In this document: positions 1 through 64,000 of the stretch, piece after piece | Numbering within the stretch: position 1 is the stretch's first letter | How the letters are laid out: the number at the start of each line of letters is the position of its first letter | Virus record (IMG/VR): IMGVR_UViG_2913177423_000001 | Location: 19,415 to 83,414 of that record | From: a virus | Taxonomy: Duplodnaviria; Heunggongvirae; Uroviricota; Caudoviricetes | Strand: one strand, 5' to 3' | DNA: 64,000 bases | Made by a program: the position numbers and the translations under genes | The notes under the pieces: model-generated | What the model was told of the DNA's origin: nothing | Database searches by the model: none | The model's input: the letters and a program-made list of their open reading frames with translations, nothing else

Positions 1-8027: not shown

Positions 8028-9388
8028 GCCTGGTTAATTGGGAAGAGCACCGCGCCAAATTTATAGCGTTGCGTGAAGAAAAAGGGATCACCGTAAAGGA
8101 ATACTGCGAGCAACACGACCTTAGCTTCAATACCGCCAGAAAGCATCTCAATATGAAAAAAAATGAGGTGCGGTCGCAGGTGAAGACTACAAAAAAAAGC
8201 ACCAAATCACCTGAAAAAAAACGGGCAGGAAGAGCAAAAAAAAGGCCAGAAGAGGGTACAGAAACAACAAAATTTACAGAAACTGACAATTCACAGAGCG
8301 GAAGTTCTTTCCGGAGCATGCCGAGAAAGAAAACTTCGGATCATAAAAATAACGACAATAATAACAATGAGATAAAAGAATCTGTCAGGAGATCATTGCG
8401 CGAAAAAATGGCGAAAATGATCCCCGCCGAAGATAAATGCGCCTCAAAAACCGAGGGATCTTCAGCAATGATCCCTGGCGGTGCTGTGCAGCGTGCCACG
8501 TTGCCCACTACGAGTGTGGCTCGCGACATGATGAAGAACGGCGCAGAAGAGCACCTGCGGTTAGCAATTCAAATGGCGCAAGAACGCGCACTTCAGTACC
8601 AAAGCATTGTTGATCAGGAGGCCGAACGCCTACAGGCGGAGATAGACGCCCTGGGTGATGAACAGCCAGAAGGAATGCACCCTGGGCAGCGACTTCTCGG
8701 TCTAATCAGTGACGCGGCCTACTACATGAACGATTTTATCAGTAGGTTGGCAGCGATATATCAGTCCGAACAAAAGCTGCGACAGGGTGATGAAAAACTT
8801 CGTCAGGGTGCTCGCCAGCAAGCATTCAGAGAGGCCGAGGCCAGAGAAAAACTCGAATTAGCACGCCTACAGGCCGAACAGCGCGGCAAAGAGATTGAAT
8901 ATCGAATTGGCGCTGACGCACGCGCAGCCAGAGTTATCGCCGCCGCTATACGTATGCGTGAGCGCGAGGAACTGGACGATATCGGTGTTGCTGAATACAT
9001 CGAGCGTCAGGGTGTCAGTGTCCCGGCTATCCTCGCGGCGCGCGCGGCAAAAGCTATCGATCTTCTCGAACCGCCAGTTTCTGACATCAATGATGTTGAT
9101 GATGAACAGCTGGACAAAGAGGCAAGGGAGTATGCATTGCTTCAGGCAAACCATTCTCAATGGCTGGCAGAGCGCCGGGCAGATGTGGCTACCATTGTTG
9201 AAGACCTGGGGTGCGGAGATTACGACAGCAATGGCGAGCGTAAGGCTGGGGAATTCGAGGCCAACGACGAAGAGTTAGATATTGACCCTTCGGCAACGGC
9301 TGAAATTTACGGTGATTATGATGCATCAGACGTAGGGTATGACGCCGGAGATGATGATATCGCGATAGAACCTCCGGAGGACGATTAA
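8024..9388 (+). CDS. pacA: terminase small subunit (PacA-like, N-terminal HTH DNA-binding)
   Basis: 454-aa ORF coupled to large terminase (stop/start overlap at 9388); N-terminal HTH-like segment, acidic C-terminus. Confidence 0.65.
   Translation: MSLVNWEEHRAKFIALREEKGITVKEYCEQHDLSFNTARKHLNMKKNEVRSQVKTTKKSTKSPEKKRAGRAKKRPEEGTETTKFTETDNSQSGSSFRSMPRKKTSDHKNNDNNNNEIKESVRRSLREKMAKMIPAEDKCASKTEGSSAMIPGGAVQRATLPTTSVARDMMKNGAEEHLRLAIQMAQERALQYQSIVDQEAERLQAEIDALGDEQPEGMHPGQRLLGLISDAAYYMNDFISRLAAIYQSEQKLRQGDEKLRQGARQQAFREAEAREKLELARLQAEQRGKEIEYRIGADARAARVIAAAIRMREREELDDIGVAEYIERQGVSVPAILAARAAKAIDLLEPPVSDINDVDDEQLDKEAREYALLQANHSQWLAERRADVATIVEDLGCGDYDSNGERKAGEFEANDEELDIDPSATAEIYGDYDASDVGYDAGDDDIAIEPPEDD
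8339..8473. promoter_or_regulatory. candidate pac (packaging initiation) site: cluster of five GATC sites
   Basis: GATC at 8339, 8391, 8419, 8457, 8470 within 135 bp inside pacA-like gene; P1 pac is a Dam-site cluster within pacA. Confidence 0.35.
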
Positions 9389-10896
9389 TGGCTGGCGGGC
9401 GCAAGATTAAATGCGTCACCAGCGATCCACGCTGGCGCGATTGGGTAATCAAATACCGCTACAACTTTACCAAGGCTGTTATTGATATTTTTGGATTGTT
9501 TCCCTCACCTCAGCAGCAGGAGATTATCCAGTCCGTACAGCAAAAAGGGAGCAGAACCACTGTTACCTCTGGTCACGGTACAGGGAAATCGTCGTTAACG
9601 GCTATGTTGTTGCTGATTTATTTGATTCTGTTCCCCGATGCCCGTGTCATCATTGTTGCTAACAAGATAGGCCAGGTTAAAACAGGCGTATTCAAATACG
9701 TTAAACAGTATTGGGCGAATGCAGTTAAGCGTCACGGGTGGTTACAGACCTATTTTGTCCTGTCTGACACCATGTTTTATGAACGTTCCCGCAAAGGGAT
9801 CTGGGAAGTTCTCTGCAAAGGTTATCGACTCGGTAACGAAGAAGCACTGGCGGGGGAGCACGCGGCACATTTGCTTCTAATTCTGGATGAAGCATCAGGT
9901 ATATCTGATAAAGCGATCGGCGTAATGACTGGCGCTCTGACTGAAGAAGATAACCGAATGTTGATGCTATCCCAGCCAACAAGGCCAAGTGGTTATTTCT
10001 ACGATTCGCACCATTCTCAAGCTAAAACCCCAGACAACCCGAAAGGGATCTGGACAGCAATTGTTCTTAACTCAGAAGAATCACCGTTCGTCACACCACA
10101 ATTCATCAGGCAGAAACTCCTGGAATATGGCGGTCGCGATTCTATTGAGTACATGGTTAAGGTGCTTGGTCAGTTCCCTCGGGAGATTAACGGCTATTTG
10201 CTTGGTCGTGATGAATGCGATCGCGCAGCGCGGCGCAAGGTGTTGTTGGAGAAAAACTGGGGATGGGTGGCAACAGCTGACGTTGGTAACGGGCGAGACA
10301 AGTCAGTTCTTAATATCTGTAAAGTGTCTGGTCACCGGGAAAAGCGGCGTGTTGTTAACTTTAAGATAATGGAAATGCCAGGGACTATGGACCCGCTGGC
10401 TTTTGCTGACTTTATATACAACGAATGCACGCCGGATAAATACCCGAATATTACAATCGCGGTTGACGCTGATGGTTTTGGTTCAGATACCTGTGCGCAG
10501 TTGGTGCGCCGTGGTGCTAATCCGGTACGTATTCGGTGGGGGAAACCCATGTTTTCGAACAAAGACAAGGAGCGTTTTGTTAACCAGCGTGCCTACGCAA
10601 ATATTATGGCTCGTGATGCCATAAAGTCAGGCCGTATGCGTATAGACAGTGACCCTAAAACGGCAGAGCAAGCGTCAAAAATCCCTTTTTTACTGAATGA
10701 AGAAGGGAAGATGGCGATGATGCGCAAAGAGCACATGCGGCAAAAGCTAAACATCAAATCGCCTGACCGATGGGATACCTACTGCTTCACTATGCTGGTG
10801 GACTATGTGCCTGCAAATGAAGATATCGGTGCGGAAATGGCTACCTTCCGCGACCAGGTTCTTGCAGACATAGAAATGCCGGATCTGGATATATAA
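9388..10896 (+). CDS. pacB: terminase large subunit (PacB-like)
   Basis: Walker A GHGTGKSS, Walker B LLLILDEASG, C-terminal nuclease-like AVDADGFG. Confidence 0.85.
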   Translation: MAGGRKIKCVTSDPRWRDWVIKYRYNFTKAVIDIFGLFPSPQQQEIIQSVQQKGSRTTVTSGHGTGKSSLTAMLLLIYLILFPDARVIIVANKIGQVKTGVFKYVKQYWANAVKRHGWLQTYFVLSDTMFYERSRKGIWEVLCKGYRLGNEEALAGEHAAHLLLILDEASGISDKAIGVMTGALTEEDNRMLMLSQPTRPSGYFYDSHHSQAKTPDNPKGIWTAIVLNSEESPFVTPQFIRQKLLEYGGRDSIEYMVKVLGQFPREINGYLLGRDECDRAARRKVLLEKNWGWVATADVGNGRDKSVLNICKVSGHREKRRVVNFKIMEMPGTMDPLAFADFIYNECTPDKYPNITIAVDADGFGSDTCAQLVRRGANPVRIRWGKPMFSNKDKERFVNQRAYANIMARDAIKSGRMRIDSDPKTAEQASKIPFLLNEEGKMAMMRKEHMRQKLNIKSPDRWDTYCFTMLVDYVPANEDIGAEMATFRDQVLADIEMPDLDI

Positions 10897-10921
10897 AGCC
10901 CCGGCGATGCGGGGCTTGTGA
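10896..10921. terminator. bidirectional intrinsic terminator between convergent pacB-like and repressor genes
   Basis: hairpin AAGCCCCGG-CGAT-GCGGGGCTT. Confidence 0.55.
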
Positions 10922-11959
10922 TTACCAGAGTTTGGCGGCGCGCTGTGTTTGGGAGAAAGTGAACCCGTAACGTTCTTCTATGGTTTTACCGTATCTTTTA
11001 CGGGCATCTGTCAGTTTTATGCCCGTAAGGTCATCTCCGGACATCATCATTACGTCTATTAACTCCAGATCCATTTTATTCAGTCTCGCCATTGCTTCGC
11101 GCGCAGTTTGTATTTTACGCTCAATGATATGGCGAATAGCCGGATCGGCTTCTTCAAGCATTTTGGTCGATTTGTTCTTTAAGCTCTCACTGCGGATATC
11201 GATGTTCCGCAAGATGTATGACTTCGCAACATAGCTTGGTTGGTGCTTCTCCAGATCGCGAACGCGATAAAGACTAAAATCACCAATCAGGCCACAAGGT
11301 ATCGACTCGACCCCAGAATAAATAGTAATGCTGCGACGTTCGCCGACATTATTAACAACGGGTACTGTGGTATCCGGAAGTTTTGCGAAAACTAAGGCGC
11401 CATGTGCGCCGACCCTGAATCGTGACAGAGTATTGCTGTCTTCGATGTTTGTTGTCAGCACGACATCTGTATATCCCTCTTTGCGCGCCCGGTAAATTTC
11501 ACCTTCAGGTTCCGCCGCAAAAAAGCGGCGCTCTTCTTCAAGCGCCCCAACAATTTGTGAAAAAATCTTGTTTTTCAGGCTCTTCTTAATAATTGCGTCA
11601 TACTTTTTGAGCAAATTTTCGCGTGTAAATGAGCGAGTAGTAGTCGCGCTTTGCACAACAATATGCGTGCTTTGATTCGTGTCCTCTATGATGATTGGGA
11701 TCGGAGAATATACAGACTCAACAATGTTAGACGCTTTGCCGTCGGCATTACGGCACAAGTCAACAAAGGCTTTCCATTCTGCGAGGCACTTTTCAGCTTC
11801 TTCTAGTACATTCTGGTCATGCGTTAGTGCAACGTGGCGGAATTCCTCGCCAGCATAACTGGTATCATGGAAAACAGAGTTTGCGACCACCAGCTCTTTC
11901 CACCGTTCAGCGGTTTGCAGGAACCGTTTGTACTCTTTCTCGATCGACTTCTTACTCAT
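10922..11959 (-). CDS. putative master immunity repressor (C1 analogue by synteny; no sequence-level match claimed)
   Basis: 345-aa ORF divergent from recombinase and convergent with pacB as P1 c1; operator motif copies directly upstream. Confidence 0.45.
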   Translation of the reverse strand: MSKKSIEKEYKRFLQTAERWKELVVANSVFHDTSYAGEEFRHVALTHDQNVLEEAEKCLAEWKAFVDLCRNADGKASNIVESVYSPIPIIIEDTNQSTHIVVQSATTTRSFTRENLLKKYDAIIKKSLKNKIFSQIVGALEEERRFFAAEPEGEIYRARKEGYTDVVLTTNIEDSNTLSRFRVGAHGALVFAKLPDTTVPVVNNVGERRSITIYSGVESIPCGLIGDFSLYRVRDLEKHQPSYVAKSYILRNIDIRSESLKNKSTKMLEEADPAIRHIIERKIQTAREAMARLNKMDLELIDVMMMSGDDLTGIKLTDARKRYGKTIEERYGFTFSQTQRAAKLW

Positions 11960-11970
11960 TATTCCTACTC

Positions 11971-11992
11971 GATTTAGTTTTCTAACATAAAA
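11971..11992 (-). promoter_or_regulatory. operator-like motif (rc ATGTTAGAAAACTAAATC) at repressor-gene start
   Basis: motif copy 12 nt upstream of the minus-strand ATG at 11959. Confidence 0.55.
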
Positions 11993-12057
11993 TTACTATG
12001 ACAAATCTATGTCGAATAACAGGGTGAGTAAAGGATCAAGATGCGTTTTTTTATCAT

Positions 12058-12076
12058 CAAATTTAGAAAATTCTGC
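12058..12076 (+). promoter_or_regulatory. operator-like motif variant CAAATTTAGAAAATTCTGC
   Basis: variant motif copy in repressor/recombinase intergenic region. Confidence 0.4.
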
Positions 12077-12152
12077 TTAAAAACTGCCAGGCATAACTTA
12101 AAGCCCACGCCAGCAATGCATTGCCCATCTACGCGGGAAGGAAAAAAATTCC

Positions 12153-12184
12153 TAATTTTCTAACTTTAGATAATTGGCATTATT
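12153..12184. other. rox: rox/lox-like recombination site (14-bp inverted arms, 4-bp spacer)
   Basis: TAACTTTAGATAAT-TGGC-ATTATTTAAAGTTA; arms are inverted repeats with one mismatch; 160 bp upstream of recombinase gene. Confidence 0.7.
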
Positions 12185-12344
12185 TAAAGTTAGTATATAA
12201 TAATGATCAAACGATCAGTATTGACAGACTCAAAAAGTCATGGTTCGAATCAAGGGCTTAAATTTTAAATTCTCACGGATAACTAGCCTGTCATTTTTTG
12301 TTTTTTCGCGTAGCGACACCAATTTATAGAGGTGAAATGATTAC

Positions 12345-13373
12345 ATGAGTAAACTTATTATCTCCGGTAATCCTGGCATGTTTCTTCGTGATATTGGTGC
12401 TGAGTACCAGGAAGCCGCCAAAAATTTCATGCAGTTCCTTAATGACCAGGGCGCTTACTCACCTAATACACTGCGCGATCTGCGCCTGGTCTTTCACTCC
12501 TGGGCGCGTTGGTGCCACGCTCGTGGTCTTGCGTGGTTTCCGATCTCCCCGGAAGCTGCCCGCGAATACCTGCTTCAACTGCATGATGCGGATCTGGCTT
12601 CAACCACCATTGAAAAGCATTACGCCATGCTCAATATGCTGTTGTCACAATGCGGACTGCCGCAACTCTCTGATGACAAAAGCGTATCCCTGGCGATGCG
12701 GCGCATCCGGCGCGAAGCTGCAACCGAAAAAGGCGAACGCACAGGCCAGGCTATACCGTTGCGGTGGAATGATCTGAAATGGCTCGACGTGTTGCTGTCC
12801 CGTTCCGAGCGGCTGGTGGACCTGCGCAACCGGGCGTTTCTCTTCGTGGCATACAATACCCTGTTGCGTATGGCTGAAATGTCCCGCGTGCGTGTTCGCG
12901 ATCTGGAACAGACTGGTGACACTGTAACGCTTCACGTATCCCACACCAAAACCATCACGACCGCCGCCGGACTTGATAAGGTGCTCTCCCTCCGGACAAC
13001 TGCGGTTCTCAATGACTGGCTGGACGAGTCCGGACTACGTGATCACCCGGATGCGATACTTTTCCCGCCAGTACACCGGAGCAACAAAGCGCGGATCACC
13101 ACCACGCCACTAACCGCGCCCGCGATGGAGAAGATTTTCAGTGACGCCTGGGCGCTGCTGGGTAAGAGTGATGCCACCCCAAATAAAGGCCGTTACCGGA
13201 CGTGGACAGGCCACAGTGCGCGTGTTGGTGCCGCCATAGATATGGCTGAAAAACAGGTGTCTTTGGTTGAAATTATGCAGGAAGGTACATGGAAGAAGCC
13301 CGAAACACTGATGCGTTATCTTCGTCGTGGCGGTGTGACAGCAGGTGCCAATAGCCGCCTCATGGATTCATGA
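12345..13373 (+). CDS. dre: Cre-family tyrosine site-specific recombinase (Dre-like)
   Basis: 342 aa; blocks SWARWCHARGLAWFP, VSLAMRRIRRE, AYNTLLRMAEMSRVRVRDL, WTGHSARVGAAIDMA align with P1 Cre; cognate site upstream. Confidence 0.9.
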   Translation: MSKLIISGNPGMFLRDIGAEYQEAAKNFMQFLNDQGAYSPNTLRDLRLVFHSWARWCHARGLAWFPISPEAAREYLLQLHDADLASTTIEKHYAMLNMLLSQCGLPQLSDDKSVSLAMRRIRREAATEKGERTGQAIPLRWNDLKWLDVLLSRSERLVDLRNRAFLFVAYNTLLRMAEMSRVRVRDLEQTGDTVTLHVSHTKTITTAAGLDKVLSLRTTAVLNDWLDESGLRDHPDAILFPPVHRSNKARITTTPLTAPAMEKIFSDAWALLGKSDATPNKGRYRTWTGHSARVGAAIDMAEKQVSLVEIMQEGTWKKPETLMRYLRRGGVTAGANSRLMDS

Positions 13374-13374
13374 G

Positions 13375-13394
13375 ATTAAATTTCTAACACACCT
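13375..13394 (-). promoter_or_regulatory. operator-like motif (rc GGTGTGTTAGAAATTTAATC)
   Basis: motif copy 2 nt after recombinase stop. Confidence 0.5.
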
Positions 13395-13447
13395 TTTTAG
13401 ATTGTTATCTTTGCTGTAAAGTACCCTCTCCTATTTCGGAGGGTGCT

Positions 13448-13792
13448 TTGCAGAGTCAAATCACGGAATCAAGACGCTTTAAGGTTGATGGTTACACCGT
13501 AACCTTCGCCGCTGGTGTTAAGAACAGTCATGCTGTCGTTGTATTTGGCATCATGACCGGACTTGAGGCCGTCCCTGTGTTTACCCTCGAAAAAAACTGG
13601 CGAAATCTGGAGGAAGCGGAAAGCTACGTCCGGAGAGTAACCATCGCTGCCGCCGAAAAACTCCTGTCCCACTATCAGGAAAATTATCGCACTATGGTCG
13701 AGAAGATTAATCTCGCTTTCACTCGCCCCACTACAGGCTTTATCGCCCCGGAGACTAATGCAGGTCGCTATCCTGCAAGGGGGCGTCGGTGA
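13448..13792 (+). CDS. hypothetical protein (114 aa), first gene of accessory operon
   Basis: TTG start after GGAGGG RBS; 4-nt overlap with next ORF. Confidence 0.4.
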   Translation: MQSQITESRRFKVDGYTVTFAAGVKNSHAVVVFGIMTGLEAVPVFTLEKNWRNLEEAESYVRRVTIAAAEKLLSHYQENYRTMVEKINLAFTRPTTGFIAPETNAGRYPARGRR

Positions 13793-14265
13793 AAAATTAT
13801 TACCCATCTCTGAATTGTTACCCGTCTTCGTATCCGGAATTGTCCGGGAAGCTGTTAGCTCTATTGGCTAAATCACCAACTGAATGGTTTAGGCCAGTCG
13901 TTATCAATCCGCACTTCCTGGATTACGGATCTGTTCGCACTCGTAACGAACTCAAAAACCTGCTGGCGCATGGATTCATTCGACATCGCGCCGGGAAAGG
14001 CTATCAGTTAGCGATTGCGCCAGAAGAGGCCGTGCGGCTATTCGCATATCGTGACAGCCAGACAAAAGCGCGGGTAATAGCTCAAATACTTCATAACGGC
14101 AGCACCTATGCCCGCCAGTTTGGCGGCGACACGTCGCAGTTCTTGCGGGCTGTGCGATCGCTGGAAGAACAAGGAGTTATTGAAAGTTCCTGTCTTCCTG
14201 TTCCTACCGTTCCACATATCAAACGTCGGGTTTACACCTTCACGCAGAGAGCAAAAAAACAATGA
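13789..14265 (+). CDS. hypothetical protein, possible winged-helix DNA-binding
   Basis: ATG overlapping upstream stop; segment LAIAPEEAVRLFAYRDSQTKARVIAQIL is wHTH-like (weak). Confidence 0.5.
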   Translation: MKNYYPSLNCYPSSYPELSGKLLALLAKSPTEWFRPVVINPHFLDYGSVRTRNELKNLLAHGFIRHRAGKGYQLAIAPEEAVRLFAYRDSQTKARVIAQILHNGSTYARQFGGDTSQFLRAVRSLEEQGVIESSCLPVPTVPHIKRRVYTFTQRAKKQ

Positions 14266-14756
14266 TTTACGTAAAAGTGAAACGCCTACATCCGGCAGCG
14301 AAACTTCCAGCTTATGCCACTGCCGGATCGGCGGCGATGGATTTTGAGGCTGTTGAAATAACACCGTGCGTCGATAGCAATGGTGCAATTTCCTCAAGCT
14401 GGTGGGTGCATACCGGGCTGGCTATGGAGATCCCGCCCGGCTGGTGTCTGAAACTCTATCCGCGTTCCGGATTGGGCTGCAAAAAACATACTCGCCTGGC
14501 TAACTGTGTAGGAATTATCGACTCCGATTATCGCGGTGAAATCATGGCAAAACTGATTACTGATCCCGGCGGTGAAGGCGTTTGCCTCAAGCCAGGAATG
14601 GCGGTCATGCAAGGCATTTTTGAGCGTGTTGAACAAGTCTCTCTTGTCGAAGTTGAGGAACTCAACGAAACGGAACGTGGTGCTGGTGGCTTTGGTAGCA
14701 CATCAGAAGGCCGCTTTGAAATTAAGCGTTCACCGCTTCAGTACGAAAAGTTATAA
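14262..14756 (+). CDS. dut: dUTP diphosphatase (dUTPase)
   Basis: dUTPase motifs PRSGL, GIIDSDYRGE, RGAGGFGSTSE. Confidence 0.85.
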   Translation: MIYVKVKRLHPAAKLPAYATAGSAAMDFEAVEITPCVDSNGAISSSWWVHTGLAMEIPPGWCLKLYPRSGLGCKKHTRLANCVGIIDSDYRGEIMAKLITDPGGEGVCLKPGMAVMQGIFERVEQVSLVEVEELNETERGAGGFGSTSEGRFEIKRSPLQYEKL

Positions 14757-14770
14757 GCAGAGGGACAACT

Positions 14771-15457
14771 ATGAAGGAAAAGCTTTTGAAGACGCTCCCT
14801 GAGTACAAATACCACGGAACCATTCGCGCATCGAAAATCAAAAAGATCAAGCCTATTGGCGGATTAATTCCTCTCTGGGGTGATATTGAGGTCACCGAAC
14901 CAAAAGGGGTAACGATTCGTGTTGATTTAATGTTTTTACAAAAATACCGACCACAAATTGGCGGGTATTTGGTCGTTCATGAGGACGGATATTTGTCCTA
15001 TTTATCAGAAAAAACATTTAAAGAGGGCTTTAGTCGAATTGATGACATCTCAGAAAATGAAACAACAGTCATCATTGCCGATGACAAAGGCATGATGATT
15101 AATCTTGCCGGGATCGTATCTATTTATGCTGATGACATCACTAACCAACAAGAAGAAATCGACCTTGAGGCAGCCGACTTTTCTGACGCGCTGATGTGGC
15201 TGAAGGATGGCAAGAAAGTTGCTCGACGCGGGTGGAACGGCGAAAACCAATTCTGCTGGCTGGTTCCTGACAAACAGGGCGCTTCAAGACTAACCCCTAT
15301 AAAACATGCCGCAAGCGGAGAGCTTGAAATCAATTTCGGCTCGCCCCTTGCTCCTTATGGAGAGCATTTCACTTTGAAAAATGCACAAGGTGTCTTTCTT
15401 CCGTGGCTACCTTCTGTCGGCGACCTGCTGGCATGTGACTGGTTTGTAGTGGAGTGA
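14771..15457 (+). CDS. DUF2829 (Tad2-like) domain protein with 130-aa N-terminal extension
   Basis: C-terminal DFSDALMWLKDGKKVARRGWNG ... VFLPWLPSVGDLLACDWFVVE matches DUF2829 signature as recalled. Confidence 0.6.
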   Translation: MKEKLLKTLPEYKYHGTIRASKIKKIKPIGGLIPLWGDIEVTEPKGVTIRVDLMFLQKYRPQIGGYLVVHEDGYLSYLSEKTFKEGFSRIDDISENETTVIIADDKGMMINLAGIVSIYADDITNQQEEIDLEAADFSDALMWLKDGKKVARRGWNGENQFCWLVPDKQGASRLTPIKHAASGELEINFGSPLAPYGEHFTLKNAQGVFLPWLPSVGDLLACDWFVVE

Positions 15458-15463
15458 TTTGAC

Positions 15464-16237
15464 ATGGAAAGCACCAAAACAACTCAATACCGCTTGCGTA
15501 ATGGCCTGCTGGTGGCTGTTAACGCCGACATGTCACTGCCGTTTGACACGATAGAACGCACTATCATGACGTATCTCGGCTTTAATGAAGAGCTGAATGA
15601 AGAGCATGGCGTAGCTATATGGAGTGATGCAGACAGCGGCGTTCGTCGTTACATCACTGCCAGAGGCAAAGACTACTCTCTGGAAGAACTGTTTACCCTT
15701 GCGCAGTCTTTCGAATGTGTAGCATTGGACCTGTTTAATGATCCTGCTATAGCGCAACGACTTATCCGCGAGCTTGGGCTGTCGGTTACCCCAATTATCT
15801 TTAAAAATGGCAGCCTGACTGGCACATGGCGCGTAGAGCGCATCTCAAACTACCTTCCATATAACCGCCAGTTAAACGGGGTAATTTCCGGCGTCAATCA
15901 GCCTGTAGCGTGTGAAAACGCAAACCTGGTTGTCGCTGTTTTGGCAACTGCATGTCGCGTTATTGGTTTGACTAAACAGGCATTTATCCATTTTCCCAAT
16001 GGTGCAGAAGGTGGCGTAGAAATTATCGCGTGTGATTTCGAATTTACCTGGATGCTTCGTGAATATCTGGACCGAACAGTGTTCCGCGCCGAAGAACTGG
16101 ATCTGTATATCACGTCAACGATTCCTGATGATGTGCGAGCTGAAGCAATCGCTACAGCCAGAGCGAAATGCCGTGCGTCGATTGCAGAACAAGCCAAAGA
16201 AGAAGTTACAGTTAAGGAAGTGGCAGATGGTAACTAA
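15464..16237 (+). CDS. hypothetical protein (257 aa), translationally coupled to terminase paralog
   Basis: stop overlaps downstream start; no recognised domain. Confidence 0.55.
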   Translation: MESTKTTQYRLRNGLLVAVNADMSLPFDTIERTIMTYLGFNEELNEEHGVAIWSDADSGVRRYITARGKDYSLEELFTLAQSFECVALDLFNDPAIAQRLIRELGLSVTPIIFKNGSLTGTWRVERISNYLPYNRQLNGVISGVNQPVACENANLVVAVLATACRVIGLTKQAFIHFPNGAEGGVEIIACDFEFTWMLREYLDRTVFRAEELDLYITSTIPDDVRAEAIATARAKCRASIAEQAKEEVTVKEVADGN

Positions 16238-17321
16238 GAGCAATATTTATAAAGATCCGCGCTGGCTGTCGCTGGTGGAGAAATATAAAGACAATTGGGT
16301 ACTGGCAGCAAAAGAATTGTTTGATATTGATTTAAGCCACCAGCAACAACAAATTGTTGAAGCTATACAGCCCAATAATGCAAAAGCTACTGTCACCACT
16401 CCGCATGGGATCGGACGACCGCAAGTGCTTGCTGTTATTAGTACCCTTTATACGATTATGTATCCTGATTCCCGGACAGTAATTGTTTATCCAAAATCAA
16501 ATGCTTGCAAAAGAGGAATTGTTGCATATGTGTGGCAATGTTGGGAGGCATTGCTGAAAAAACAACCTTTTATCATTGAGTATTTTAAGGTCGGTGATAG
16601 CGGTCTGATGTTCAATGAATTTTGGGGAATGTGCTTTTGTAACTACCGCCTTAACTATGAAGATAGCATTGCAGGTCACTACGCCGACCATCTTTTATTC
16701 ATTATTGTGGATTCCGCACATATCAGCGATCGGGCATACAGTATTGTGTGGGCAAGCATGACTAGTGGTGATTCACGCATATTGCTCACTTCAATTCCGT
16801 CACCAGAGGAAATAGGCTTTTTTTATGATTCACATCATGGACGTGCTTTAGCTGAAGATAATCCGAGTGGTGTCTATAAAGCCATTAAGCTGAGTGCTGA
16901 GGATTCACCATTTATTACCCAAGAATATCTTGATCATTTTGCCGAAAGGTATGGCGGGCGAAATAGTGATGACTATCGTCGTATGATTCTTGGTGAGTTC
17001 CCTGGTATTAGGGAGGCTGTTCTTGAATCAGATATGCCGAAGACAATGCGCTTTTCGATGCCTGATGGTAGTGAATGGACAATGCCATTACGAGTGATAG
17101 CCCGGCATCATGCGCAGCACCACGCCAAAAAACATAGCGTCACGACATTAGAATGGTTGAAATCGCACACTATTCCACTCTTCACTGCAGATCACAATGC
17201 TATCGTTGAGTGGGCCAAAACAATTCCGTGGGAGCATGTCGCTGAATACGCTCACATGCTAAAACCGCCGAAAGACAGACACGAAATTAGCTGGCTGACA
17301 GCCGAAAAAATCATTGAATGA
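16227..17321 (+). CDS. degenerate terminase large-subunit ATPase-domain paralog
   Basis: homologous to PacB-like N-terminus (DPRW..QQQ..; YFYDSHH..DNP.G..SPF..YGGR) but Walker A is PHGIGRPQ, Walker B is FIIVDSAH (no Asp-Glu), no nuclease domain; start moved to ATG 16227. Confidence 0.6.
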   Translation: MVTKSNIYKDPRWLSLVEKYKDNWVLAAKELFDIDLSHQQQQIVEAIQPNNAKATVTTPHGIGRPQVLAVISTLYTIMYPDSRTVIVYPKSNACKRGIVAYVWQCWEALLKKQPFIIEYFKVGDSGLMFNEFWGMCFCNYRLNYEDSIAGHYADHLLFIIVDSAHISDRAYSIVWASMTSGDSRILLTSIPSPEEIGFFYDSHHGRALAEDNPSGVYKAIKLSAEDSPFITQEYLDHFAERYGGRNSDDYRRMILGEFPGIREAVLESDMPKTMRFSMPDGSEWTMPLRVIARHHAQHHAKKHSVTTLEWLKSHTIPLFTADHNAIVEWAKTIPWEHVAEYAHMLKPPKDRHEISWLTAEKIIE

Positions 17322-17330
17322 TATCAACAA

Positions 17331-17358
17331 AAAGCCCGCCTGGTCTGGCGGGCTTCTT
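17331..17358. terminator. bidirectional intrinsic terminator
   Basis: hairpin AAAGCCCGCC-TGGTCT-GGCGGGCTT plus T-run, between convergent genes. Confidence 0.7.
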
Positions 17359-17359
17359 T

Positions 17360-17749
17360 TCATAACACAGGGCAATCGTCAAATTCCCCACTCCGGGCAT
17401 CATTGATGATGTGGGTGATCACGCCAAACACAGCATTGCTGCCTGTATATCCATCGTCATCCTTCGGCAACGCTTCCTTCTTGCCGGATCTTAAATCCTC
17501 CAGGTGCTGATGCGGATGCTTCCGGTATCTCTTTACGCGATATTCCCCCTCTATAGCACATACAAGCAGCGAACCATCAACTGGAGTGAGTGAGGAATCG
17601 ACCACAAGCAACGCTCCTTGCAATATGCCTTCGCGGTAATGGCTGTCAGCCGCCCGCATGAAGTAGGTGGCTGATGGATGCCTGATTAGGTGCTGATCAA
17701 GAGATATGCGGCGTTCAGCGTAATCCGCCGCAGGAGAAGGGAAGCCCAT
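17360..17749 (-). CDS. humD: UmuD-prime homolog (HumD-like, S24 LexA/UmuD family)
   Basis: 129 aa; UmuD-like core GSLLVCAIEGEYRVKRY ... AVFGVITHII; LexA box directly upstream. Confidence 0.8.
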   Translation of the reverse strand: MGFPSPAADYAERRISLDQHLIRHPSATYFMRAADSHYREGILQGALLVVDSSLTPVDGSLLVCAIEGEYRVKRYRKHPHQHLEDLRSGKKEALPKDDDGYTGSNAVFGVITHIINDARSGEFDDCPVL

Positions 17750-17767
17750 AGCGTTTTCACCTCTAAA

Positions 17768-17787
17768 TACTGTTTATATATACAGTA
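17768..17787. promoter_or_regulatory. LexA (SOS) box TACTGTTTATATATACAGTA
   Basis: CTGT-N8-ACAG palindrome about 19 nt upstream of humD start. Confidence 0.7.
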
Positions 17788-17847
17788 TACATTAAAGAGG
17801 CTTGAAGTGTGCAATAGAGCGATGCTTTGCGCTCGCCTGGTGGCGCG

Positions 17848-18099
17848 TTATTTTTTGGCTATATCATCTTTCTGATATACCGGATCGTTCCCTTTTGGCA
17901 GCTGGAGGCTTAACTGCCGGTAGTGCCGTAGCCGTTCCATGAAATAGGTGCGCAGGTTCTCCGGCTGCTCACGGGCTACCTGTTCCGCTATGACGGGTAT
18001 GTTCAATCGCTCTTTGTAGGCTACGCCGCTGGCAGCAAGATCTACGTTTACCTTGTCTCGCTCTTCCTGATTTTTAGCCGCAATATTCCAGTCTGACAT
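17848..18099 (-). CDS. hot: DNA polymerase III theta-subunit homolog (Hot-like)
   Basis: [36 protein letters not shown] aligns with E. coli HolE. Confidence 0.8.
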
Positions 18100-18120
18100 A
18101 AAATAGCCCTAATTTATTGA

Positions 18121-18567
18121 TTAGTGTTCATCCCAGGGAGACATATCCGGAAGGGTATCAACAATACGGAATTTACCGGGATAACGGTATCTACAGCCCG
18201 CCTGAGTCCATACAGTAACGACAAATCCCCCGCCCTGTTCATCTTCAGGTAGCAGGCGATCTGCTTGCTCGGAAACCATGTGGACCACAAAAGGAGCATC
18301 ACTACCGTCTTCGAATAGCACCTCAAGGGCGTCCCGGCCTTCCAGGCTACCTCTGCTGATGATGACATATTCTGCACCGCGCATTTCTTTCAACAAATGC
18401 TTTGCGGAGTCAGGCACAAGCAACCTGGCTGCGCCAGCGTTCCACGAGAGATACACATATCCAGCTCGTGCATTTTCTGACTTCCAGTAGTCAGTTTCCT
18501 TTAACGCCTGACCTTCGTTCTTAATGAAAAACATAAAAACTCCCTTTTCAAATTTTCGAGTAAACAA
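18121..18567 (-). CDS. hypothetical protein (148 aa)
   Basis: ORF in minus-strand array; start uncertain. Confidence 0.5.
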   Translation of the reverse strand: MFTRKFEKGVFMFFIKNEGQALKETDYWKSENARAGYVYLSWNAGAARLLVPDSAKHLLKEMRGAEYVIISRGSLEGRDALEVLFEDGSDAPFVVHMVSEQADRLLPEDEQGGGFVVTVWTQAGCRYRYPGKFRIVDTLPDMSPWDEH

Positions 18568-18616
18568 CTTAGCGCGGAATCAGTATTCGCCCCAAGATGT
18601 AAAAAGTCCACCAGCG

Positions 18617-18889
18617 TTATGGTTCGCATTTCCATATGGTGTTCTGAACGCCAGTACCGGGCGCGAGATGGGGGTTAGCGTTCGCGCTATGCTGATATAC
18701 GGCTTTAGACTTTCCATATTGCTGACAGGCTTTATCTGCGGTTTTTTGCAGGCTATCCAGCCCATACCAGCCATCTGACTGAATGCTTACCTTTTCACCG
18801 TCGTTGTATTGCACCATCGCACACCCGGACATAGCCAACATCGCACCGACAATAACGCTTTTCCATAAAACTCTATGCAACATATACAA
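18617..18889 (-). CDS. putative lipoprotein (signal peptide with lipobox LAMSGC)
   Basis: N-terminal hydrophobic signal and Cys lipobox. Confidence 0.5.
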   Translation of the reverse strand: MYMLHRVLWKSVIVGAMLAMSGCAMVQYNDGEKVSIQSDGWYGLDSLQKTADKACQQYGKSKAVYQHSANANPHLAPGTGVQNTIWKCEP

Positions 18890-18952
18890 AAATCCCCTCT
18901 GTGAATTAAGGGGATTTTAACATGGTGATCGGATATCAGCTTTATCCGGAAT

Positions 18953-19705
18953 TTAATCAGCCTCCAGTGGCAATAACGCCTTAGCCATTTCATGAATCAG
19001 CATGGCATCAATGACGCCTAGCGTATGGCCCGGCTTAATCTTTAATGCGGCCTCAAGATAGCCTCTTTCCAGAGTGGTTTTTACGCTTTTCCTGGGCGCT
19101 TGTTGGGGACTATCCGGAAGATCCGGATGGTTGCCAGCCTCATAAGCTACCCGCAACCAGTGCATGAATGTTTCCGCAGACACACAACCACAGTCCACAT
19201 CGATTTTCCCGCGTTGCTGTTCCAGCCATTGCTCAAAATCTAACTTGCAAGCCTTACTTTCAAGTTCATCACCATTGAACTCGACTTTCTGCGACGCTAT
19301 GAGAGCGGCTTCGTACTGTTCGCGAGAGACAACTGACTGGTATTCATCGCTATCAAGGTCACGAATTGGAAGCTCAATCTCACGACAAAAATTCCGCCCA
19401 TAGAACTGGTCTTTTTTGTGGTCTGAGCCAAAAGCAAAAGTCGCGCATGGCGCCATTAAATTGACACTGAGTATGTGACAATAACTCATGCCATCAGGCC
19501 ATCCGCCGCACTTAGGCAACTCCTTCACTAATAAGTCGATCAGCTTCATTGTTTTACCATCTTTGCAAGTCGCCAAAGCCATTTGAGCAAGCGCCAATAC
19601 TTCATCTGCCGTATATCCAGCACCGTGACCATACATTTCTATTCGGGAAATAATCTCTGATATACGCTCTTTATTGATTCTGATCATAGTTCTATTTCCT
19701 TGCAT
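18953..19705 (-). CDS. hypothetical protein (about 245 aa)
   Basis: long minus-strand ORF; start may be internal ATG at 19687. Confidence 0.55.
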   Translation of the reverse strand: MQGNRTMIRINKERISEIISRIEMYGHGAGYTADEVLALAQMALATCKDGKTMKLIDLLVKELPKCGGWPDGMSYCHILSVNLMAPCATFAFGSDHKKDQFYGRNFCREIELPIRDLDSDEYQSVVSREQYEAALIASQKVEFNGDELESKACKLDFEQWLEQQRGKIDVDCGCVSAETFMHWLRVAYEAGNHPDLPDSPQQAPRKSVKTTLERGYLEAALKIKPGHTLGVIDAMLIHEMAKALLPLEAD

Positions 19706-19908
19706 GGTTCGCCTTTACGGCACACAGTAGCGCGATCATTTCTCACATTAACCACTGTCACCGTCCCATCATCACATTGAGTAACAATGAAAGGGTATTC
19801 GCTCTCTTTTATGCAATGTTGCTGTTCTCCAGCCGTTACAACAAAGGGGATTAATAAAGTCAAAAGCACTGCTAATTTACTAAATGTAGCCATAGCGATC
19901 GTTACCAT
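19684..19908 (-). CDS. hypothetical small secreted protein
   Basis: N-terminal signal-like hydrophobic segment; Cys-rich mature part. Confidence 0.4.
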   Translation of the reverse strand: MVTIAMATFSKLAVLLTLLIPFVVTAGEQQHCIKESEYPFIVTQCDDGTVTVVNVRNDRATVCRKGEPCKEIEL

Positions 19909-20108
19909 AACTTTCCTCCTGACTCAAAGTCAGCTATAAGCCAGGCTGCAAAAAGCGGAAACCCGCTCCAAAAACCACACGCCTCCGTACCCCATGTCAC
20001 ACCACCAGCCAACAAAACAAATAAACCGCAAAAGCATACAAACAAAAAAGTAATCCAAATTTCTTTCTGTTTTTCATTATGGTTGACTCCAGTTATCTTC
20101 AATAACAA
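19902..20108 (-). CDS. hypothetical small membrane protein
   Basis: hydrophobic ORF filling gap in tightly packed array; weak. Confidence 0.3.
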   Translation of the reverse strand: MLLKITGVNHNEKQKEIWITFLFVCFCGLFVLLAGGVTWGTEACGFWSGFPLFAAWLIADFESGGKLW

Positions 20109-20370
20109 TACTTAACCTCTGAAGCCATTCAGCTAATTTCAACATGGCTTCTCTTTCGCTTAAACCACGCGGAAAATCATCAAGCGAAATTGCTGGCTTG
20201 ATGATCCCCGAATTATCCATTTCAACGGTCAGATTTTGCTCCAGCACGGTATTCCTTACGCGGCTATTGTGCCGAAGCAAATATACTGAACGTGATTTAT
20301 TGGTTTTGTGGTCGAACGTATATTCGGTAAGTATCATCTGGCTTCCGCCATGATTATTACCGCGCCACAT
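20077..20370 (-). CDS. hypothetical protein (97 aa)
   Basis: ORF in operon array. Confidence 0.4.
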   Translation of the reverse strand: MWRGNNHGGSQMILTEYTFDHKTNKSRSVYLLRHNSRVRNTVLEQNLTVEMDNSGIIKPAISLDDFPRGLSEREAMLKLAEWLQRLSIVIEDNWSQP

Positions 20371-20382
20371 AATTACTCCGTG

Positions 20383-20799
20383 TTAATAAGAGAAATAGAC
20401 CGTTGCAACACTGTTATATTGGTCGAACGAAATAGCATTTACTTCATAGCTGGTGGGCAGCTTCTTACCAAGAATGTAGCCTGGCCATGAGTTCCACGGA
20501 ATTTCTGCACGGTCGTCGTCTTGCCACATTACGCAACCAAGAGAGCCAACCATTTCACCATATCGCTTGCCACAAGTAACAAAGCCGATATTCGGCTTTT
20601 CTTGTGTTACTGATACCGTGGTGGTATTGGCAGATGCATTGATTGCAGTACGCCGCGCTTGCTCGCTAGCGATAGAAGCATTTACTGCCGCCGTGGTCGC
20701 TGCTGTTGCCGCCGCTCCAGCGGCAATAACTGACGCGTGGGATAAATGACTGGCTGATAACATAGCCAGAAAAATAATAGCTCTTTGAAATTTAGCCAT
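20383..20799 (-). CDS. hypothetical secreted protein (signal peptide, Ala/Thr-rich linker)
   Basis: N-terminal signal-like segment IIFLAMLSASHLSHA. Confidence 0.5.
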   Translation of the reverse strand: MAKFQRAIIFLAMLSASHLSHASVIAAGAAATAATTAAVNASIASEQARRTAINASANTTTVSVTQEKPNIGFVTCGKRYGEMVGSLGCVMWQDDDRAEIPWNSWPGYILGKKLPTSYEVNAISFDQYNSVATVYFSY

Positions 20800-21073
20800 T
20801 GATATTCACCTTTATTGCGTACACCTTTACCGGATTCTCTCCAAAGTGCGGATGTGTAATTGTCTTTATTTCATACCCTTCATACGGGACGTCTATTCTG
20901 CGACTGGAGTCGTCGCGCTTCGGATATCCCCTTGTGATAATCAGGCGGTCATACTCCCGGAACATAATTCGCTTATTCCAGTAGTCATTACACAGGCGAT
21001 ACTCTTCCGTTTTCTCTCCGCGAATGATGGCATCGAAGTATTCACCTTTAACGGCAAGTTGCAGGTTAGCCAC
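20792..21073 (-). CDS. ASCH/DUF3850-like domain protein
   Basis: GTG start 6 nt after AAGGAG RBS; LAVKGEYFDAIIRGEKTEEYR resembles ASCH/DUF3850 N-terminus. Confidence 0.45.
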   Translation of the reverse strand: MANLQLAVKGEYFDAIIRGEKTEEYRLCNDYWNKRIMFREYDRLIITRGYPKRDDSSRRIDVPYEGYEIKTITHPHFGENPVKVYAIKVNING

Positions 21074-21575
21074 GGTTAACTCCTTGCTGTGTGGCGTCGA
21101 GTAATAAATCCCACAACCGCTGAGAGCAATTTCCGCATGTACAGCGTTGACCCACAACGTTTATCGCGTTGCTGATTTCCGGCGTTACCTGTTTAGGAAC
21201 CATAACCCAACCATCCGGAGTTACCGGAGAGTTGCGCATTGCGACCTTTAATGCCTCATAGAAGCAACTTTTCAGATTGTTGAACTGACGCCCATTTAGA
21301 GGGCCGTGTTCAGTCAGCATGTTGTGTAATTTCCATGCCGCGTCGTTTACTTCGTTGGATGACAGGGGAGGCAGCTTGTAAGCCTGGCTTACAGGCTCGT
21401 CACCATTAAGCATGGCAGCGCGGAGTTTCTGTATCTCCCGTGCCATTATTGCGTCCTGACGAGGAGTGAACATATCACCTGCAATAATTCTGTTTAGTTC
21501 CTCGTCAGTGAACTCATAATCATCAGGAACATTGTTAACCTCAGCATAAAGAGGCTTTTTGGTAGAAATGGTCAT
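21066..21575 (-). CDS. hypothetical protein (169 aa)
   Basis: ORF in operon array, stop overlaps downstream start. Confidence 0.5.
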   Translation of the reverse strand: MTISTKKPLYAEVNNVPDDYEFTDEELNRIIAGDMFTPRQDAIMAREIQKLRAAMLNGDEPVSQAYKLPPLSSNEVNDAAWKLHNMLTEHGPLNGRQFNNLKSCFYEALKVAMRNSPVTPDGWVMVPKQVTPEISNAINVVGQRCTCGNCSQRLWDLLLDATQQGVNRG

Positions 21576-22198
21576 CGTAAAACACCCTCCACACTTACCA
21601 GTCCGTTCCGCAAAAGATAATCCATCGCCCTATCTGGTAATTTGCAATCAGGTTTTGCTTTTTTCAGTTGGCTGACCAATTGTTTAACCAGCATTGTTAA
21701 TTCGATAACCTGGTAGCGCGGCAATGGTGAATTATCGGATTTGTCCTGACTGTCTGCGCTGCATGAATGCCCTTCCAGCCAAGCCAATGCTTGTCGCATG
21801 AAATACGCAATATGTTTGCCGTGGTAATCGTCTTCATCGATGTGAAAAGCGATACTGCGGATGTATTCAATTGCGTTTTCAATGGCCTCCGGCGTTATCG
21901 GCGCTGACATATTTTGATTTTGGAATGCCAAGACGCGGCTGGCATCCTCAACACCTTTAACTGCATCTGCGCAGTAGTTATAGCGATTGCATTCCACTAA
22001 CTTCTGCTTGAGATTTTCAATTGCTTGCGCGATTTTATCCGGCACTGGCGGTTCTGCCCGGCCTTTCCAGCCTTCCCACATGGCAGCCATCATCACGAAC
22101 CAGGTGTTTCCACAGCCATCTTTTTTGTTATCAAAGAACCAGTCAGCGAACTCTAGGCTCATGCCATTTTGTTCTGCTATTTCATATCGATTATCCAT
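21572..22198 (-). CDS. hypothetical protein (208 aa) sharing a C-terminal module with ORF 25272-25895
   Basis: C-terminus LPDRAMDYLLRNGLVSVEGVL parallels LPNDAMNYLKSCGVVSEDAV. Confidence 0.55.
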   Translation of the reverse strand: MDNRYEIAEQNGMSLEFADWFFDNKKDGCGNTWFVMMAAMWEGWKGRAEPPVPDKIAQAIENLKQKLVECNRYNYCADAVKGVEDASRVLAFQNQNMSAPITPEAIENAIEYIRSIAFHIDEDDYHGKHIAYFMRQALAWLEGHSCSADSQDKSDNSPLPRYQVIELTMLVKQLVSQLKKAKPDCKLPDRAMDYLLRNGLVSVEGVLR

Positions 22199-22213
22199 TG
22201 TTCATCTCCTTGT

Positions 22214-22495
22214 TTAGCATGGCGGCGCGGCGTATAGCTTACGGGTCTGAACGCCTTCCCCAAGGCGTTTCTCTCCCTCGGCAAACCATTCGAAAGCACA
22301 TTCCCCGCAATCTTCCCATTCCCCCCATTCATCATTTTCTGCATCCCACTGGCGATACTGATATGCCACAGGCTCTGCTCCCAGCGATGCCAGCGCAATT
22401 TCATAAGCACGGCGCTCAATATTGTCTCTAACGTCCAGGCTACCGATTCGCTCTTTGATTTCTTTAATCAGTTCTTTGTCTGTAAAAGTGTTCAT
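22214..22495 (-). CDS. hypothetical acidic protein (93 aa)
   Basis: ORF in operon array. Confidence 0.45.
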   Translation of the reverse strand: MNTFTDKELIKEIKERIGSLDVRDNIERRAYEIALASLGAEPVAYQYRQWDAENDEWGEWEDCGECAFEWFAEGEKRLGEGVQTRKLYAAPPC

Positions 22496-22498
22496 AGG

Positions 22499-22687
22499 TT
22501 ATCCTCTAAGTGCCACAACGCGCACTTCCGGGTCAAAGGATGATGAATTTTCATCTGTAATATCAGCGACATGGACTACGAAATCGTTATAGTCACCCTC
22601 TGATTGGTCATAGCCCTGCCAGACCACGACAGCCTCAGGAGGCATTTTTCTGAGCTTGCTGATTAACTGCCTCACTGTCAGTGACAT
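22499..22687 (-). CDS. hypothetical small protein (62 aa)
   Basis: start moved to ATG abutting upstream stop (ATGA overlap). Confidence 0.4.
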   Translation of the reverse strand: MSLTVRQLISKLRKMPPEAVVVWQGYDQSEGDYNDFVVHVADITDENSSSFDPEVRVVALRG

Positions 22688-22688
22688 A

Positions 22689-23243
22689 TCACTCTCCTTT
22701 GATGCGAATGCCAGCGGCGCGGATAGATTTCCATTGTTCCCACATTCGGTTGAAGTCTGTGCCTGATAAGGTTGCGTTACGGTATCCAGTTTCGGTACGC
22801 AATCCTTCAAGCGTCGATTTGGAGATACAAATTGAATGCATTACCCATGATTCAAACAAATCACGCTCCCGAGCTTCGCAACTTTGCTTACTCATATATT
22901 CGATACGATCAGCCATCGCAGCGCACTCTTCAAAGTTGCTAAATGCCTTTCGCTCCCATTCAGCGCATTGTTTTCTAAGCTCTGCAATCAGCTTGTCTTT
23001 GCCTTCCAGCTCAACGCGCAGCTTCCCTACCGTTAGCGCAATATCCTCATTCTCCTGATCGCGGTGTTTGATGTATTGCTGGTTTCTTTCCCGTTCATCC
23101 AGAAGCGCTAGCACAATGTGTGGCGTTATCAAGGACTCAAATTCGGTAACAGCTTGCTCACCTCGCTTGTAATTCTTAATCCCACCTAAATTTTTCGCGT
23201 TCTGTGCCGCCTCACGCAGTGCCTGGTAATTAATTTCGCTCAC
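22689..23243 (-). CDS. Ead/Ea22-like coiled-coil protein
   Basis: coiled-coil core KLRVELEGKDKLIAELRKQ shared with paralogs upstream. Confidence 0.5.
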   Translation of the reverse strand: MSEINYQALREAAQNAKNLGGIKNYKRGEQAVTEFESLITPHIVLALLDERERNQQYIKHRDQENEDIALTVGKLRVELEGKDKLIAELRKQCAEWERKAFSNFEECAAMADRIEYMSKQSCEARERDLFESWVMHSICISKSTLEGLRTETGYRNATLSGTDFNRMWEQWKSIRAAGIRIKGE

Positions 23244-23947
23244 TGGCTGCCTCCTTTGCGAAGCTCTGCGGCAAAGTCAGTGGCATGTTCACCGAGTAGT
23301 TTCCAGTTATCGCGTATATCAGATGCAAGCGACTGTTCGGATTTTGAGTTACATTTCTGTGCAAACATCTCCACCCCCTGCGCCCGCACTTCAGCCAGGA
23401 AAGCGCCAGTAGCAGGAGTGTCAATGCAAACACTGTCACGAAGGATGAAGAACGCATTAAGCATTCCTCTTTCTGGTACATCGTCCTGGCATTCCTCATA
23501 TGCAGCCAATGCATCCATCATTTTCTGACCGAATTGCGGAGGTTGTGCAGATTTCAGTGCTATATTCTCCGCCGCCAGCGTCGCGCGATTGCTCTCCAGT
23601 TCTGCAATGCGCTGTTTTGCGGCATCAAGTTCAATCGACAATTTTTCCAACTGCTCTTTATGCTTTTTGTATGCCTGATATGCGTGCCAGGACTGTCCTT
23701 TGCGCACACTTTCAGTAATATCAGAAATCTGTTCTGGTGTTAGCGTGGTCAGTGGCTGCGCCGGGAAAATCAGCACTTTCCCGGCATCCCAATCAAAACC
23801 CGCCTGAATTGACTGAACCTCAACTGATGGTGTTGAACCAATGCTACCTGGTGAATGGATAACAATCGCCATGTCCATATCACGATGCTGGCAGTGTTTG
23901 TTGGACAAGATACGATTCACCAACTCAGAAAATTTGGAAAATTTCAT
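23240..23947 (-). CDS. Ead/Ea22-like protein, paralog A
   Basis: [14 protein letters not shown] and [14 protein letters not shown] match paralog 24267-24968; start at ATG overlapping upstream stop. Confidence 0.55.
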
Positions 23948-24270
23948 GCTGATTCCCTTTGCTCTTCTTGGATAATGTTGTTGCAATCTTTCACGCACTC
24001 GTCACAGATGAAAACGTTGTCCCCGGCAATTAACTTTTTGACGGTGTGCTGGGATTTATTGCAGAAGCTGCAATAAAGCGTTGGACTGGCTGATACGGAT
24101 GGTGCTCCGGATGTCAGCCGCGCGATGTCGTCCTTGCGGCGCAACATCACACGGCAGCACTCAGCAAGTTTCTCCGGGGAGATTCCTTCCTCCGTGGCGA
24201 GTGCCTCCAGTCGTTCAAGCACGTGGAAGGCTTTTTCCTGGGTAAATGCAGAATGTGATATGGCCATCAT
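23944..24270 (-). CDS. small protein with C-terminal ClpX-type zinc-binding domain (C4 zinc ribbon)
   Basis: [39 protein letters not shown] closely matches ClpX N-terminal ZBD. Confidence 0.65.
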
Positions 24271-24968
24271 CTCTCCCCTTCAAAGTTCGGGCGCAGGCAG
24301 GATTGTCCTTTACGAAGCAGGGCTGCGAACCTGTCAGCCGCATCCGCGCAAGCAGAAGCAACGGAATCAAAAAATGGATCATCTCCGGTATCGCGCATCG
24401 TCAAAGCGAATGCCTCCAATCCCTGAGCCTGTATTTCTACAAGATAAGCCTCAGATATAGTGCTTTTCGCTTCACCTAACTCGTTATGAGCTATGTTCGC
24501 TACACATGCGATGTCTATATCTGGATGATTAATTGGGAGATGGCTAAGAATTGCCTCAAGTGCTGCTTTTTTGTTTTGGCATTCCGCCACCAGCGCCCCG
24601 CTATTGCTTTCCAGCTCTGCAATACACTTTTTAGCGGCCTCCAGCTCAACACGCAGCTTCTCAAGCGTTAGGGCCATCTCCACTTTCTCGTCCAGCAGTT
24701 CAATCACATCAGGATCGCTACCATCAACTACTGATATGCGCGAATTTTTGTAATGCTCGTCAGCATAAGTTCGTCCAGTTTTGAAGCGTCCGTCAGCCTC
24801 CATGCCGGAACAGGCATAAACAACATGTGATCCAGATATGCGTTCCATTGACATTTCCTCGCCACAAACAGAGCATTTAGGCGCTGGTTTCGGTGAATAA
24901 CGTTCACGTAACGGATAGTAAAGCTCGATCTCCGCCAGTTGCTCTGGCGTTAAACCTTCAGACTTCAT
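24267..24968 (-). CDS. Ead/Ea22-like protein, paralog B (N-terminal Cys4 zinc ribbon)
   Basis: CSVCGEEMS...YACSG motif plus [14 protein letters not shown] coiled coil. Confidence 0.55.
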
Positions 24969-25275
24969 GCACTCTCCTTTCGAAATAAACGTACTGATTA
25001 ATCATGCCCAGGGGCATTTCGAGTTTTTCCGCGATCTCACGGCGGGGAACGCCACACTGATGAAGCTGCCGCGCCAGCTCTATATCGCTCTGCCGATATT
25101 TGGCTGACTGGTGAAAGTCACCTTTCAGAATCATTCTGATCCCCAGTTCCCGCGCTTTAGTCCTGACAGCATCTCCGGTACGCCCGATCAGCCTCCCGAT
25201 ACTCTCGACTGTCATAGTTCCGGCGCACTGGCGGAGTATCATGATTTCTGCCCTTCTCCATCCCCGCCATCTCAC
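24958..25275 (-). CDS. putative HTH DNA-binding protein
   Basis: two HTH-like segments (TMTVESIGRLIGRTGDAVRTKARELG; GVPRREIAEKLEMP). Confidence 0.5.
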   Translation of the reverse strand: MRWRGWRRAEIMILRQCAGTMTVESIGRLIGRTGDAVRTKARELGIRMILKGDFHQSAKYRQSDIELARQLHQCGVPRREIAEKLEMPLGMINQYVYFERRVHEV

Positions 25276-25895
25276 GCTGACATCCTCTGAGACATAAACT
25301 CCACAAAACGAACTGCATCTTCAGAAACAACGCCGCATGACTTCAGATAATTCATTGCGTCATTAGGTAGCGGATTAGTTGGTTCGGCATTTGCCAGGGG
25401 TTGAGATAAACGCGTGATTAATTTGACCATTCTCCGCTGCCGGAGGTTGTATCCTTCAGCTAAAGACAGGTAACTGGAAAGGGTATTGCTTAAGCGGGCG
25501 CGAAGCTGATCCGTGCCGTGACATTCAATAGCAACATCACGTAACGCATCGACCAGTTCACGGTAAATATGCGCAGCCATTCTGCAATCTGAGTCAGACG
25601 GCGCTTCATAAATTACCGTCAGCTCCAGTTTTTCAGCCAGGGCGTGTTCTGCTCGTGCTCCTGCGGACGCTTCCCAGCCATTAAGCAGATAGATAGCATC
25701 AGCAGAACGCACCATTGCCAGGCAAATATCCATGTATTCGCTCTGACAAAGGCCACCAGGTAATACCGCCGGATTAAGAACGATATGCCCTTCAGCCATC
25801 AGCTCGCTCGCTTTCGCATTAAACGCCGCGCGGTTGTAATCTGGATAACCAGTCATCGGACCCGCGATGTAAATTTTCAAAACACGTTTCACCAT
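25272..25895 (-). CDS. DUF4406-like protein (nucleoside 2-deoxyribosyltransferase-like fold) with C-terminal extension
   Basis: N-terminus KIYIAGPMTGYPDYNRAAF ... YLLNGWEASAGARAEHALAEKLELTV; start moved to ATG 25895 overlapping leader ORF stop. Confidence 0.55.
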   Translation of the reverse strand: MVKRVLKIYIAGPMTGYPDYNRAAFNAKASELMAEGHIVLNPAVLPGGLCQSEYMDICLAMVRSADAIYLLNGWEASAGARAEHALAEKLELTVIYEAPSDSDCRMAAHIYRELVDALRDVAIECHGTDQLRARLSNTLSSYLSLAEGYNLRQRRMVKLITRLSQPLANAEPTNPLPNDAMNYLKSCGVVSEDAVRFVEFMSQRMSA

Positions 25896-26050
25896 CAAAA
25901 TTTCCCCAGCATCGTGACGCAAAACATAAGCACTGCAAAAAGCTCAATACCAAGCTCAAGTAGCGCCAACGCGCCGAAAAACAGCACATAAAACAGGCCG
26001 ATCTCATTCACAGGTGGCTGGTGGATCGCACTTAAGGCTATAAGCATCAT
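25895..26050 (-). CDS. hypothetical small hydrophobic leader protein (51 aa)
   Basis: GGAGGA RBS then ATGATG; two TM-like segments; stop overlaps downstream start; not in ORF track (below cutoff). Confidence 0.3.
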   Translation of the reverse strand: MMLIALSAIHQPPVNEIGLFYVLFFGALALLELGIELFAVLMFCVTMLGKF

Positions 26051-26086
26051 GTCCTCCAAACAGTAAACAGCGACTGATATTAATGT

Positions 26087-26123
26087 TTTGTGTTAGAAAA
26101 TCAATTTTGAATATCTAACAAAT
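26087..26123. promoter_or_regulatory. inverted pair of operator-like motifs between divergent operons
   Basis: TTTGTGTTAGAAAATCAATTTT and inverted GAATATCTAACAAAT. Confidence 0.55.
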
Positions 26124-26168
26124 ATGATCAATCATAAAAAAATCGCTGATAAGTAAGAGGCAGCCAAC

Positions 26169-26747
26169 ATGCAGAGACAGAGTTATTGGGAGAAACAGAG
26201 ACAAAAAGCCATGCAAAAACTGGCTGATCCGGAATGGCGGGAAGAGCAAAGGGCAAAACGTCTTCAGCAGGCTCAACGCCAGCAGCAACGCGCAAGGGAA
26301 AAAGCCGCATCGCCTGAATATCGTCAAAAGAAACTTGAAAAAGTGAGGCAAAGTGAACAGCGCAGAAGAGAGAGGGCGGCGTCAGCCCTCCCCAAAAAAA
26401 CGCGCCCGTCACGCGGATTAAAAGGGAGATCACTCACAGCAGAAGAGCGCCGGATACAGGAGGCTATAGGCAAACTCCCCTGTATTGCCTGCCATCTTCA
26501 CGGGAAGCATAGCCCTGTCGTATCTCTCCACCACATATTTGGCAGAACGGCTAAAGATGCCCATAAATACGTTCTCCCTTTGTGTAAATGGCACCACCAG
26601 CACGCAGCGCCAGCAGAGATCCGCGAACAATATCCCTGGTTGGTTCCTGTTCATGCTGATGGAAAAATAGGCGGGAAAGCAGATTTTATACGGCACAATG
26701 CCGAAGAGATGACGCTCTATCAGACGGTGCAAGAAATGGTGAATTAA
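26169..26747 (+). CDS. ref: Ref-like HNH endonuclease (recombination enhancement function)
   Basis: basic/Gln-rich N-terminal half; C-terminal HNH-like CIACHLHGKHSPVVSLHHI ... LPLCKWHHQ; operator upstream as for P1 ref. Confidence 0.7.
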   Translation: MQRQSYWEKQRQKAMQKLADPEWREEQRAKRLQQAQRQQQRAREKAASPEYRQKKLEKVRQSEQRRRERAASALPKKTRPSRGLKGRSLTAEERRIQEAIGKLPCIACHLHGKHSPVVSLHHIFGRTAKDAHKYVLPLCKWHHQHAAPAEIREQYPWLVPVHADGKIGGKADFIRHNAEEMTLYQTVQEMVN

Positions 26748-26763
26748 TTTTCTAACATTTTAT
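26741..26763 (-). promoter_or_regulatory. operator-like motif (rc ATGTTAGAAAATTAATTC)
   Basis: motif copy overlapping ref stop. Confidence 0.5.
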
Positions 26764-27078
26764 GTTGAGTTTGAAATTTACTGATTGTACATTTTGATTA
26801 GATTGGTTCACCGCTCGACGCAACGAGACAAATCCTCAAGGATTTCGTATGATTGCCAATGTCATAGTTATGGCAGCGCAATACAGGTGGCTAAAAGCCC
26901 CCGTTGACTCACGGTGTTCCAACCTGTATTGCGCCGCCACCAGACCGTGGAACAGTCTGTGACGGCTTCGAAAGCAAGGAGTCACTATGAACAATTACAA
27001 ACTTTTCCCATCACTCACCGTCTACTCACGCAATAACCTGCGTTCTTTGCTCCCATCAAAACTGGAGGGAGTATCAAA

Positions 27079-27246
27079 ATGACCGTTCGCTACCTGAATT
27101 ATCAAATCCAGAACATCACTGGCGGTTGCTATGACTGGTTTGTCACTCTTGGTAAAGAAGTGATCACCGGGAAGCTGGATGAAGTGAAAGCTAAAGCAAT
27201 GGCCTACGCCTGCAAGCAAGCCCAAAAGAAGAAAAGAAAAGCATAA
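27079..27246 (+). CDS. hypothetical small basic protein (55 aa)
   Basis: GGAGGGAG RBS 7 nt upstream; MTVRYLNYQIQNITGGCYDWFVTLGKE...KKKRKA; below ORF-track cutoff. Confidence 0.35.
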   Translation: MTVRYLNYQIQNITGGCYDWFVTLGKEVITGKLDEVKAKAMAYACKQAQKKKRKA

Positions 27247-27289
27247 GAAAACACACTGTTGCGCCCTGGCATTATCGTGGGGTATATTT

Positions 27290-27425
27290 CTACGGCACCT
27301 TAGAAAAACGGGTGCCGGGATTGGTCTCCCGGTAATGTCAAAGGCGACACATAGACGCCGCAAGCGTCTTTTTTGTTGTCGGCGCACTCGCACACCTATC
27401 AATGGTGGGCTGTGTGGTGGCTTCC
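27290..27425 (+). ncRNA. candidate C4-like antisense regulatory RNA in immI-like leader
   Basis: TTGGTCT (27327) and GTGGGCTGTGTGG (27399) complementary to AGACCAA and CCACACAGTCCAC 60-80 nt upstream of icd-like RBS; hairpins and T-run at 27352-27378. Confidence 0.25.
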
Positions 27426-27538
27426 TCGGAAGCGCCGGTTCCCTTTGACGCCGGTAAGACCAACTCCACACAGTCCACCGCCAGTAAGATTGGTCTCTTC
27501 GGCGGTGGTATCGTTCACTGTCAAAGGAGGCTGCCAAT

Positions 27539-27754
27539 ATGGCTACTACCCCTACCCCAACTCATTCTGAATTTATCTGGCGTTTCTATTCCTGCCAAAA
27601 ACACCTGTATATCTGCGTAATGGCTGCTACCGAAGCAGAAGCTCGCTCATACCTTCCTGATACTCCCTGCATTTTTGCTGCCCGCTTCACTCTTGATGCG
27701 ATGGAGATCCTCAATTACTGGAATCTGCCGATGAACTGCGTGGAGGTGCACTGA
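27539..27754 (+). CDS. icd: Icd-like cell division inhibitor
   Basis: 71 aa; pattern FIWRFYSC ... ATEAEARSYLP ... CIFAARF; AGGAGG RBS; stop overlaps ant start. Confidence 0.55.
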   Translation: MATTPTPTHSEFIWRFYSCQKHLYICVMAATEAEARSYLPDTPCIFAARFTLDAMEILNYWNLPMNCVEVH

Positions 27755-28680
27755 TGAATCTGTCCATCTCTCAAAAAGCGACAATGACCAGCATTGAGAT
27801 CGCGGAGCTGGTAGGTAAGCGTCCTGATAACGTTAAACGCACCATTGAACACCTAGCGGAACGGGGCGTAATATCTTTTCCTCAAATTGAGGAAAAGCCC
27901 ACCGCAGGGCGCCCGGCGAGCTATTACGTCTTCGAAGGCGAGCAAGGCAAGCGCGACAGCATTATTGTCGTCGCACAGCTTTCTCCTGAATTTACCGCCC
28001 GGCTGGTGGACCGCTGGCGCGAACTGGAGAATGCCAGGGGACCGTTAAAAACAAAGGCCGAAATTCTGGCTGAAATGGCGCAAATGCATCTTGAGCATGA
28101 ACGCAGGATCAACGCCGTAAATGCCCAGGTAGCCGAAGTTTCGGCACAAGTGTCCAGGGTCGCTGAAACCGTCGAGCAAATAAAGAAAGGCAATATGCCG
28201 GAAGGTTACATTGGCTACCGCCAGCTGGCGGCGAAATGTGGCTTGACTGAAGCCAAATGTCGCAACCTGGTCAACGCTTACCGTATCCCCACCGATACGC
28301 ATGAGTTTTTAACGCCCGATGGTTTGCTTGCCCGACGCTCCATTGTGGCCCTGGCCCCCTTCCGGAAAGCCTTTAAGCAGGTTATGTCGGAGGCCGAACC
28401 ACGTAATAAACGCTGGTATCATCCAAAAATGGGCCTCTTTCAGGCAATCCACCATCCTTTACCGAAAATCCCAAAAGATAATCTGTCACTGCATACAGCC
28501 AGAGAGAAGATCAGAAGTGGATATGCAACGGTATGCCGTCGTGCCTCATGGTCTGAAGGTGTATGGGTATGGCCCGAAGGCGGATCAAGGAAGCACTGGC
28601 GCACTATCCGAGATGGTAAAATTCATGCTATTGATTTAGCGCCAGAGGATATGGTTGCTATGGACTGGATTGTTAGTTAA
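27754..28680 (+). CDS. ant: antirepressor (Rha/Ant family N-terminal domain)
   Basis: N-terminus MTSIEIAELVGKRPDNVKRTIEHLAERGVI typical of Rha-type antirepressors. Confidence 0.7.
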   Translation: MNLSISQKATMTSIEIAELVGKRPDNVKRTIEHLAERGVISFPQIEEKPTAGRPASYYVFEGEQGKRDSIIVVAQLSPEFTARLVDRWRELENARGPLKTKAEILAEMAQMHLEHERRINAVNAQVAEVSAQVSRVAETVEQIKKGNMPEGYIGYRQLAAKCGLTEAKCRNLVNAYRIPTDTHEFLTPDGLLARRSIVALAPFRKAFKQVMSEAEPRNKRWYHPKMGLFQAIHHPLPKIPKDNLSLHTAREKIRSGYATVCRRASWSEGVWVWPEGGSRKHWRTIRDGKIHAIDLAPEDMVAMDWIVS

Positions 28681-28687
28681 TTACTGT

Positions 28688-28711
28688 TGCCCCGGCCTGT
28701 CCGGGGCTTTA
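28688..28711 (+). terminator. intrinsic terminator after ant
   Basis: hairpin GCCCCGGCC-TGT-CCGGGGC plus TTT. Confidence 0.5.
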
Positions 28712-28739
28712 ACTGCTAAATAATCGGATTCTCCGCACG

Positions 28740-29051
28740 ATGAAGAAAATAGATTTCACTTACTCTGCCGCCACAGTCCAGCGACGTTTCAGTCTCATAA
28801 GGGAAGTGGAACTATCAAAAACCGGGTATCAGGTTCTGTTGGATGAAGAGTTATCACTGATGGTAATAGCAGAAAAATTGGCTATGCCGAATGATCGGCA
28901 CAAAGTCATTGCAAGCCTTGACCTGGTAACAAACAGATACTGGGAAGCAGAGGGACCACATGGAGATGGTGTAATACGCGAAATGATTGAACAAGCGACG
29001 CCCCTACGCTATCGGATACGAAATGAAGTCACCATAATTGAAAGGTCTTAA
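28740..29051 (+). CDS. hypothetical protein (103 aa)
   Basis: ATG ORF, no recognised domain. Confidence 0.5.
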   Translation: MKKIDFTYSAATVQRRFSLIREVELSKTGYQVLLDEELSLMVIAEKLAMPNDRHKVIASLDLVTNRYWEAEGPHGDGVIREMIEQATPLRYRIRNEVTIIERS

Positions 29052-29182
29052 CGATAGTCTGCCACGAATAGTAACTTCCACTGCCTTAAGTTATTTAATT
29101 GCATTACAAAGTGTAAATTAGTAATATTAGAGTCTCACACAGCACTATAACTATATGTTTTTTATGTAAAAGGACGATAATT

Positions 29183-29533
29183 TTGGCTACTAAAGTTAAA
29201 CTAGAAAATCCGCAAACTGGCGAGTCAATAACAGGTTTTTATGGCTTTTCCTGGACTACATTCTTGTTTGGCGCTTTTCCAGCTTTGTTCAGGAAAGACT
29301 TTATAACTTTTGTTGGGGTATTCGTTGTGATGCTGATACTGGCATGCCTCACATTCGGAATTGGCCCTTGGATAGCCTCGTTTATCTGGGCGTTCATGTA
29401 CAATAAATATTTCACCGTAAATAAGATAAAACAAGGATTCGTATTTGCTAGTTCTCACACAGAAAATGAGTTAGCCGCCAGCAAACTTGGATTAGCCTTA
29501 AATCAAAACAACTGCAAAACTATTACCGCGTGA
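29183..29533 (+). CDS. small inner-membrane protein (DUF2628-like)
   Basis: two TM segments; motif GFYGFSWTTFLFGAFPALFRK. Confidence 0.5.
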   Translation: MATKVKLENPQTGESITGFYGFSWTTFLFGAFPALFRKDFITFVGVFVVMLILACLTFGIGPWIASFIWAFMYNKYFTVNKIKQGFVFASSHTENELAASKLGLALNQNNCKTITA

Positions 29534-29537
29534 AACC

Positions 29538-29570
29538 AAAAAAGCAGGCTTATTTTAAGCCTGCTTTTTC
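29538..29570. terminator. bidirectional intrinsic terminator
   Basis: hairpin AAAGCAGGCTT-ATTTTA-AGCCTGCTTT with T-runs both strands. Confidence 0.7.
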
Positions 29571-29575
29571 GATTA

Positions 29576-30451
29576 CTAGTCCTGCTGACAATTAAGGAAC
29601 ATAAACGCACGTTTGTCCGTTAAATCAGTAACATAATATTCACGAATACCATTCGGTTTTATGCGGCGAGCATACACAAACTTATGAACTGGCTGGTCGC
29701 TGCCATAACTAACCTCAGTGCGAAATTCATCGACCGTGCTACCATCCTTTTCTGTCTCTTTGCGTATCAGTTTATTGTTCAGATCTGGCTGAGTCTCATC
29801 CATTCCGCTAAATGCATCTTGCCCGGTACTATTACCCCGGTTGCCACGTGGTAAATCCCACGAAAAATAAGTCCCATAGTCTGTAATTACCTGATCCCAC
29901 GCCCCGGTTTCATCCATATAATGACTACGCTTCCCTTGGTATGTTACGTCAACCTTACAGGAAAACGTTGGCGCGCTATTACTTGCAGCTGAGGCCGTTG
30001 AAGATTGTGTAACACTGCCATTGTTGGCATTTCCATAGTTCCAGCCATCATGCAACGCTTTAACCCACAGATTAGTCAGGGATAGCGTAACATCATTCCC
30101 CAACGCCTGGCTGATTCGAAGCCTCTGTATCCGGCGTAACCCATACTCATAGGCTTCATCGTCATTAATCACTCGCCCACGTTGAGCGGCTACCACCCCA
30201 GATTGCCACGCACGATTAATTTCACGAATAAGATACACTTGTGGATCAACGCCGTATCTGTTGTATTCATAGTAAAGGCTCATTGCGCCGTGTTGGCTCT
30301 GGTATTCATTAGCCCATGATATAACCGCGTTTCTTCCATAATCCGCGAGCGCAGAATGACTTGACAGAAGAAGAGCAACGCCAACAGTCTTCAGTAATTT
30401 GAATCGGCACAACTTTTTAATAATACGATTGGGAAATGTTTTTTTGCTCAC
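29576..30451 (-). CDS. secreted protein of unknown function (291 aa, signal peptide)
   Basis: GTG start; basic N-region then TVGVALLLSSHSALA; stand-alone gene between terminator and non-coding DNA. Confidence 0.6.
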   Translation of the reverse strand: MSKKTFPNRIIKKLCRFKLLKTVGVALLLSSHSALADYGRNAVISWANEYQSQHGAMSLYYEYNRYGVDPQVYLIREINRAWQSGVVAAQRGRVINDDEAYEYGLRRIQRLRISQALGNDVTLSLTNLWVKALHDGWNYGNANNGSVTQSSTASAASNSAPTFSCKVDVTYQGKRSHYMDETGAWDQVITDYGTYFSWDLPRGNRGNSTGQDAFSGMDETQPDLNNKLIRKETEKDGSTVDEFRTEVSYGSDQPVHKFVYARRIKPNGIREYYVTDLTDKRAFMFLNCQQD

Positions 30452-30732
30452 TTTTCAACCTTTTGCCACAAATCCAGACCAACTACCTAATAATAATAAC
30501 TAACCACTCTGTTTTTTTGATAAGCACCAAATCGTTTACAAAAAAAATAGCAAATGACTATTGACACTATTCTGGAAATCACAAACTGCACATAATCCAT
30601 CGCGCTAACGGCTCCCGTTGAAGGTTCTTTTGACGATTAACTTTCAGCCGAAGCGCGGTAGGGAGTCATAACGCCAAAGCAGGCCGCCATGTGCGGCCTT
30701 TTTTTGTATCCGTCATCCGTGGAGGAAGGACA

Positions 30733-31386
30733 ATGGAAAAGATCGCAATATTCAGCCTGACCACCAGCAAACCGCAAATGCTCACTGCAATACTGAAAGA
30801 CGGCGCTCTCGTGATTAACGAAGTAAAACCCCTTCCCGCGTCAGCATTGGAACAAAAGCAAAAAATTCCTCCAGCTATAGCAGCCCTGCGGAAAAGCAAA
30901 TTTAAGGTGCTGGTTGACGAAATTACGCCAACGATCTCCGCTGGCACCGGAGCAAGCCAGGTAACACTCAAGACACGTCATGCCGACGGCAGAGCTGCGA
31001 TCATCGTAGGGATGGAAAGATACAGAGAGCTAAAACTCCAGAAGCTATTATCCCTGCCGCAAAATAACAAAGGAGCTTTCGAAATCCCCGACTCCATCGT
31101 TGACACCGAATACAACGGTAACGGAGAAGAAGTCTACCGAGTGAACTGGCAGGATATCAGGCCGGAACATATTCTGATGATCCTGTGTTGCTACGCGACC
31201 GTATACCACAACGTTGCCAGCGCGGATTACGTGGAACAGATGACAGGCACAGTCGAGAAAGAGCACAAAACAGGCATCCTCGCTTCGTTCCTGTCCATTA
31301 TTGGGCATGAAAAGGTTAAAGCAGGCACCTCCCAGCCAAAGTCACTGGCTGGGAAAGAAGTTGATGAAGATACCGTGATACTTTGA
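30733..31386 (+). CDS. hypothetical protein (217 aa)
   Basis: start moved to ATG with GGAGGAAGG RBS. Confidence 0.55.
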   Translation: MEKIAIFSLTTSKPQMLTAILKDGALVINEVKPLPASALEQKQKIPPAIAALRKSKFKVLVDEITPTISAGTGASQVTLKTRHADGRAAIIVGMERYRELKLQKLLSLPQNNKGAFEIPDSIVDTEYNGNGEEVYRVNWQDIRPEHILMILCCYATVYHNVASADYVEQMTGTVEKEHKTGILASFLSIIGHEKVKAGTSQPKSLAGKEVDEDTVIL

Positions 31387-31715
31387 TCACATCAGTAGCT
31401 TTGTTAACTCCCTCAATACCAGGTAGAAGAGTAACAAAAATACTGACGCCAGTATTTGCGTGGTCAATGAAGCGTTCATAAACAGATCAATTAGCATTAT
31501 TAATTCGAAAATAACATCCATGTCATTCGCTCAGTTTAATTTTTAATCTACTGCCAGTAAGTAATGAAGCTGGCCCCGCATAAAGATTAATGAAAGTCAC
31601 TTGTCACCAGTGAGGGGATTTATGAATCACATCTCCCTGAGCTGGTGGCCTGTCTGTTTCTCGCATTTCACACCCTGCATACAGTTTCCCCAGGTTATGA
31701 CTGAGGATTTTTGTT

Positions 31716-32045
31716 ATGGGCTATAGCAGACTCGACGATCGATACATTGAAGACGATATTCTGCGCGCACTGTTCCACCAGGAGATGATTAAACGGGTAT
31801 CGGAATATCACCCGGATAACTTCCAGTACACGATAAAAATTGATGAAGTCTATCGTTCAGACCTGGCTGCCTACCGGGCGTATGGGAACGCAGATTTACG
31901 CTGGGTATTCAGAGTGCTGGTGGGGCATGAATCAGAAATGGAAGAAATGCCCGCCGGGACCACGTTAACTCTCCCTGATGTGGCATGGCTGAGAAACAAG
32001 ATCCGTGATTATGCTGGCGCTGAACCGGAGATAAAAAATGCCTGA
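31716..32045 (+). CDS. hypothetical protein (109 aa); C-terminus weakly resembles LysM-like tail protein X
   Basis: ends ...AGTTLTLPDVAWL; stop overlaps next ORF start. Confidence 0.45.
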   Translation: MGYSRLDDRYIEDDILRALFHQEMIKRVSEYHPDNFQYTIKIDEVYRSDLAAYRAYGNADLRWVFRVLVGHESEMEEMPAGTTLTLPDVAWLRNKIRDYAGAEPEIKNA

Positions 32046-33234
32046 TTTCCTGAAAAACCAGGACGGGCGCTATATCACTGACGGCCTGTCCTCTAAGGAC
32101 TTCACGCGTATATTCGACCTTATCAGGAAAGAACAAACCCGTAAGCGCCGACAAGCTCACCGAACGCTTACACCTGGCAGACTGAGGAACAAATCCGCCG
32201 AAGATATTCTCAAGTTAGGGAAGAAGAAAGGCGGCACGTTCTTTACGCGAGACGATCTGAAAGGTTTCGAAAAGCTACGGAGTAAAACGCGCGAAAAATA
32301 TGACAGCAAGACGGCTGGCATTACATACGCCCAGCTGGTGGCGTCCAGCCAGGCTATCGATATTAAGCGTGCAAATAACGCCGTAGACGACGGTTCCGGT
32401 ATCAAAAGAGCTACGCCCGTATCTCTTCGCCACAACGTGATTAATATCCGCGTAGAAGCATCAGATATATCCGTCCACCAGCATCATATCGTCCGGATAC
32501 GCTTTGAAGAATGGGATCAGATGGTCGATGACATCGCAGAAGACGATAAATCAGCCCTGAAAGTCACTAAATCACTGTGTGCTGGGCGGGTATCTTTCGA
32601 TTGTGACTGTGGTCGTCATCAATACTGGTATCGTTACATCGCCACTGCGGGTAACTTTGCCCTGGCACCGCCAAAAGAATACGCCTATCCAAAAGTTCGC
32701 AACCCGAAGCTGCAAGGCGTCGCCTGTAAACACGTGATCCACTCAATGACGCGGTTACAGTCCGCCAGTTGGCAAATGAGTATTGCTCGTGCGCTACAAA
32801 AGGCTGCAACGCAAATTGCATTTGGTGACGATCGCCGCCGTACAACCAAACACTTCTCAAAAGAAGACGAGAAGGAGTTTAATCGCAATCGTAGCAGTAA
32901 AACGAACGTTGAAGCCGCCAAACGCGAATGGAGGCTCTATCAGAAACGCCAGGCCGCTTTAAGCACAAAACTGGCAAAGGACAACGGCAAGATTGACATG
33001 CTACGTGACCAGCTGACCAGGGCCAGAAAGTTGTCAGACGCACAGAAAAAACGAGCGGCAGCAAAAGAAGCGGCCTTGCAACGCGAGAAACAGAAAAACA
33101 AGGAGCTTCAGCAACGCCTTGCCGATCAGTTCGCACTGAAGAAGCAGGCGTTCATTGATGCGCTTGTCATGGCAGGAACGTCACCTGAGCAAGCTGAAAA
33201 AATGTTTATGGAGTATGTGAAGAAAGGTTCTTAA
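32038..33234 (+). CDS. SWIM-type zinc-finger protein with basic coiled-coil C-terminus
   Basis: CxC-N27-CxH pattern (FDCDCGRHQYW ... ACKHVIH). Confidence 0.55.
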   Translation: MPDFLKNQDGRYITDGLSSKDFTRIFDLIRKEQTRKRRQAHRTLTPGRLRNKSAEDILKLGKKKGGTFFTRDDLKGFEKLRSKTREKYDSKTAGITYAQLVASSQAIDIKRANNAVDDGSGIKRATPVSLRHNVINIRVEASDISVHQHHIVRIRFEEWDQMVDDIAEDDKSALKVTKSLCAGRVSFDCDCGRHQYWYRYIATAGNFALAPPKEYAYPKVRNPKLQGVACKHVIHSMTRLQSASWQMSIARALQKAATQIAFGDDRRRTTKHFSKEDEKEFNRNRSSKTNVEAAKREWRLYQKRQAALSTKLAKDNGKIDMLRDQLTRARKLSDAQKKRAAAKEAALQREKQKNKELQQRLADQFALKKQAFIDALVMAGTSPEQAEKMFMEYVKKGS

Positions 33235-33242
33235 TTTACAAC

Positions 33243-33266
33243 AAAGGCGGTTATCCCGCCTTTTAT
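33243..33266. terminator. bidirectional intrinsic terminator
   Basis: hairpin AAAGGCGG-TTATC-CCGCCTTT plus T-run. Confidence 0.65.
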
Positions 33267-33267
33267 A

Positions 33268-34017
33268 TTACTTGTCCTTTGATGTCGATTGAGACTCATA
33301 TATTGCCTCTACGTCATCTATTAGTTTATTAATACCCCACAATCCAGTGTCTTTATAAAAATCGCTTTCTTCAATTGCTTTTAATAAATCGGCAAAATCT
33401 TCTTGGGTGGAAATTCTTTTCTTTTTTGCTTTATATACATCGACAATTACTTTTATGCCGTGATACAGAGCCACTCTGGCACTCTCAATCTCTCTCTTCT
33501 TCTCTTCAATTGCAGACAATAATTTATATTGATCTTCTGTTTGCTTTTCTAGACTTAAAAGCTTGTTCTCTTTTTGCTTCAGGTTGATCTGCAATTCTTT
33601 TATTCTTGCTCTCTCTTCTAAATCAAACTCATAGTCAATGTATCTGATTCTTGCATAGTTCCTCCCTGTTGCTTTTGATATACACATTGTTATATAAGGC
33701 ATTACCACTGACGCAGTGGTTCCATATATAAATGGCATAACAAAATGAGCCACAAACGGAGATACAACGATGGGACCAATATAAGGAAAGTGATATTTCT
33801 CGCCAACCCATACTATAGACAATGTTGTATATATATCGTACTTTGATTTAAATAAAATAATAATATCCTGCCAGTTAACGACAAAAAAAGAAACCACAAC
33901 ATATGCAAACAACTTATTAAATAACTTGTCTCTTATGGCTTCTTCGATTGTGTTCTTGACTGTGACATTTTCATCTTTATTTTCTAGTGATGAATCTTTG
34001 CTCATATAAACAATCAA
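33268..34017 (-). CDS. AT-rich membrane protein with cytoplasmic coiled-coil domain
   Basis: about 32 percent GC against the element background; 2-3 N-terminal TM helices then charged coiled coil; start may be internal ATG at 34005. Confidence 0.55.
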   Translation of the reverse strand: MIVYMSKDSSLENKDENVTVKNTIEEAIRDKLFNKLFAYVVVSFFVVNWQDIIILFKSKYDIYTTLSIVWVGEKYHFPYIGPIVVSPFVAHFVMPFIYGTTASVVMPYITMCISKATGRNYARIRYIDYEFDLEERARIKELQINLKQKENKLLSLEKQTEDQYKLLSAIEEKKREIESARVALYHGIKVIVDVYKAKKKRISTQEDFADLLKAIEESDFYKDTGLWGINKLIDDVEAIYESQSTSKDK

Positions 34018-34066
34018 ACCTTCTTATCTTTATTTTTGGTAAAGGCGGTCATCCAGACCGCCAAAC

Positions 34067-34426
34067 TCAAACACCAACCAGGCTTTCAAGAGGAATACCA
34101 AACTGGGAATGTAAACGACGAATCATAGGTAACGTCAAATTTCGTGTCCCATTAAGCACTTCGTAAACACGGTTTGACTTACCAATTGCCGGTTCCAGAT
34201 CCTTCACTGTCAGCCCTTGCTGTTCCATACGAAACTTAATGGCTTCAATAGGTGATGGTGGCTCTATTGGGTAATGCTTTTTCTCGTACTCTTCAATGAG
34301 CAGGCACATTACTTCAAAGAAATCGCCTTCCGGTGTGTTCATTTCCGGTTCGTTATCGAACATCGGTTCGACCGCACGCAGTGCGGCCTCATAATCTTGT
34401 TCTGTACGGATAGGTTTAATGTTCAT
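34067..34426 (-). CDS. higA: HigA-family antitoxin (HTH-XRE)
   Basis: 119 aa; C-terminal HTH LTVKDLEPAIGKSNRVYEVLNGTRNLTLPMIRRL; directly downstream of HigB-like ORF. Confidence 0.7.
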   Translation of the reverse strand: MNIKPIRTEQDYEAALRAVEPMFDNEPEMNTPEGDFFEVMCLLIEEYEKKHYPIEPPSPIEAIKFRMEQQGLTVKDLEPAIGKSNRVYEVLNGTRNLTLPMIRRLHSQFGIPLESLVGV

Positions 34427-34429
34427 GAT

Positions 34430-34732
34430 TTACTCCAGTTCTATTGTATCCGCTTCAATGGCATCGTATTCCTTATGTGTTCCAATAAACTTAACGAACA
34501 TCCATCCTCGCTGATAAGCAATTGCGACAATTAACCTGTAATCATTTCCCTTAATATTGAACACCACGCGCCTGTTTTTAAGGATGCTGGCTGTCCGGTA
34601 CTGTTCTTTGATCTCAGCCGGATTTTTCCAGTCAGCCTTTGTTGCTTCATCAACCCATGCCTTTAATGGCTGTTCTGCATCGGGATTCTTCGCCCAGAAA
34701 TCCCTTAGTGTTTTTACCGAAATTATTTTCAT
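34430..34732 (-). CDS. higB: HigB-family toxin (RelE/ParE superfamily)
   Basis: MKIISVKTLRDFW ... RVVFNIKGNDYRLIVAIAY ... GTHKEYDAI; start at ATG with GAAGGA RBS. Confidence 0.7.
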   Translation of the reverse strand: MKIISVKTLRDFWAKNPDAEQPLKAWVDEATKADWKNPAEIKEQYRTASILKNRRVVFNIKGNDYRLIVAIAYQRGWMFVKFIGTHKEYDAIEADTIELE

Positions 34733-34835
34733 CACAGATTCCTTCTCTCTGAAAGCAGAGTAGTCCCAATATGGGACAATGTAAAGCACTTTAGTCCCAT
34801 GCTGGGATATGAATTGAAATCACAATCTCCAGACA

Positions 34836-35669
34836 ATGCACCTTCGATACCTGATACATCGACCTTTGAGGATGCTTATGGGCCGTTTTGACGAATGGTT
34901 TGCTGACGATGCAAACCTGGTAAGTAAGGAGTCAGAACATGACAGCACGCAGAGAGAAACGCCAGCGCCGATTGAAGAGGATGCAGGAGGCGCGCCGGAA
35001 CATGGCAATACCGGATCGGATTCATTCAGCATTCTGGAAGAGCAATCCACCGCCGAAGCTGATCGCCATGATAATTTCCCTGGTAGCGGCGGTAGTTTTA
35101 CTCCGGACACTGGAGAACCTGATATAGCCATTCTGCCATCTTCCCTGGCAGGCAGAGAACCAACTCCACAGCTAAAAACACGCTATAACGGGCATAAAGC
35201 CTTTAACGACCAGATCCGTGCTGACTGGATGTTAATTATTGAATCCAGCCCAGACGCGTTCCAGGCGCTCTTATACCGACCTGATGTCGGCACATATGGC
35301 GTGGTCAGCGACGAAACTGGAGAAGAGTCATTCACTGAACTGGATAACAACCAGCGCGAACTGACTTACCAGGAACCTGAAATCGTTTATGTGCTGGATA
35401 ACCCTGATGGGCGTGACTCTTTCCATGCTCTTGACTCAGACGGTGAGCAGGACGGTCTGACTGATGACGTCCTTATTCTGCGAATCGCCGCAAATAACGT
35501 ACCCGTCGGCTCAATTCTTGAGTGGAATGAAGAGATGGCAAATGGTGTAGCTCGCCGCTGGTGGTATGTACACCGTATTTTCAGTTACGGCACACAGCAT
35601 GTCGGCTCGCTTTACTACTGCATACCCGCAAGAAACTTTGATACGACTCAGAATGGGGTGATCGAGTAA
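34836..35669 (+). CDS. hypothetical acidic protein (start uncertain)
   Basis: long ORF, Asp/Glu-rich; first gene of rightward cluster. Confidence 0.5.
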   Translation: MHLRYLIHRPLRMLMGRFDEWFADDANLVSKESEHDSTQRETPAPIEEDAGGAPEHGNTGSDSFSILEEQSTAEADRHDNFPGSGGSFTPDTGEPDIAILPSSLAGREPTPQLKTRYNGHKAFNDQIRADWMLIIESSPDAFQALLYRPDVGTYGVVSDETGEESFTELDNNQRELTYQEPEIVYVLDNPDGRDSFHALDSDGEQDGLTDDVLILRIAANNVPVGSILEWNEEMANGVARRWWYVHRIFSYGTQHVGSLYYCIPARNFDTTQNGVIE

Positions 35670-36433
35670 TGTCAAACAATACCCTCCTGGCGCGGATCGG
35701 CGAATGGCAGACAACACGCACAGGGAAATTCCAGACTACTGGCCTTGAGAGCGTGGATAACGCGTTCGCTTCGCTCATTAGCAACATTTTTTCAGATATC
35801 TTGCTGGTGGAACCTACGCGAGAAGAAAAGCGTTTTGCATCGTTTCTGAATCGCCCACCAGCCGAACGTGTTTACGTGGCTCGTTTCGATAATGCTATTG
35901 AGTTTCTTAAAGCCGTGCGCCGCGCAAATGCCGGGCAAGGAAGAAAACCGGAAAACCAGAACATTAATCGCGATGCCTTGCCGTTGATCAACATCTCCCG
36001 GTCTATGGATATCAGCTATATCAATGATGATCAGCAGATAGACCGCAGGCAAACTGCCAGTTTTTGCAACCCGGATACTGGAATGCCTTTAGCGACTCTG
36101 GAATACACCCAGGCTATCCTGACTTATGACGTTACGTTAATGGCTACTGATAAAGCAACCATGAGTCTGATGTGTAATTCGCTGGGCGCGCGGCTCCGCC
36201 TGATGACCGGAACACAATTTGAGGCAAACACTAACCTGGTGCGTGTTCCTGTTCCTCTGATTTGCTCCATTCAGGATGCTAAAGACGTTGGATTTACGGA
36301 TGTTTCGGCACCCGTGGGAGAAGAGAGGATTTATGCTACTCAGGCACCTGTAAGCGTCATTGCGGATGTAATCACAGCCTGGGAATTGGACGCGAAACGC
36401 GTTGTTACTGAAACCTCGCTGGCTATGGGGTAA
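35669..36433 (+). CDS. hypothetical protein (254 aa), probable virion/baseplate-associated
   Basis: start overlaps upstream stop; precedes spike-like gene. Confidence 0.5.
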   Translation: MSNNTLLARIGEWQTTRTGKFQTTGLESVDNAFASLISNIFSDILLVEPTREEKRFASFLNRPPAERVYVARFDNAIEFLKAVRRANAGQGRKPENQNINRDALPLINISRSMDISYINDDQQIDRRQTASFCNPDTGMPLATLEYTQAILTYDVTLMATDKATMSLMCNSLGARLRLMTGTQFEANTNLVRVPVPLICSIQDAKDVGFTDVSAPVGEERIYATQAPVSVIADVITAWELDAKRVVTETSLAMG

Positions 36434-36436
36434 TCA

Positions 36437-37417
36437 ATGTCCCAGGAGTTACAACAATACTTCCTCCAGTCAGTCACAATTAACGATAACAAAGTGCCAC
36501 GAGACTGGATTTTTACCGCAGTGTACGTGGAAAAGAGCAGCCTTAAAGCGCCGTTATTGAAGCTGGAAATTCATGACATGACAGGCACCATAATTGATGA
36601 CTGGAAAGCTAAATACGGTGCATCGCTGGTGGCTGAAATGGGCGATCCAAACGGTAATGCTGGCACTTTTAAAACAACTTTTTTTGTTACGTCAGCAATG
36701 CTGGCTGGGGATGTAGTTACCGTTATTGCGGTCAGTGAAGACGTGCATCGGTTTAAGATCCCCTCCCCTCGCACCAATCTACACACGAACAAAACGCCGG
36801 ACACCATATTCAAGGCGTATAGCGGCAATCTTAAAATTTCCAGCAGTGTCCTAAAGCGTGCGGTTACATATCACCTGAACGCAGGCGACAAGCCGTCAAA
36901 AATGCTCTCAGAGATAGCACGCGACAAAGGTGCATTGTGTTGGGTCTGCCGGGGAGAATTTAACTTTTACACCCTGGCTGATCTGATGAAGCAAACTCCA
37001 TCCTTCACCTACGAAGGTAATAATCCACAAGCGAAATACACCTTGTCAAAAATGCGCATGATTCAACAGGAACATGCGACAACAGCAAAGAATCAGTACC
37101 GTTTTGTGGGCTATTCCATGACTGATGGTTATATCGAATATGGCGATAGTTCCCTGCCTGTACGTTACATATCCGATTCCGATATGGAAACTCTTCGCAA
37201 TATGCAGCTGTCTCTCGTCCCCAAAATGGATATAGAAGTTGCAGGCAATCCGGATATAAAGCCAGGAATGCTGATAGAGATTCTTGTATACCGTTATGAT
37301 CAAGAAAACCGTATCGATGAATCAATGCCACGTAAGCTCATAGTGAAAAACGTCGCTCACTTTGAAGATCGTATAGGCTACACAACCAGAATGATATTAG
37401 GAGTGCCAAATAAGTGA
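36437..37417 (+). CDS. hypothetical protein (326 aa), probable baseplate component
   Basis: coupled to downstream spike-like gene (4-nt overlap). Confidence 0.5.
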   Translation: MSQELQQYFLQSVTINDNKVPRDWIFTAVYVEKSSLKAPLLKLEIHDMTGTIIDDWKAKYGASLVAEMGDPNGNAGTFKTTFFVTSAMLAGDVVTVIAVSEDVHRFKIPSPRTNLHTNKTPDTIFKAYSGNLKISSSVLKRAVTYHLNAGDKPSKMLSEIARDKGALCWVCRGEFNFYTLADLMKQTPSFTYEGNNPQAKYTLSKMRMIQQEHATTAKNQYRFVGYSMTDGYIEYGDSSLPVRYISDSDMETLRNMQLSLVPKMDIEVAGNPDIKPGMLIEILVYRYDQENRIDESMPRKLIVKNVAHFEDRIGYTTRMILGVPNK

Positions 37418-38067
37418 AGCGTAGAGCGCAGATAGTAGGAACCGAACACCCGGCAGGACTCATGCGCGCTCAGGTTCGAATTTTACCTGACTGGAATGGA
37501 GTTCCCGACGATGATCTCCCCTGGGCAGAATACCAGTTACCCATAGGTAACGCGTTTGTACCTACAGTAAAAGGCGACCTGGTATGGGTAGAGTTTCCTT
37601 ATCTGGATGTTAATGGTCGAATTGATACCAGACGCCCAATGATAGTTGGCGCGGCTCAGGATGCGCCTGGTGGAGTACCAAACGTCGCGCCGGAGGCGTC
37701 AGGCAATGGTAGCGGCTGGACGCCACCTGAAGTAGACGGAGCGCCTCCCCGCCCGCAATTTTCGGCGACAAAAGATTTCGTTATTCACCGCAACAATGTG
37801 CTCGAAGTGCGAACGGTTGGCGGTGGATATGAAATAGCGAATACGGCAGCAGGCTCAAGGATAGGAATGAATGAATCAGGGCAGATATACATCATTGGCC
37901 CGGCTGATGTAGTAGTGAATGCGGGAGGGAGTGTTAACGTCAAATCAGCCGATAACATCAGCGTTAATGGCAAAAACATTTCTGTGACAGCCGACGAAAA
38001 TATTGATTTCAAGGCAGGAGGCACCTTCCAGGCTATCGCAAGCAACTTTGATTTCAAGAAGGGATAG
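37414..38067 (+). CDS. baseplate central spike protein (gpV-like OB-fold)
   Basis: N-terminal GDLVWVEFPYLDVNGRIDTRRP resembles P2 gpV-type spike; Gly-rich C-terminus. Confidence 0.5.
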   Translation: MKRRAQIVGTEHPAGLMRAQVRILPDWNGVPDDDLPWAEYQLPIGNAFVPTVKGDLVWVEFPYLDVNGRIDTRRPMIVGAAQDAPGGVPNVAPEASGNGSGWTPPEVDGAPPRPQFSATKDFVIHRNNVLEVRTVGGGYEIANTAAGSRIGMNESGQIYIIGPADVVVNAGGSVNVKSADNISVNGKNISVTADENIDFKAGGTFQAIASNFDFKKG

Positions 38068-38076
38068 AAAACACAT

Positions 38077-38120
38077 CCAATTGTGTTAGATAATTGAATA
38101 GAATTTTCTAACACAATTGG
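38077..38120. promoter_or_regulatory. perfect palindromic double operator (CCAATTGTGTTAGA ... TCTAACACAATTGG)
   Basis: 14-bp perfect inverted termini enclosing two motif copies, ending 7 nt before rdgC-homolog ATG. Confidence 0.6.
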
Positions 38121-38126
38121 TGAAAC

Positions 38127-39032
38127 ATGAGATCTGTCGCTTTCAAAAACATCTTCATCTATCGTCTTTCACGTGAAGTTAACTGGAGTGCCGCAGAAGT
38201 ATCCGATGCTCTTAGCAAATTCGTGTTTACTCCTTGCGGTTCTCAGGACACAGCTAAAGTCGGTTGGACACCTGTTCTTGGTGACAACCTCACCCATGAA
38301 TACCAGGGTTTTCTGCTAATACAGCATAAGCGAGAAGAAAAAATTCTCCCTTCGCAGGTGCTCAAGGAAGAGTTGCAGAAAAAAGTCCTGAAACTCGAAG
38401 AAGAGCAAGCACGCAAGCTGAAGAAAACGGAAAGAGACAGTCTTAAAGATGAAGTCCTGCATTCCCTTTTGCCTCGCGCGTTCACGAGAAAATCACTCGC
38501 CAAAATCCTGATCGACCGCAGCAACCATCTGGTATTCGTTGAGGCAAGCAGCGCCAAAAAGGCAGAGGATCAGCTGGCTTTATTGCGAAAATCGCTCGGC
38601 AGCCTGCCCGTCATTCCATTCACACCACGCGAACCGCTGGAAATCACAATGACCGAGTGGTTTAAAAACGGCTTCCCTGCCGGATTCACAGCAGGTGAAG
38701 ATGCCACATTAAAGGCTCTGTTTGATGATGGTGGTGCCGTTCGCTGCAACAAAGTTGATCTACAGTCCGACGAGATTATGTCTCACATTGAGGCGGGGAA
38801 AGTAGCTACGACCGTTGCAATTAACTGGATGGACCGCGCGTCGTTCAGAGTAAACGATGATATGAGTATCAAAGCCCTGACATTCTGTGATGATCTCTAT
38901 GACCAGAATGACGATATCGACCGGGAGGATGTAGCACAACGATTTGATGCTGATTTCGTGCTCTTTACGGGCGAATTATCTGCACTGTTTAACGCGCTGG
39001 TGGAGGCCATTGGCGGTGAAGCAGAACGATAA
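38127..39032 (+). CDS. hrdC: recombination-associated protein RdgC homolog
   Basis: near-colinear match to E. coli RdgC ([59 protein letters not shown]). Confidence 0.85.
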
Positions 39033-39048
39033 TAACCGACCGCTTGTT

Positions 39049-39696
39049 GTGAGTGTGTGTGATTTTACGGGGGGAATGGTTGCCCCCTGGCTGGAATACG
39101 GTGTCGATGCCGCTATCGTCGATCCACAGCACTTATCGACCAGTGACGAGCTGATGCAATCAGGTGCCGTTCTGACGCGTATTAGTGCGATCATCGATAG
39201 CGATGAAGTATACGCTTTTCTCCGTAAGAATTTGCAGCGCATCGTGTTTCTGGCCGGGTTCCCACCGTGTACTGACCTGGCTGTTTCCGGCGCGCGCTGG
39301 TTTTCGGACAAGGCTAATAAAGATCCGGTCTTCCAGTTCAAAGCAATGCAGGTTGTCTGGCAGTGTTATGACATTGCAAAGATGATCGGTTGTCCGTACA
39401 TGATTGAAAATCCGGTCAGCAAAATATCGACATTCTGGCGTAAGCCAGATCACATCTTTCACCCTTACTTCTTCACTGCATATTGTCAGGAAGATAACTA
39501 CACCAAAAAAACATGCCTCTGGAGCGGCCAGGGCTTTGTCATGCCTGATGCCCTAATGGACGAATCATTAGGCAAGCCAGATAACAGAATCCATGCCGCG
39601 CCACCAGGGCCTGACAGGGCTAATTTTAGAAGTGCTACTCCACATGGATTCGCAAAGGCAGTTTTCGAAGCGAATAAGGGGGTGCTCTATGAGTAA
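39049..39696 (+). CDS. putative DNA (cytosine-5) methyltransferase-like protein (short)
   Basis: motifs CDFTGG, FPPC (PC-motif) and IENP (ENV-like); GTG start inferred. Confidence 0.5.
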   Translation: MSVCDFTGGMVAPWLEYGVDAAIVDPQHLSTSDELMQSGAVLTRISAIIDSDEVYAFLRKNLQRIVFLAGFPPCTDLAVSGARWFSDKANKDPVFQFKAMQVVWQCYDIAKMIGCPYMIENPVSKISTFWRKPDHIFHPYFFTAYCQEDNYTKKTCLWSGQGFVMPDALMDESLGKPDNRIHAAPPGPDRANFRSATPHGFAKAVFEANKGVLYE

Positions 39697-40594
39697 ATCT
39701 ATAGCAAGCATAGCCATAGAAAAACGGGATACGATGGCTGAAATTAGCTATATGCGCACCATTCGGACTCCGGATGAATATGAGCGTCCGATCTTCAAAT
39801 GGGTAGGTGGTAAATTCTCAGAATTGCCTACAGTGCTTGAGCATCTACCACACGGCAAGCGGTTAATAGAACCGTTCGTTGGTGGCGGTTCCGTATTTAC
39901 GAATGCAGGATTTCGCCACAACCTGCTTAATGATATTAACGGTGACCTGATTAACTTCTATCAGACATTGCAGCGGGAAGGACATTCGCTCGTCACGCTG
40001 TCATATAGTTTTTTCAAAAATTACAACAACGCTGACGCTTACCTCGAAGTGCGTGAGGCATTTAACAGAGGAAAGTATGACCAGCTACATCATGCTGCCG
40101 CCTTTTTGTACCTTAATCGGCACTGTTTTAATGGCGTAACACGGTACAACCAAAATGGCGATTTCAACGTGGGGTATGGCAAATACAAAGCGCCCTACTT
40201 CCCACATGCAGAGATGGAGGCGTTTTTGGCTGATGACGTACTCAAAAACACATCCTTTGTATCAGGTGACTTTGCTGGCGTCATCGAGGCGGCTGGTGAA
40301 GACGATGTGATTTTTTGCGATCCGCCGTATGAACCGCTGCCGGATACAGAGGGATTTACCAGCTATTCAGGAAATAGCTTCCGTTTCGATGAACAAAAAA
40401 GGCTTGTATCACTGTTGGTGGCTGCCCACCAGCGCGGCGCGAAGGTAGTGATAACAAACAGTGGCGCGCCCAAAATTCGCGAATTGTACGAAAGAAACGG
40501 TTTTAAGCTGTACCACATGCCAGCCAGACGGTCCGTGTCATGCAAAGCATCCACGCGAATAGTCGCTAACGATATCATTGCAACGCTCAAATAG
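39689..40594 (+). CDS. dam: DNA N6-adenine methyltransferase (Dam family)
   Basis: KWVGGK motif and catalytic DPPY; ATG overlapping upstream stop. Confidence 0.8.
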   Translation: MSKSIASIAIEKRDTMAEISYMRTIRTPDEYERPIFKWVGGKFSELPTVLEHLPHGKRLIEPFVGGGSVFTNAGFRHNLLNDINGDLINFYQTLQREGHSLVTLSYSFFKNYNNADAYLEVREAFNRGKYDQLHHAAAFLYLNRHCFNGVTRYNQNGDFNVGYGKYKAPYFPHAEMEAFLADDVLKNTSFVSGDFAGVIEAAGEDDVIFCDPPYEPLPDTEGFTSYSGNSFRFDEQKRLVSLLVAAHQRGAKVVITNSGAPKIRELYERNGFKLYHMPARRSVSCKASTRIVANDIIATLK

Positions 40595-40618
40595 AAAAAG
40601 CCCCAGGCGGGGCTTTTG
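40595..40618 (+). terminator. intrinsic terminator
   Basis: hairpin AAAAGCCCC-AGGC-GGGGCTTTT. Confidence 0.65.
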
Positions 40619-40661
40619 ATGCCGATACAGTGTCAATTTGATATCAATATGGTTGTATATT

Positions 40662-40720
40662 AACACCATTACGGCACCACTTTGACACCATTATTGCACC
40701 GGTACATGATAGACACCAAT
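40662..40720. repeat. centromere-like iterons (11-bp periodic (A/G)CACCA repeats), downstream cluster
   Basis: ACACCATTAC GGCACCACTTT GACACCATTAT TGCACC ... Confidence 0.5.
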
Positions 40721-40737
40721 GAGGCATCAAATCGGTA

Positions 40738-41022
40738 TCATTTTGCATCCTCTGACTCAGCAAGCATGAGGATGGCATGTCGAATCAGGTTCAATTTGCT
40801 GCGGTTAAGCTTTTTGCTTAACGCATCGAGCACCCCGTACTCATATTCATTAAAGCTCACGCGTATGGATTTAAAGTCACGCGGCGCATCTTTATCTGGA
40901 GTTTGAGTTGCAGCCTCAACGCCCGGCACCAAATCGGCTTTAATGGCGAACTCTTCAATGCGGCGCTCTAGTTCAGGGTCTTTTACAGCTTGTGCATTCA
41001 CTGGCTCACGGCGCTTAATCAC
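40738..41022 (-). CDS. ParG-like small centromere-binding protein (putative ribbon-helix-helix)
   Basis: 94-aa ORF coupled downstream of ParA (4-nt overlap). Confidence 0.5.
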   Translation of the reverse strand: MIKRREPVNAQAVKDPELERRIEEFAIKADLVPGVEAATQTPDKDAPRDFKSIRVSFNEYEYGVLDALSKKLNRSKLNLIRHAILMLAESEDAK

Positions 41023-41651
41023 GATAACAACTCCTTAATCAACATCTGGATCTCGCCCTTTGCTTTCCCGTTGTCCATTTCAACAACACCCTTCCCTTCT
41101 GCCATGCAGTCACGATAAATCTTACGGTCACGGACGACAGTTTTCAGGAGTTCAAGTTGCGGGTATTCAGCAAGATATTCCCTTGCCTCATTGGCTTCGT
41201 TAACGACCGGGTTGGATGGTGCCATAGTCAGCATGGCATACGCCTTAAGTTTAGGGTTGAAATCCATCGCCTCAGCTATAACCTCAACAAGGTGCGGTAG
41301 AGTATCCAGATCCGGCTGGGAAGGACGGAACGGCACCAGAAGCACATCTGCCGCTGTCATGCCTGTACGCATCTCACGACTGTCGCGACCAGCAGTATCG
41401 ACGACAACGTACTCGTAACGTTTATCCAGATCGAGCAGCGTCTCACGAATATTATCGAACTTCTGCACGCAGTGAATGACAGGGGCAACCTCACCTGCAT
41501 TACGGTCTGACGCCCATCGAGCTGCCGTTCCCTGTTTATCAGCATCAATCAAGACGACATCTTTGTTTTTTCGGGCCAGCTCGGCACAAATATTGACGCT
41601 GGTGGTTGACTTGCCACAGCCTCCCTTTTGACTTGCTACCAGGATAATCAT
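41019..41651 (-). CDS. parA: ParA/ParF-type partition ATPase (small Walker-type)
   Basis: deviant Walker A KGGCGKST; 210 aa. Confidence 0.85.
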   Translation of the reverse strand: MIILVASQKGGCGKSTTSVNICAELARKNKDVVLIDADKQGTAARWASDRNAGEVAPVIHCVQKFDNIRETLLDLDKRYEYVVVDTAGRDSREMRTGMTAADVLLVPFRPSQPDLDTLPHLVEVIAEAMDFNPKLKAYAMLTMAPSNPVVNEANEAREYLAEYPQLELLKTVVRDRKIYRDCMAEGKGVVEMDNGKAKGEIQMLIKELLS

Positions 41652-41714
41652 GTCCGCACCTCGGCTTTATTACGGCTCTATTTTCACACTAAAACAGTAC
41701 CGATTTAACACATC

Positions 41715-41882
41715 AACGGTACAGCAATAGCACCATTCTTAATGCCAGGAGTATAACATCAAATCCGATGGATACTGGTACACGTTTTGCGCCTGAATAG
41801 CACTAAATTAGCACCAAATATGCACCAGTACATTAACAACACCAATTCGGCGTTGTTTTGGTGCCACTTCAACACCATTTTG
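41715..41882. repeat. centromere-like iterons ((A/G)CACCA at about 11-bp spacing), upstream cluster
   Basis: about 8 copies between parA start and parR-like stop. Confidence 0.5.
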
Positions 41883-41940
41883 ACACCAAAACTGAACAAA
41901 AAAGGCTGCAATTTGCAGCCTTAAGATAGTGTATGAACCG

Positions 41941-42285
41941 TCAATCAGGTAGAGAGTCAGCCAGATTGCGCGCCGACGCGCTTTTGGCAACAACTTGCTC
42001 CTTCACTGGCTCAATGGAGGCAGGTCGCTCTTCAACCGCAGCAGGTAGTTCCAGGAAGGACGCCAGCATTTTTCGGATCAGATCCGGGTTATTGTCTTCG
42101 GTTAGCAGGGAAGCCAGTAATCCTGGAAGCCTGCTATCGACTTCTCCCAGCGCAAGCCCTGCCAACAATGCAGTTCTTGCCATATCGCTATGTTTTTTTA
42201 TCTTCTCGCTCGCCGCCTTTTCATTGGCATAAGCCTCTGGGCGAAGATAAATCATCACTTTCTTACGTTCCTGAGACATGGACAT
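41941..42285 (-). CDS. ParR/StbB-like partition adaptor
   Basis: 114-aa ORF immediately downstream of ParM-like gene; followed by minus-strand terminator hairpin. Confidence 0.45.
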   Translation of the reverse strand: MSMSQERKKVMIYLRPEAYANEKAASEKIKKHSDMARTALLAGLALGEVDSRLPGLLASLLTEDNNPDLIRKMLASFLELPAAVEERPASIEPVKEQVVAKSASARNLADSLPD

Positions 42286-42291
42286 ACCTCG

Positions 42292-43248
42292 TTAACCGAT
42301 TGCTTTCAGGCCATGAACAAGAGCAAGTTGCGGGTCATCCGCCACGAAGAAACGGTCATCGCGAATATTAACTTGCTCGCGAATTGCATCAGCCACCAGT
42401 GGTGCGCCGCCACCGATCACCATGACATGCGTATATCCTTTAAAGTCGCCAATCACATCAAGAACGCGGGTACGCAGACGGTCAATACTTGCAGCAATGG
42501 CCTTTTTCACATCACCAATAGCTGATGGGTCATTGATATTGTCGTTCAGATAATCTTCATCGTGGCGGTTAATAATGAGCTGATCGACATTGTAATTTGA
42601 CGTTTCGGTATTGGCTCTGGCAAGTGCTTGCCTTACTTCCCTGGTAACCAGAGAGACGCCAAGATTCGAATCGCCAAAAACACGGGAAACTGCCGTCATT
42701 TGCCCGGCGACCATTGAAACATCAAGGGTAGTTCCACCCAAATCGACGATAAGAACAGAGTGGGCAGGGTTCAGATTGTCGCACAGGCCAATTCCTGCCG
42801 GAATAGACTCCGGGCGTACCGTAACTTTCTTAATCGTGAACACATTGCCTTTATTCAGCGTGACGGGGCGCATAAGGCTGGCTTTTTTGCGCTCGATGTT
42901 ATCGAGATTGTATTGCGCGTCGTCGTCGTAAAACTCCGCCAGAGGCAGCGTGACCACGATTTCTACTTCCTGCGGCTCAATGCCACTGGTCAGCAAAGCA
43001 TGGTGAACAGCCAGGACGTTAAGCGGGCTGTATTGCCATTCCACGTTATTCGTCGGCAGAACATCTGGCGAGATCAAATCATACGAATACTTTTCGTCGT
43101 CAATGACATAGTTAAACGGCTTGCCAGCACCAAATGTTGCGGACCAGCCGCGCTTAAAGCTGTTAGGACTGATGTGCGTGCGAGTTTCCCCGTCGTGTTC
43201 CCACAGCATTTTGATATTTGTTGAACCATCGTCGATAAAAATGCGCAT
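42292..43248 (-). CDS. parM: ParM/StbA-type actin-like partition ATPase
   Basis: MRIFIDDGSTNIK phosphate-1 motif, LIVDLGGTTLD phosphate-2, VMVIGGGA adenosine motif. Confidence 0.8.
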   Translation of the reverse strand: MRIFIDDGSTNIKMLWEHDGETRTHISPNSFKRGWSATFGAGKPFNYVIDDEKYSYDLISPDVLPTNNVEWQYSPLNVLAVHHALLTSGIEPQEVEIVVTLPLAEFYDDDAQYNLDNIERKKASLMRPVTLNKGNVFTIKKVTVRPESIPAGIGLCDNLNPAHSVLIVDLGGTTLDVSMVAGQMTAVSRVFGDSNLGVSLVTREVRQALARANTETSNYNVDQLIINRHDEDYLNDNINDPSAIGDVKKAIAASIDRLRTRVLDVIGDFKGYTHVMVIGGGAPLVADAIREQVNIRDDRFFVADDPQLALVHGLKAIG

Positions 43249-43269
43249 CTTCTTGCTCCACTTCTGAGA

Positions 43270-43435
43270 CACATTTGAGAATCAAATCATGATTTTAAAA
43301 GAGAAGGAATCGAAAATCCACACAATTCGAGATGAAAGAGAGTCGTTATTGAGATTATTTTGAGAATATCTTTAACCACTTTCTGGGTTTGATGCAAAGG
43401 TGAGAACAATTCGAGAATAAAACGAGAATTTTAAA
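43270..43435. repeat. parC-like centromere iterons (TTGAGAAT / TCGAGAAT repeats)
   Basis: about 8 copies of GAGA(A/T)T-core repeat upstream of parM-like gene. Confidence 0.5.
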
Positions 43436-43513
43436 TATTTCGTGATTTCACTCTCTCTTTGAGTGACGAAATAACAAAGTGATGACAATAGGCGAATAAC
43501 CAGGAGATGAAGA

Positions 43514-43798
43514 ATGAGCGCAATAGCCACCAGCGACACACTTTGTTCCGGTCACGGAGGATTCCCGCCGCGGCTGGTTGCTGAAACCGTTCCCTGGTTC
43601 ACCGTCAACGGTAAGCCAGTTGTTGTGGATGGTGCCATGTTCCCCAGCCATACAGACGGTAACAGCACACATCCGGGATCGGCTGTATCGACGCGGGCAT
43701 GGTATTCAATAGGTGGAAAGGGAGTCGTCTGCGTAGGCGATCCGCTTTCTTGTGGTTCTGTTATCGCCAACGGCGAGGATATTTTTCAGGTCGCATAA
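43514..43798 (+). CDS. PAAR-like spike tip protein
   Basis: TVNGKPVVVDGA and IGGKGVVCVGDPLSCGSVIANGE resemble PAAR repeats. Confidence 0.5.
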   Translation: MSAIATSDTLCSGHGGFPPRLVAETVPWFTVNGKPVVVDGAMFPSHTDGNSTHPGSAVSTRAWYSIGGKGVVCVGDPLSCGSVIANGEDIFQVA

Positions 43799-44601
43799 TG
43801 CTTGATTCAATAGGTGAAGTTAAAGCCTTCCAAATTCTGTCCGGCGCTGGTGCCTCCACACCGGAATCAATATCCATAAGCCGGGCGGCTTCTTCAAAAG
43901 CTTCGTCACTCGCAAGCGACATACAGGAAATGGTTCATCCTGATAAAACCTATCCTGATTCAGTGTCTGCCTGGACGACTCAATTGCTTGGATTTTCCGA
44001 ACAACTCAATGAGGCAAGCAAGGCATCATCAGCCCTGGCTGACTCTCTTTCCCCATACACGACGCCATCAGAGCTGTTACAGATGAAGATTGGCTGGGAG
44101 TGCCACGCAAAAGGTAATGAACTGATCCCCACGCCAGCGTTCGCCCTGGTTGAGGGGATGGGGAATGTTTCCATACCGCAATCACTAACGGACGCATTGG
44201 CGGCGCTGAAACTTGACGATCTGAATACCGCCATGAACGCCATAAACGCAAAAATTGAAGCTGCCGGGAGTGCTGGGGGTGATAGTGATGGTGGACAGGC
44301 TGGTGGTGGGGCAGCTCAGGCTCCGGACATTACTCAGGATGAAATTGATGATTTACGGGAAGCTGTAACAGTAGCTGAAGTTTCACTCTCCGGGATTAAT
44401 TCAGCAAGTGAGAGTGTCGTAGCCCTTGCTGACCGCATTAAAACGTCAACAACTCAGGCCGCCAAGGGGCTAGAGAACGCTGTAGCCATCACCTTAACAG
44501 GTTCTCTACTGGGCGATGCAGTAATGAGTCCGGCAATCAGTTTAATCATGCCACAAGGCGTTATCGATGCGCTCCAAAAGAGCACCAAAAAGGAACCATA
44601 G
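43798..44601 (+). CDS. hypothetical virion-associated protein (268 aa)
   Basis: ATG overlapping PAAR-like stop (TAATG). Confidence 0.5.
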   Translation: MLDSIGEVKAFQILSGAGASTPESISISRAASSKASSLASDIQEMVHPDKTYPDSVSAWTTQLLGFSEQLNEASKASSALADSLSPYTTPSELLQMKIGWECHAKGNELIPTPAFALVEGMGNVSIPQSLTDALAALKLDDLNTAMNAINAKIEAAGSAGGDSDGGQAGGGAAQAPDITQDEIDDLREAVTVAEVSLSGINSASESVVALADRIKTSTTQAAKGLENAVAITLTGSLLGDAVMSPAISLIMPQGVIDALQKSTKKEP

Positions 44602-44656
44602 CAGCACCACTTAGGCACATAAACGGATGTAAATTGGTACATGTTTAACACCAAAA

Positions 44657-45130
44657 GTGAACCTGAAGAGGATGGTTTTGAAAAAGATAATTTTGATTGT
44701 AATTGCGCTTTTAGCCATTTCTGGAATTTACCGAACAACGACGGCAGTTATCGAACACATCAGGTATGTCCGGTCGCTTGAAGACTCAAAATCACTACTG
44801 GAAAGCACAAACAACACGCTTTCTACCGCATTACAGTTAAGTGAGAACGCTCGCTCTGCCATGCAGGCCGAAAACGAAAGAGTCAAAGCTCTGGAAAAGG
44901 AGTACCAGCGAAAAACAGCAGAACTGAATACCAAACTGATCAAACAACGGGAGGAAAGCCAGAATGAAATCACTCGTCTTGAAACTGCGTTACGCCGTGC
45001 TGGGATTAACGATGTGCGTGTGCCTGATGACGTTATCAGGATGCAGCGGGAACGGGCAAAAGCCATCAACCAGCGTGCCAGTGAAAATTACCGTAGAAGC
45101 CACCAGCAAGCCGCAGGCAAATCTGATTGA
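44657..45130 (+). CDS. i-spanin (Rz-like)
   Basis: N-terminal TM then coiled coil; o-spanin ORF embedded in its 3-prime end. Confidence 0.6.
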   Translation: MNLKRMVLKKIILIVIALLAISGIYRTTTAVIEHIRYVRSLEDSKSLLESTNNTLSTALQLSENARSAMQAENERVKALEKEYQRKTAELNTKLIKQREESQNEITRLETALRRAGINDVRVPDDVIRMQRERAKAINQRASENYRRSHQQAAGKSD

Positions 45131-45296
45131 TTACTCCCCTTGTTTAGTGCCAGAGGACACGCCAGTGCTGTTAAACAAGTATCCAACATACACAGAACAG
45201 TTATTCAGCACGATCGATGAATGCAACCAACGAAACGCACTGAATAACCAAAGGAATAGGGAGATTTGGGAAGGGAAGGGGGATCACGGCTCCTGA
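44964..45296 (+). CDS. o-spanin (Rz1-like outer-membrane lipoprotein)
   Basis: signal peptide with lipobox LSGC; begins in +1 frame inside i-spanin. Confidence 0.55.
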   Translation: MKSLVLKLRYAVLGLTMCVCLMTLSGCSGNGQKPSTSVPVKITVEATSKPQANLIDYSPCLVPEDTPVLLNKYPTYTEQLFSTIDECNQRNALNNQRNREIWEGKGDHGS

Positions 45297-45769
45297 AGCC
45301 AGATATCCTGGCTGTCAGCTTCTTCGAAACCGTGGCAGACGTTAAAGTCACTCAAACGATACTGACGCTGACGGCCTCTATTTCGCTCATGCCAATGCAT
45401 ATATCCACCAGCAAATGCCAGCGGGCAATCGCTATAGTCTATATAGCCAATACCATTCCCCAGGCGGGCCTCGCGTGCGCCAGCTTTCCAGGACAACAAA
45501 AACGAGTCACGATCTGCCAGCATGACAACAAAATCATCCGGCTCACCTATGCAGTGAAGAATCCCTGCTTTACATAACTGTTTTAGCGCCTTCGATTGGC
45601 CCAGGATGTCTTCGCCATAATACTGAAAACAATCATCAACAACAGCGGGATAACCAGCAGGGGGATTCAGGCTGGTTGGTATCGCTGACGCGATTGCCAG
45701 CATTAAGCGATATTGTGATTTTGATGGATTTGCGTGACTCATTTTTTCCTGCCTGTTCACTGTCGCCAT
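45284..45769 (-). CDS. hypothetical protein (start uncertain)
   Basis: minus-strand ORF convergent with spanins. Confidence 0.45.
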   Translation of the reverse strand: MATVNRQEKMSHANPSKSQYRLMLAIASAIPTSLNPPAGYPAVVDDCFQYYGEDILGQSKALKQLCKAGILHCIGEPDDFVVMLADRDSFLLSWKAGAREARLGNGIGYIDYSDCPLAFAGGYMHWHERNRGRQRQYRLSDFNVCHGFEEADSQDIWLQEP

Positions 45770-46149
45770 GCGTTTTTTAACTCTGGGATATCAGCCATTT
45801 CAATTAACTTTCGCAGTCCAGCACTGACTTTCCCATTGCCAATCATAGCAAGCCAGTCTCTCACAGCTTTCGGCATATAGAGCGTAGCTGTTACCGGCTC
45901 TTCAACTCTCGCGGGACATCCGCATACAGGCCATTTAATTGATTCCATAACTTCGGAGGCCGGGGTGAGGGCGGGAACATTAAGAATATCTCTACCAGAA
46001 AACTGGATGACGATTCGTTCAGCGAGGGAGAGTATCTCACTTTCAGCAAGAATTGATGCCAGTTGCGCCTCAACAAGAAAGCGGCTCGTTGTGTTCAGGG
46101 AGTGGCTTTTCGCGCCATTTTTATACGAAACAAAGATCCGATACGCCAT
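45757..46149 (-). CDS. hypothetical protein (130 aa)
   Basis: ATG 12 nt from operator-like motif. Confidence 0.45.
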   Translation of the reverse strand: MAYRIFVSYKNGAKSHSLNTTSRFLVEAQLASILAESEILSLAERIVIQFSGRDILNVPALTPASEVMESIKWPVCGCPARVEEPVTATLYMPKAVRDWLAMIGNGKVSAGLRKLIEMADIPELKNAWRQ

Positions 46150-46160
46150 AACCGTAATGA

Positions 46161-46182
46161 TTTATGTTAGAAAATTAAAATT
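46161..46182 (+). promoter_or_regulatory. operator-like motif TTTATGTTAGAAAATTAAAATT
   Basis: motif copy between divergent genes. Confidence 0.5.
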
Positions 46183-46307
46183 AAACCACATAACAACGTG
46201 CGTGTTAATAGATTTTATTTTACTAATGCTATTGACTAAATCACAAAGTTGGTATTGTTAGCGCGTCAAAAGAACCTTCACGCCGCGCCCGAATTTAGGG
46301 CTTAACC

Positions 46308-48005
46308 GTGAATAAAAACATTCAGCCAGCTCGTGATCGCGAGCGCGATATTATGAATCGGGCGGCAAGCGTCATGGCTATGACCGTCGATCCGACCACC
46401 GATGCTGCGGGCAATATGATTGCTGATCAGGCAGTGATGATGGAGAACCTGGACAAAGCTATCCAGAAGGAGGCTATGTTTGAAGGCGTAAATCCAGAGG
46501 TTGCACGTCAGATCGCTGGTGGGTGGGCTATGTCTCTGCATGAGTACAAGCGCCAGCATGGTCACTACCCGGCAAGCGACATCCTGGCAAACGCACACAT
46601 GGCACTTGAGCGCCTGATGACTGAATGTGCCAGCGATAAGCATGAAGGTACTGGCAGGGCAATGTTTGAGTCTGTCGCTCAATCGATGCGCAGCTCTGAT
46701 GGTGTAATGAAAGTAGCTCAGTATGCAGCTCTGATTCTGCCTGCATCGCTGGGTGCTGCTACCAGTGATGCCTGTACTTTTGTTCCTTGTGAACGTGACG
46801 AGTCAAATATCTATGAACTGGTCAACGTAGCAGGCACAAAATTCGGCACCTTCAAGCAAGGTGACGAACTGAATATGCAGTCCGCAGGTGTTTATTCTCA
46901 AATGAAACGCCTGTATACCCTTTCCACTAAAGGTGATGGCAGCACCAAAACTTTCCAGTTCGACATCCAAAATTTTGAGGGCCAATCCTGCCCGCTGCGC
47001 GCTGGTTATAACAAACTGCTGATCAACCGCAAACCGTCCAAGGTTGACGACGGCGATGGCAACCTTTATTTCAATGATAAAGACAGCAAAGGCAATGCTT
47101 TCTCCGCCACCGCAAAAGTCGCTTATGACACTGGCGTCATCGACATTACCTTCACTCAAGCGCCAGCAGAAGGGACTGAAATTGCTGTTCAGGTCGAAAT
47201 TAACATCGAGCGCAATCCAAGCCTGATTCCGGTAATCAACCAGGCTATGCGCAAGTATGAAGTTCGCCCATCTCAGTACGTAATTGCTTCCGAACACACA
47301 GTAATGTCCGCTTCCGATTTAAGCCGCGAACACGGCCTTGAATTGGCAGCTCTTCAGTTCTCTGCAATGCGCAACTGGATCTCCCATGAAACCGACATCA
47401 TGCGTCTTCGCACCCTGGTATTCCATACCGTTTATGGTCGTGAATTTGATGTGGCTCTGCCTGAAGCTCAAAACTATGAGTCCTGGGTCGGCCTCCTGCG
47501 CCACGCAGTAAACGCCCTGTCTCAGGAAATGGCAAACCGCACCCTGACCACGGGTATTCGCGGCGGCTTCGCAGGTGGTGACGCAGCTAACTTCCTGCGT
47601 TCTCTGCCTCCACAGCACTTCCAAATCGCGCCGGGCTACGTTCAGTCACCGTATGTGCAGTACATCGGCACCCTGTTTGGCACGATTCGTATTTACGAAG
47701 TGCCGCAGCCTGTATGTGAGCAATTCCAGGCACAGGGATATGACTTAGGTCTGGATGACATTTATTTCTATGGTCGCGGTGAAGGCATCGGTAAAGCCGG
47801 GCTGATCGCTGGTGATGCGGTCCCAGCAATCCCGTATGTGCACGAAACCAATCCATCTCTCGTTAACCGCACCACTCTCTGGGGTAGTGCTATCAACGAA
47901 GTCCACCCGCGCAACGGTGAGAATTATTTCGCCCGCCTGCGTCTGACTCGTGCCAAAGAAGGTGCAATCGACATGCTGACCGGGAAGGTCAACGAAAAAA
48001 AGTAA
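46308..48005 (+). CDS. major capsid protein candidate (P1 gp23-like by size and context)
   Basis: 565 aa (about 62 kDa), first gene of late structural block; assignment by size and order only. Confidence 0.45.
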   Translation: MNKNIQPARDRERDIMNRAASVMAMTVDPTTDAAGNMIADQAVMMENLDKAIQKEAMFEGVNPEVARQIAGGWAMSLHEYKRQHGHYPASDILANAHMALERLMTECASDKHEGTGRAMFESVAQSMRSSDGVMKVAQYAALILPASLGAATSDACTFVPCERDESNIYELVNVAGTKFGTFKQGDELNMQSAGVYSQMKRLYTLSTKGDGSTKTFQFDIQNFEGQSCPLRAGYNKLLINRKPSKVDDGDGNLYFNDKDSKGNAFSATAKVAYDTGVIDITFTQAPAEGTEIAVQVEINIERNPSLIPVINQAMRKYEVRPSQYVIASEHTVMSASDLSREHGLELAALQFSAMRNWISHETDIMRLRTLVFHTVYGREFDVALPEAQNYESWVGLLRHAVNALSQEMANRTLTTGIRGGFAGGDAANFLRSLPPQHFQIAPGYVQSPYVQYIGTLFGTIRIYEVPQPVCEQFQAQGYDLGLDDIYFYGRGEGIGKAGLIAGDAVPAIPYVHETNPSLVNRTTLWGSAINEVHPRNGENYFARLRLTRAKEGAIDMLTGKVNEKK

Positions 48006-48152
48006 TGGTGGCGAACGTGTCGGTATCACCTACGTCAGTTGACGTAAATGAAGGTGAAACTATCGCCGCGAGCACTTCAAAGGCACAGAAAAAAACAAAG
48101 CAGAAGTAAGGCAAAAACACGCCCCTGAATAAGGGGCGTTCAGGAGAAAAGA

Positions 48153-48431
48153 ATGGCAAACATTCAAGTAACTATCACGCCATCTGACGCAACAGACAAA
48201 TCTTTCACTGTTGAGTCCGATCACCCTGAAATTGTCCAGGTTGATGGCACTACATGTACCGCTCTTAAGGCAGGGCAGGCAGTGCTGACAATCAAAACTA
48301 ATGACGGCAATAAAACCGCACAGTGCACGGTCACTGTTAGGGAGGCACCTAAAAGCGTAAGCGCCGTCAGTGTTGAACCGACTACGAAAGAAGTAACCGT
48401 AGGCGACAACTTCACGGTAAGCGAATCCTGA
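48153..48431 (+). CDS. Ig-like (Big_2-type) domain protein
   Basis: 92 aa beta-rich Thr/Val pattern with AGRBS; between capsid-like and sheath-like genes. Confidence 0.55.
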   Translation: MANIQVTITPSDATDKSFTVESDHPEIVQVDGTTCTALKAGQAVLTIKTNDGNKTAQCTVTVREAPKSVSAVSVEPTTKEVTVGDNFTVSES

Positions 48432-48499
48432 TCAGAGGCTACCCATTAACCGTGGGTAGCCTTGCCTCGTTCTCTCGCTTTAGAGGATAAGAACACAGC

Positions 48500-50155
48500 A
48501 TGAATAAGATTAGTTTTTCGGTAGGGCAGGCAGCTGGCGTTGCTGTAATGGCGGTAAATGCTGACGCTACCCTCACCAATACCAGCGGTGGCGCATCCGT
48601 CTTTGCTGGACTTGTAATATCGCGTCGTGGCGCACCGGGTAAAGTGCTGAAAGTTGACGATACGACTTTTCAAAGCGTATTAGGTTCACCTATTCACCCT
48701 CGCCAGGGATCGGCATTTGAACCATACCGCCACGTGGAACGTGCCGTAAAAGGCGGCTCTGGTTATGTCGTTCGTGTTTGCGCTAAAGACATGAAGGTGC
48801 CGGGTATTTCTGTTTCCGTTGCGGGCAGAGCAAAAGCGGCTAAGGCGAACAAAACACTTACCGTGGAACCTACTGAAACCACAGTAAATCCAGGTGACAC
48901 ATTGAGCGTTGCCGTTGCTTCAACTGCAACAACGAAATCAGTAACCTTCACTCCAAAAGAGACACCCCAGATTGATGATGGGATGGCCGTATTCTTCATC
49001 AAAGATGGTGATGCATCTCAAAACCGCATGTTATCACTAACTCGCGATGATGAAGAAAGCGAACTCTTTACGCTGACGCTGAAAGAAAAACAAACCGATG
49101 GGTCCGTTGAGGTGCTGGAAAGCCACCAGGTGTCCTTCAATCCAGAAGGCACTAACGACATGGGCCAACCAGCATGGATTCCGACACTGCTTGAAAGCCA
49201 GTCCACTCGCATTGGTGCCGTCCTGGCAGATAATGCGGAAGCATCTGCTGCTCAACTCATGTTTGAGGATGTGGCTTTTGAAGGCGGCACTGATGGCGAT
49301 CTGTCCACCATTGACACTGAAGACTATCTGGAAGCATTAAAAGTCCTCGAAGCTTCAGAGGTTAATTACACCGCATTGCTGTCACTGGGCTGCTATGACG
49401 CTTCCGTCTTAGCCGCGCTCAAAAATCTGGCTGAAGACGTTCGCGTAGACATGTTCTACGACCTGAATGGCAATCAGATGCCAGAAAATGCCATTTCAGA
49501 AGCCAAAAGCCATAGTTTTGGTGGCTCACATCAACCAAGTCGTTATTACTTCCCATTCTCCTGTCGAGACACCTTCACTGGTATGAATGTTGTTTACGGC
49601 ATCAGTTGCGACGCATTTGTCGCAAAAGCGAAAGGTGTTGCGCTGGTTTCTGATGTTGGTGGCTGGCACTACGCTCCGGCAGGTGTATCTCGCGCGACGA
49701 TTGATCGACAGAATATTGCCCGAATACCAAATATCGGTGCCGTTGATCGCGAAGCGTTCGTCCTTGCACGCATTAATCCAGTTTCTGTTGCTGCTGATGG
49801 TTCTGTCTACATCGACGACTCTTTAACAACTTTCAGTAAAAACAACTACCTGCGATTCCAGCACGTTTCGTCTCTGATGAATGCTATTGCCCGCAATTTC
49901 TATGAAGTTGCTCAGACAATTAAGCATGAACCTGACGGCATTACCCAAGCGACGCTGATGAAAGCAATGACTGAATTGCTTGATCGATTCTATGCCTCAG
50001 GTGCGCTAGTGACGCCTCGTGACAAGTCTCAAGGCGAAGATCCATATGTTGTCCAGGTTGTCCAAAAAGACATCGACCTGTGGGAAGTATCCTGGTCTGT
50101 CTGCCCAACTGGAACTGCTCGCCGAATTGTCGGCAAACCAATTCTGATGCGCTGA
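48500..50155 (+). CDS. contractile tail sheath protein candidate
   Basis: 551 aa preceding tube-like genes; assignment by size and order. Confidence 0.45.
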   Translation: MNKISFSVGQAAGVAVMAVNADATLTNTSGGASVFAGLVISRRGAPGKVLKVDDTTFQSVLGSPIHPRQGSAFEPYRHVERAVKGGSGYVVRVCAKDMKVPGISVSVAGRAKAAKANKTLTVEPTETTVNPGDTLSVAVASTATTKSVTFTPKETPQIDDGMAVFFIKDGDASQNRMLSLTRDDEESELFTLTLKEKQTDGSVEVLESHQVSFNPEGTNDMGQPAWIPTLLESQSTRIGAVLADNAEASAAQLMFEDVAFEGGTDGDLSTIDTEDYLEALKVLEASEVNYTALLSLGCYDASVLAALKNLAEDVRVDMFYDLNGNQMPENAISEAKSHSFGGSHQPSRYYFPFSCRDTFTGMNVVYGISCDAFVAKAKGVALVSDVGGWHYAPAGVSRATIDRQNIARIPNIGAVDREAFVLARINPVSVAADGSVYIDDSLTTFSKNNYLRFQHVSSLMNAIARNFYEVAQTIKHEPDGITQATLMKAMTELLDRFYASGALVTPRDKSQGEDPYVVQVVQKDIDLWEVSWSVCPTGTARRIVGKPILMR

Positions 50156-50196
50156 TTTATTACCCCCGCAGGAATGCGGGGGAGAGAGGTTTGAAA

Positions 50197-50931
50197 ATGA
50201 AAAATTATACTGCTGATCCTTTTATGCGTGCGATTTTTGGTTCTGGCTGCTTTGAAAGCGGTGATAAATCCACGCTGGGAAATGATGATAAAGCCATGCT
50301 GGAAAGCGCCGAACAGAAAGGAACTAACACTCAAGCAAAGCCAAAAGAAGATATTGAAACCGCGATGATGGAAGCGGTTGAGTCTCGCGCACAAGGAGAT
50401 ATGCGCAGCCTGGCGGCTTCCATGCTTGCTGGCTGGATTGAGGATGGCGATCCGGAAGCTGACTCATTTGATGCGTTAGCAATCACTATGGCTGGCCTGG
50501 CTGATATCGATGAAGACACCGATTTTACCGATGAACAAGTCGATGCTTATAACGATGCTCTTGCAGCCCTTGCAGATGCTGCTGTTGCGCTTGGCGCAGA
50601 CCAGGACGACGTAACCGAGATGATCGACGATGAAGATGACTCTGCTGCCGAACGTGTATATGACGCGCTTTCCGAAAGCGACGCCGACATGATGGAAGCG
50701 GCTATTGCCATTTACACCGTTGCTGGTGGTGACAGCGCAATGCTGGAAGCGGTACGTAAAAAAGTGGTCCGTGATGGCAAGGTTACCATTATCCGTAAGC
50801 GCCCGCGCCCTCGCCGCATGACATCATTGCAAAAACAGGCGCTGAAAAAAGCACGCCGCAAAGCGCACACATCCGTAGCAAATATCAACCGCAAAAAATC
50901 AATGCGCATTCGCAAAAAACGCGGTTTGTAA
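50197..50931 (+). CDS. hypothetical bipartite protein (acidic N-terminal, strongly basic C-terminal tail)
   Basis: GGAGAGAGG RBS; Asp/Glu-rich body then RKRPRPRR...RRKAHT...RKKSMRIRKKRGL. Confidence 0.5.
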   Translation: MKNYTADPFMRAIFGSGCFESGDKSTLGNDDKAMLESAEQKGTNTQAKPKEDIETAMMEAVESRAQGDMRSLAASMLAGWIEDGDPEADSFDALAITMAGLADIDEDTDFTDEQVDAYNDALAALADAAVALGADQDDVTEMIDDEDDSAAERVYDALSESDADMMEAAIAIYTVAGGDSAMLEAVRKKVVRDGKVTIIRKRPRPRRMTSLQKQALKKARRKAHTSVANINRKKSMRIRKKRGL

Positions 50932-51057
50932 GTGACACAGGCCGCCTGCAAAGGTGGCCTCTTTCTGGGAGGAATAGCTGTGTATTGCGGGGCAAGTTTA
51001 GCTGATGGCATAAGCCCTTTTTTAAAGGTTTATATTATAAACGAGTCCAATACAGAT

Positions 51058-51576
51058 ATGGTGGTTGGCTATATCGGAGAAGGTTCGTCTGCGGAATTAG
51101 CATCACTATGGCAATCTCCATTTGAAGATAAAGCTATGGGAAGTTTGTTAGGAACAATTAGTGATGCAGCTTCATCATTGACTGGCATAGTACAAACTTT
51201 AAGTGGCCGTACAAGCAAAAGCCGATTCAATTCCACGTTAATCTGGGAAGGGCAACAACCACCAGAGTTCAATCTAGTGCTGGATTTCTTAGCAACATCC
51301 AATGCGAAAATTGAAGTTAATGACGCAATTACAACCTTATTAAAAATGGCCTCTCCAGAGTTAAATGACGTTGCGCCAATGGGAAGGATTCCTGAAACAG
51401 TCACAATTAATATTGGCAGAAACGTCCTGCTGACTGGCGTTGTTATCAAAAGCGTAAGTTACCAGCTGGACGCCCCGCGCACACCGGAAGGCTATTTCAC
51501 TCATAACACGGTAACCCTGCAATGCAGCGGAAATACCTCGATTAACCGTAGCAACATATCATCTGTTTTTGTGTAG
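51058..51576 (+). CDS. hypothetical tail structural protein (start uncertain; frame open from 50932)
   Basis: ORF within tail module. Confidence 0.4.
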   Translation: MVVGYIGEGSSAELASLWQSPFEDKAMGSLLGTISDAASSLTGIVQTLSGRTSKSRFNSTLIWEGQQPPEFNLVLDFLATSNAKIEVNDAITTLLKMASPELNDVAPMGRIPETVTINIGRNVLLTGVVIKSVSYQLDAPRTPEGYFTHNTVTLQCSGNTSINRSNISSVFV

Positions 51577-51584
51577 GAGTATTT

Positions 51585-52076
51585 ATGTCCGGTTTTGCAA
51601 ATACAAAAGCCGATATCGCCTTTCTGAAATCTCGGTTTAATAAAAACCTGGCTGCGGGCGAAAAACTTATTGGCTCTGAATATTGGATGACCATTAAAGG
51701 TTATGAGCATTTGTCTGTGCTGGTTCGTACTGCTCAGTTACCAGAAATGACACGCGAAGATGTGGAAGATTACGCTCCTGGTGGCATGAAATTCAACCAG
51801 CACGGACCACTACGCAACTCTGGTGAATTTCAGGTCACATGTGCGGAAACCATCGAGGGCGCAGTTCTCGCTGCTGTAAAACAAATGGTATACGGCAAAG
51901 AATATCTGGAAATTACATTACAGGCAGCTGCTGAATCCAATAGCGGTAACCATAAAGGTCTGATCCGCACATATTCTCACTGCAAAGTGTATTCCGACGC
52001 CGTGGACTTCTCCTCCGAAGACGTAACGGCTGTTGTTAAACCTTCTCTGCGTATTGTTTACAACTGGGCAGAATAA
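51585..52076 (+). CDS. tail tube protein candidate
   Basis: 163 aa, size and position typical of myovirus tube. Confidence 0.45.
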   Translation: MSGFANTKADIAFLKSRFNKNLAAGEKLIGSEYWMTIKGYEHLSVLVRTAQLPEMTREDVEDYAPGGMKFNQHGPLRNSGEFQVTCAETIEGAVLAAVKQMVYGKEYLEITLQAAAESNSGNHKGLIRTYSHCKVYSDAVDFSSEDVTAVVKPSLRIVYNWAE

Positions 52077-52130
52077 TCCCCGCTCCCGCCCTTGTGGCGG
52101 GAACATCTTTGTTTTGGAGTTGTAGGCACG

Positions 52131-52682
52131 ATGACACCAACCGAATTATTAGAAAGCGTTAAGGCACGATTTAATCCACTGCTTGTGCGTGAAGAAGAAA
52201 CGCTGAAAGCCTTCCTGATCAAAGCTCTGACCACGTATCAGGACAGGGCAGGGGTAGTGAAAACGTTAAAACTTGAAAAAGCTGGTGGTACTGCAATTCC
52301 ATTGCCAGAAGATTATCTCTCTCTGGTTCATGTTACCGACAACAATGGCCTGTTGGTCTATTCGGATGAATTATCCGGCTTTATTGAATTAGAGCTAACA
52401 GGTTCAGAACGCTGGCCTTTTCGGATGCTCTATCTGGTTAATCTACGCGACAGAAAGCTGGATGAATGGCAAGTGCCTCCTGCAATCATTGGAATGCTGG
52501 AGGAATATCTGGAGGCGCTTATCAATGTCAGAAATGTCGCCCGGCAGCGTAGAGCGTCCATCGACGGGAAATTTGACTACTCCGATCTGCCCGATGAAGC
52601 CACGCTATATGCCCGCGTGCAGGAGATTGAGGAAAAAATGTCCTCAAACCGGGCCATTATTCCGGGGGCTACCATTTTTTAA
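52131..52682 (+). CDS. hypothetical tail-module protein
   Basis: ATG with upstream GGAG. Confidence 0.45.
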   Translation: MTPTELLESVKARFNPLLVREEETLKAFLIKALTTYQDRAGVVKTLKLEKAGGTAIPLPEDYLSLVHVTDNNGLLVYSDELSGFIELELTGSERWPFRMLYLVNLRDRKLDEWQVPPAIIGMLEEYLEALINVRNVARQRRASIDGKFDYSDLPDEATLYARVQEIEEKMSSNRAIIPGATIF

Positions 52683-52697
52683 CGCTGGAGGCGCAGA

Positions 52698-53405
52698 GTG
52701 AGTATTTTCAGCAGCGTTGGTAGAACGTTGACCACCGCATTGTCATTTAACACGAAATCATTCACCAGCAACCTCATTAGCGACATTCTTGATAAAGCCA
52801 TATCAGGCGGCGGGGTAAGCGGGAATTACAGTAGCGATATTGCCTACGGGAAAAATATTGTTGCTACCGCTATGCGTATCCGTTACGCCCAGGGGTGGCA
52901 GTGGACCGTTGAAGTGGATGGTCTGAACGGCTTCGATATGTTCGTGAAGGATATCACCTACAGCAGTGGGAACATTGAGACAGAAAGCAAGGTGATAGGC
53001 AGCGTGGAGTTCAGTAAGCCAACCTACGTTAGCGCCGGGCCTGTCACTATGACCGTAAGGGATACCGAAGACGGCAAGATCATGAACTGGTTCAAAGAGC
53101 GTCGCTCTCGCGTAACAAATCCGGACGGAACAATAAACCTTCCTCCTGAATATCTGATGAAAATCCGTCTCTACCGGGTAACTCAGGACGGAGGAAAAGA
53201 ACTGGAAGAAGAAATGCGCGTATTTCCTACGCAACTTGGGGAAATCACACGTTCACGTGATCAGGTGTCAGAGTTCTTGTCATACCCAATCACTTTCCAG
53301 AAATACACATCCGCAGGCTCAGGTGTTTCTGCTTTGGTCAACGGTGCAGCAGGTATGGCCACAAGTGCGTTAAAGGGGGCTATCAGTGGAGTGATCAAAT
53401 TCTGA
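52698..53405 (+). CDS. hypothetical tail-module protein (235 aa)
   Basis: GTG start after GGAGG RBS. Confidence 0.5.
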   Translation: MSIFSSVGRTLTTALSFNTKSFTSNLISDILDKAISGGGVSGNYSSDIAYGKNIVATAMRIRYAQGWQWTVEVDGLNGFDMFVKDITYSSGNIETESKVIGSVEFSKPTYVSAGPVTMTVRDTEDGKIMNWFKERRSRVTNPDGTINLPPEYLMKIRLYRVTQDGGKELEEEMRVFPTQLGEITRSRDQVSEFLSYPITFQKYTSAGSGVSALVNGAAGMATSALKGAISGVIKF

Positions 53406-53492
53406 AACGCTTTAATTATGTGTGCTGGCGGGATGATCATTTCCCGTCAGCAACCACGCCCCCAACGATAGCGGGTAGGGAAGGATGCGCAA

Positions 53493-53788
53493 TTTTGAGG
53501 GCATTTTTTACATCATCAATCCATCTGTAATGATGGCATTCTTTACACATTCCAATGTAATCAATAAGTTAACCTAACAAACGATTAAGGAAAATAGCAA
53601 TAAGAATGCCAGACACACACGATATAGACTGAGGGTGATTTTTACATAATCATTGTATATCAATAGGTTACATGAAAACCTAAACTATAAACGACAAGAT
53701 ACATGCGATTTAGATGTAAAAATTGCCCTCAATTGCCGATCGTTGAGGGCAAATTCTACACCTACAGAGTGGTGTAAAAATTGCCCTT
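53493..53788. repeat. iteron array downstream of repA (incA-like), 19-22 bp TGAGGGCAAATCTTACACC-type repeats
   Basis: copies near 53493, 53629, 53713 (inverted), 53741, 53770 (inverted). Confidence 0.6.
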
Positions 53789-54542
53789 AAGACTGTTGAT
53801 AGGTAAATTTTATCCTGGAAACTTTGCCGCCTTCCGTCACTTCTGAGAAGACTATTTTCATTTTTGTATTTTTTTCAATCTCTGCTACAGCCTTCGTTAA
53901 AAAACTTCTCTTAAATTCAGCATACCGCTGGTAGCTTTTTGGCAGCCCGTAACGCTCCCGCATCCATTCGACGCCCAGTATGGCAAAACCGCTTCCATCA
54001 TCCTTTCTGTACTGGCATAAGGACTCATAAAGCCGCATAGAATAAGGATTTGTTAGGCGAGATACTTCGGTAAAATTCAGCCTTGTGAATCTCTTATCAA
54101 GCAGAGTAAAAAATGGCATGAGATATGGATTCAGATGAATAATGTAAGTCCCGCGCCGTGGTGAATAGGCATCCTTAATCATCCAAGGATAAGACTCATA
54201 ACTGTCTTCTGATTCAGTCGATTCATCAGGGTTATATATCGTGACTTTCTTCTCGCTAAGTCCTGAGATGGCCTTACGAATATCCTTGCTGGCTTCGGCA
54301 GAGGGCAAATTATACATCTCTGCATATTCGTTGACCGTTAACTCACAGGCACCTGAACCAAGAACGCCATCCTTAGAAGCATAACGAAGTCTTCCCACCA
54401 CAATAAACAACAATCGCTTTTGGTCGCGCGTCAGGTGATAAGCCGCCTCTGTGATCTCGTTGGCCTGGGCCAGACTACGACTAATTGGTGTCGCTGATTC
54501 AATAAGACTGACGGCTTTTGCCGTTAATTCCGCTCTGTTCAT
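53787..54542 (-). CDS. repA: iteron-binding replication initiator RepA (Rep_3 family)
   Basis: Rep_3-like blocks (LTRDQKRLLFIVVGRL, SYPWM, RLYESLCQYR); start at internal ATG; flanked by iterons. Confidence 0.75.
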   Translation of the reverse strand: MNRAELTAKAVSLIESATPISRSLAQANEITEAAYHLTRDQKRLLFIVVGRLRYASKDGVLGSGACELTVNEYAEMYNLPSAEASKDIRKAISGLSEKKVTIYNPDESTESEDSYESYPWMIKDAYSPRRGTYIIHLNPYLMPFFTLLDKRFTRLNFTEVSRLTNPYSMRLYESLCQYRKDDGSGFAILGVEWMRERYGLPKSYQRYAEFKRSFLTKAVAEIEKNTKMKIVFSEVTEGGKVSRIKFTYQQS

Positions 54543-54565
54543 AACCCTGTGTGATCCTTCAAATG

Positions 54566-54685
54566 GTGAGGGCAATTTTTACATCACTTTGAGGGTAATT
54601 ACTACACCTTTTGAGGGCAAATCTTACACCTTCTGAGGGCAAATCTTACACCGATCACGCTTAGTTGAGGGCAAATCTTACACCT
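54566..54685. repeat. origin iteron array upstream of repA (five direct repeats)
   Basis: GGTGAGGGCAATTTTTACATCA, TTTGAGGGTAATTACTACACCT, TTTGAGGGCAAATCTTACACCT, TCTGAGGGCAAATCTTACACCG, GTTGAGGGCAAATCTTACACCT. Confidence 0.7.
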
Positions 54686-54779
54686 TCCTCCTCTACAGGC
54701 CGCGCCACCACTGGCTCCAGCGATGCCTAAAAAGGATCTAAAAATGATTAAAAATGGAAAAAGGTTTATAAAAATACTC

Positions 54780-54788
54780 TGTGGATAT
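54780..54788 (-). promoter_or_regulatory. DnaA box-like site (rc ATATCCACA) in AT-rich origin flank
   Basis: 8 of 9 match to TTATCCACA next to iterons, AT-rich stretch and GATC site. Confidence 0.3.
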
Positions 54789-54929
54789 GTGAATAGCGTC
54801 ACTTAAGGTGTAAAAATCACCCTCAATAATCACTACACGATTGACAAAATCATCACTCAATCCCCCTCCGAAATCACACACTCCCTATCCTCTGGAAAAT
54901 GAACAGATACCTGCTTATCGGAGGAATAC

Positions 54930-55751
54930 TTGAACATTCCAAAATTCCCATTGCCTTCCCGCCCTGAGACAGAAATTCAGTTCCACGCACCCACCGTGAA
55001 GGATGCGCTGAAATATTCTGACCTGAACCCGGCAGAAGATGAAGCAACTACTACAGAGTACCTGAACTCTATGCAGGATGGCGAAATTAACGACAGTGCT
55101 TACTGGACAGTCCAGGATCGCAGAACTGCCCTTTGGTGGATATTTGTTAATTCACGTCCCGATGCAGTAATGACCTACTCCTATGAGTGCAGTCACTGCG
55201 GTAATACGCATCACGCTGATATAAACCTGAGCGATCTGGCTCAAACAGTAGAGATACTCACTGTACCGCCTTACGTAAAAACCAACGTACCGGTAAACGG
55301 TGTACCAACTGACTGGATACTTAAACCATTAACCGGGAAAGGCGCGGAACTCCTTGAACGTATGCGTGCGTCACTTCCTGATATGAAAAGCCCTGAATAC
55401 AGTGCAGGCGTGGCCCGTATGCGCATTGCAGAACTCGCTTTATGCACGGCACTGGACGACGATCCGGAAGACTTCACTCAAGCAGCTAACCGCCGTTTCG
55501 ACATCATTGAAAGCATGGCGCTTGAAACGGAGTTTACTCCGCTTGTAGCTCGCATACAGCTTATGCAAAAAGACCTTCGCCACGGCCTGAAAATGTCTAT
55601 TGAGAGAGGCAAAAGCCGCCTAATCCTGCCTCCGCAACATTGCAAAAACGCTAAGGAGGGTGCAGACGTGACTACCACGCTGTACGTCCCCTTTCTCAAT
55701 AGAGAGTTTATCCCATCAATTAGATCTGAATGGATGGCTAACCATTATTAA
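54930..55751 (+). CDS. hypothetical protein (273 aa)
   Basis: ATG ORF between replicon and tape-measure gene. Confidence 0.5.
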   Translation: MNIPKFPLPSRPETEIQFHAPTVKDALKYSDLNPAEDEATTTEYLNSMQDGEINDSAYWTVQDRRTALWWIFVNSRPDAVMTYSYECSHCGNTHHADINLSDLAQTVEILTVPPYVKTNVPVNGVPTDWILKPLTGKGAELLERMRASLPDMKSPEYSAGVARMRIAELALCTALDDDPEDFTQAANRRFDIIESMALETEFTPLVARIQLMQKDLRHGLKMSIERGKSRLILPPQHCKNAKEGADVTTTLYVPFLNREFIPSIRSEWMANHY

Positions 55752-55871
55752 CAACCTGACTCTGTATGGATATCAGCCTGTTAGTGACGTTGAACAATTA
55801 CCGCAATGGCGAGCACTCCACATGTCAAAAGCCCTGGAAGAAAAATACAAAGCTCAAGCCGGGAATAAACG

Positions 55872-58800
55872 TTGATCGCCGCTGGCAAAAGAGAGGTTAT
55901 TTTGAAAGAGAATAAAGACCGCATCGCAATAATTGACGCTATTCAGGGGGCGAGCACAAACGAACTCAAGGCTCTTGCTGAGATCAAAGACGCCATTCTC
56001 TCTGGTAGAGGGTCTATAACTCAACTTAATGAAAGGCAGGGTAAAGTTAGTCAAAGACTATCCCGTAGACGCATAGCAAGCGAACCCGATGCCTCTGATG
56101 ATGCCAAGAATACCCAGGCCAACCCATATATAAAGCGCCTTCCGATGAAAAAAGGGAGGACACAGGTCAACAACGGAGAAAAACGACTCATTGTTGCAAC
56201 CAACACATCAGAGCGCGTTCATTTTGCGTCATCACGCCAGTCCGCCCAAAAGTTGAAAGGTTCTGTACCAGTAGCCGCCAATTCTGCCCCTCTTGAACCA
56301 CAATCCCCCCAAAGCCAAAAAGGACCGCTTCGGGATAGTAATGGACGCTTTGTATCCCAGAAAAACAACGAGGATATAGCCAGAAAAAAAGAATGGCAGA
56401 ACGCACGTAAGGCCGACGCCAAACTACAAGAAGGCTTCCTCCGGAAATTAGGCTCCATTATGGGGGTAGATGGCAATCGGTCTTCCAGTGAAGAGTCCTT
56501 AACAGATGCCGCAGGTGTCGGCGCTGGTGGCCCGTTGTGGATGGCTGCTCGCGGCATGTACGACATTACTAAAGAGATCACAGGTAAAGCAGAATCTCTT
56601 AAAGAATGGGTAGAAAAGGGGAAAGGTGAGGCTTCAGCTTCAAAAGTGACATCGCCAGCAATCACTTATCCGGCAGCGGTGAATGCTCAAAAAGCAACAT
56701 CCGCAAAAGCGTTTAATAATGCTGTTGAGACAAAATCCACACAGGCAGTAGAAGAGCAAACAAAAATCCTTCAGACCAATGACAACAAAATAATTGATGG
56801 TCTGGAAAATGTCTCTGACGAAGTAGTTAAACTCCGCAAATCGGTGTCTTCTGGGAATAAGTTCGGCTTAAGTGATCTCTGGAGAAATCGACAAGGCGGA
56901 AGAAATAAAATCAATTTTGGCGATCAGACAAGTAAAAACAAAAGGCGTAAATCGAAAAGGAAAGGTCGCAATCTGGGGAAAAAAGCCCTTTCCGTTGGTG
57001 AAAAAGCCGCTGCCGGAACCGCTGCCGCTGGAGCTGGTGCCGGAGCTGCAAAGACTGTTAAAACAAAGGTTAGTAAAGCCAAAGACATCAGCACCACTAG
57101 CGACGTATCTAAGGGTATTGGTAAAGAGGCAAAAAACACTGCAAAGGCAGTTAAGCCAGTAGGTGTAGTTGCCGAAGAGGCCACAATTAAAACAGGTGAA
57201 ACTGTTGCAAAGAAAAAAACCGAATCCGTAGCCCTCAAAAGTGCTGCAAAAATAGGCGTTAAATCAGCTGCATCTACAGCTGCAAGAGCTATCCCGATCA
57301 TCGGATCGCTGGCTATGGCGGGATATGACGCAATAGATGGTTACACTGATACAGATGCGCAAAAGGCAGCCTTTGGCTTAAGTGATGATGATGCAGTATC
57401 CACACAGCAAAAATCCGCTTACGCAACAGCTAATGTGCTTGATATGGGCGGCTTAGTGTCGGGCGCAACCAACCTGATAGGCAAAGGGATTTCTGCGTTA
57501 GGCTTCGAAAGGGCAGGTGAAAAACTTCAGAATTTTGATACCGGAGATATTGCTCGTGGTGTTAATGGCGCAGTAGATATCACTAAATCTGCTTTTGGAA
57601 GCCTTAAGGATAAATTTTTATCCACTGATGAAAACACGAAGCAAGTAAAAAAAGCGGTTGAGGATGGCACCAAGAAGACTGTCGATGCGATTCATTCTTT
57701 AGGTGAGCAGCTACAAGGCGGGCGTGATGGTGAAGATGGTGTTGGTGAGCACGGGTATACTTCCCCGGCTGAATTTAATGCCCCTACCAGCAACACCATT
57801 GCAGCGGATCTGAATATTGGTGGCAGCAACGCTAAAAACCGCAATTACCGGAATAATAATCTCGGCAACCTTGTTTTCGCTAATCAGGAAGGGGCGACGC
57901 TGGAAGCGCCAAATGCAAAAGGTGAGCAACGTTTTGCGCGATTTAACACGCCTGAAGAAGGGATCAGGGCGCTGGCAAACCAGGTGTCAAGCTATTACAA
58001 CGGCACCAGTGCCGCAGCGGGACACCAGAAGTTACAGACGGTATCAAGCATCATTTCCAAATGGGCGCCGCCAAATGAGAACAATACCAATCAATATATT
58101 GATAACGTCAGTAAATATCTTGGCGTCTCGCCTAATGAAAAAATAGATGTCAGCAACCCAGAGGTTATGACGCAATTAGTTCGTGCAATAGCAACGAAAG
58201 AAGGCGGAAACCCGGCGGTTAACAATGAGTTCATAAAGAATGCTCTTGGGACATTCAACGCAAATACTGGTCGTTGGGAAGGGCGTTTCTCCGATGAAAC
58301 ATTGGCGCGACTTAATAAAATTCAGAAAGAGAATGGCGGTCAGCTAATTGCTCGTGATTCGCAATATAGCGTTGGTCGCAAGGTGAAATATGCTGATGGA
58401 ACATCTCCGGCAAAATCTGTATTGAATGCAGTTCCAACAGCAACACCTAAGCCAATTGAAGTTGCACAACATGCCCAGGCAGCCAAAAAGCCACTAAAAC
58501 CAGGCAACCAACCACAACCGATTAATCCAGAGAACGCTGATGTTAATACCGGCACGCCATCAAGTTTGCCTGAGCGGTTAATCGCCATAAATGAAAGCGG
58601 AATTAGTGGCGTAACTAATTTGTTTGGCGGCGCGGCTACCAGCCTTGCTGGAACACACCTGGACTTGGTGAAGGATTTTGCGTCGGCTACTTCATTAGGT
58701 TCTGTATCTTCGCTTTCCGAAAAAGCGAAGGGAATGGACCAGGCTCTGACTGAAAAAATATCCGGATTAACAGGCAAACCTTTTGGATTCAAAAAAGCCT

Positions 58801-59561
58801 CCCAGGTAGCTGATATCAGAGAGGCTATACAAAAAAGGCCAACCCATGAACGCGATATATCTTCAGTCGATCTTCTCGCTGGCGCGTCACAGCCAACAGA
58901 GAATAAAAAAACACCTGTAAACCCAAAAGGGATTCCGGTCTATGACAATGGCTACAAGGTAATAGACGGCGAAGATAAGGGATTTCTTGGCTCTTTGTTT
59001 GATTCGTCATTAACAGGCATGAAGCGCATTGGTTCGGCTGTATTACCTGCAATTGGTGACAACGTTTCACAACTTGTAGGCGGCATCGATGGCACTGGCA
59101 TATTGAATGATTTTGTCTATCAGGCTACAGGGCAGAATTCAACAATCGCCAGGGCGATTAGCCCACTTACAAGAAGTGCTGGTGGTTGGCTAAATAATGG
59201 CATTCAACAAACCGCTGATAGCATCAGGGGAATATCAACTGAGGCAAATAATGCCATATTTGGCTCTGCGTCAGCCGTGCAGGAACCTTTTCTTGCTATG
59301 CCGCCACAGCTTCCCACTGTAACCGATCTTGCTCGAAGCGGAATAAGGCAACCATTAACTACTGACACTGCAAATAACGATCCTGCTATGTTGAAGGCAT
59401 TGGATAACGTCTGTTCTATCCTGAACGACCTTCTGAATGTGAGCAAAAATAATACGAAAGGCGATCCGGATAAGGTTGTCAAAACATCGCAGCCACAGCC
59501 GCGACCACGTGCGAGCACAACCATTAATGACCCGTCGCTGGATGCTCTGCTTGAGGATTAA
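55872..59561 (+). CDS. tail tape-measure / injection protein (Sit-like, about 1229 aa)
   Basis: very long Lys/Ala/Gly-rich ORF ahead of baseplate genes; start codon uncertain (TTG 55872 or 55902). Confidence 0.6.
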   Translation: MIAAGKREVILKENKDRIAIIDAIQGASTNELKALAEIKDAILSGRGSITQLNERQGKVSQRLSRRRIASEPDASDDAKNTQANPYIKRLPMKKGRTQVNNGEKRLIVATNTSERVHFASSRQSAQKLKGSVPVAANSAPLEPQSPQSQKGPLRDSNGRFVSQKNNEDIARKKEWQNARKADAKLQEGFLRKLGSIMGVDGNRSSSEESLTDAAGVGAGGPLWMAARGMYDITKEITGKAESLKEWVEKGKGEASASKVTSPAITYPAAVNAQKATSAKAFNNAVETKSTQAVEEQTKILQTNDNKIIDGLENVSDEVVKLRKSVSSGNKFGLSDLWRNRQGGRNKINFGDQTSKNKRRKSKRKGRNLGKKALSVGEKAAAGTAAAGAGAGAAKTVKTKVSKAKDISTTSDVSKGIGKEAKNTAKAVKPVGVVAEEATIKTGETVAKKKTESVALKSAAKIGVKSAASTAARAIPIIGSLAMAGYDAIDGYTDTDAQKAAFGLSDDDAVSTQQKSAYATANVLDMGGLVSGATNLIGKGISALGFERAGEKLQNFDTGDIARGVNGAVDITKSAFGSLKDKFLSTDENTKQVKKAVEDGTKKTVDAIHSLGEQLQGGRDGEDGVGEHGYTSPAEFNAPTSNTIAADLNIGGSNAKNRNYRNNNLGNLVFANQEGATLEAPNAKGEQRFARFNTPEEGIRALANQVSSYYNGTSAAAGHQKLQTVSSIISKWAPPNENNTNQYIDNVSKYLGVSPNEKIDVSNPEVMTQLVRAIATKEGGNPAVNNEFIKNALGTFNANTGRWEGRFSDETLARLNKIQKENGGQLIARDSQYSVGRKVKYADGTSPAKSVLNAVPTATPKPIEVAQHAQAAKKPLKPGNQPQPINPENADVNTGTPSSLPERLIAINESGISGVTNLFGGAATSLAGTHLDLVKDFASATSLGSVSSLSEKAKGMDQALTEKISGLTGKPFGFKKASQVADIREAIQKRPTHERDISSVDLLAGASQPTENKKTPVNPKGIPVYDNGYKVIDGEDKGFLGSLFDSSLTGMKRIGSAVLPAIGDNVSQLVGGIDGTGILNDFVYQATGQNSTIARAISPLTRSAGGWLNNGIQQTADSIRGISTEANNAIFGSASAVQEPFLAMPPQLPTVTDLARSGIRQPLTTDTANNDPAMLKALDNVCSILNDLLNVSKNNTKGDPDKVVKTSQPQPRPRASTTINDPSLDALLED

Positions 59562-59941
59562 TGCTGATGCTTTACGAAATAGACGCAAGACTTCAAACGA
59601 ATGAGAGTGGCGTCATTATTGCAGAGGGTAGTAACGCTACCTGGATGGCCCGCCTTGACGAGTGGCTACGAACCCCCGAAGGGAGCGTTTATGGCTTACC
59701 GTCATGGGGAAACCCAATGGAAGAGTTTAAGCACGAACCATTCGGTTCTGAAACTTCGCACATAGTTGAAGTGGCTATCGAAGGGAGAATGATGACAAAA
59801 CTACGACAAGACCTGCCCGGTTTAGATGTGCAGGGGATTCGCTGTACATCCATTTCTGAAGATTCTTTATTAATCAGTTTTTATGCGAAAGGGGGGAGCA
59901 TGGATATTGTTATGCAGAAATCAAGCGAGGTGGGTGCGTGA
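59561..59941 (+). CDS. baseplate wedge protein (gp25/W-like)
   Basis: 126 aa; GLPSWGNPMEEFKHEPFGSETSHIVEV resembles gp25/GPW. Confidence 0.5.
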   Translation: MLMLYEIDARLQTNESGVIIAEGSNATWMARLDEWLRTPEGSVYGLPSWGNPMEEFKHEPFGSETSHIVEVAIEGRMMTKLRQDLPGLDVQGIRCTSISEDSLLISFYAKGGSMDIVMQKSSEVGA

Positions 59942-61368
59942 CGATTACCGAATTACTCGACAAATTTAATACCAAGCTGAATGAAAACCCCTGGTGGTCA
60001 CGTTTTGTAAACAGTCAGTTTGTACAGATGCAGGCGGTGTTCGGTGCGCAGGTGATTTATATTGCGCGCACATTTGCAAGTCGCGCTCTGACCGAGGGAT
60101 TTATTTCAACGGCCACACGGAGAGCAAGCATTTTAGCGGGAGCTGAAGACCGCAGTTACGTCGGGCGATTTGTGAGTGCTTCATACGGCACAATTTCGAT
60201 AACGAATAAAACAGATCGGGATATAACGTTGCCTGCGGGAGCAGAGTTGCTTGCCAGCGACCAAACGCCACTTGCAATTATTAACAGTGTTATTGTTCCT
60301 GCCGGGGGAGCTGTTCACGGTGTTGAAACCAAACAGCATGAAGCCGTGAGCGTGACATTTGATGTTGAAAAAGAAACCGCCTTTCTTACGCTGTTGCTTT
60401 CCAGGGAACTGACAAAAGAAGTGTCCAGCCTCGATGTTACTGTGATTATTAATGGTGCAGAAGAGAAATGGACCTACAACCCATTATTTCGAATGTCCAG
60501 AGACAAGAGCAAACACTATGTATTGGCATATAAGCCAACGGAACAACTTGGCGTCAAATTTGGTGATGGTTCTATGGGGATGATGCCGCCAGCTGGGTGC
60601 CAGGTGCGAATTGATGTAATGGCAAGTCTCGGTGACTACACTTTGGCTGAAGGACAAAAGTTAGAACCTGCTGGAAATATTGCTCAATATGTAGAGTCAC
60701 TGGAAATTAAAACCGATTCGATTATTACCGGAGGCGGTGGAATGGAAACCACAGAAGAAACCCGAAACCGTGCACAGTATTATGTTGCATACGATGAACA
60801 AGTCGTATGGGGAGGTGATTATCGTCAATTCATCCAGAACGTGGTACACGGCACGTCATGGCTTAACGTTTGGGGGGAAGCGTTACAAGAAAAAATAACC
60901 GGATTTGATGTGCGCAACATCAATAAGATTTTCTTTTGTGGGCATAAGCCGGGCGTAAGCCAGGAACAACTAAAGTCAGAAATACTTAAAGCCCTGGAGA
61001 ATGTGCCAAACGAATTGAACAAGCGGTTCGAATATGTGGACACAAATGAGCAGCCATTTACTATAACTTTCACAGGCATTGCACGTAAAAACGTTCTGAT
61101 AGATGACGCTAAAAACGCCATTAGAAAGGCGTTAGAGGATAATTTTGGTCGTGATTCGTCTTCATTTAGTTTGTTGTTACAGAGCGATGATGATTCCCAG
61201 CAATGCTATGCGCAGGTAAAAGTTAAAGACATTTGGCGCGTTATAGAATCACTGGATATGTTTCTCTCTTACGATATTACAACACAGAATATGAAGGATG
61301 CTGTTTACTTCAATGACTTTATATACCTTGACGTAAATTCATCTACCTTCAGTATTTCCTATCCGTAA
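59938..61368 (+). CDS. baseplate J-like protein
   Basis: 476 aa, coupled between gp25-like and fiber-proximal genes. Confidence 0.5.
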   Translation: MTITELLDKFNTKLNENPWWSRFVNSQFVQMQAVFGAQVIYIARTFASRALTEGFISTATRRASILAGAEDRSYVGRFVSASYGTISITNKTDRDITLPAGAELLASDQTPLAIINSVIVPAGGAVHGVETKQHEAVSVTFDVEKETAFLTLLLSRELTKEVSSLDVTVIINGAEEKWTYNPLFRMSRDKSKHYVLAYKPTEQLGVKFGDGSMGMMPPAGCQVRIDVMASLGDYTLAEGQKLEPAGNIAQYVESLEIKTDSIITGGGGMETTEETRNRAQYYVAYDEQVVWGGDYRQFIQNVVHGTSWLNVWGEALQEKITGFDVRNINKIFFCGHKPGVSQEQLKSEILKALENVPNELNKRFEYVDTNEQPFTITFTGIARKNVLIDDAKNAIRKALEDNFGRDSSSFSLLLQSDDDSQQCYAQVKVKDIWRVIESLDMFLSYDITTQNMKDAVYFNDFIYLDVNSSTFSISYP

Positions 61369-61378
61369 TGAGGCTGAA

Positions 61379-62224
61379 ATGAAAGAGAATTGGTTTAAGG
61401 AGCGGTTAACTAAAGCAAAACAGGATTCTAAGCTCTGGAGCGCCTTCATAGGCGCTTTACAGGACGTCTGGGATGAAGCTGTAGAACCGATATTAACCAG
61501 AATAAGTAACAGAAAATCATTCTTCACGATGGCAAGTGAAGATATGGATACTCGTATCGCGGAATACGGGCGCTTTTTCGTTATTACCGAAAAAGATAAG
61601 ACCCGTAGACCAATGCTTCTGGCCCAACGTTTAGATGAAGTGCATTTTAAAGGAACTCTCCGCCCGATTGAGCAGACGTTCTGGCGTGAATTCGGCACAA
61701 TCCCTGTAACATGGGAGCCTCTTTACGCCCCCGTAGATTTAGAAAAGCATCCCTATGGTTCGTATTTTGCTACAGCAATTGAGATACCTACAGCGCAGGC
61801 CCAATTTGGAGAATTCTTTCTAACATCACGAGGGCTGGTTGTTGTTGATCAGAATAAGCTCTATCGCTCATATGGCGAGTATAATAAAGGTACGGCAGTA
61901 CAGAAATTATTAGCAGATTTTGAAACAGTAATCGCGCCTTTGTTACCGCTGCATATTGTTTTTGATGGAGTGTCCTTCCAGCTTAGTGCTGTATTCCCTG
62001 AAGTGGCAGAAATACTAAATTGCTTGTCTACGGACGTTTCGGTAATTGAAGGTGTTTATGTTACTGATAGTATGACTGATATGCTATCCCGTAGTGATAA
62101 CTCCTGCCAGGTAGACAATATTTCGCTTGATGCTATTCCGAACAGAACGGCAGAAAAGCAACTACATCTTGATATAATCCCACTAGATGCCTGGCCTTTA
62201 GATTACCACCTTCAGCCTGTTTGA
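61379..62224 (+). CDS. baseplate/tail-fiber attachment protein candidate
   Basis: 281-aa ORF in baseplate-fiber block. Confidence 0.45.
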   Translation: MKENWFKERLTKAKQDSKLWSAFIGALQDVWDEAVEPILTRISNRKSFFTMASEDMDTRIAEYGRFFVITEKDKTRRPMLLAQRLDEVHFKGTLRPIEQTFWREFGTIPVTWEPLYAPVDLEKHPYGSYFATAIEIPTAQAQFGEFFLTSRGLVVVDQNKLYRSYGEYNKGTAVQKLLADFETVIAPLLPLHIVFDGVSFQLSAVFPEVAEILNCLSTDVSVIEGVYVTDSMTDMLSRSDNSCQVDNISLDAIPNRTAEKQLHLDIIPLDAWPLDYHLQPV

Positions 62225-62320
62225 TAATTCTTCCCCCGGGCGTGCGGGGGAAGAACAACGGAAATCACAAACTGAGCATACTCTCCTTCGGTTCATTGCT
62301 TATGAAGGGGCTATGTTCGT

Positions 62321-62767
62321 ATGGCAGAAAATTTAAAGGCAAGAGATGGCAATAGCCTGTATAAGGCACAATTGCTTTCCTACTACTATTCACGCCGTGC
62401 CGAATCAGCGATCGGTAAAGGTGCGCGTTTCGTTATCTCTAAGGCGTATTGGTGCAAATCTGGACTGGTAACTGCAAATGGTGCTGGTGGCTGGAATATT
62501 GCTGACATTCCACTCGATTTTAAATTGAGTGACGCTCAACAGTTTGCTGCTTCCGATCTGATATTGTCCAGTGTGGATGGAATTATCACTATCAATGCTG
62601 CCTTCCCTCAAGAAAGAATGCCGGATAACACGCCCTATGACTTTAACACGCTTGTGCTTGTTGATGCTGAAGATCAGGCTTTTGGCGTGCTTTGTACCCA
62701 ACAGGATACTCTCTACAAAGGTAAGCGTTACAGCATTCTCATGACAATCGAGCAAGTTGAGGGATGA
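62321..62767 (+). CDS. hypothetical protein preceding tail fiber gene
   Basis: 148 aa; stop overlaps tail fiber start. Confidence 0.45.
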   Translation: MAENLKARDGNSLYKAQLLSYYYSRRAESAIGKGARFVISKAYWCKSGLVTANGAGGWNIADIPLDFKLSDAQQFAASDLILSSVDGIITINAAFPQERMPDNTPYDFNTLVLVDAEDQAFGVLCTQQDTLYKGKRYSILMTIEQVEG

Positions 62768-62769
62768 TT

Positions 62770-64000
62770 ATGGGAGCTGATAAAACGAAAAGCATAATGA
62801 CACTATCTTCACGTGTCACGCAGCCACTGCTTGCTGATGTTCAATATTTCGAACTGTATAGTAGTTCGGCTCTTAACAGGAAGTTAAAAAATATTGTTTT
62901 GCCAGGTTTTTACTGCGGATTTGAACCAGTTCCCGGCACAGGATTGAGTGTCCGTATTACTTCTGAAAATTCAGATGGTAAGGGTGCTGCTTCAGTAGAT
63001 GTAAATAATGTTCAGATATCCGTTCAACAAATAGAAGATGTGATTGTTCCGGTAAAGGCCGGGGCTACGAACATTATTGTGCTGGAAGCTAATTTTGAAC
63101 ATGGTGTAAAAACTACCCAGGTAGATATCACATCTTCTGTCAGTGCTGCCAGAATATACGCTCGCACGGACAACACTATCGGGCAGAATCAAATTGAATT
63201 ATGTCGAGTTGTCGTGCCTAGCGGTGCTACAGCCGTGACTAAAGAAATGATTGTGCTTAAATACCGCGTCAATCGTGCTGTTGGCGTTGAGTTCTCTAAT
63301 GAAATAAGCAGTACAGAAGAGAGAAAAGCGGCTACTCCCCTGGCTGTCAAAACCCTCCATGATTTGGTTGATACAAAAGCCCCGATCGACAGCCCGAATC
63401 TGACAGGGACGCCAACTTCGCCTACACCAGAACCTGGTACAAACAACACACAGATCGCAAATGCGGCCTTTGTCTATGCGGCTATAAATGCGCTGATCAA
63501 TGGCGCACCAGGGACTCTGGATACACTGAAAGAAATTGCGTCCGCCATCAACAACGATCCGAAGTTCAGTGAAACTATTAATAAAGCACTGGCTCTTAAA
63601 GCACCTTTGGCAAGTCCTGCATTAACGGGAATCCCTACTGCGCCTACCGCTGCACAGGGAACAAATAATACTCAGATCGCTACGACTGCTTACGTACGGG
63701 CTGCTATATCTGCATTGGTCGGCTCATCACCAGAAGCTCTTGATACCCTGAATGAGCTTGCAGCAGCACTTGGCAATGACCCGAACTTTGCGACAACAAT
63801 GACAAATGCGCTGGCAGGCAAACAGCCCCTTGACGCAACTTTAACCGCACTTGCGGGGCTTGCAACTGGCGCAAATAAATTGCCGTACTTTACAGGTAAA
63901 GATACTGTTGCCCAGACTGATTTAACTTCAGTCGGTCGCGATATCCTGGCTAAAACAAGTGTCCTTGCTGTTATCCAATACCTTGGTTTAAGAGAACTCG
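62770..64000 (+). CDS. tail fiber protein, N-terminal part (3-prime truncated by window end)
   Basis: repeated SPxLTGxPT(A/S)PT..GTNNTQIA(N/T)(A/T)A(F/Y)V modules and KLPYFTGKDTVAQTDLTSVGRDILAK; frame open to last base; not in ORF track. Confidence 0.75.
   Translation, partial: MGADKTKSIMTLSSRVTQPLLADVQYFELYSSSALNRKLKNIVLPGFYCGFEPVPGTGLSVRITSENSDGKGAASVDVNNVQISVQQIEDVIVPVKAGATNIIVLEANFEHGVKTTQVDITSSVSAARIYARTDNTIGQNQIELCRVVVPSGATAVTKEMIVLKYRVNRAVGVEFSNEISSTEERKAATPLAVKTLHDLVDTKAPIDSPNLTGTPTSPTPEPGTNNTQIANAAFVYAAINALINGAPGTLDTLKEIASAINNDPKFSETINKALALKAPLASPALTGIPTAPTAAQGTNNTQIATTAYVRAAISALVGSSPEALDTLNELAAALGNDPNFATTMTNALAGKQPLDATLTALAGLATGANKLPYFTGKDTVAQTDLTSVGRDILAKTSVLAVIQYLGLREL

What the first reader, a model, noticed from the sequence alone, without database searches (positions are those of the whole stretch)
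32038..33234. SWIM zinc-finger protein with a long basic coiled-coil tail
The CxC-N27-CxH signature marks a SWIM-type zinc finger; the C-terminal 130 residues are a Lys/Arg/Gln-rich coiled coil. The gene is bounded by a strong terminator and its role is unclear (nucleic-acid binding, capsid-associated, or regulatory).
Basis: seen in the sequence. Interest (0 to 1): 0.4.

Follow-up and report, generated by a model that had tools for sequence, protein, structure and literature searches.

The report
Phage P1 gene 25 orthologue, SWIM-like
This gene is the counterpart of phage P1 gene 25 ("tail stability"), a very basic late protein whose core is an unusual long-loop SWIM-type zinc-finger domain; it is one of the few P1 morphogenesis proteins not modelled in the near-complete virion structures, so its job is still open.

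Summary
The ORF at 32038-33234 (+) is real (398 aa). The window is a D6-like member of the P1 phage-plasmid family. The ORF is the orthologue of P1 gene 25 (98% identical to D6 orf74, 57% to P1 gp25, phrog_1722 E 4e-196).

The Cys/His motif exists, but it is C189-x-C191-x38-C230-x-H232, not N27. The four ligands and much of the 37-38-residue loop are invariant in 58 relatives at 21-50% identity to the query.

Pfam SWIM does not match the native protein. The SWIM reading is still supported at fold level:
- Foldseek hits phage "SWIM-type" proteins.
- A relative passes the Pfam cut-off (33 bits) once the loop is removed in silico.

The C-terminal third is a basic helical tail. The whole family is very basic (median pI 10).

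The gene is almost always preceded by the baseplate "plug" gene 26, usually within a few bases or overlapping. The orthologues of neighbours gp26, gp7 and gp24 are in solved P1 virion structures; gp25 is not.

Best reading: an assembly factor or a few-copy, disordered component needed for stable tails. The mechanism is inferred, not shown. It is a known gene family with a modestly new domain assignment.

The parts
32038..33234 (+). Orthologue of phage P1 gene 25 ('tail stability' protein), 398 aa, pI 10.0, net charge +34
   Evidence: ORF. 97.7% identical to D6 orf74 and 56.7% to P1 gp25 over aa 1-334. phrog_1722 E 4e-196. 632 family representatives at 50% clustering.
32038..32310 (+). Basic N-terminal helical region (about aa 1-90), conserved in the P1-like clade
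   Evidence: Alignment A1. AlphaFold helices 19-39, 46-60 and 71-87. Net charge of aa 1-60 is +7.
32299..32850 (+). SWIM-type alpha/beta zinc-finger domain (about aa 88-271): three strands, helices, a strand ending at CxC, a helix plus a long ordered loop, then a helix starting at CKH
32602..32733 (+). Zinc-ligand signature C189-x-C191-x38-C230-x-H232 with the conserved 38-residue inter-ligand loop (GRHQYWYRYIATAGNFALAPPKEYAYPKVRNPKLQGVA)
   Evidence: C189, C191, R199, E214, P218, N222, G227, C230, K231 and H232 are invariant in 58 diverse members.
32848..33231 (+). Basic Lys/Arg/Gln/Ala-rich helical (coiled-coil-like) C-terminal tail, aa 271-398
   Evidence: Composition. Predicted helices. 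Heptad register test and family-wide tail charge, median +11. Weak PDB profile matches, mostly to coiled coils.
31716..32045 (+). Upstream partner gene: orthologue of P1 gene 26 (LysM/gpX-like baseplate 'plug'). Its stop overlaps the start of gene 25 by 8 nt.
   Evidence: phrog_1269 E 2e-35. PDB 9ay5_S 'Gp26' E 4e-17. A gp26-like gene is the upstream neighbour in 81 of the 91 diverse loci that have an upstream neighbour.
33243..33263 (.). Hairpin terminator between gene 25 and the convergent inserted cassette
34836..35669 (+). Orthologue of P1 gene 7 (connector 'stopper'). In P1 it directly follows gene 25; here a 1.6-kb cassette separates them.
   Evidence: phrog_1906. PDB 9ums_B 'Gp7' E 9e-44. 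P1 gene order. Role as stopper from PMC12810830.

Best explanation
This is the orthologue of phage P1 gene 25 in a D6-like P1-family phage-plasmid. It is a late morphogenesis protein, conserved across the wider group of myophages that share P1's head and tail genes.

Anatomy: basic N-terminal helices, then a SWIM-type zinc-binding alpha/beta domain, then a basic helical tail. The CxC and CxH halves of the SWIM motif are separated by an invariant 37-38-residue helix-plus-loop insertion.

Most likely mechanism (inferred): it acts as an assembly factor, or stays as a few-copy, disordered accessory, and is needed to produce stable tails that can join heads.
- The zinc domain and its invariant loop form a docking surface for an acidic partner. 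The first candidate is the co-translated baseplate plug gp26. The connector and terminator proteins gp7 and gp24 are other candidates.
- The helical tail would oligomerise or bind a second partner.
- The protein is then released, or remains unordered.

Shown here: orthology, motif conservation, SWIM-like fold of the model, basic charge, gene linkage, and absence from solved virion models. Inferred: zinc binding, the partner, and the assembly role.
For: Orthology:
- (sequence matches to D6 orf74, P1 gp25 and phrog_1722).
- In P1 the gene lies in the late operon LP26: 26-25-7-24-6-5.

SWIM-type fold with conserved ligands and loop:
-.
- Precedent for a SWIM domain whose long insertion binds a partner: Shu2, n = 59 (PMC5727457).

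Linkage to gp26:
- A gp26-like gene is the immediate upstream neighbour in 81 of 91 loci with an upstream neighbour (96 diverse loci analysed).
- The gap is mostly +1 or -1 nt, with overlaps of up to 35 nt in others; it is an 8-nt overlap here. The flanks beyond the pair vary.

Charge:
- The family is uniformly basic: pI 9.3-10.6, median net charge +31.
- gp26, gp7 and gp24 are acidic: pI 4.4-5.1.

Not an ordered virion component:
- The near-complete P1 cryo-EM model lists gp26 (plug), gp7 (stopper) and gp24 (terminator) but never gp25 (PMC12810830; preprint).
- The window's gp26, gp7 and gp24 hit P1 chains in the PDB. gp25 hits nothing.

Virion trace and phenotype:
- Only 2 peptides were seen in P1 virion LC-MS/MS, and HHpred found no role (PMC9024508).
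- The genetic label is 'tail stability' (P1 record).
- A CRISPRi knock-down lowers plating about 10-fold (PMC10695390).
Against: - No direct evidence of any partner. No complex prediction could be run.
- Known tail chaperones are usually acidic (own knowledge). A conserved net charge of about +30 fits binding to a polyanion such as DNA at least as well.
- Two peptides in LC-MS/MS is the same count as gp7, a genuine 6-copy virion protein. So gp25 may be a real minor virion component rather than a released factor.
- Genes 26 and 25 were given different phenotypes in the classical genetics ('baseplate' versus 'tail stability'). That argues against gp25 being simply a gp26 chaperone.
- The 'tail stability' class includes gene 7, now known to be a head-side stopper. 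The phenotype therefore does not locate the step.
- CRISPRi scored gene 25 as non-essential by that study's threshold.
Confidence: 0.45

Rival explanations
1. Few-copy internal virion protein that binds the packaged DNA, for example at its leading end in the connector or tail lumen, and is ejected with it. This would be a functional analogue (not a homologue) of T4 gp2 or Mu N. [quoted passage not shown]
For: - Conserved extreme basicity: pI about 10, net charge +14 to +51.
- A zinc-finger domain of a class predicted to bind DNA or protein (PMC5727457).
- It was detected in purified virions with as many peptides as the 6-copy stopper gp7.
- It is invisible in the published P1 reconstructions, as the asymmetric, flexible TMP also is.
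- In P1 the gene is directly followed by the stopper gene 7 and shares its mutant class. gp7 is now known to be a head-side connector protein.
Against: - No sequence relation to T4 gp2 or Mu N.
- No DNA-binding domain was detected by Pfam.
- The most conserved linkage is to the baseplate plug gene, not to a head gene.
- Nothing shows DNA binding or ejection.
Confidence: 0.2
2. Partner or chaperone of the tape-measure protein. The basic helical tail would pair with the helical TMP in the acidic tube lumen, or hold it during tail initiation or termination.
For: - In one clade the gene pair is directly followed by an 890-951-aa ORF (L090-L093, L096).
- In their relative L087 the next large gene is a 939-aa SLT-domain protein of TMP size.
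- In Xanthomonas phage Rb1 a 948-aa TMP/lysin-like gene lies just upstream.
- The P1 TMP Sit is itself unresolved in the maps.
- Sit has 1140 aa, while the tube is about 2100 A long. That is 1.8 A per residue, more than an alpha-helix gives. This last point is my own inference.
Against: - In P1 and D6 the TMP gene sit lies far away. pmgB, not gene 25, sits in the chaperone position.
- Loss of a TMP chaperone should abolish tails rather than give unstable ones; the pmgB deletion gives no tails.
- The TMP adjacency is limited to some clades.
Confidence: 0.15
3. Nucleic-acid-binding regulator of late gene expression or translation, with no direct role in particle assembly.
For: It is a basic zinc-finger protein. 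One homologue is annotated 'transcriptional regulator MvaT' in Xanthomonas phage Rb1.
Against: - The MvaT label has no support from PHROGs: the Rb1 protein matched only phrog_4315 and phrog_1722. None of the 58 diverse family members scanned against Pfam matched an MvaT/H-NS-type family among the top families listed.
- The gene sits in structural modules in all 96 loci.
- The classical phenotype is morphogenetic.
- It was found in virion preparations.
Confidence: 0.05
4. The Cys/His pattern is incidental and the protein is not a zinc protein.
For: Pfam SWIM does not match the native sequence. No metal data exist.
Against: The four ligands are invariant in 58 sequences at 21-50% identity to the query. 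Fold matches to SWIM proteins come from two libraries.
Confidence: 0.03

Closest known systems
Phage P1 gp25 ('tail stability' protein; phrog_1722; D6 orf74)
   Same: Full-length homology, the same length, the same position after gene 26, the same motif, and a basic helical tail.
   Different: Only 57% identical to P1 gp25, and the last 60 or so residues are not alignable by tblastn. Here and in D6 the operon is interrupted after gene 25 by an opposite-strand cassette.
SWIM zinc finger (Pfam PF04434; ZSWIM8, Shu2/SWS1, phage 'SWIM-type domain' proteins)
   Same: CxC...CxH ligands, with the CxC at the end of a beta-strand and the CxH at the start of a helix. The fold matches ZSWIM8 and phage SWIM-type proteins.
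   Different: The inter-ligand spacer is 37-38 residues, against the typical 6-16. Unlike most long spacers, it is the best-conserved part of the protein. Pfam's model is not matched natively. Shu2 (n = 59) is the known precedent for a long insertion, which it uses for partner binding (PMC5727457).
T4 gp2 (DNA end protector) and Mu N (DNA circularisation protein)
   Same: They are minor virion or tail-associated proteins, and T4 gp2 is visibly Lys-rich. T4 gene 2 lies next to gene 53, the counterpart of P1 gene 26.
   Different: No detectable sequence relation by hhalign (probability 0.1 for both). They have no SWIM motif.
Tail assembly chaperones / morphogenetic factors (P2 gpE/E', T4 gp51, P1 PmgB)
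   Same: They are late structural-module genes that are needed for tails but are absent from the ordered virion.
   Different: No homology. Gene 25 is not placed upstream of the TMP gene in P1 or D6, no frameshift product is evident, and it is strongly basic rather than acidic.

Membership tests
P1 gp25 family (phrog_1722 / phrog_4315) | Full-length sequence homology to P1 gp25 | tested here: met
   phrog_1722 E 4e-196 over aa 2-396. tblastn to P1 gp25: 56.7% identity, E 9e-113.
P1 gp25 family (phrog_1722 / phrog_4315) | Position directly downstream of the gene 26 (plug) homologue in a structural or late module | tested here: met
   8-nt overlap with the gp26 orthologue. The same holds in 81 of 91 loci with an upstream neighbour. 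P1 operon order is 26-25-7-24-6-5.
P1 gp25 family (phrog_1722 / phrog_4315) | Loss gives unstable tails (classical amber phenotype) | not testable with these tools
   Known only from the annotation of the P1 record. The original paper, PMC256520, is not held.
SWIM zinc finger (PF04434 / PS50966) | CxCxnCxH signature with conserved ligands | tested here: met
   C189, C191, C230 and H232 are invariant in 58 diverse members. But n = 37-38, against the typical 6-16 (PMC5727457).
SWIM zinc finger (PF04434 / PS50966) | Match to the Pfam SWIM profile at or above the gathering score (19.6 bits) | tested here: not met
   No hit at E up to 10 for the query or 25 close homologues. 8 of 58 distant members are sub-threshold, best 17.8 bits. 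With the loop removed in silico: relative P0179 33.0 bits, query 12.3 bits.
SWIM zinc finger (PF04434 / PS50966) | SWIM-like three-dimensional fold | tested here: met
SWIM zinc finger (PF04434 / PS50966) | Binds one zinc ion | not testable with these tools
   Needs metal analysis of purified protein.
Ordered structural protein of the P1-type virion | Modelled in virion cryo-EM maps or present among PDB chains | tested here: not met
   The PDB sequence search is empty for gp25, while gp7, gp26 and gp24 hit 9ums, 9ay5/9vzk and 8jan. gp25 is not listed in PMC12810830.
Coiled-coil protein | Heptad periodicity over a long helix; oligomerisation | tested here: inconclusive
   Long predicted helices. 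One register has 16 of 27 hydrophobic a/d positions. PDB matches to coiled coils are only weak. Oligomeric state is unknown.
T4 gp2 / Mu N DNA-end-binding proteins | Sequence or profile homology | tested here: not met
   hhalign probability 0.1 for both.
Tail assembly chaperone (TAC) | Gene immediately upstream of the tape-measure gene; match to a Pfam Phage_TAC family | tested here: not met
   In P1 the gene upstream of sit is pmgB. One of 58 members gave a chance-level Phage_TAC_7 hit, E 0.027. Adjacency to a TMP-sized gene occurs only in some clades.

The most novel reading that the evidence does not exclude
gp25-type proteins are few-copy, DNA-binding proteins carried in the connector or tail channel and injected with the genome. 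The zinc domain with its invariant loop would grip the DNA end, and the helical tail would dimerise. They would then be candidates for the protein long reported to hold the ends of abortively transduced P1 DNA together. As far as I recall that protein has never been identified (Sandri and Berger 1980, recalled from memory, not checked here). Their absence from the published cryo-EM models would follow from low copy number and asymmetry.
Probability: 0.08. Interest if true: 0.75.

Novelty: new member of a known kind. Interest (0 to 1): 0.38.

Why it matters
P1 is the classic transducing phage, and its virion is now modelled almost completely. Gene 25 is one of the few classical morphogenesis genes with no molecular role and no place in the structure.

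This work adds several testable facts about it:
- It carries a SWIM-type zinc domain with a long, invariant loop.
- It is uniformly very basic.
- It is locked to the plug gene 26 across hundreds of distant relatives.

These facts give experimenters concrete handles: ligand and loop mutants, gp26, gp7 and gp24 pull-downs, and DNA-binding tests.

It also shows that Pfam's SWIM model misses a large phage family (632 clusters at 50% identity) because of one insertion.

For genome annotation, the label 'tail protein' should be read as a genetic label, not a structural one.

Tried and rejected
- Pfam and NCBIfam on the native protein and neighbours: nothing.
- Foldseek of the full-length model against the PDB: only noise, best E 0.3, to proteasome subunits. 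Trimming to the domain was needed.
- The afdb50 fold library was not available.
- PDB sequence and profile searches: mostly weak coiled-coil-type matches, and a chance-level match of the loop region to pectin lyase B, E 0.013.
- Idea that gp26 plus gp25 is a split version of Mu N (LysM plus circularisation domain): rejected, hhalign probability 0.1.
- Homology to T4 gp2: rejected.
- Idea that the downstream family phrog_4597 (about 170 aa) is a short form of the stopper gp7: no support from BLASTP or hhalign (probability 0.4), and no Pfam or PDB match.
- Scaffolding-protein idea, prompted by the position just upstream of the capsid gene in ABMM1-like phages and by the coiled-coil tail: not favoured. 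The flanks of the 26-25 pair vary, and the P1 capsid protein carries its own N-terminal scaffold (PMC12810830).
- Search for a P1-type late promoter in front of gene 26: only a perfect match on the opposite strand was found.
- The original phenotype paper (PMC256520) and the P1 genome paper (PMC523184) are not held.
- Literature search for SWIM in phage tails: nothing relevant.

Full report
**1. What is there**

The ORF at 32038-33234 on the + strand is real and encodes 398 aa. A GGAG lies 7 nt before the ATG. The start overlaps the stop codon of the upstream ORF (31716-32045) by 8 nt.

The surrounding DNA is 93% identical to Escherichia phage D6, a P1-like phage-plasmid. The cassette just downstream matches non-mobilizable E. 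coli and Salmonella plasmids of about 92 kb at up to 98% identity.

The protein is 97.7% identical to D6 orf74 ('similar to P1 gene 25') and 56.7% identical to P1 gp25 over residues 1-334. It matches phrog_1722 ('tail protein') end to end at E 4e-196. So the finding is the orthologue of P1 gene 25.

**2. The observation**

The motif is C189-x-C191-x38-C230-x-H232.

The protein has four cysteines. Three of them, plus H232, are invariant in 25 homologues down to 44% identity and in 58 cluster representatives at 21-50% identity to the query. The spacing is 37 or 38 in 54 of 58.

The spacer is not a variable linker. It is the most conserved stretch of the family: CxCGRHxYWYRYxATxGxxxxxPxExxFPKIRNPxLxGxxCKH. 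R199, E214, P218, N222, G227 and K231 are invariant.

Residues 271-398 hold 25% Lys+Arg, 9% Gln and 14% Ala, with a net charge of +14. They are predicted as long helices. The heptad signal is moderate, and PDB matches, mostly to coiled coils, are only weak.

The hairpin at 33243-33263 exists, at -11.7 kcal/mol with an interrupted T-run. It lies between convergent genes.

**3. Is it a SWIM finger?**

By Pfam it is not. The query and 25 close homologues give no hit at all at E up to 10. Three other lines say the domain is SWIM-derived.

- (a) Among 58 distant members, 8 give sub-threshold SWIM hits. The best, P0179, scores 17.8 bits against the 19.6-bit cut-off. Its alignment runs from the CxC to the CxH and treats the spacer as an insertion.
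- (b) I removed the middle of the spacer in silico. P0179 then scores 33.0 bits (E 4e-8), P0207 18.4, P0250 14.4, P1 gp25 13.0 and the query 12.3.
- (c) A model of residues 88-290, built on 72 sequences, has pLDDT 92.5 and pTM 0.89.
  - Foldseek against predicted viral structures gives probability-1.0 hits that include 'SWIM-type domain-containing' proteins of phages Motura and BcepSauron.

Typical SWIM spacers are 6-16 residues. Shu2, with 59, is a solved precedent in which the insertion forms a partner-binding subdomain (PMC5727457).

I conclude that this is a long-loop SWIM variant. Zinc binding itself is inferred.

**4. Family and context**

A profile search of 1.84 billion cluster representatives finds 632 relatives (E up to 1e-3). 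Among the 150 best listed, most are about 330-450 aa, apart from some shorter, probably partial sequences.

The family is uniformly very basic: pI 9.3-10.6, median net charge +31. The neighbours gp26, gp7 and gp24 are acidic, pI 4.4-5.1.

I analysed 96 diverse loci from IMG/VR and other assemblies.

- The immediate upstream neighbour is a gp26-like gene in 81 of the 91 loci that have one. The gap is mostly +1 or -1 nt, with overlaps in others.
- The downstream neighbour is gp7 in P1-like genomes. In most others (71 loci) it is an unrelated family of about 170 aa, phrog_4597.
- Further out, the flanks vary: terminase, fibre genes, capsid gene, portal, DarA-like genes, or a TMP-sized SLT protein.

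The stable unit is therefore the 26-25 pair.

In P1 the genes 26-25-7-24-6-5 follow the late promoter LP26.

**5. What is known about the neighbours and about gp25**

Recent P1 cryo-EM work assigns roles to almost every virion protein (PMC12810830; preprint; PMC10304247).

- gp26 is a six-fold 'plug' that glues the wedge ring to the hub.
- gp7 is the connector stopper.
- gp24 is the tail terminator.
- gp6 is the hub and gp5 the spike.

gp25 is never mentioned in these papers. I checked this independently. The window's gp7, gp26 and gp24 hit PDB chains 9ums_B, 9ay5_S/9vzk and 8jan_y. gp25 and its family profile hit nothing.

Other published data on gp25:

- P1 virion LC-MS/MS saw gp25 with 2 peptides, the same count as gp7. 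HHpred gave no role (PMC9024508).
- A CRISPRi knock-down of gene 25 lowers plating to 0.11 (PMC10695390).
- The classical label is 'tail stability'. Gene 7, which shares that label, turned out to be a head-side connector protein. The label therefore does not fix the step at which gp25 acts.

**6. Mechanism**

Best-supported reading (about 0.45): an assembly factor, or a few-copy disordered accessory, that is needed to obtain stable, joinable tails.

- The SWIM domain and its invariant loop would be the docking surface for an acidic partner. The co-translated plug gp26 is the first candidate.
- The basic helical tail would serve oligomerisation or a second contact.

Rivals:

- A DNA-binding, injected minor virion protein, analogous but not homologous to T4 gp2 or Mu N (0.2).
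- A partner or chaperone of the tape-measure protein (0.15).
- A regulator (0.05).
- No zinc site at all (0.03).

None of these can be separated further with sequence tools.

**7. Novelty and verdict**

The gene family is known and genetically named. This copy is one more member, so 'new member of a known kind'.

What appears to be new is the domain assignment (a long-loop SWIM variant), the family-wide basic charge, the tight 26-25 linkage, and the explicit point that gp25 is missing from the virion models. A full-text search found no paper linking SWIM to phage tails.

Interest is moderate. It gives a well-defined handle on one of the last unassigned P1 morphogenesis genes, but there is no surprising new system.

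Noticed in passing
window 33268-34789, minus strand: A 1.6-kb opposite-strand cassette sits between genes 25 and 7, which are adjacent in one late operon in P1. It holds a 249-aa protein of unknown function (phrog_8191), a HigA-like HTH antitoxin (34067-34426) and a HigB-family toxin (34430-34789). D6 has a related but different version: only 74% of the 4-kb query was covered. Gene 7 would need read-through or its own promoter.
   Followed up: partly
window 31584-31602, minus strand: A perfect match to the P1 late-promoter pattern derived from ten annotated P1 late promoters (AAGTGACTTTCATTAATCT). It points away from gene 26, towards the small ORF at 31387-31521. No equally good late promoter was found on the + strand in front of gene 26. 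The + strand there carries an inverted repeat, TCACT-TGTCACC-AGTGA.
   Followed up: partly
L002 5699-6247, L003 7884-8387 and 69 other loci (for example L117 11016-11567): A family of about 170 aa (phrog_4597) directly follows the gp25-like gene in 71 of 96 diverse loci, where P1-like genomes have the stopper gp7. It has no Pfam or PDB match and no profile similarity to gp7. It may be the functional counterpart of the stopper or a third member of the module.
   Followed up: partly
window 4398-4474, 4479-4554, 6027-6102: Three tRNA genes: Arg-tct, Thr-tgt and a CAT-anticodon tRNA (Met, or Ile2 as in P1 trnI). P1 carries Asn, Thr and Ile tRNAs at the corresponding place, so the first one differs.
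   Followed up: no
L170 40988-44410 (P1 sit) versus published tail dimensions: The P1 tape-measure protein Sit has 1140 aa, including a globular SLT domain. The tube is 52-53 rings, about 2100 A long. That needs 1.8 A per residue or more, which is more than an alpha-helix provides. Either part of Sit is extended or something else contributes to length determination.
   Followed up: no
window 32542-32748 (aa 169-237 of the protein): phmmer aligns the loop region to pectin lyase B (1qcx_A, residues 186-252) at E 0.013, sharing C..H.YW.Y and R.PK.QG. This is most likely chance, since that structure is a beta-helix with no zinc site.
   Followed up: no
L085 8028-9533 (P0152, 501 aa) and other long members (P0228 455 aa, P0141 446 aa): Some family members carry 50-100 extra C-terminal residues with no Pfam match. 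The length of the basic tail ranges from 83 to 248 residues across the family.
   Followed up: no

Follow-up and report, generated by a model that had tools for sequence, protein, structure and literature searches.

The higBA toxin-antitoxin (TA) pair of D6-like phage-plasmids has already been described as a post-segregational killing system (PMC6799933), and HigA-type antitoxins usually autoregulate through paired palindromic operators (PMC11980606). Two described systems come close to the pair considered here: the E. coli K-12 HigB/HigA pair (5IFG, 5YCL), with which it has in common the toxin-first order, a PF09907 toxin, an antitoxin with a C-terminal Xre HTH and paired promoter palindromes, and the "higA-higB" addiction module annotated in phage D6 and in pYU39_89, which is likewise located on a plasmid-prophage, where post-segregational killing is a sensible role. 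D6-like phage-plasmids are also reported to carry almost no recognisable defence systems (bioRxiv 10.1101/2025.09.12.675607), which makes the presence of unrecognised ones plausible, and in the P2/P4 hotspots most of the unknown genes that were tested proved defensive (PMC13586616).

The DNA analysed here (hereafter the window) is a 64-kb stretch of a D6-like (P1-family) phage-plasmid prophage, which bears out, and makes more exact, the P1-like setting proposed in the original prediction. Three genes, higB, higA and a gene for a predicted inner-membrane protein, all on the minus strand, lie antisense between homologues of the P1 tail genes 25 and 7 (Table 1). The comparison with P1-like genomes that had been suggested as a check was informative: in P1, gene 7 starts 3 nt past gene 25 and the three-gene insert is absent, and since the two genes are contiguous there, the three genes represent an antisense insertion in the tail operon. 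The island would be an accessory ("moron") insertion in the late tail operon 26-25/7-24-6-5, and for the membrane gene itself the marks of a moron are all present, i.e., absence from P1 at the same position, a GC content of 33% against 47%, a terminator at 33243-33263 and an orientation antisense to genes 25 and 7.

Table 1 Features of the slot between the gene 25 and gene 7 homologues (positions in the window)
Feature	Position	Strand	Details
Left slot border, P1 tail gene 25 homologue	32038..33234	+	97.7% identity to D6 orf74, 56.7% to P1 gp25; phrog_1722 tail protein
Bidirectional intrinsic terminator, common to membrane gene (-) and convergent gene 25 homologue (+)	33243..33263	.	8-bp hairpin, T-run on both strands
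Membrane gene, predicted 245-aa inner-membrane protein	33268..34005	-	ATG start; phrog_8191; hydropathy, AF2 model
GGCGGTC-tggat-GACCGCC hairpin between TA pair and membrane gene	34044..34062	-	Directly after higA stop, then TTT only
higA, 119-aa antitoxin, C-terminal HTH_3	34067..34426	-	Pfam HTH_3 at residues 63-115; PDB 5YCL/5IFG HigA E 2e-8
higB, 100-aa RelE-superfamily toxin, E. coli K-12 HigB (YgjN) type	34430..34732	-	ATG start, Shine-Dalgarno AGAAGGA; Pfam PF09907
higBA promoter/operator region (predicted)	34752..34807	-	Two 25-nt direct repeats 31 bp apart, each with TCCCA-N3-TGGGA palindrome
Right slot border, P1 tail gene 7 homologue	34836..35669	+	D6 orf69 "similar to P1 gene 7"; phrog_1906

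Base composition is not uniform across the locus. Against a window mean of 47.1% (sd 3.2%, 738-bp windows over the 64 kb) and 49.5-50.5% in the flanking tail genes, GC falls to 44.4% in higA, 41.6% in higB and 33.3% in the membrane gene (about 32 percent had been claimed), whose GC3 is 32.1%; this is the lowest-GC stretch of the 64 kb, and 0.24% of all 738-bp windows have a GC of 33.5% or less. The recent acquisition that had been proposed from this break did not hold up. The slot is filled in D6 and in most of 125 D6-like plasmids, with varying content, and the membrane alleles are old, their synonymous sites being saturated. Rather than recording one recent event, the slot has long been polymorphic, with alleles swapped in it.

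The toxin-first HigB/HigA pair is real and lies where it had been placed. HigB matches the Pfam family HigB_toxin PF09907 (E 3e-34, 117 bits, cut-off 27), phrog_5734 and, over 96/97 profile positions, PADLOC PD-Lambda-2_A (PDLC03979, E 1e-41), and it aligns with the HigB of PDB 5YCL/5IFG (E 1e-7) with the C-terminal THKEYD motif kept, so that by homology it is probably a ribosome-dependent mRNA interferase. The start of higA follows the higB stop after 3 nt and its Shine-Dalgarno sequence lies within the 3' end of higB, an arrangement that suggests translational coupling. HigA is 93-100% identical across D6-like loci, and its match to PADLOC PD-Lambda-2_B (E 7e-43) covers profile positions 1-119 of 402 only. 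Upstream of higB a weak -35 TTTACA/-10 TACTCT, read from the sequence, overlaps the proximal 25-nt repeat. By its sequence the pair is a canonical type II HigBA of the E. coli K-12 kind (YgjN/YgjM), routine by itself. The two are nevertheless distant (phmmer E ~1e-7 to 1e-8), and the antitoxin of the window is shorter than that of K-12 (119 vs 138 aa); D6 itself has another toxin (PF05015 HigB-like), paired with a HigA of its own, and of the window's HigA it carries an orphan copy only.

The membrane gene is set off by a hairpin on either side. The terminator claimed at 33243-33266 was confirmed as a hairpin at 33243-33263, with folding z-scores of -4.5 and -3.8, and the hairpin directly behind higA (-17 kcal/mol, z -1.9) is probably a weakened terminator or attenuator. 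In locus L003, which has no membrane gene, the same stem is followed by TTTGTTGT and forms the sole terminator; the junction of this deletion or insertion falls in CCGCCTTT, common to both hairpins, and thus exactly in the hairpins on either side of the membrane gene. Comparable hairpins are found 3' of the TA pair in other loci. Promoter scans of the membrane gene returned no confident promoter, and the sole sigma-70-like site upstream lies inside higA, 116 nt before the ATG.

The product of this gene (245 aa, or 249 aa if the TTG-extended ORF reaching 34017 is read) had been described as a protein with 2-3 TM helices and a coiled coil, in agreement with what we see: two hydrophobic segments by hydropathy, at about residues 31-53 (TM1) and 76-108 (TM2), and then a long helix/coiled coil. 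An AF2 model (mean pLDDT 75.5) predicts a single helix running from TM2 to residue 194 as a coiled-coil stalk, followed by a small two-helix C-terminal head. The topology suggested is a cytoplasmic N-terminus, TM1, a short periplasmic beta-hairpin and TM2. The periplasmic loop has some 20 residues, which is atypical of proteins that prevent DNA from being injected from outside and counts against an exclusion role. In TM1, N44 is invariant and W45 nearly so, and both, like the nearly invariant S54, fall within a largely conserved N-W-Q...K-S-K stretch; in TM2, P91 and P103 are invariant and G95 nearly invariant.

This protein belongs to an uncharacterised, unnamed family that current defence finders do not see. 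It matches phrog_8191, a family of unknown function, along nearly the whole profile (E 4e-116, positions 1-241 of 242), as do all 22 members of our alignment A2, 17 of which also match phrog_4780 and 16 phrog_13369. The family has 73 cluster representatives among 1.84 billion proteins; scans of species-representative genomes gave no relatives and then two, and few further loci came from metagenome and viral collections. No Pfam, NCBIfam or PADLOC family was matched by the membrane protein (PADLOC: none at E <= 1), nor any PADLOC family by the homologues P0029 and P0033, and the 22 homologues had no Pfam family in common, only scattered coiled-coil families; a sub-threshold match to DUF6947 (E 0.005) appeared when the protein and its homologues were searched against the family libraries. 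Sequence and fold searches of the PDB gave generic coiled coils or noise only.

The membrane gene is hyperdiverse in its alleles. Identity across D6-like loci is 97/79/70/66/42/38/37% for the membrane alleles, against 96-99% for gene 25 and 93-100% for higA; where backbones share 97-100% identity, the alleles may still differ by up to 60-70%, and the nucleotide divergence is limited to the membrane gene. A second P1-related lineage repeats the pattern, with TacA at 97%, TacT at 99%, the flanks at 98-99% and the membrane protein at 29%. Such strong allelic replacement is typical of arms-race genes. Positive selection on the gene was not found, dN/dS being <0.5 in all reliable comparisons: values are 0.13-0.4 in both halves of the protein, with dS saturated, and the sole value >1 involves the truncated copy of locus L019. 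These values, together with TM residues that are invariant across 41 distant homologues, show that the membrane protein is under sustained purifying selection. Truncated or IS-disrupted copies do exist (L019, L025 and L007), and the gene is therefore dispensable.

The original prediction treated the three genes as one cassette, which the distribution of its parts does not bear out. HigBA occurs without the membrane gene in L003, in some 150 E. coli chromosomes, where it lies downstream of lambdoid Q, and in pNE92-2 beside TenpIN. Conversely, the membrane gene stands alone in the 25/7 slot of environmental D6-like elements (L047, L048 and L051), in the S/V and D/ogr slots of P2-like prophages, antisense to late genes, and in islands beside a KAP/STAND NTPase, a BrxR-like HTH-WYL-WCX regulator or a DUF4145 gene; its contexts are accessory slots and defence-like islands. 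One membrane allele is found behind two TA types (L002 vs L004), and in L005 and L018 higA has decayed to fragments while the membrane gene is intact. On our best reading the region consists of two separable accessory modules, an addiction TA pair and a membrane protein, stacked in one permissive slot.

What the second module does is less certain. The role in abortive infection or superinfection exclusion (Abi/Sie) that had been assigned to it is not supported as written, as it was drawn from context and the membrane protein finds no match among the known families of defence, Sie and Abi proteins (PADLOC-DB 2.0, Pfam-A and PDB, by sequence or fold). We nevertheless consider a phage-exclusion or defence gene plausible, and give a probability of about one half to the reading that an addiction TA pair is stacked with a membrane protein expressed in the lysogen for superinfection exclusion or abortive infection. 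In the first module, to judge from homologous systems, HigA would bind the paired palindromes upstream of higB and neutralise HigB, and upon loss of the plasmid-prophage or depletion of HigA the toxin, as a ribosome-dependent RNase, would arrest the cell; the outcome would be plasmid addiction, possibly with abortive infection as a side benefit. In the second, the membrane gene would stand alone with its own terminator; in the lysogen its transcripts would either pass the weakened higA hairpin or start at a weak promoter belonging to the gene itself, and its product would act as a conflict determinant directed at other phages or at mobile elements. The conserved polar TM hairpin could be the effector part, acting by pore formation, membrane perturbation or the blocking of an inner-membrane entry route, and the hypervariable cytoplasmic stalk and head could determine recognition. 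The gene arrangement, the modularity, the hyperdiverse alleles under purifying selection and the accessory or defence-type settings are observations; lysogen expression, membrane topology and an exclusion or defence activity are inferred.

The three genes might instead form one tripartite system, in which the membrane protein would join forces, as sensor or effector, with the type II TA pair that happens to lie upstream, for instance by triggering toxin release on phage DNA entry or by being expressed upon derepression of the TA promoter, by a logic like that of toxin-antitoxin-chaperone systems or PD-Lambda-2. In at least five contexts, which involve different TA families (PF09907 HigB/HTH in three versions, PF05015 HigB-like/HigA, TacA/TacT and RelB/ParE-RelE), a member of the family does follow a TA pair immediately, in the same orientation and after a short spacer, a convincing separate promoter between higA and the membrane gene is lacking, and SecB-like chaperones provide a precedent as a third component common to several TA families (PMC11980606). 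Moreover, a D6-like phage-plasmid and Klebsiella IncFIB plasmids share a HigB103-HTH139-membrane cassette at 99/99/91% identity, which has thus moved as a unit. Against this stand the separate occurrence of either module, the shared allele behind different TA types and the survival of the membrane gene where higA has decayed, as set out above, as well as the terminator-like hairpin between the modules and the antitoxins of unrelated folds (Xre-HTH, TacA and RelB) with no common extension; adjacency may also be a hot-spot effect, TA pairs making up a large share of the accessory genes in these slots. On balance we regard a tripartite system as unlikely. By our own estimate the adjacency would be striking vs the genome-wide background but is not significant if TA pairs are about one quarter of the slot accessory genes, and we claim no enrichment. 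Simple independence of the modules does not account for the recurrence of the family directly behind TA pairs of four different families, which counts against the reading of two modules. A broader form of the idea, which we rate as a long shot, is that type II TA pairs have in the 2-TM coiled-coil family a generic and hypervariable membrane partner, which couples an inner-membrane event (e.g., phage or plasmid DNA entry) to the activation or expression of the upstream toxin (HigB, HigB-like, TacT or RelE/ParE), or the reverse; it would represent a new class of tripartite membrane-linked TA defence on phage-plasmids and plasmids.

Two further explanations do without any conflict with other phages. 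The membrane gene could be a passenger that brings no current benefit, or a host-directed conversion gene unrelated to phages (e.g., for stress or envelope physiology), kept mainly by its linkage to an addiction module and silenced as AT-rich foreign DNA. Its very low GC, the truncated and IS-disrupted copies and the ability of neighbouring TA pairs to stabilise any linked gene all fit such a passenger, which the low dN/dS over both halves, the invariant TM residues of 41 distant homologues and the maintenance of the gene without a TA pair in several element types make quite improbable. The protein could also serve the life cycle of the phage-plasmid itself, in lysis timing (holin/antiholin-like), as a tail or injection aid, or in partition or membrane anchoring. 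Lysis regulators, too, show an architecture of two TM segments with cytoplasmic helices, and the gene sits within tail/baseplate clusters of both P1-family and P2-like elements; it is, however, antisense to the late operon and terminator-bounded, missing in P1 as in some complete D6-like plasmids, truncated in others and present on non-phage IncF plasmids and chromosomal islands, and extreme allelic diversity is not expected of a core morphogenetic or lysis function. We hold this explanation to be very improbable.

It is the membrane gene, not the TA pair, that deserves attention. Its family is carried by phages, phage-plasmids and plasmids, in accessory slots of P1/D6-like and P2-like elements, and D6-like phage-plasmids, which are often met in clinical E. 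coli, Shigella and Salmonella, look near-devoid of defence by current tools. If the protein does exclude or abort phages, it would represent a new single-gene membrane defence or exclusion family and explain part of this apparent defence gap. That the gene is placed time and again behind unrelated TA pairs gives in turn a testable lead on how TA modules might be combined with membrane effectors.

A third gene downstream of a type II TA pair has known counterparts. In relBEF of E. coli K-12, relB-relE is followed by hokD/relF, a membrane-active third gene. Toxin-antitoxin-chaperone (TAC) systems, whose accessory third component is found with several TA families, resemble the locus in the same placement (PMC11980606). 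A TAC or Hok-like third gene was rejected here, no SecB-like match being found in Pfam, NCBIfam or the PDB; in contrast to both, the third gene of the window encodes a 245-aa 2-TM coiled-coil protein, neither a Hok peptide of ~50 aa nor a SecB-like chaperone, and it is also found without a TA pair. PD-Lambda-2 (Vassallo et al. 2022, PMC9519451) is similar in that HigB resembles its A component and HigA the N-terminal, HigA-like part of its B component, and in that both are three-gene operons. However, PD-Lambda-2_B (~400 aa), the toxic component of that system, joins a HigA-like HTH to a C-terminal ImmA/IrrE peptidase, which the 119-aa HigA of the window does not have (Pfam), and PD-Lambda-2C is P4-antitoxin-like and required for defence whereas the third gene here encodes a membrane protein. 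With the A component matched and both the peptidase and component C missing, PD-Lambda-2 was rejected as an identification.

Lambda RexB and T4 Imm are inner-membrane exclusion or abortive-infection proteins with which, alongside P22 SieA, the membrane protein was also compared. It differs from proteins of this type in having neither sequence nor fold likeness to them, in being mostly a cytoplasmic coiled coil and in its tiny periplasmic loop. What it shares with P22 SieA (PMC10883804) and similar prophage-encoded inner-membrane exclusion/Abi proteins is the small-to-medium size, an origin in AT-rich, terminator-bounded morons that are expressed in the lysogen (as is proposed here), dispensability for the phage and variability between relatives.

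The region is best understood as two stacked accessory modules, i.e., an addiction toxin-antitoxin (TA) pair and a stand-alone membrane gene. The window is a D6-like member of the P1 family of plasmid prophages: it shares 91% identity with Escherichia phage D6 across the parts in common within a 2.4-kb query and matches 125 non-mobilizable plasmids of E. coli, Salmonella and Shigella, about 90 kb in size. Its minus-strand higB, higA and membrane genes sit between two plus-strand tail genes, homologues of P1 genes 25 and 7. Given that gene 7 of P1 starts only 3 nt past gene 25, the three genes have been inserted antisense into the D6 lineage's late tail operon. The original prediction of a toxin-first HigB/HigA pair next to an AT-rich membrane gene with a terminator is confirmed in every detail by gene positions, hairpin and GC values. 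GC window analysis revealed the expected compositional break: the membrane gene (33.3% GC) is the lowest point anywhere in the 64 kb (mean 47.1%, sd 3.2%, in windows of membrane-gene size), with 44.4% in higA, 41.6% in higB and about 50% in the flanking tail genes.

Features of the locus and its surroundings (window positions)
Feature	Position	Strand	Details
higB	34430-34732	minus	100 aa
higA	34067-34426	minus	119 aa; start 3 nt past higB stop
Membrane gene	33268-34005 (from ATG)	minus	245 aa
Terminator hairpin	33243-33263		8 bp, T-runs on both strands; end of region, also terminates convergent tail gene
tRNA-Arg (tct)	4398-4474
tRNA-Thr (tgt)	4479-4554
tRNA-Met (cat)	6027-6102
Second low-GC stretch	28700-29600		36-40% GC; no ORF of at least 120 aa; upstream of simB homologue
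simB homologue	29576-30451	minus
mat homologue	30691-31386
Spacer upstream of gene 26 homologue	31387-31715		330 bp; after mat homologue

Besides this slot there seems to be a second variable site, immediately 5' of the gene 26 homologue, which harbors only a spacer in the window and another RelE/ParE-HigA pair in some D6-like elements (compared loci L002, 1-313; L018, 7190-7402; L022, 6457-6687).

The TA pair is most readily accounted for as an addiction module of a well-known, ordinary type. HigB matches Pfam HigB_toxin (PF09907, E 3e-34) and retains the conserved C-terminal THKEYD motif, HigA carries an Xre HTH at its C-terminal end (Pfam), and both have homology to the E. coli K-12 HigB/HigA complex of known structure (5IFG/5YCL; E 1e-7 for HigB and 2e-8 for HigA). 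Upstream of higB, two 25-nt direct repeats lie 31 bp apart, each with a TCCCA-N3-TGGGA palindrome, the arrangement usual for an autoregulated TA promoter. A relative of higBA occurs in about 150 E. coli chromosomes (about 80% nucleotide identity), and in the example examined (L041, 2999-3664) it lies immediately downstream of the antiterminator Q of a lambdoid prophage, the position of Stx and other morons. A more distant pair (about 73% nucleotide identity) adjoins a TenpIN type III toxin in the 39-kb plasmid pNE92-2 (L042, 2994-3670), and the membrane gene is absent from all these relatives. Post-segregational killing has already been ascribed to the D6-like higBA pair (PMC6799933).

The membrane protein matches no family in Pfam, NCBIfam or PADLOC and is a full-length member of phrog_8191, annotated as of unknown function. 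For this family, 18 clusters came from a word-indexed search across 5.8 billion proteins and 73 matches from an exhaustive profile search among 1.84 billion cluster representatives; the family is uncharacterised and, within the literature searched, undescribed. All share one architecture: a predicted short cytoplasmic N-terminus, two TM segments joined by about 20 periplasmic residues (a predicted beta-hairpin loop), a predicted single helix that extends from TM2 as far as residue 194, and a predicted two-helix C-terminal head. In family alignments N44 of TM1 is invariant, W45 nearly so and the NWQ...KSK stretch largely conserved, and TM2 has invariant P91 and P103 and a nearly invariant G95.

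Across D6-like loci, in the allelic HYPERDIVERSITY, the membrane protein shares 97, 79, 70, 66, 42, 38 or 37% identity with that of the window, as against 93-100% for HigA and 96-99% for the gene 25 protein. The drop in nucleotide identity is limited to the membrane gene, from about 100 nt before its ATG to the terminator, and one allele (L017) is a mosaic. With dN/dS of 0.13-0.4 in both halves and synonymous sites saturated between allele classes, the alleles are old, under purifying selection and exchanged by recombination; they do not stem from recent in-situ diversification, nor is the gene decaying. A few copies are truncated or IS-disrupted; in many Klebsiella IncFIB/IncHI1B plasmids IS903B splits the gene behind HigB-HigA (L007, 5001-6798), the intact form being found in NZ_CP069846. 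The same diversity pattern recurs in a second P1-related lineage, in a slot after the bplB homologue, where identity is 97% for TacA, 99% for TacT, 98-99% for the flanking proteins and 29% for the membrane protein. There (L032-L034, L043, L044, L008) TacA-TacT or HigB-HigA precedes very different alleles of the family, and the flanks are about 68% identical in nucleotides to P1 genes 21, 22, pmgG and bplB.

The D6-like slot occurs in five arrangements: HigB-HigA-membrane (this window, L002); HigB-HigA without the membrane gene (L003); a different, HigB-like toxin (PF05015) and its own HigA, followed by an orphan copy of the window's HigA and then the membrane gene (D6, L004); a version of this in which only a fragment of the orphan is left (L005, L018); and a second HigB/HigA type with the membrane gene (L026). 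In L003 the junction falls exactly in a CCGCCTTT motif common to both bracketing hairpins, joining the higA hairpin stem to sequence past the membrane-gene terminator (L003 1925-1985 versus window 33225-33300 and 34000-34075); thus, the gene was inserted or deleted precisely between two similar hairpins. The orphan HigA is 98% identical to the window's and lacks the PF09907 toxin. The set of PF05015 toxin, own HigA and orphan is present in D6 (MF356679, 5257-6384) and many D6-like plasmids (L004, L005, L018), some with the orphan cut down to residues 1-65 or 41-119. The orphan has the look of an antitoxin that is degenerating since its toxin was replaced, and the presence of both HigA copies accounts for the two "HigA" annotations in D6.

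In at least five contexts a member of the membrane family immediately follows a type II TA pair on its 3' side and in the same orientation. The TA families differ (PF09907 HigB/HTH in three versions, PF05015 HigB-like/HigA, TacA/TacT and RelB/ParE-RelE), and this is a plain count that claims no enrichment over the accessory-gene background of such slots. Ordinary IncF-type plasmids provide two of the contexts, and a D6-like element shares a HigB103-HTH139-membrane cassette with Klebsiella IncFIB plasmids at 99/99/91% identity. Such recurrence could reflect read-through expression from TA promoters; a terminator-like hairpin usually stands between pair and membrane gene, and no clear promoter was found after it in the window. 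It could also be hot-spot stacking of accessory genes. A real functional coupling of the two we consider unlikely, because both partners occur alone and membrane alleles reassort freely with TA types.

One allele (96-97% identical) lies behind both TA types (L002 versus L004), and in environmental D6-like elements (L047, L048, L051) the membrane gene is the sole occupant of the 25/7 slot. These more distant phage-plasmids (L047/L050, L048/L049, L051) are rhizosphere metagenome and viral contigs. Family members also occur alone in P2-like prophages, antisense to late genes at V/S and at D/ogr (L011-L014, 4001-4651; L052, 1311-2027; V, spike gene; S, tail gene); at V/S the neighbor is a gene of 247 aa whose sole match, to HNH, is weak. 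Lone members in chromosomal islands adjoin a KAP/STAND NTPase or a BrxR-like HTH-WYL-WCX regulator, or lie 12 nt behind a DUF4145 gene.

As a stand-alone module, the membrane gene has the features of lysogen-expressed conflict genes: it lies in accessory slots of prophages, runs antisense and ends at a terminator of its own, is foreign in composition and shows deep allelic polymorphism under purifying selection. From this context we propose a role in superinfection exclusion or abortive infection, for which the protein offers no supporting homology. The conserved polar TM hairpin would be the effector, with specificity given by the variable cytoplasmic stalk and head; the small predicted periplasmic loop argues against the protein being a classical blocker of injection that works from the periplasm. 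Recognisable defence systems are almost absent from D6-like phage-plasmids (bioRxiv 10.1101/2025.09.12.675607) and most tested unknown genes in P4 satellite defence hotspots proved defensive (PMC13586616), which makes this proposal reasonable, if unproven. The gene, its function putative, is a concrete, cheaply testable and evolutionarily striking lead.

In PADLOC, HigB matches PD-Lambda-2_A and HigA matches PD-Lambda-2_B at positions 1-119 of 402 only. The B protein of that system is the toxic component, with a C-terminal peptidase, and defence requires a third, P4-antitoxin-like protein (PMC9519451). As both the peptidase and the P4-antitoxin-like component are missing here, HigBA with the membrane gene is not PD-Lambda-2; the likeness extends to the A component, resembling HigB, and to the N-terminal 119 positions of B, resembling HigA. 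If the membrane protein does act in exclusion or defence, it would represent a new family whose kind of function is already known.

What the first reader, a model, noticed from the sequence alone, without database searches (positions are those of the whole stretch)
39049..40594. Cytosine-methylase-like and Dam methylase as separate overlapping genes
After the rdgC homolog there is a short C5-methylase-like ORF (FPPC and IENP motifs) overlapping by 8 nt a full Dam-family ORF (DPPY) in a different frame. In P1 the methylase at this position (dmt) is, as I recall, one bifunctional protein. The split could be a genuine two-gene arrangement or a frameshifted fusion.
Basis: partly seen in the sequence, partly recalled or inferred. 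Interest (0 to 1): 0.4.

Follow-up and report, generated by a model that had tools for sequence, protein, structure and literature searches.

The report
Separate cytosine and adenine methylase genes
This D6-like phage-plasmid carries a small cytosine-methylase-like gene and a Dam adenine-methylase gene as two real, overlapping genes, an arrangement already annotated in phage D6 and not a broken copy of P1's fused methylase.

Summary
ORF1 runs to 39696, most likely from GTG 39016. It carries FPPC and IENP. It overlaps a 301-aa Dam ORF (39689-40594, DPPY) by 8 nt (ATGAGTAA).

The window is a D6-like phage-plasmid. Phage D6 is annotated with the same two genes (orf64, orf63). The split is genuine, not a frameshift:
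- It recurs in D6, 89 complete E. coli plasmids and 15 IMG/VR contigs.
- It persists in relatives at 75% nt identity and 62-75% aa identity, with overlaps of 8, 19 or 4 nt.
- Each gene has its own Shine-Dalgarno sequence.
- Both are under purifying selection (ORF1 dN/dS 0.06).

ORF1 is not a detached P1 Dmt C5 domain. It shows no similarity to Dmt and has no Pfam hit. It is a full-length member of a large family of 190-250-aa phage "Dcm-like" proteins (phrog_757). One member (37% identical) is reported to make 5mC and trigger retron Ec86, and ORF1 keeps its four mutated residues.

Other D6-like plasmids carry a P1-type fused Dmt in the same slot. Homology to the window begins in the inter-domain linker, so this is a cassette swap. 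PGAP mislabels the split Dam as a pseudogene.

Ordinary and already known; low interest.

The parts
38077..38120 (+). Conserved stem-loop or palindrome (CCAATTGTGTTAG-N18-CTAACACAATTGG) just upstream of rdgC. It may regulate the rdgC-dcm-dam operon; this is inferred only.
   Evidence: The 13-bp arms are perfect. The element is conserved in four D6-like relatives, with 5 pairs showing compensatory changes. It overlaps a promoter-like site at 38065-38094.
38127..39032 (+). rdgC/hrdC homologue, first gene of the operon.
   Evidence: PF04381 RdgC at 3.1e-103. D6 orf65 is annotated 'similar to P1 hrdC'.
39002..39006 (+). Shine-Dalgarno GGAGG for ORF1, 9 nt before GTG 39016.
   Evidence: Read directly from the sequence. 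It is identical in D6, L005 and L004.
39016..39696 (+). Motifs: CDFTGG 39058-39075, DPQH 39121-39132, FPPC 39259-39270, IENP 39403-39414, TKKT 39502-39513, RSATP 39628-39642.
39676..39682 (+). Shine-Dalgarno AAGGGGG for ORF2, inside the 3' end of ORF1 and 6 nt before ATG 39689.
   Evidence: The 75%-identical relative L004 has AAGGAGG before a GTG start at the equivalent place.
39689..39696 (+). Start/stop overlap ATGAGTAA (ORF2 ATG, ORF1 TAA), the junction for translational coupling.
   Evidence: The exact junction is present in 15 IMG/VR contigs. Relatives have GTGGCTGA (8 nt), a 19-nt overlap and a 4-nt overlap.
39689..40594 (+). ORF2: Dam-family N6-adenine DNA methyltransferase, 301 aa (FVGGG 39875-39889, DPPY 40319-40330). 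Residues 1-~30 resemble the Dmt linker. Nucleotide homology with fused-Dmt plasmids begins at about 39762.
   Evidence: PF02086 at 5.9e-56 and TIGR00571 at 1.6e-73. 68% identity to P1 Dmt residues 478-753. 92% identity to the Dam half of the fused Dmt of pHX138.33gt_1. Breakpoint from the alignment.
40596..40617 (.). GC-rich hairpin terminator between the convergent dam gene and the minus-strand genes.
   Evidence: and the sequence.

Best explanation
This is a three-gene operon, rdgC - dcm-like - dam, in a D6-like phage-plasmid. The genes overlap (17 nt, then 8 nt) and each downstream gene has a Shine-Dalgarno sequence inside the end of the preceding gene. The two methylases are therefore made as separate proteins by coupled translation; that step is inferred from the anatomy.

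ORF2 is an orphan Dam-type enzyme that most likely methylates GATC. That is inferred from 68% identity to the Dam half of P1 Dmt. In P1, Dam methylation of pac is needed for packaging, and it also protects against GATC-sensitive restriction.

ORF1 is a complete member of the small phage 'Dcm-like' family. These proteins have a C5-methyltransferase catalytic core with a PC cysteine and an ENx glutamate, and no conventional target-recognition domain. ORF1 most likely makes 5-methylcytosine on phage or host DNA as an anti-restriction mark. Its target site is unknown; CCWGG was proposed for a 37%-identical homologue.

The locus is the two-gene counterpart of P1's fused Dmt. D6-like plasmids carry either the small dcm-like gene plus a stand-alone dam, or a P1-type PF00145 domain fused to the same Dam. 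The exchange point lies in the inter-domain linker.
For: - Arrangement and motifs.
- 89 of 100 matching complete E. coli plasmids cover the whole locus, annotated as rdgC, hypothetical protein and DNA adenine methylase.
- Exact junction in 15 IMG/VR contigs.
- The 75%-identical relative keeps both ORFs, an AAGGAGG Shine-Dalgarno and an 8-nt GTGGCTGA overlap.
- 62% and 75% aa relatives keep RdgC-ORF1-Dam with 19-nt and 4-nt overlaps.
- Purifying selection: ORF1 dN/dS 0.064 (97 synonymous against 54 non-synonymous differences); ORF2 pN/pS 0.20.
- ORF1 family: phrog_757 at 2e-75; 1589 phage records; about 6000 proteins of 206-258 aa; invariant FPPCT, ENP and RSATP.
- Predicted fold closest to DNMT3A/B, M.HhaI and other C5 MTases.
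- 37% identity to KarlJaspers Dcm-like. Its near-identical K42 orthologue gave 5mC on retron Ec86 msDNA by LC-MS. A C82A/E128A/K175A/K176A mutant served as the catalytic-mutant control (bioRxiv 10.1101/2023.08.16.553469). All four residues align with ORF1's FPPC, IENP and TKKT.
- Dam.
- P1 Dam role at pac: PMC12707154 and the P1 annotation.
- Fused alternative in the same slot, with the breakpoint in the linker.
Against: - No methylation data exist for this element.
- ORF1 has no Pfam or NCBIfam hit and no HMM or hhalign link to canonical C5 MTases.
- Motif I deviates (CDFTGG rather than FxGxG), and motif VIII's RxR is replaced by KK.
- The only biochemical evidence for the family is one preprint, on a homologue that is 37% identical.
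- PGAP calls the Dam ORF a pseudogene, although this appears to be an artefact.
- Translational coupling and the ORF1 start codon are inferred, not shown.
Confidence: 0.85

Rival explanations
1. Frameshifted fusion: ORF1 and ORF2 were one bifunctional gene, as in P1 dmt, split here by an indel or a sequencing error near 39680-39700.
For: The ORF2 frame is open from 39593, so a +1 shift anywhere in 39593-39696 would join the two ORFs. P1 and some D6-like plasmids have a fused C5-Dam protein at this position.
Against: The same junction occurs in D6, 89 complete plasmids and 15 IMG/VR contigs. Relatives at 75% nt identity and 62-75% aa identity keep two ORFs, with different overlap sequences and lengths. 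A strong Shine-Dalgarno precedes the ORF2 start in both the window and the divergent relative. ORF1 homologues are stand-alone proteins of the same length in more than 1500 phages. ORF1 is unrelated in sequence to the Dmt C5 domain.
Confidence: 0.03
2. The Dam ORF is a decaying remnant of a fused Dmt that lost its N-terminal half. This is the PGAP view: 'incomplete; missing N-terminus', pseudogene.
For: PGAP flags it as a pseudogene in L004 and L005. The first ~30 residues of ORF2 resemble the Dmt linker.
Against: ORF2 covers the whole Dam model (TIGR00571 positions 2-265 of 267). It has its own Shine-Dalgarno and start codon. It shows purifying selection across saturated synonymous divergence (pN/pS 0.20, 76% aa identity against pS 0.77). 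Related contigs carry ordinary 270-284-aa Dam genes in the same place.
Confidence: 0.05
3. ORF1 is not a DNA 5mC methyltransferase. It would be a C5-MTase-fold protein with another activity or substrate (a different cofactor or modification, ssDNA, RNA or nucleotides) or a non-catalytic partner.
Against: The catalytic Cys, the ENx Glu and the KK pair are invariant in the 40-sequence alignment. They correspond to the residues mutated in the K42 Dcm catalytic-mutant control. Wild-type K42 Dcm gave 5mC on msDNA by LC-MS. Variable insertions sit exactly where a TRD would be (alignment columns 207-241). The smallest-TRD enzymes, DNMT3A/B, are the best structural matches.
Confidence: 0.15
4. Programmed +1 ribosomal frameshifting at the overlap yields a fused ORF1-Dam protein alongside the two separate products.
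For: An AGGGGG Shine-Dalgarno-like element lies upstream of the ORF1 stop, superficially like prfB. ORF2 is in the +1 frame.
Against: There is no slippery codon before the stop (GAG TAA). The Shine-Dalgarno-to-stop spacing is 11 nt, against 3 nt to the shift codon in prfB as I recall it; no tool result checked the prfB value. The junction sequence is not conserved in L004, L010 or L012.
Confidence: 0.02

Closest known systems
Escherichia phage D6 orf64 (putative DNA-cytosine methylase) and orf63 (site-specific DNA-adenine methylase), MF356679
   Same: Same genes, order, overlaps and neighbours (rdgC upstream). ORF1 is 98% and ORF2 96% identical at the protein level.
   Different: D6 has a glutaminyl-tRNA synthetase gene right after dam, and the window does not. 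ORF1 is 99% nt identical to D6, but the flanking rdgC and dam are only 92-94% identical.
Phage P1 Dmt (bifunctional C5/N6 DNA methyltransferase, 754 aa)
   Same: Same position after hrdC/rdgC and the same order, with the cytosine-type module before the Dam module. The Dam halves are 68% identical.
   Different: P1 has one polypeptide. Its C5 half is a canonical ~470-aa PF00145 domain with a TRD, and it has no detectable sequence similarity to ORF1. The P1 operon has a C1 operator. No P1 C1 operator consensus occurs in the window.
Dcm of Drexlerviridae phage KarlJaspers (Bas06_0055) and its K42 orthologue, trigger of retron Ec86
   Same: Same family (phrog_757). Identity is 37% over the full length, size is similar (236 against 226 aa), and C82, E128, K175 and K176 are conserved.
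   Different: In KarlJaspers the gene is a solitary gene of a lytic phage, 6 kb from the phage's Dam gene and on the other strand. It has a 14-residue insertion before the KK motif. Whether target specificity is shared is unknown.
Fused Dmt of D6-like plasmids such as pHX138.33gt_1 (762 aa)
   Same: Same plasmid backbone and slot. Its Dam domain is 92% identical to ORF2.
   Different: It has a P1-like PF00145 domain fused in frame in place of the separate small ORF1. Nucleotide homology to the window starts only at about 39762.

Membership tests
Dam family / D12-class N6-adenine DNA methyltransferase (ORF2) | Match to PF02086 and TIGR00571 above the curated cut-offs, over the full length | tested here: met
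   PF02086 scores 190.5 bits (cut-off 22). TIGR00571 scores 247.7 bits (cut-off 114.85) over positions 2-265 of 267.
Dam family / D12-class N6-adenine DNA methyltransferase (ORF2) | SAM-binding FxGxG motif and catalytic DPPY motif | tested here: met
   FVGGG lies at 39875-39889 and DPPY at 40319-40330.
Dam family / D12-class N6-adenine DNA methyltransferase (ORF2) | m6A formation at GATC | not testable with these tools
   Inferred from 68% identity to the Dam half of P1 Dmt, which is annotated as methylating GATC. The E. coli Dam equivalog model NF008152 scores 237.6, below its cut-off of 441.
Canonical C5-cytosine DNA methyltransferase, PF00145 (ORF1) | Match to the PF00145 profile | tested here: not met
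   No hit at E<=1 for ORF1, nor at E<=10 for any of 40 family members. The hhalign comparison with a P1-Dmt/Dcm profile gave probability 0.2. PDB HMM searches were empty.
Canonical C5-cytosine DNA methyltransferase, PF00145 (ORF1) | Motif IV Pro-Cys nucleophile and motif VI ENV glutamate, in that order | tested here: met
   GFPPCTD and IENPV are present. F, P, P, C, T and E, N, P are invariant in 40 sequences.
Canonical C5-cytosine DNA methyltransferase, PF00145 (ORF1) | Motif I FxGxG and motif VIII QxRxR | tested here: inconclusive
   Motif I reads CDFTGG (family consensus LCDLTGxM). The motif VIII position carries YTKKT in place of RxR.
Canonical C5-cytosine DNA methyltransferase, PF00145 (ORF1) | Sizeable target-recognition domain between motifs VIII and IX | tested here: not met
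   Only about 40 mostly coil residues separate TKKT from RSATP. A few relatives have a 28-residue insertion at that spot.
Canonical C5-cytosine DNA methyltransferase, PF00145 (ORF1) | Class I SAM-MTase fold closest to the C5 MTase catalytic domain | tested here: met
Small phage Dcm-like methyltransferases (phrog_757; K42/KarlJaspers Dcm) | Profile match and full-length similarity to the studied member | tested here: met
   phrog_757 at 2e-75 for ORF1 and 6e-86 for bas06_0055. BLASTP gives 37% identity and E 3e-40 over residues 10-220.
Small phage Dcm-like methyltransferases (phrog_757; K42/KarlJaspers Dcm) | Conservation of C82, E128, K175 and K176, the residues mutated in the Dcm catalytic-mutant control | tested here: met
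   All four align with the C of FPPC, the E of IENP and the KK of TKKT.
Small phage Dcm-like methyltransferases (phrog_757; K42/KarlJaspers Dcm) | 5-methylcytosine formation in DNA | not testable with these tools
   Shown only for the K42 homologue, by LC-MS, in a preprint.
P1 Dmt-type bifunctional fusion | One ORF containing both a C5 MTase domain and a Dam domain | tested here: not met
   There are two ORFs in different frames. Reading through the ORF1 frame meets 28 stops. The split is conserved in relatives.

The most novel reading that the evidence does not exclude
Two unrelated-in-sequence cytosine-methylase modules recur next to the same Dam gene in P1/D6 phage-plasmids. One is fused and the other is translationally coupled. 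This could reflect a functional need for the two enzymes to be made together, or to act as a complex. The TRD-less ORF1 protein would then rely on Dam for DNA targeting, or have an unconventional specificity. In effect the bifunctional Dmt would be re-created in trans.
Probability: 0.12. Interest if true: 0.5.

Novelty: already known. Interest (0 to 1): 0.18.

Why it matters
The matter is mostly one of annotation hygiene. The two-gene module is genuine and was already described for phage D6.

Three practical points follow:
1. RefSeq/PGAP systematically labels this intact Dam gene a pseudogene. It also starts ORF1 at an internal ATG, which removes a conserved motif.
2. ORF1's family has more than 6000 members across phages and prophages but no Pfam or NCBIfam model, so it is usually called 'hypothetical'.
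3. D6-like phage-plasmids, common in E. coli and Salmonella, probably encode both a Dcm-like and a Dam methylase. The Ec86 preprint reports a phage Dcm as a retron trigger and cites earlier work on phage Dam as one. This bears on their host range and on interpreting host methylomes.

Tried and rejected
- Pfam and NCBIfam scans of ORF1, and Pfam scans of 40 family members, found nothing.
- Single-sequence and profile HMM searches of PDB sequences gave only noise.
- hhalign of the ORF1 family against a shallow P1-Dmt/E. coli Dcm profile gave probability 0.2. Both profiles have low diversity, so this is a weak negative.
- BLASTP of ORF1 against P1 Dmt gave E=3.
- A prfB-like programmed +1 frameshift was considered because of the AGGGGG element. 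I rejected it because there is no slippery codon, the spacing is wrong, and the junction is not conserved.
- The P1 C1 operator consensus has no match in the window at up to 3 mismatches.
- An exact-junction scan of genome contigs found nothing; that collection holds one genome per species.
- An Rfam scan of 36000-43500 gave only a chance hit.
- The D6 genome paper (PMC5800970) and the P1 genome paper (PMC523184) are not held. What those authors concluded is therefore taken only from their GenBank annotations.
- CCWGG and GATC counts show no avoidance of either site. They say nothing about ORF1's target specificity.

Full report
**What is there**

The window is a D6-like phage-plasmid. The region 38100-40700 is 94.8% identical to Escherichia phage D6. 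It is up to 98.8% identical to E. coli and Salmonella plasmids of about 90 kb.

The local genes, all on the + strand, are:
- rdgC/hrdC at 38127-39032 (PF04381, 3e-103).
- ORF1, ending at TAA 39694-39696.
- ORF2, from ATG 39689 to 40594.

The 8-nt overlap is ATGAGTAA. ORF1 carries FPPC (39259-39270) and IENP (39403-39414). ORF2 carries FVGGG (39875-39889) and DPPY (40319-40330).

One correction concerns the ORF1 start. It is more likely GTG 39016 than GTG 39049:
- It has GGAGG 9 nt upstream.
- It is the start used for D6 orf64.
- It overlaps rdgC by 17 nt.

PGAP's choice of ATG 39076 removes the conserved RPLVVS(L/V)CD(F/Y)TG segment. That segment is in frame and conserved in every relative examined.

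**ORF2 is a complete Dam**

- PF02086 scores 5.9e-56.
- TIGR00571 scores 1.6e-73 and covers positions 2-265 of 267.
- ORF2 is 68% identical to residues 478-753 of P1 Dmt.

Dmt is a single 754-aa protein annotated as bifunctional. PF00145 (C5) occupies the N-terminal half and PF02086 the C-terminal half, and the gene lies directly after hrdC.

**ORF1 is not the detached C5 half of Dmt**

- BLASTP against Dmt gives E=3.
- No Pfam or NCBIfam model matches ORF1 or any of 40 homologues.
- PDB sequence searches are empty.
- A profile-profile comparison with a P1-Dmt/E. coli Dcm alignment is negative. Both profiles were shallow, so this is a weak negative.

ORF1 instead matches phrog_757, 'DNA methyltransferase', at 2e-75. 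It has tblastn hits in 1589 phage records. About 6000 proteins in the large collection match it, and the best 120 listed are 179-305 aa, mostly 206-258 aa. Nearly all of those listed are stand-alone and unnamed.

The 40-sequence alignment shows invariant DPQH, GFPPCT, ENP, D-Y-K-T-W and R-N-RSATP-GF blocks. Only about 40 residues lie where canonical C5 enzymes carry their target-recognition domain. Occasional insertions fall exactly at that place.

An AlphaFold model (pLDDT 86.9, pTM 0.86) is closest to C5 methyltransferase catalytic domains:
- Foldseek: DNMT3A and DNMT3B at E about 1e-2.

**Experimental anchor for the ORF1 family**

The BASEL phage KarlJaspers carries a 711-bp 'Dcm-like C5 cytosine methyltransferase' gene, bas06_0055. 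It is a phrog_757 member and is 37% identical to ORF1 over the full length (E 3e-40).

A preprint (10.1101/2023.08.16.553469) studied the 711-bp dcm of phage K42, whose genome is 95.4% identical to KarlJaspers. It reports:
- Escape mutants of retron Ec86 map to this gene.
- Expressing the gene is toxic only when Ec86 is present.
- 5mC was assayed in Ec86 msDNA by LC-MS, and the authors conclude that Dcm methylates it.
- A C82A/E128A/K175A/K176A mutant served as the catalytic-mutant control in these assays.

In the pairwise alignment these four residues correspond to the C of FPPC, the E of IENP and the KK of TKKT in ORF1. ORF1 is therefore most likely an active cytosine-C5 methyltransferase. 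Its target site is untested.

**Split or broken?**

Five lines of evidence favour a genuine two-gene arrangement.

1. D6 itself is annotated with the two genes. The annotation notes that orf63 is 'similar to C-term half of P1 dmt only'.
2. The arrangement recurs widely. In complete E. coli genomes, 100 plasmids match and 89 cover the whole locus, always as rdgC, hypothetical protein and adenine methylase. The exact junction also occurs in 15 IMG/VR contigs.
3. Divergent relatives keep it.
   - A relative at about 75-78% nt identity (p98198, L004) keeps both ORFs. It has a different 8-nt overlap (GTGGCTGA) and an AAGGAGG Shine-Dalgarno.
   - Phage-plasmid-like contigs whose ORF1 homologues are 75% and 62% identical keep RdgC-ORF1-Dam, with 4-nt and 19-nt overlaps.
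4. The window's ORF2 start has AAGGGGG 6 nt upstream.
5. Selection is purifying.
   - ORF1 against L004 has 97 synonymous and 54 non-synonymous differences, giving dN/dS 0.064.
   - ORF2 has pN/pS 0.20, with synonymous sites saturated.

A sequencing error or a recent frameshift is excluded. I also considered a prfB-like programmed +1 frameshift. I rejected it because there is no slippery codon and the junction is not conserved.

**Relation to the fused form**

About a tenth of the matching E. coli plasmids match only from window position ~39764 onward. One of them is pHX138.33gt_1, which has the same D6-like backbone. In the same slot it carries a single 762-aa gene with PF00145 plus PF02086.
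- Its C5 domain closely matches P1's; the whole protein is 84% identical to P1 Dmt.
- Its Dam domain is 92% identical to ORF2.
- Nucleotide homology with the window begins at about 39762, in the linker and about 25 codons into ORF2.
- The first ~30 residues of ORF2 weakly resemble that linker.

The split and fused forms are therefore alternative cassettes exchanged upstream of a shared Dam module. This also explains why PGAP marks the stand-alone Dam as 'incomplete; missing N-terminus'. I judge that an artefact of comparison with the longer fused proteins.

**How it most likely works**

- Shown: two intact, conserved, overlapping genes, each with its own ribosome-binding site, directly downstream of rdgC and ending at a hairpin terminator at 40596-40617.
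- Inferred: co-transcription and coupled translation.
- Inferred: ORF2 methylates GATC, as the P1 Dam domain does.
- Inferred: ORF1 makes 5mC at an unknown site, with both marks acting as orphan modifications that evade restriction.

In P1, Dam methylation of pac is required for packaging (review PMC12707154). The only GATC cluster in the window is 5 sites in 135 bp at 8339-8473. It lies inside the PacA-like small terminase gene. This is suggestive of a pac site, but the clustering alone is not statistically compelling. Neither CCWGG (172 observed against 94±8 expected) nor GATC (216 against 245±13) is avoided.

**Verdict**

The 'two genuine genes' alternative is supported and the 'frameshifted fusion' alternative is refuted. 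The arrangement is already annotated in phage D6, and both proteins belong to known kinds. Interest is low.

The residual novelty lies in three places:
- the poorly characterised, TRD-less Dcm-like family;
- the recurrent pairing of a cytosine methylase, of either kind, with Dam in P1/D6 elements;
- systematic RefSeq mis-annotation of this locus.

Noticed in passing
window 38077-38120: A 13-bp perfect inverted repeat (CCAATTGTGTTAG-N18-CTAACACAATTGG) lies between the baseplate gene and the rdgC start. It overlaps a promoter-like site. It is conserved in four D6-like relatives, with 5 stem pairs showing compensatory changes, and it is absent upstream of P1 hrdC. It has no Rfam match. It could be an RNA stem-loop or an operator for the rdgC-dcm-dam operon.
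   Followed up: partly
window 8339-8473 (inside ORF 8024-9388): The only GATC cluster in the 64-kb window (5 sites in 135 bp) lies within the terminase small-subunit (PacA-like) gene (phrog_1711, 1.6e-174). This is reminiscent of the Dam-regulated pac site inside P1 pacA. The hexamers are not the P1 TGATCA/G type.
   Followed up: partly
L004 3289-4107 and L005 3256-4095 (RefSeq plasmids NZ_CP173569.1, NZ_CP115379.1); window 39076: PGAP annotates the intact stand-alone Dam as a pseudogene ('missing N-terminus'). It also starts the ORF1 homologue at an internal ATG, which cuts off the conserved LCDxTG motif. This looks like a systematic annotation artefact across D6-like plasmids.
   Followed up: yes
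window 40594-41022 compared with L001 (D6) 8541-10202: Phage D6 carries a glutaminyl-tRNA synthetase gene (orf62) immediately downstream of dam. The window and several related plasmids lack it. There, dam is followed directly by a terminator and the convergent hypothetical/ParA-like genes.
   Followed up: no
P0121 and P0216 (homologues of the P1 Dmt N-terminal half): A stand-alone 473-aa C5 methyltransferase, 99% identical to the N-terminal half of P1 Dmt, is a cluster of 123 sequences. P1-type dmt therefore also occurs split or truncated. A 740-aa variant has LAGLIDADG and Hint Pfam hits, which suggests an intein inside the C5 domain.
   Followed up: no
window 38127-40594 compared with L001: Identity to D6 is mosaic. 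ORF1 is 99.1% nt identical, but the flanking rdgC (92.0%) and dam (93.8%) are much less so. This suggests recent exchange of the ORF1 segment.
   Followed up: no
whole window: CCWGG is about 1.8-fold over-represented relative to dinucleotide shuffles (172 against 94±8). GATC is slightly under-represented (216 against 245±13).
   Followed up: no

Follow-up and report, generated by a model that had tools for sequence, protein, structure and literature searches.

A tandem pair of predicted partition cassettes, type II and type Ib, in a D6-like phage-plasmid

On the E. coli virulence plasmid pB171 two partition systems of different types lie next to each other: par1, of type II, encodes ParM and ParR, and par2, of type Ib, encodes ParA and ParB and carries parC1 and parC2. 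The two operons are divergent and have the central parC1 regulatory region in common (PMC6519299), and 971 PLSDB plasmids combined type II with type Ib in a survey of 2026 (PMC13245405). Phage D6 and the D6-like plasmid prophages of the P1-g2 subgroup, such as pYU39_89, are the nearest relatives of the element studied here. In the existing annotation of D6, orf60 is no more than a 'possible ParA' and orf61 is hypothetical (GenBank notes, from which we also take the view of the D6 authors), and the paper on pYU39_89 gives 'cop, parA, stbB, parM' as one partition system (PMC6799933). Our literature search found neither a description of repeats or of a ribbon-helix-helix (RHH) adaptor in D6-like elements nor a report on their plasmid stability.

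We analysed a 64-kb stretch of DNA (the window) from a D6-like, P1-related phage-plasmid, which holds four par genes, parM, parR, parA and a gene for a 94-aa partner of ParA, all on the minus strand (Table 1). Homology, predicted structure, synteny and the comparison of relatives agree in supporting a type II (ParM/ParR) and a type Ib (ParA/RHH adaptor) assignment, and the sequence supports two complete plasmid-segregation cassettes in tandem, adjoining on one replicon with a gap of 289 bp. This is in line with the initial annotation, which proposed two adjacent partition systems of different types and whose limits (40662-43435) coincide with the outermost repeats. The pairing is that of pB171, as are two features of the type Ib cassette, namely an adaptor of about 90 aa with a C-terminal RHH domain (here predicted) and repeat clusters both upstream and downstream of the operon. 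The layout, however, differs. With CP091396, a plasmid with an identical ParR, standing in for pB171, we find that the operons here are in tandem, with a terminator between them and no repeat motif in common, whereas the divergent layout is seen in locus L008; likewise, the repeat core here is TGGTG in 11-bp phase, whereas L008 has ATGA/TCAT-rich short repeats. Divergent, cross-regulated operons around one shared parC1 are not what we find in the window, and the replicon is a tailed phage-plasmid rather than a virulence plasmid.

Table 1. Features of the double par locus (positions in the 64-kb window; strand '.' marks a feature serving both strands)
Feature	Position	Strand	Remarks
Terminator	40596..40617	.	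G+C-rich hairpin, 9-pair stem, T-runs on both sides; terminator scan and sequence
Putative downstream centromere-like cluster (cf. pB171 parC2)	40658..40718	-	Five TGGTG-type units
ParA partner, predicted centromere-binding protein	40738..41022	-	94 aa; GTG start overlaps ParA stop as GTGA
ParA, type Ib deviant Walker-A partition ATPase	41019..41651	-	210 aa; SQKGGCGKST; without N-terminal DNA-binding domain
Candidate ParA-operon promoter	41725..41758	-	Extended -10 element TGTTATACT (41758-41750); missed by strict consensus scan
Putative upstream centromere/operator-like cluster (cf. pB171 parC1)	41795..41888	-	Eight 11-bp units
Intrinsic terminator of parMR operon	41902..41922	-	AAGGCTGCAAATTGCAGCCTT then TTTT; terminator scan
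ParR/StbB adaptor	41941..42279	-	112 aa from ATG at 42279, 6 nt after GAGGT site
ParM/StbA actin-like segregation ATPase	42292..43248	-	318 aa from ATG at 43248, GGAG site upstream
Putative parC-like centromere/operator	43266..43434	-	About eleven (T/A)TCTC units (plus strand GAGA[AT]) in four 11-bp-phased groups

We consider it highly probable that the region is a double par locus for segregating the low-copy plasmid prophage, made up of two independent minus-strand operons, with stabilisation argued by analogy with R1, pB171 and TP228. The separation into operons follows from the terminators 3' of parR and 3' of the downstream repeat cluster, together with the start/stop overlap that couples the partner translationally to ParA. 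The terminator 3' of parR is kept in D6 and in all variants examined and, as judged from its sequence, insulates the parMR and ParA cassettes from one another. The other hairpin closes both the ParA operon, 3' of its downstream repeats, and the plus-strand dam gene that converges on it. The two terminators (40596-40617 and 41902-41922) can likewise be counted as part of the feature. A strict sigma-70 consensus scan returned no minus-strand promoter in either control region, and we infer both promoters from conserved -10-like elements: a TAAAAT hexamer (43297-43292) between the third and fourth (T/A)TCTC groups upstream of parM, and the extended -10 element of the ParA operon, which is kept across all D6-like variants in the aligned upstream regions. 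A lone TGGTG unit (41735-41725; plus-strand copy at 41730) lies within the ParA-operon leader.

In the parMRC system of plasmid R1, the ten 11-bp repeats of parC form two sets of five. The type II cassette resembles it in gene order (parC-parM-parR), in the conserved nucleotide-binding motifs of ParM and in a centromere-like region of 11-bp-phased direct repeats around a promoter, but has a different repeat core and grouping, its units, about eleven in number, forming four groups. Along its whole length ParM shares 54% identity with the R1 ParM structures (E 1e-111); identity to pB171 ParM is 42%. Its Pfam matches, StbA_N (233 bits) and ParM_N (187 bits), are both far over their cut-offs. ParM retains intact phosphate-binding motifs (DDGST and DLGGTTLD) and an intact GGGA motif, and the Asp equivalent to R1 D170 is present. 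The GTG at 43272 given as its start by the ORF lister is probably not used. ParR, which begins 7-13 nt past the parM stop (114 aa if the ORF lister's ATG at 42285 is taken), matches Plasmid_stab_B (PF10784, 43.3 bits against a cut-off of 25) and PHROG 8671 'partition protein', and is nearest to the pB171/StbB type among PDB entries (pB171 ParR structure 2jd3, E 3e-7). An actin-fold ATPase, a ParR directly downstream and phased direct repeats upstream of parM together place the cassette in type II (ParMRC), as the initial annotation's reading of ParM/StbA with a ParR-like partner would have it.

The GAGA-core repeats noted earlier upstream of parM fall into groups in exact 11-bp phase. On the minus strand, the (T/A)TCTC groups lie at 43424/43413/43402, 43362/43351/43340/43329, 43312/43301 and 43277/43266; on the plus strand, GAGA[AT] occurs at 43277, 43301, 43329, 43351, 43362, 43402, 43413 and 43424, with degenerate copies at 43266, 43312 and 43340. 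The unit positions are kept in the D6, E. fergusonii and S. dysenteriae relatives despite diverged spacers. Additionally, in a relative whose ParR is 57-62% identical, GTCTC replaces TTCTC in the two promoter-distal clusters, and this change of unit coincides with a different ParR N-terminus, so that ParR and repeats co-vary. On the model of the characterised R1, pB171 and TP228 systems, from which DNA binding, autoregulation, ATPase stimulation and plasmid stabilisation may be carried over to both cassettes, ParR dimers would coat this array, and the complex so formed would cap ParM-ATP filaments as they grow and keep them stable; these filaments would push sister plasmids apart. ParR on the array would also repress the promoter embedded there.

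The ParF/ParG/parH system of TP228 offers the corresponding comparison for the type Ib cassette: both have a small ParA-type ATPase, an adaptor with a flexible N-terminal tail and a C-terminal RHH domain (here predicted), and upstream repeats doubling as operator (here putative). The sequence similarity of the ATPases is nevertheless low and that of the adaptors nil, the repeat sequence differs, and there is an extra downstream cluster here. ParA, whose KGGCGKST motif occupies residues 9-16 and whose ATG has a GAGGT ribosome-binding site 6 nt upstream, is 43% identical over its full length to pB171 par2 ParA (E 6e-64), matches the TP228 ParF structure 4dzz (E 7e-19) and belongs to PHROG 164 'ParA-like partition protein'. 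Its Pfam matches are AAA_31/CbiA/MipZ/VirC1. Against NCBIfam NF041546 'ParA family partition ATPase' (ParA_partition) it scores 165.2 bits, under the curated cut-off of 180, which is one model's naming threshold and no mechanistic criterion. A deviant Walker-A ParA lacking the N-terminal DNA-binding domain and repeats beside the operon are both type Ib features, as is, by structure prediction only, a small C-terminal-RHH adaptor directly downstream of parA.

That adaptor is the small downstream partner of the ParA-type ATPase recognised in the initial annotation. It has a basic N-terminal tail (MIKRRE), a helix at residues 16-30, a linker and a predicted C-terminal RHH domain (about residues 48-93). 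Searches of Pfam (E up to 10), NCBIfam and PHROG assigned it no function, single-protein and profile searches against PDB sequences gave no match, and neither BLASTP nor hhalign detected similarity to pB171 ParB; it has no significant sequence similarity with any characterised centromere-binding protein. An AF2 model built from a 62-sequence alignment reached a pLDDT above 90 over the strand-helix-helix part (a model from a shallow 12-sequence alignment, with a pLDDT of 56, was discarded), and 25 of the 62 family members have weak RHH_1 matches. Foldseek placed ParG (1p94) among the top matches to this model over 74 aligned columns, with E-values not significant alone. The C-terminal fold is thus predicted to be a ribbon-helix-helix, like those of ParG and pB171 ParB. 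The pairing with ParA is kept in 34 of 39 loci. On each side of the operon the partner would bind the 11-bp-phased TGGTG units, forming partition complexes and autoregulating the promoter. Through its basic tail it would stimulate nucleoid-bound ParA to hydrolyse ATP, and plasmids would in this way be spaced over the nucleoid in the manner of pB171 par2.

Another way to view this pair is as a non-partition module, in which ParA and the 94-aa protein serve VirC1/VirC2-type processing, copy-number ('cop') control or the transcriptional control of phage genes, and only ParMRC segregates. The Pfam VirC1 match (E 1.5e-11) and the ParA_partition score below its cut-off would fit such a role, as would the label 'cop' given to the partner in pYU39_89 (PMC6799933), the partner's lack of a PHROG function and its best structural matches, since these are mostly RHH repressors and antitoxins, as RHH proteins mostly are. 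We regard it as improbable. The VirC1 equivalog model gives 47.6 bits against a threshold of 313, the closest characterised relative of ParA is pB171 par2 ParA, followed by TP228 ParF, and the repeat clusters on both flanks fit the parC1/parC2 layout of pB171. Moreover, plasmids of Aeromonas and Marinobacter and plasmid-like contigs from metagenomes carry the two-gene module alone beside replication or maintenance genes, with no other partition genes seen within the few kb examined; on a Serratia plasmid a ParB/RepB/Spo0J-family gene lies upstream of the pair. A type Ib partition role for ParA and its partner remains the reading that we prefer.

The (A/G)CACCA repeats, reported earlier as having an 11-bp period and flanking the ParA operon, are present on both flanks. 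The downstream cluster, which sits in the 3' untranslated part of the operon ahead of the terminator, reads on the minus strand TGGTGtctatcatgtac, CGGTGcaataa, TGGTGtcaaag, TGGTGccgtaa, TGGTGttaata, with spacings of 17, 11, 11 and 11; on the plus strand [AG]CACCA occurs downstream of the partner gene at 40663, 40674, 40685 and 40713 and GCACCG at 40696 (spacings 11, 11, 11 and 17). The upstream cluster begins, on the minus strand, with TGGTGtcaaaa, TGGTGttgaag, TGGCACCaaaa (an inverted copy), one degenerate unit and TGGTGttgtta, and continues after a 6-bp phase shift (atgtac) with TGGTGcatatt, TGGTGctaatt and TAGTGctattc. Its plus-strand copies are GCACTA at 41800, [AG]CACCA at 41811, 41822, 41839, 41872 and 41883, and the inverted copy at 41859. 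A layout of one unit, atgtac and an 11-bp run is common to the two clusters.

Short cores of this kind, 5-6 bp long, could be AT-rich chance occurrences, or sites for RepB, a phage repressor or a host protein, left unbound by the adjacent small proteins, and at some distant homologous loci (L026 and L054, for example) there are few or no GGTG-type motifs. We nevertheless judge this to be very unlikely. For both the (A/G)CACCA and the GAGA-core arrays, each intergenic region was shuffled 2000 times with its dinucleotides preserved: no shuffle yielded as many 11-bp-spaced pairs as are observed, and at most 0.1% of them reached the motif count. Across the 64-kb window, 150-bp stretches with at least two 11-bp-spaced CACCA pairs are found only at the two ParA-operon flanks, and for GAGA[AT] only the region upstream of parM qualifies. 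Each repeat is private to its cassette: the region upstream of parM contains no CACCA, and neither ParA flank contains GAGAA/TTCTC. The conservation of (T/A)TCTC positions between diverging spacers, and the change of core with the ParR N-terminus, also speak against such readings. Finally, motifs of the GGTG class accompany the ParA-partner pair on unrelated replicons: GGTG/CACC-type motifs flank homologous pairs in Serratia, Aeromonas and Marinobacter, and 36 further loci, drawn from metagenome bins and other species, have 1.80 and 1.66 of them per 100 nt in the two flanks versus 0.67 in coding sequence, a 2.5-2.7 times higher density. The repeats had been called iterons, but we rejected a role of the CACCA repeats as iterons for RepB, since those at the RepB origin are a different sequence of 19-22 bp about 10 kb away. 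The claim that each cassette has its own repeats stands, then, but as judged from sequence both sets are centromere/operator repeats and not replication iterons.

The same four-gene layout is found in D6 and in about 120 related plasmids, the two cassettes matching 98 Escherichia records each, 17 versus 16 Salmonella and 6 Shigella each. In D6 (orf58-orf61) and the D6-like prophages the layout and the flanking genes are the same and ParM and ParR are 98-100% identical in amino acids. D6, by contrast, has another allele of the ParA cassette (85% and 76% amino-acid and 74% nucleotide identity), glnS inserted after the partner gene and a different downstream motif cluster. At the nucleotide level, identity to D6 is 95% for parM and 98% for parR, but 54% for the parR-parA spacer and 74% for both parA and the partner gene, and the related plasmids hold several ParA-cassette alleles, of about 98, 80, 75 and 70% nucleotide identity. 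This mosaicism indicates module exchange, one of two explanations that had been offered for the dual systems.

A cassette evidently acquired or replaced through recombination might also be a hitch-hiking remnant, partition-type but redundant or inactive, that adds nothing to stability. For the Shigella plasmid pINV in its native form, deletion of one system or the other changed little (PMC6519299), and on SCP1 only one of two systems is critical (PMC13245405). We think it improbable here, slightly more so than a non-partition role for ParA. All four ORFs are intact with their catalytic motifs present, and dN/dS of 0.006-0.21 across the four genes shows strong purifying selection (0.006-0.018 for parM; about 0.05 for parA, where synonymous sites are near saturation). 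Both cassettes and both repeat sets are kept in D6 and in essentially every related plasmid. Locus L005 (pSa1423-90k), which is frameshift-ridden, was left out. Two working systems are thus what we favour.

The P1 ParA/ParB/parS system (type Ia) shares with this locus its role, the segregation of a low-copy plasmid prophage of a related phage lineage. Here, however, ParA has 210 aa, there is no large HTH-ParA, HTH-ParB or parS, and the locus does not belong to type Ia (P1 ParABS). We rejected a P1-type ParAB elsewhere in the element, as none is annotated in the close relative p702_18_3; this fully annotated plasmid has no other partition genes and no ParB/Spo0J-type gene, which suggests that the two cassettes are the element's only partition genes. 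The contrast drawn earlier with the single ParAB of P1 therefore holds. The other proposed explanation, incompatibility avoidance, fared less evenly: the GTCTC units found with a divergent ParR speak for it, whereas across the D6-like variants the ParA partner hardly changes in its predicted DNA-binding half, the variation being in its N-terminal half and in ParA.

A broader reading, which we advance tentatively and with slightly less than even confidence, is that the partner defines a so far unannotated family of RHH centromere-binding proteins (at least 423 members, nearly always in an operon with a 210-aa ParA) that recognise 11-bp-phased GGTG-type units on both sides of the operon. The repeat-flanked cassette may have been swapped whole beside a conserved ParMRC in D6-like phage-plasmids, giving an insulated tandem double par locus without cross-talk, unlike that of pB171, whose two systems might diversify independently and so escape partition incompatibility with co-resident relatives. 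Because a DNA motif is predicted for the family, the adaptor assignment is directly testable.

A double locus of this kind is not unusual, given the precedent of pB171. With the pairing already known from that plasmid the finding is solid but fairly ordinary, and with type II plus type Ib loci already established the gain is incremental. It does provide a likely role, as a predicted RHH centromere-binding adaptor, for a widespread small family that is unannotated in Pfam, NCBIfam and PHROGs. Phage-plasmids of the D6 type occur commonly in E. coli, Salmonella and Shigella (about 120 PLSDB records), and their maintenance is predicted to rest on two insulated segregation machines, versus the single ParABS of P1. 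These two machines would bear on stability, on the coexistence of relatives through partition incompatibility and on module exchange in phage-plasmids.

The ParA-type ATPase with its small partner and the adjacent ParM/ParR pair had been read in the initial annotation as two partition systems of different types, each with its own repeats. Our analysis confirmed this observation and supported its interpretation: by homology and comparative evidence, from which the function of both cassettes is predicted, the pairs correspond to a type Ib and a type II system.

Features of the double par locus and its surroundings (window positions)
Feature	Position	Strand	Remarks
ParM	42292-43248	-	ATG start preceded by GGAG; relatives annotated from same start
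ParR	41941-42279	-	ATG 6 nt after GAGGT site; earlier ATG given by ORF lister, 42285
ParA	41019-41651	-	210 aa
94-aa partner gene	40738-41022	-	GTG start overlaps ParA stop codon as GTGA
GAGA(A/T) repeats, upstream of ParM	43277, 43301, 43329, 43351, 43362, 43402, 43413, 43424		Degenerate copies 43266, 43312, 43340
(A/G)CACCA repeats, upstream of ParA	41811, 41822, 41839, 41872, 41883		GCACTA 41800; inverted copy 41859; isolated copy 41730
(A/G)CACCA repeats, downstream of partner gene	40663, 40674, 40685, 40713		GCACCG at 40696
Candidate -10 element TAAAAT	43297-43292		Conserved; between repeat groups
Extended -10 element TGTTATACT	41758-41750		Conserved, predicted; between upstream cluster and parA
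Intrinsic terminator	41902-41922		3' of parR
Second intrinsic terminator	40596-40617		3' of downstream cluster
Two methyltransferase ORFs	38944-40594	+	Ahead of par locus, convergent on it
PAAR-domain protein	43514-43798	+	Pfam PF05488, just over cut-off; divergent from parM
repB	53790-54542	-	In plasmid replication origin 53491-54827; 99.6% identical to RepB-family initiator of p702_18_3

Cassette 1, comprising ParM, ParR and their repeats, is a type II partition system. ParM scores far over the Pfam cut-offs for StbA_N and ParM_N and keeps the nucleotide-binding motifs intact; it shares 54% identity with R1 ParM along the entire protein, and 42% with pB171 ParM. ParR is over the cut-off for Pfam Plasmid_stab_B and is matched by the pB171 ParR structure 2jd3 (E 3e-7).

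Cassette 2 belongs to type Ib. Its ParA lacks an N-terminal DNA-binding domain, has a deviant Walker A box, shares 43% identity with pB171 par2 ParA (E 6e-64), is matched by the TP228 ParF structure (E 7e-19) and belongs to PHROG 164, 'ParA-like partition protein', its score for NCBIfam ParA_partition (165 bits) being slightly below the cut-off of 180. The 94-aa partner had no match in Pfam, NCBIfam or PDB sequences and no detectable similarity to pB171 ParB; its PHROG has no assigned function, and none of the at least 423 homologues found by profile search carries a Pfam domain. We modelled its structure with AlphaFold2 on a 62-sequence alignment (pLDDT 78 overall, above 90 over residues 60-90), obtaining a helix at residues 16-30 that is followed by an extended stretch and two further helices, at 59-72 and 76-93. 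The top Foldseek hits of this model were all ribbon-helix-helix (RHH) proteins, the partition adaptor ParG among them, with E-values that are not significant, and 25 of the 62 family members gave weak RHH_1 matches. On the basis of the model, the RHH-only top hits and these weak matches, we predict that the partner is built like ParG and pB171 ParB, with a C-terminal RHH domain and an N-terminal basic tail, in which K3, R4 and R5 are invariant.

On the coding strand the repeats read TGGTG and (T/A)TCTC and form runs spaced exactly 11 bp. None of 2000 dinucleotide-preserving shuffles per spacer reached the observed count of 11-bp-spaced pairs, and within the 64-kb window two or more such pairs occur only at the par-locus repeat sites. 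Motif positions, spacing and shuffle test thus place repeats at both cassettes, as had been claimed. The upstream and downstream TGGTG clusters are alike inside, with a unit, 'atgtac' and then an 11-bp run. The ParM control region contains no CACCA, and the ParA flanks contain no GAGAA/TTCTC. Since neither motif is found in the control region of the other cassette, and since terminators follow both parR and the downstream cluster, the two cassettes are insulated, with private repeats.

The positions of the cassette 1 repeat units are kept in D6, E. fergusonii and S. dysenteriae relatives, in which the intervening sequence has drifted. In one relative with a divergent ParR (only 57-62% identical; N-terminal region RKVLFYLRPG versus KKVMIYLRPE), the two distal repeat clusters have GTCTC in place of TTCTC, a co-variation as predicted for a cognate adaptor-centromere pair. 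The conserved TAAAAT between the repeat groups is a likely -10 element, for which a strict promoter scan made no call.

Matches to the region come from the P1-related plasmid prophage Escherichia phage D6 (92% over the ParM/ParR part) and from about 120 plasmids of E. coli, Salmonella and Shigella that are non-mobilizable and measure roughly 90 kb. The four-gene layout is also found in D6, where the annotation gives StbA- and StbB-type stability proteins for orf58 and orf59 and a 'possible ParA partitioning function' for orf60, with orf61 left hypothetical. From these matches and the shared layout, the window is a stretch of a D6-like phage-plasmid. Plasmids matching the ParMR and ParA cassettes are essentially the same set (98 versus 98 records in Escherichia, 17 versus 16 in Salmonella, 6 versus 6 in Shigella). 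The fully annotated close relative p702_18_3 has no partition genes besides the two cassettes, and encodes its RepB initiator at a distance of about 12 kb. In a D6-like element, 'cop, parA, stbB and parM' have been given as one partition system (PMC6799933). The double par locus of the Salmonella plasmid pSa1423-90k (NZ_MK356557.1), a record with no annotated par genes, is split by tblastn into numerous short matches that fall in different frames; this broken copy probably reflects sequencing or assembly errors and not real decay.

ParA and partner genes abut or overlap in plasmids of Serratia, Aeromonas and Marinobacter and on plasmid-like contigs from metagenomes; the pair was also present in 34 of 39 loci drawn from other species and from metagenome bins. 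GGTG/CACC/GGTAC-type motifs lie beside these homologous pairs as well, at densities per 100 nt, across 36 loci, of 1.80 upstream and 1.66 downstream versus 0.67 in coding sequence. The TGGTG clusters thus go with the ParA-partner pair. Homologues of the pair were found, too, on multi-megabase contigs that carry the label of chromosomes in Entotheonella-type MAGs (L031, L041) and twice on one 198-kb contig of Rahnella sp. PCH160 (L032/L033), and thus the module is not confined to small plasmids.

Module exchange, proposed earlier as an origin of the dual arrangement, is supported by the mosaicism of the ParA cassette. Nucleotide identity to D6 is 95% for parM and 98% for parR, versus 54% for the spacer and 74% for both parA and the partner gene, and ParA-cassette alleles of about 98, 80, 75 and 70% identity occur on similar backbones. 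Estimates of dN/dS, with synonymous sites near saturation in several comparisons, were 0.006-0.018 for ParM, about 0.05 for ParA, 0.06-0.21 for the partner and 0.10 for ParR. Among D6-like variants the partner hardly changes in its RHH half, whereas its N-terminal 45 residues and ParA vary; diversification of cassette 2 may therefore act on the interface of ParA with its adaptor and not on centromere recognition. The ParR variant, in contrast, has an altered repeat core.

In D6 (L001 2944-4605) and p702_18_3 (L002 4069-5730), glnS, encoding glutaminyl-tRNA synthetase, lies between the partner gene and dam. It is missing from the window (40618-40739), where the boundary of the indel falls together with the segment that holds the downstream CACCA cluster; in glnS-carrying relatives the partner gene is followed instead by a cluster of another, GGTGCACC type, which is partly palindromic. 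One methyltransferase ORF is homologous to the D6 putative DNA-cytosine methylase and the other encodes a Dam methylase of the D12 class (Pfam PF02086, E 8e-56), both being annotated in p702_18_3 as a single fused 2289-bp Dam-family gene. The D6 homologue of the PAAR-domain protein is annotated as similar to P1 upfC, and a 300-aa ORF with no Pfam match follows this gene. Iterons of 19-22 bp (TGAGGGCAAATCTTACACC, spaced by about 22 bp) flank repB on both sides, a layout resembling P1 incC/incA; the ParA-cassette repeats, considered as iterons of this origin, proved unrelated to them.

Among known arrangements the pB171 double par locus comes closest; in it, type II par1 and type Ib par2 are accompanied by parC1 and parC2 sites. 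The working principle is the same. However, in a pB171-type locus (plasmid CP091396, with a ParR identical to that of pB171) divergent operons surround one common region, the defining feature of that layout, whereas the window has tandem operons with a terminator between them and separate repeats. Dual partition systems are common: of the PLSDB plasmids in which partition systems can be recognised, about 19% carry more than one, and 971 PLSDB plasmids pair a type II system with a type I system of the RHH-ParB kind (PMC13245405). What is added here is the anatomy of the repeats, an insulated tandem layout, evidence for cassette exchange, and a predicted RHH role for a widespread, previously unannotated adaptor family.
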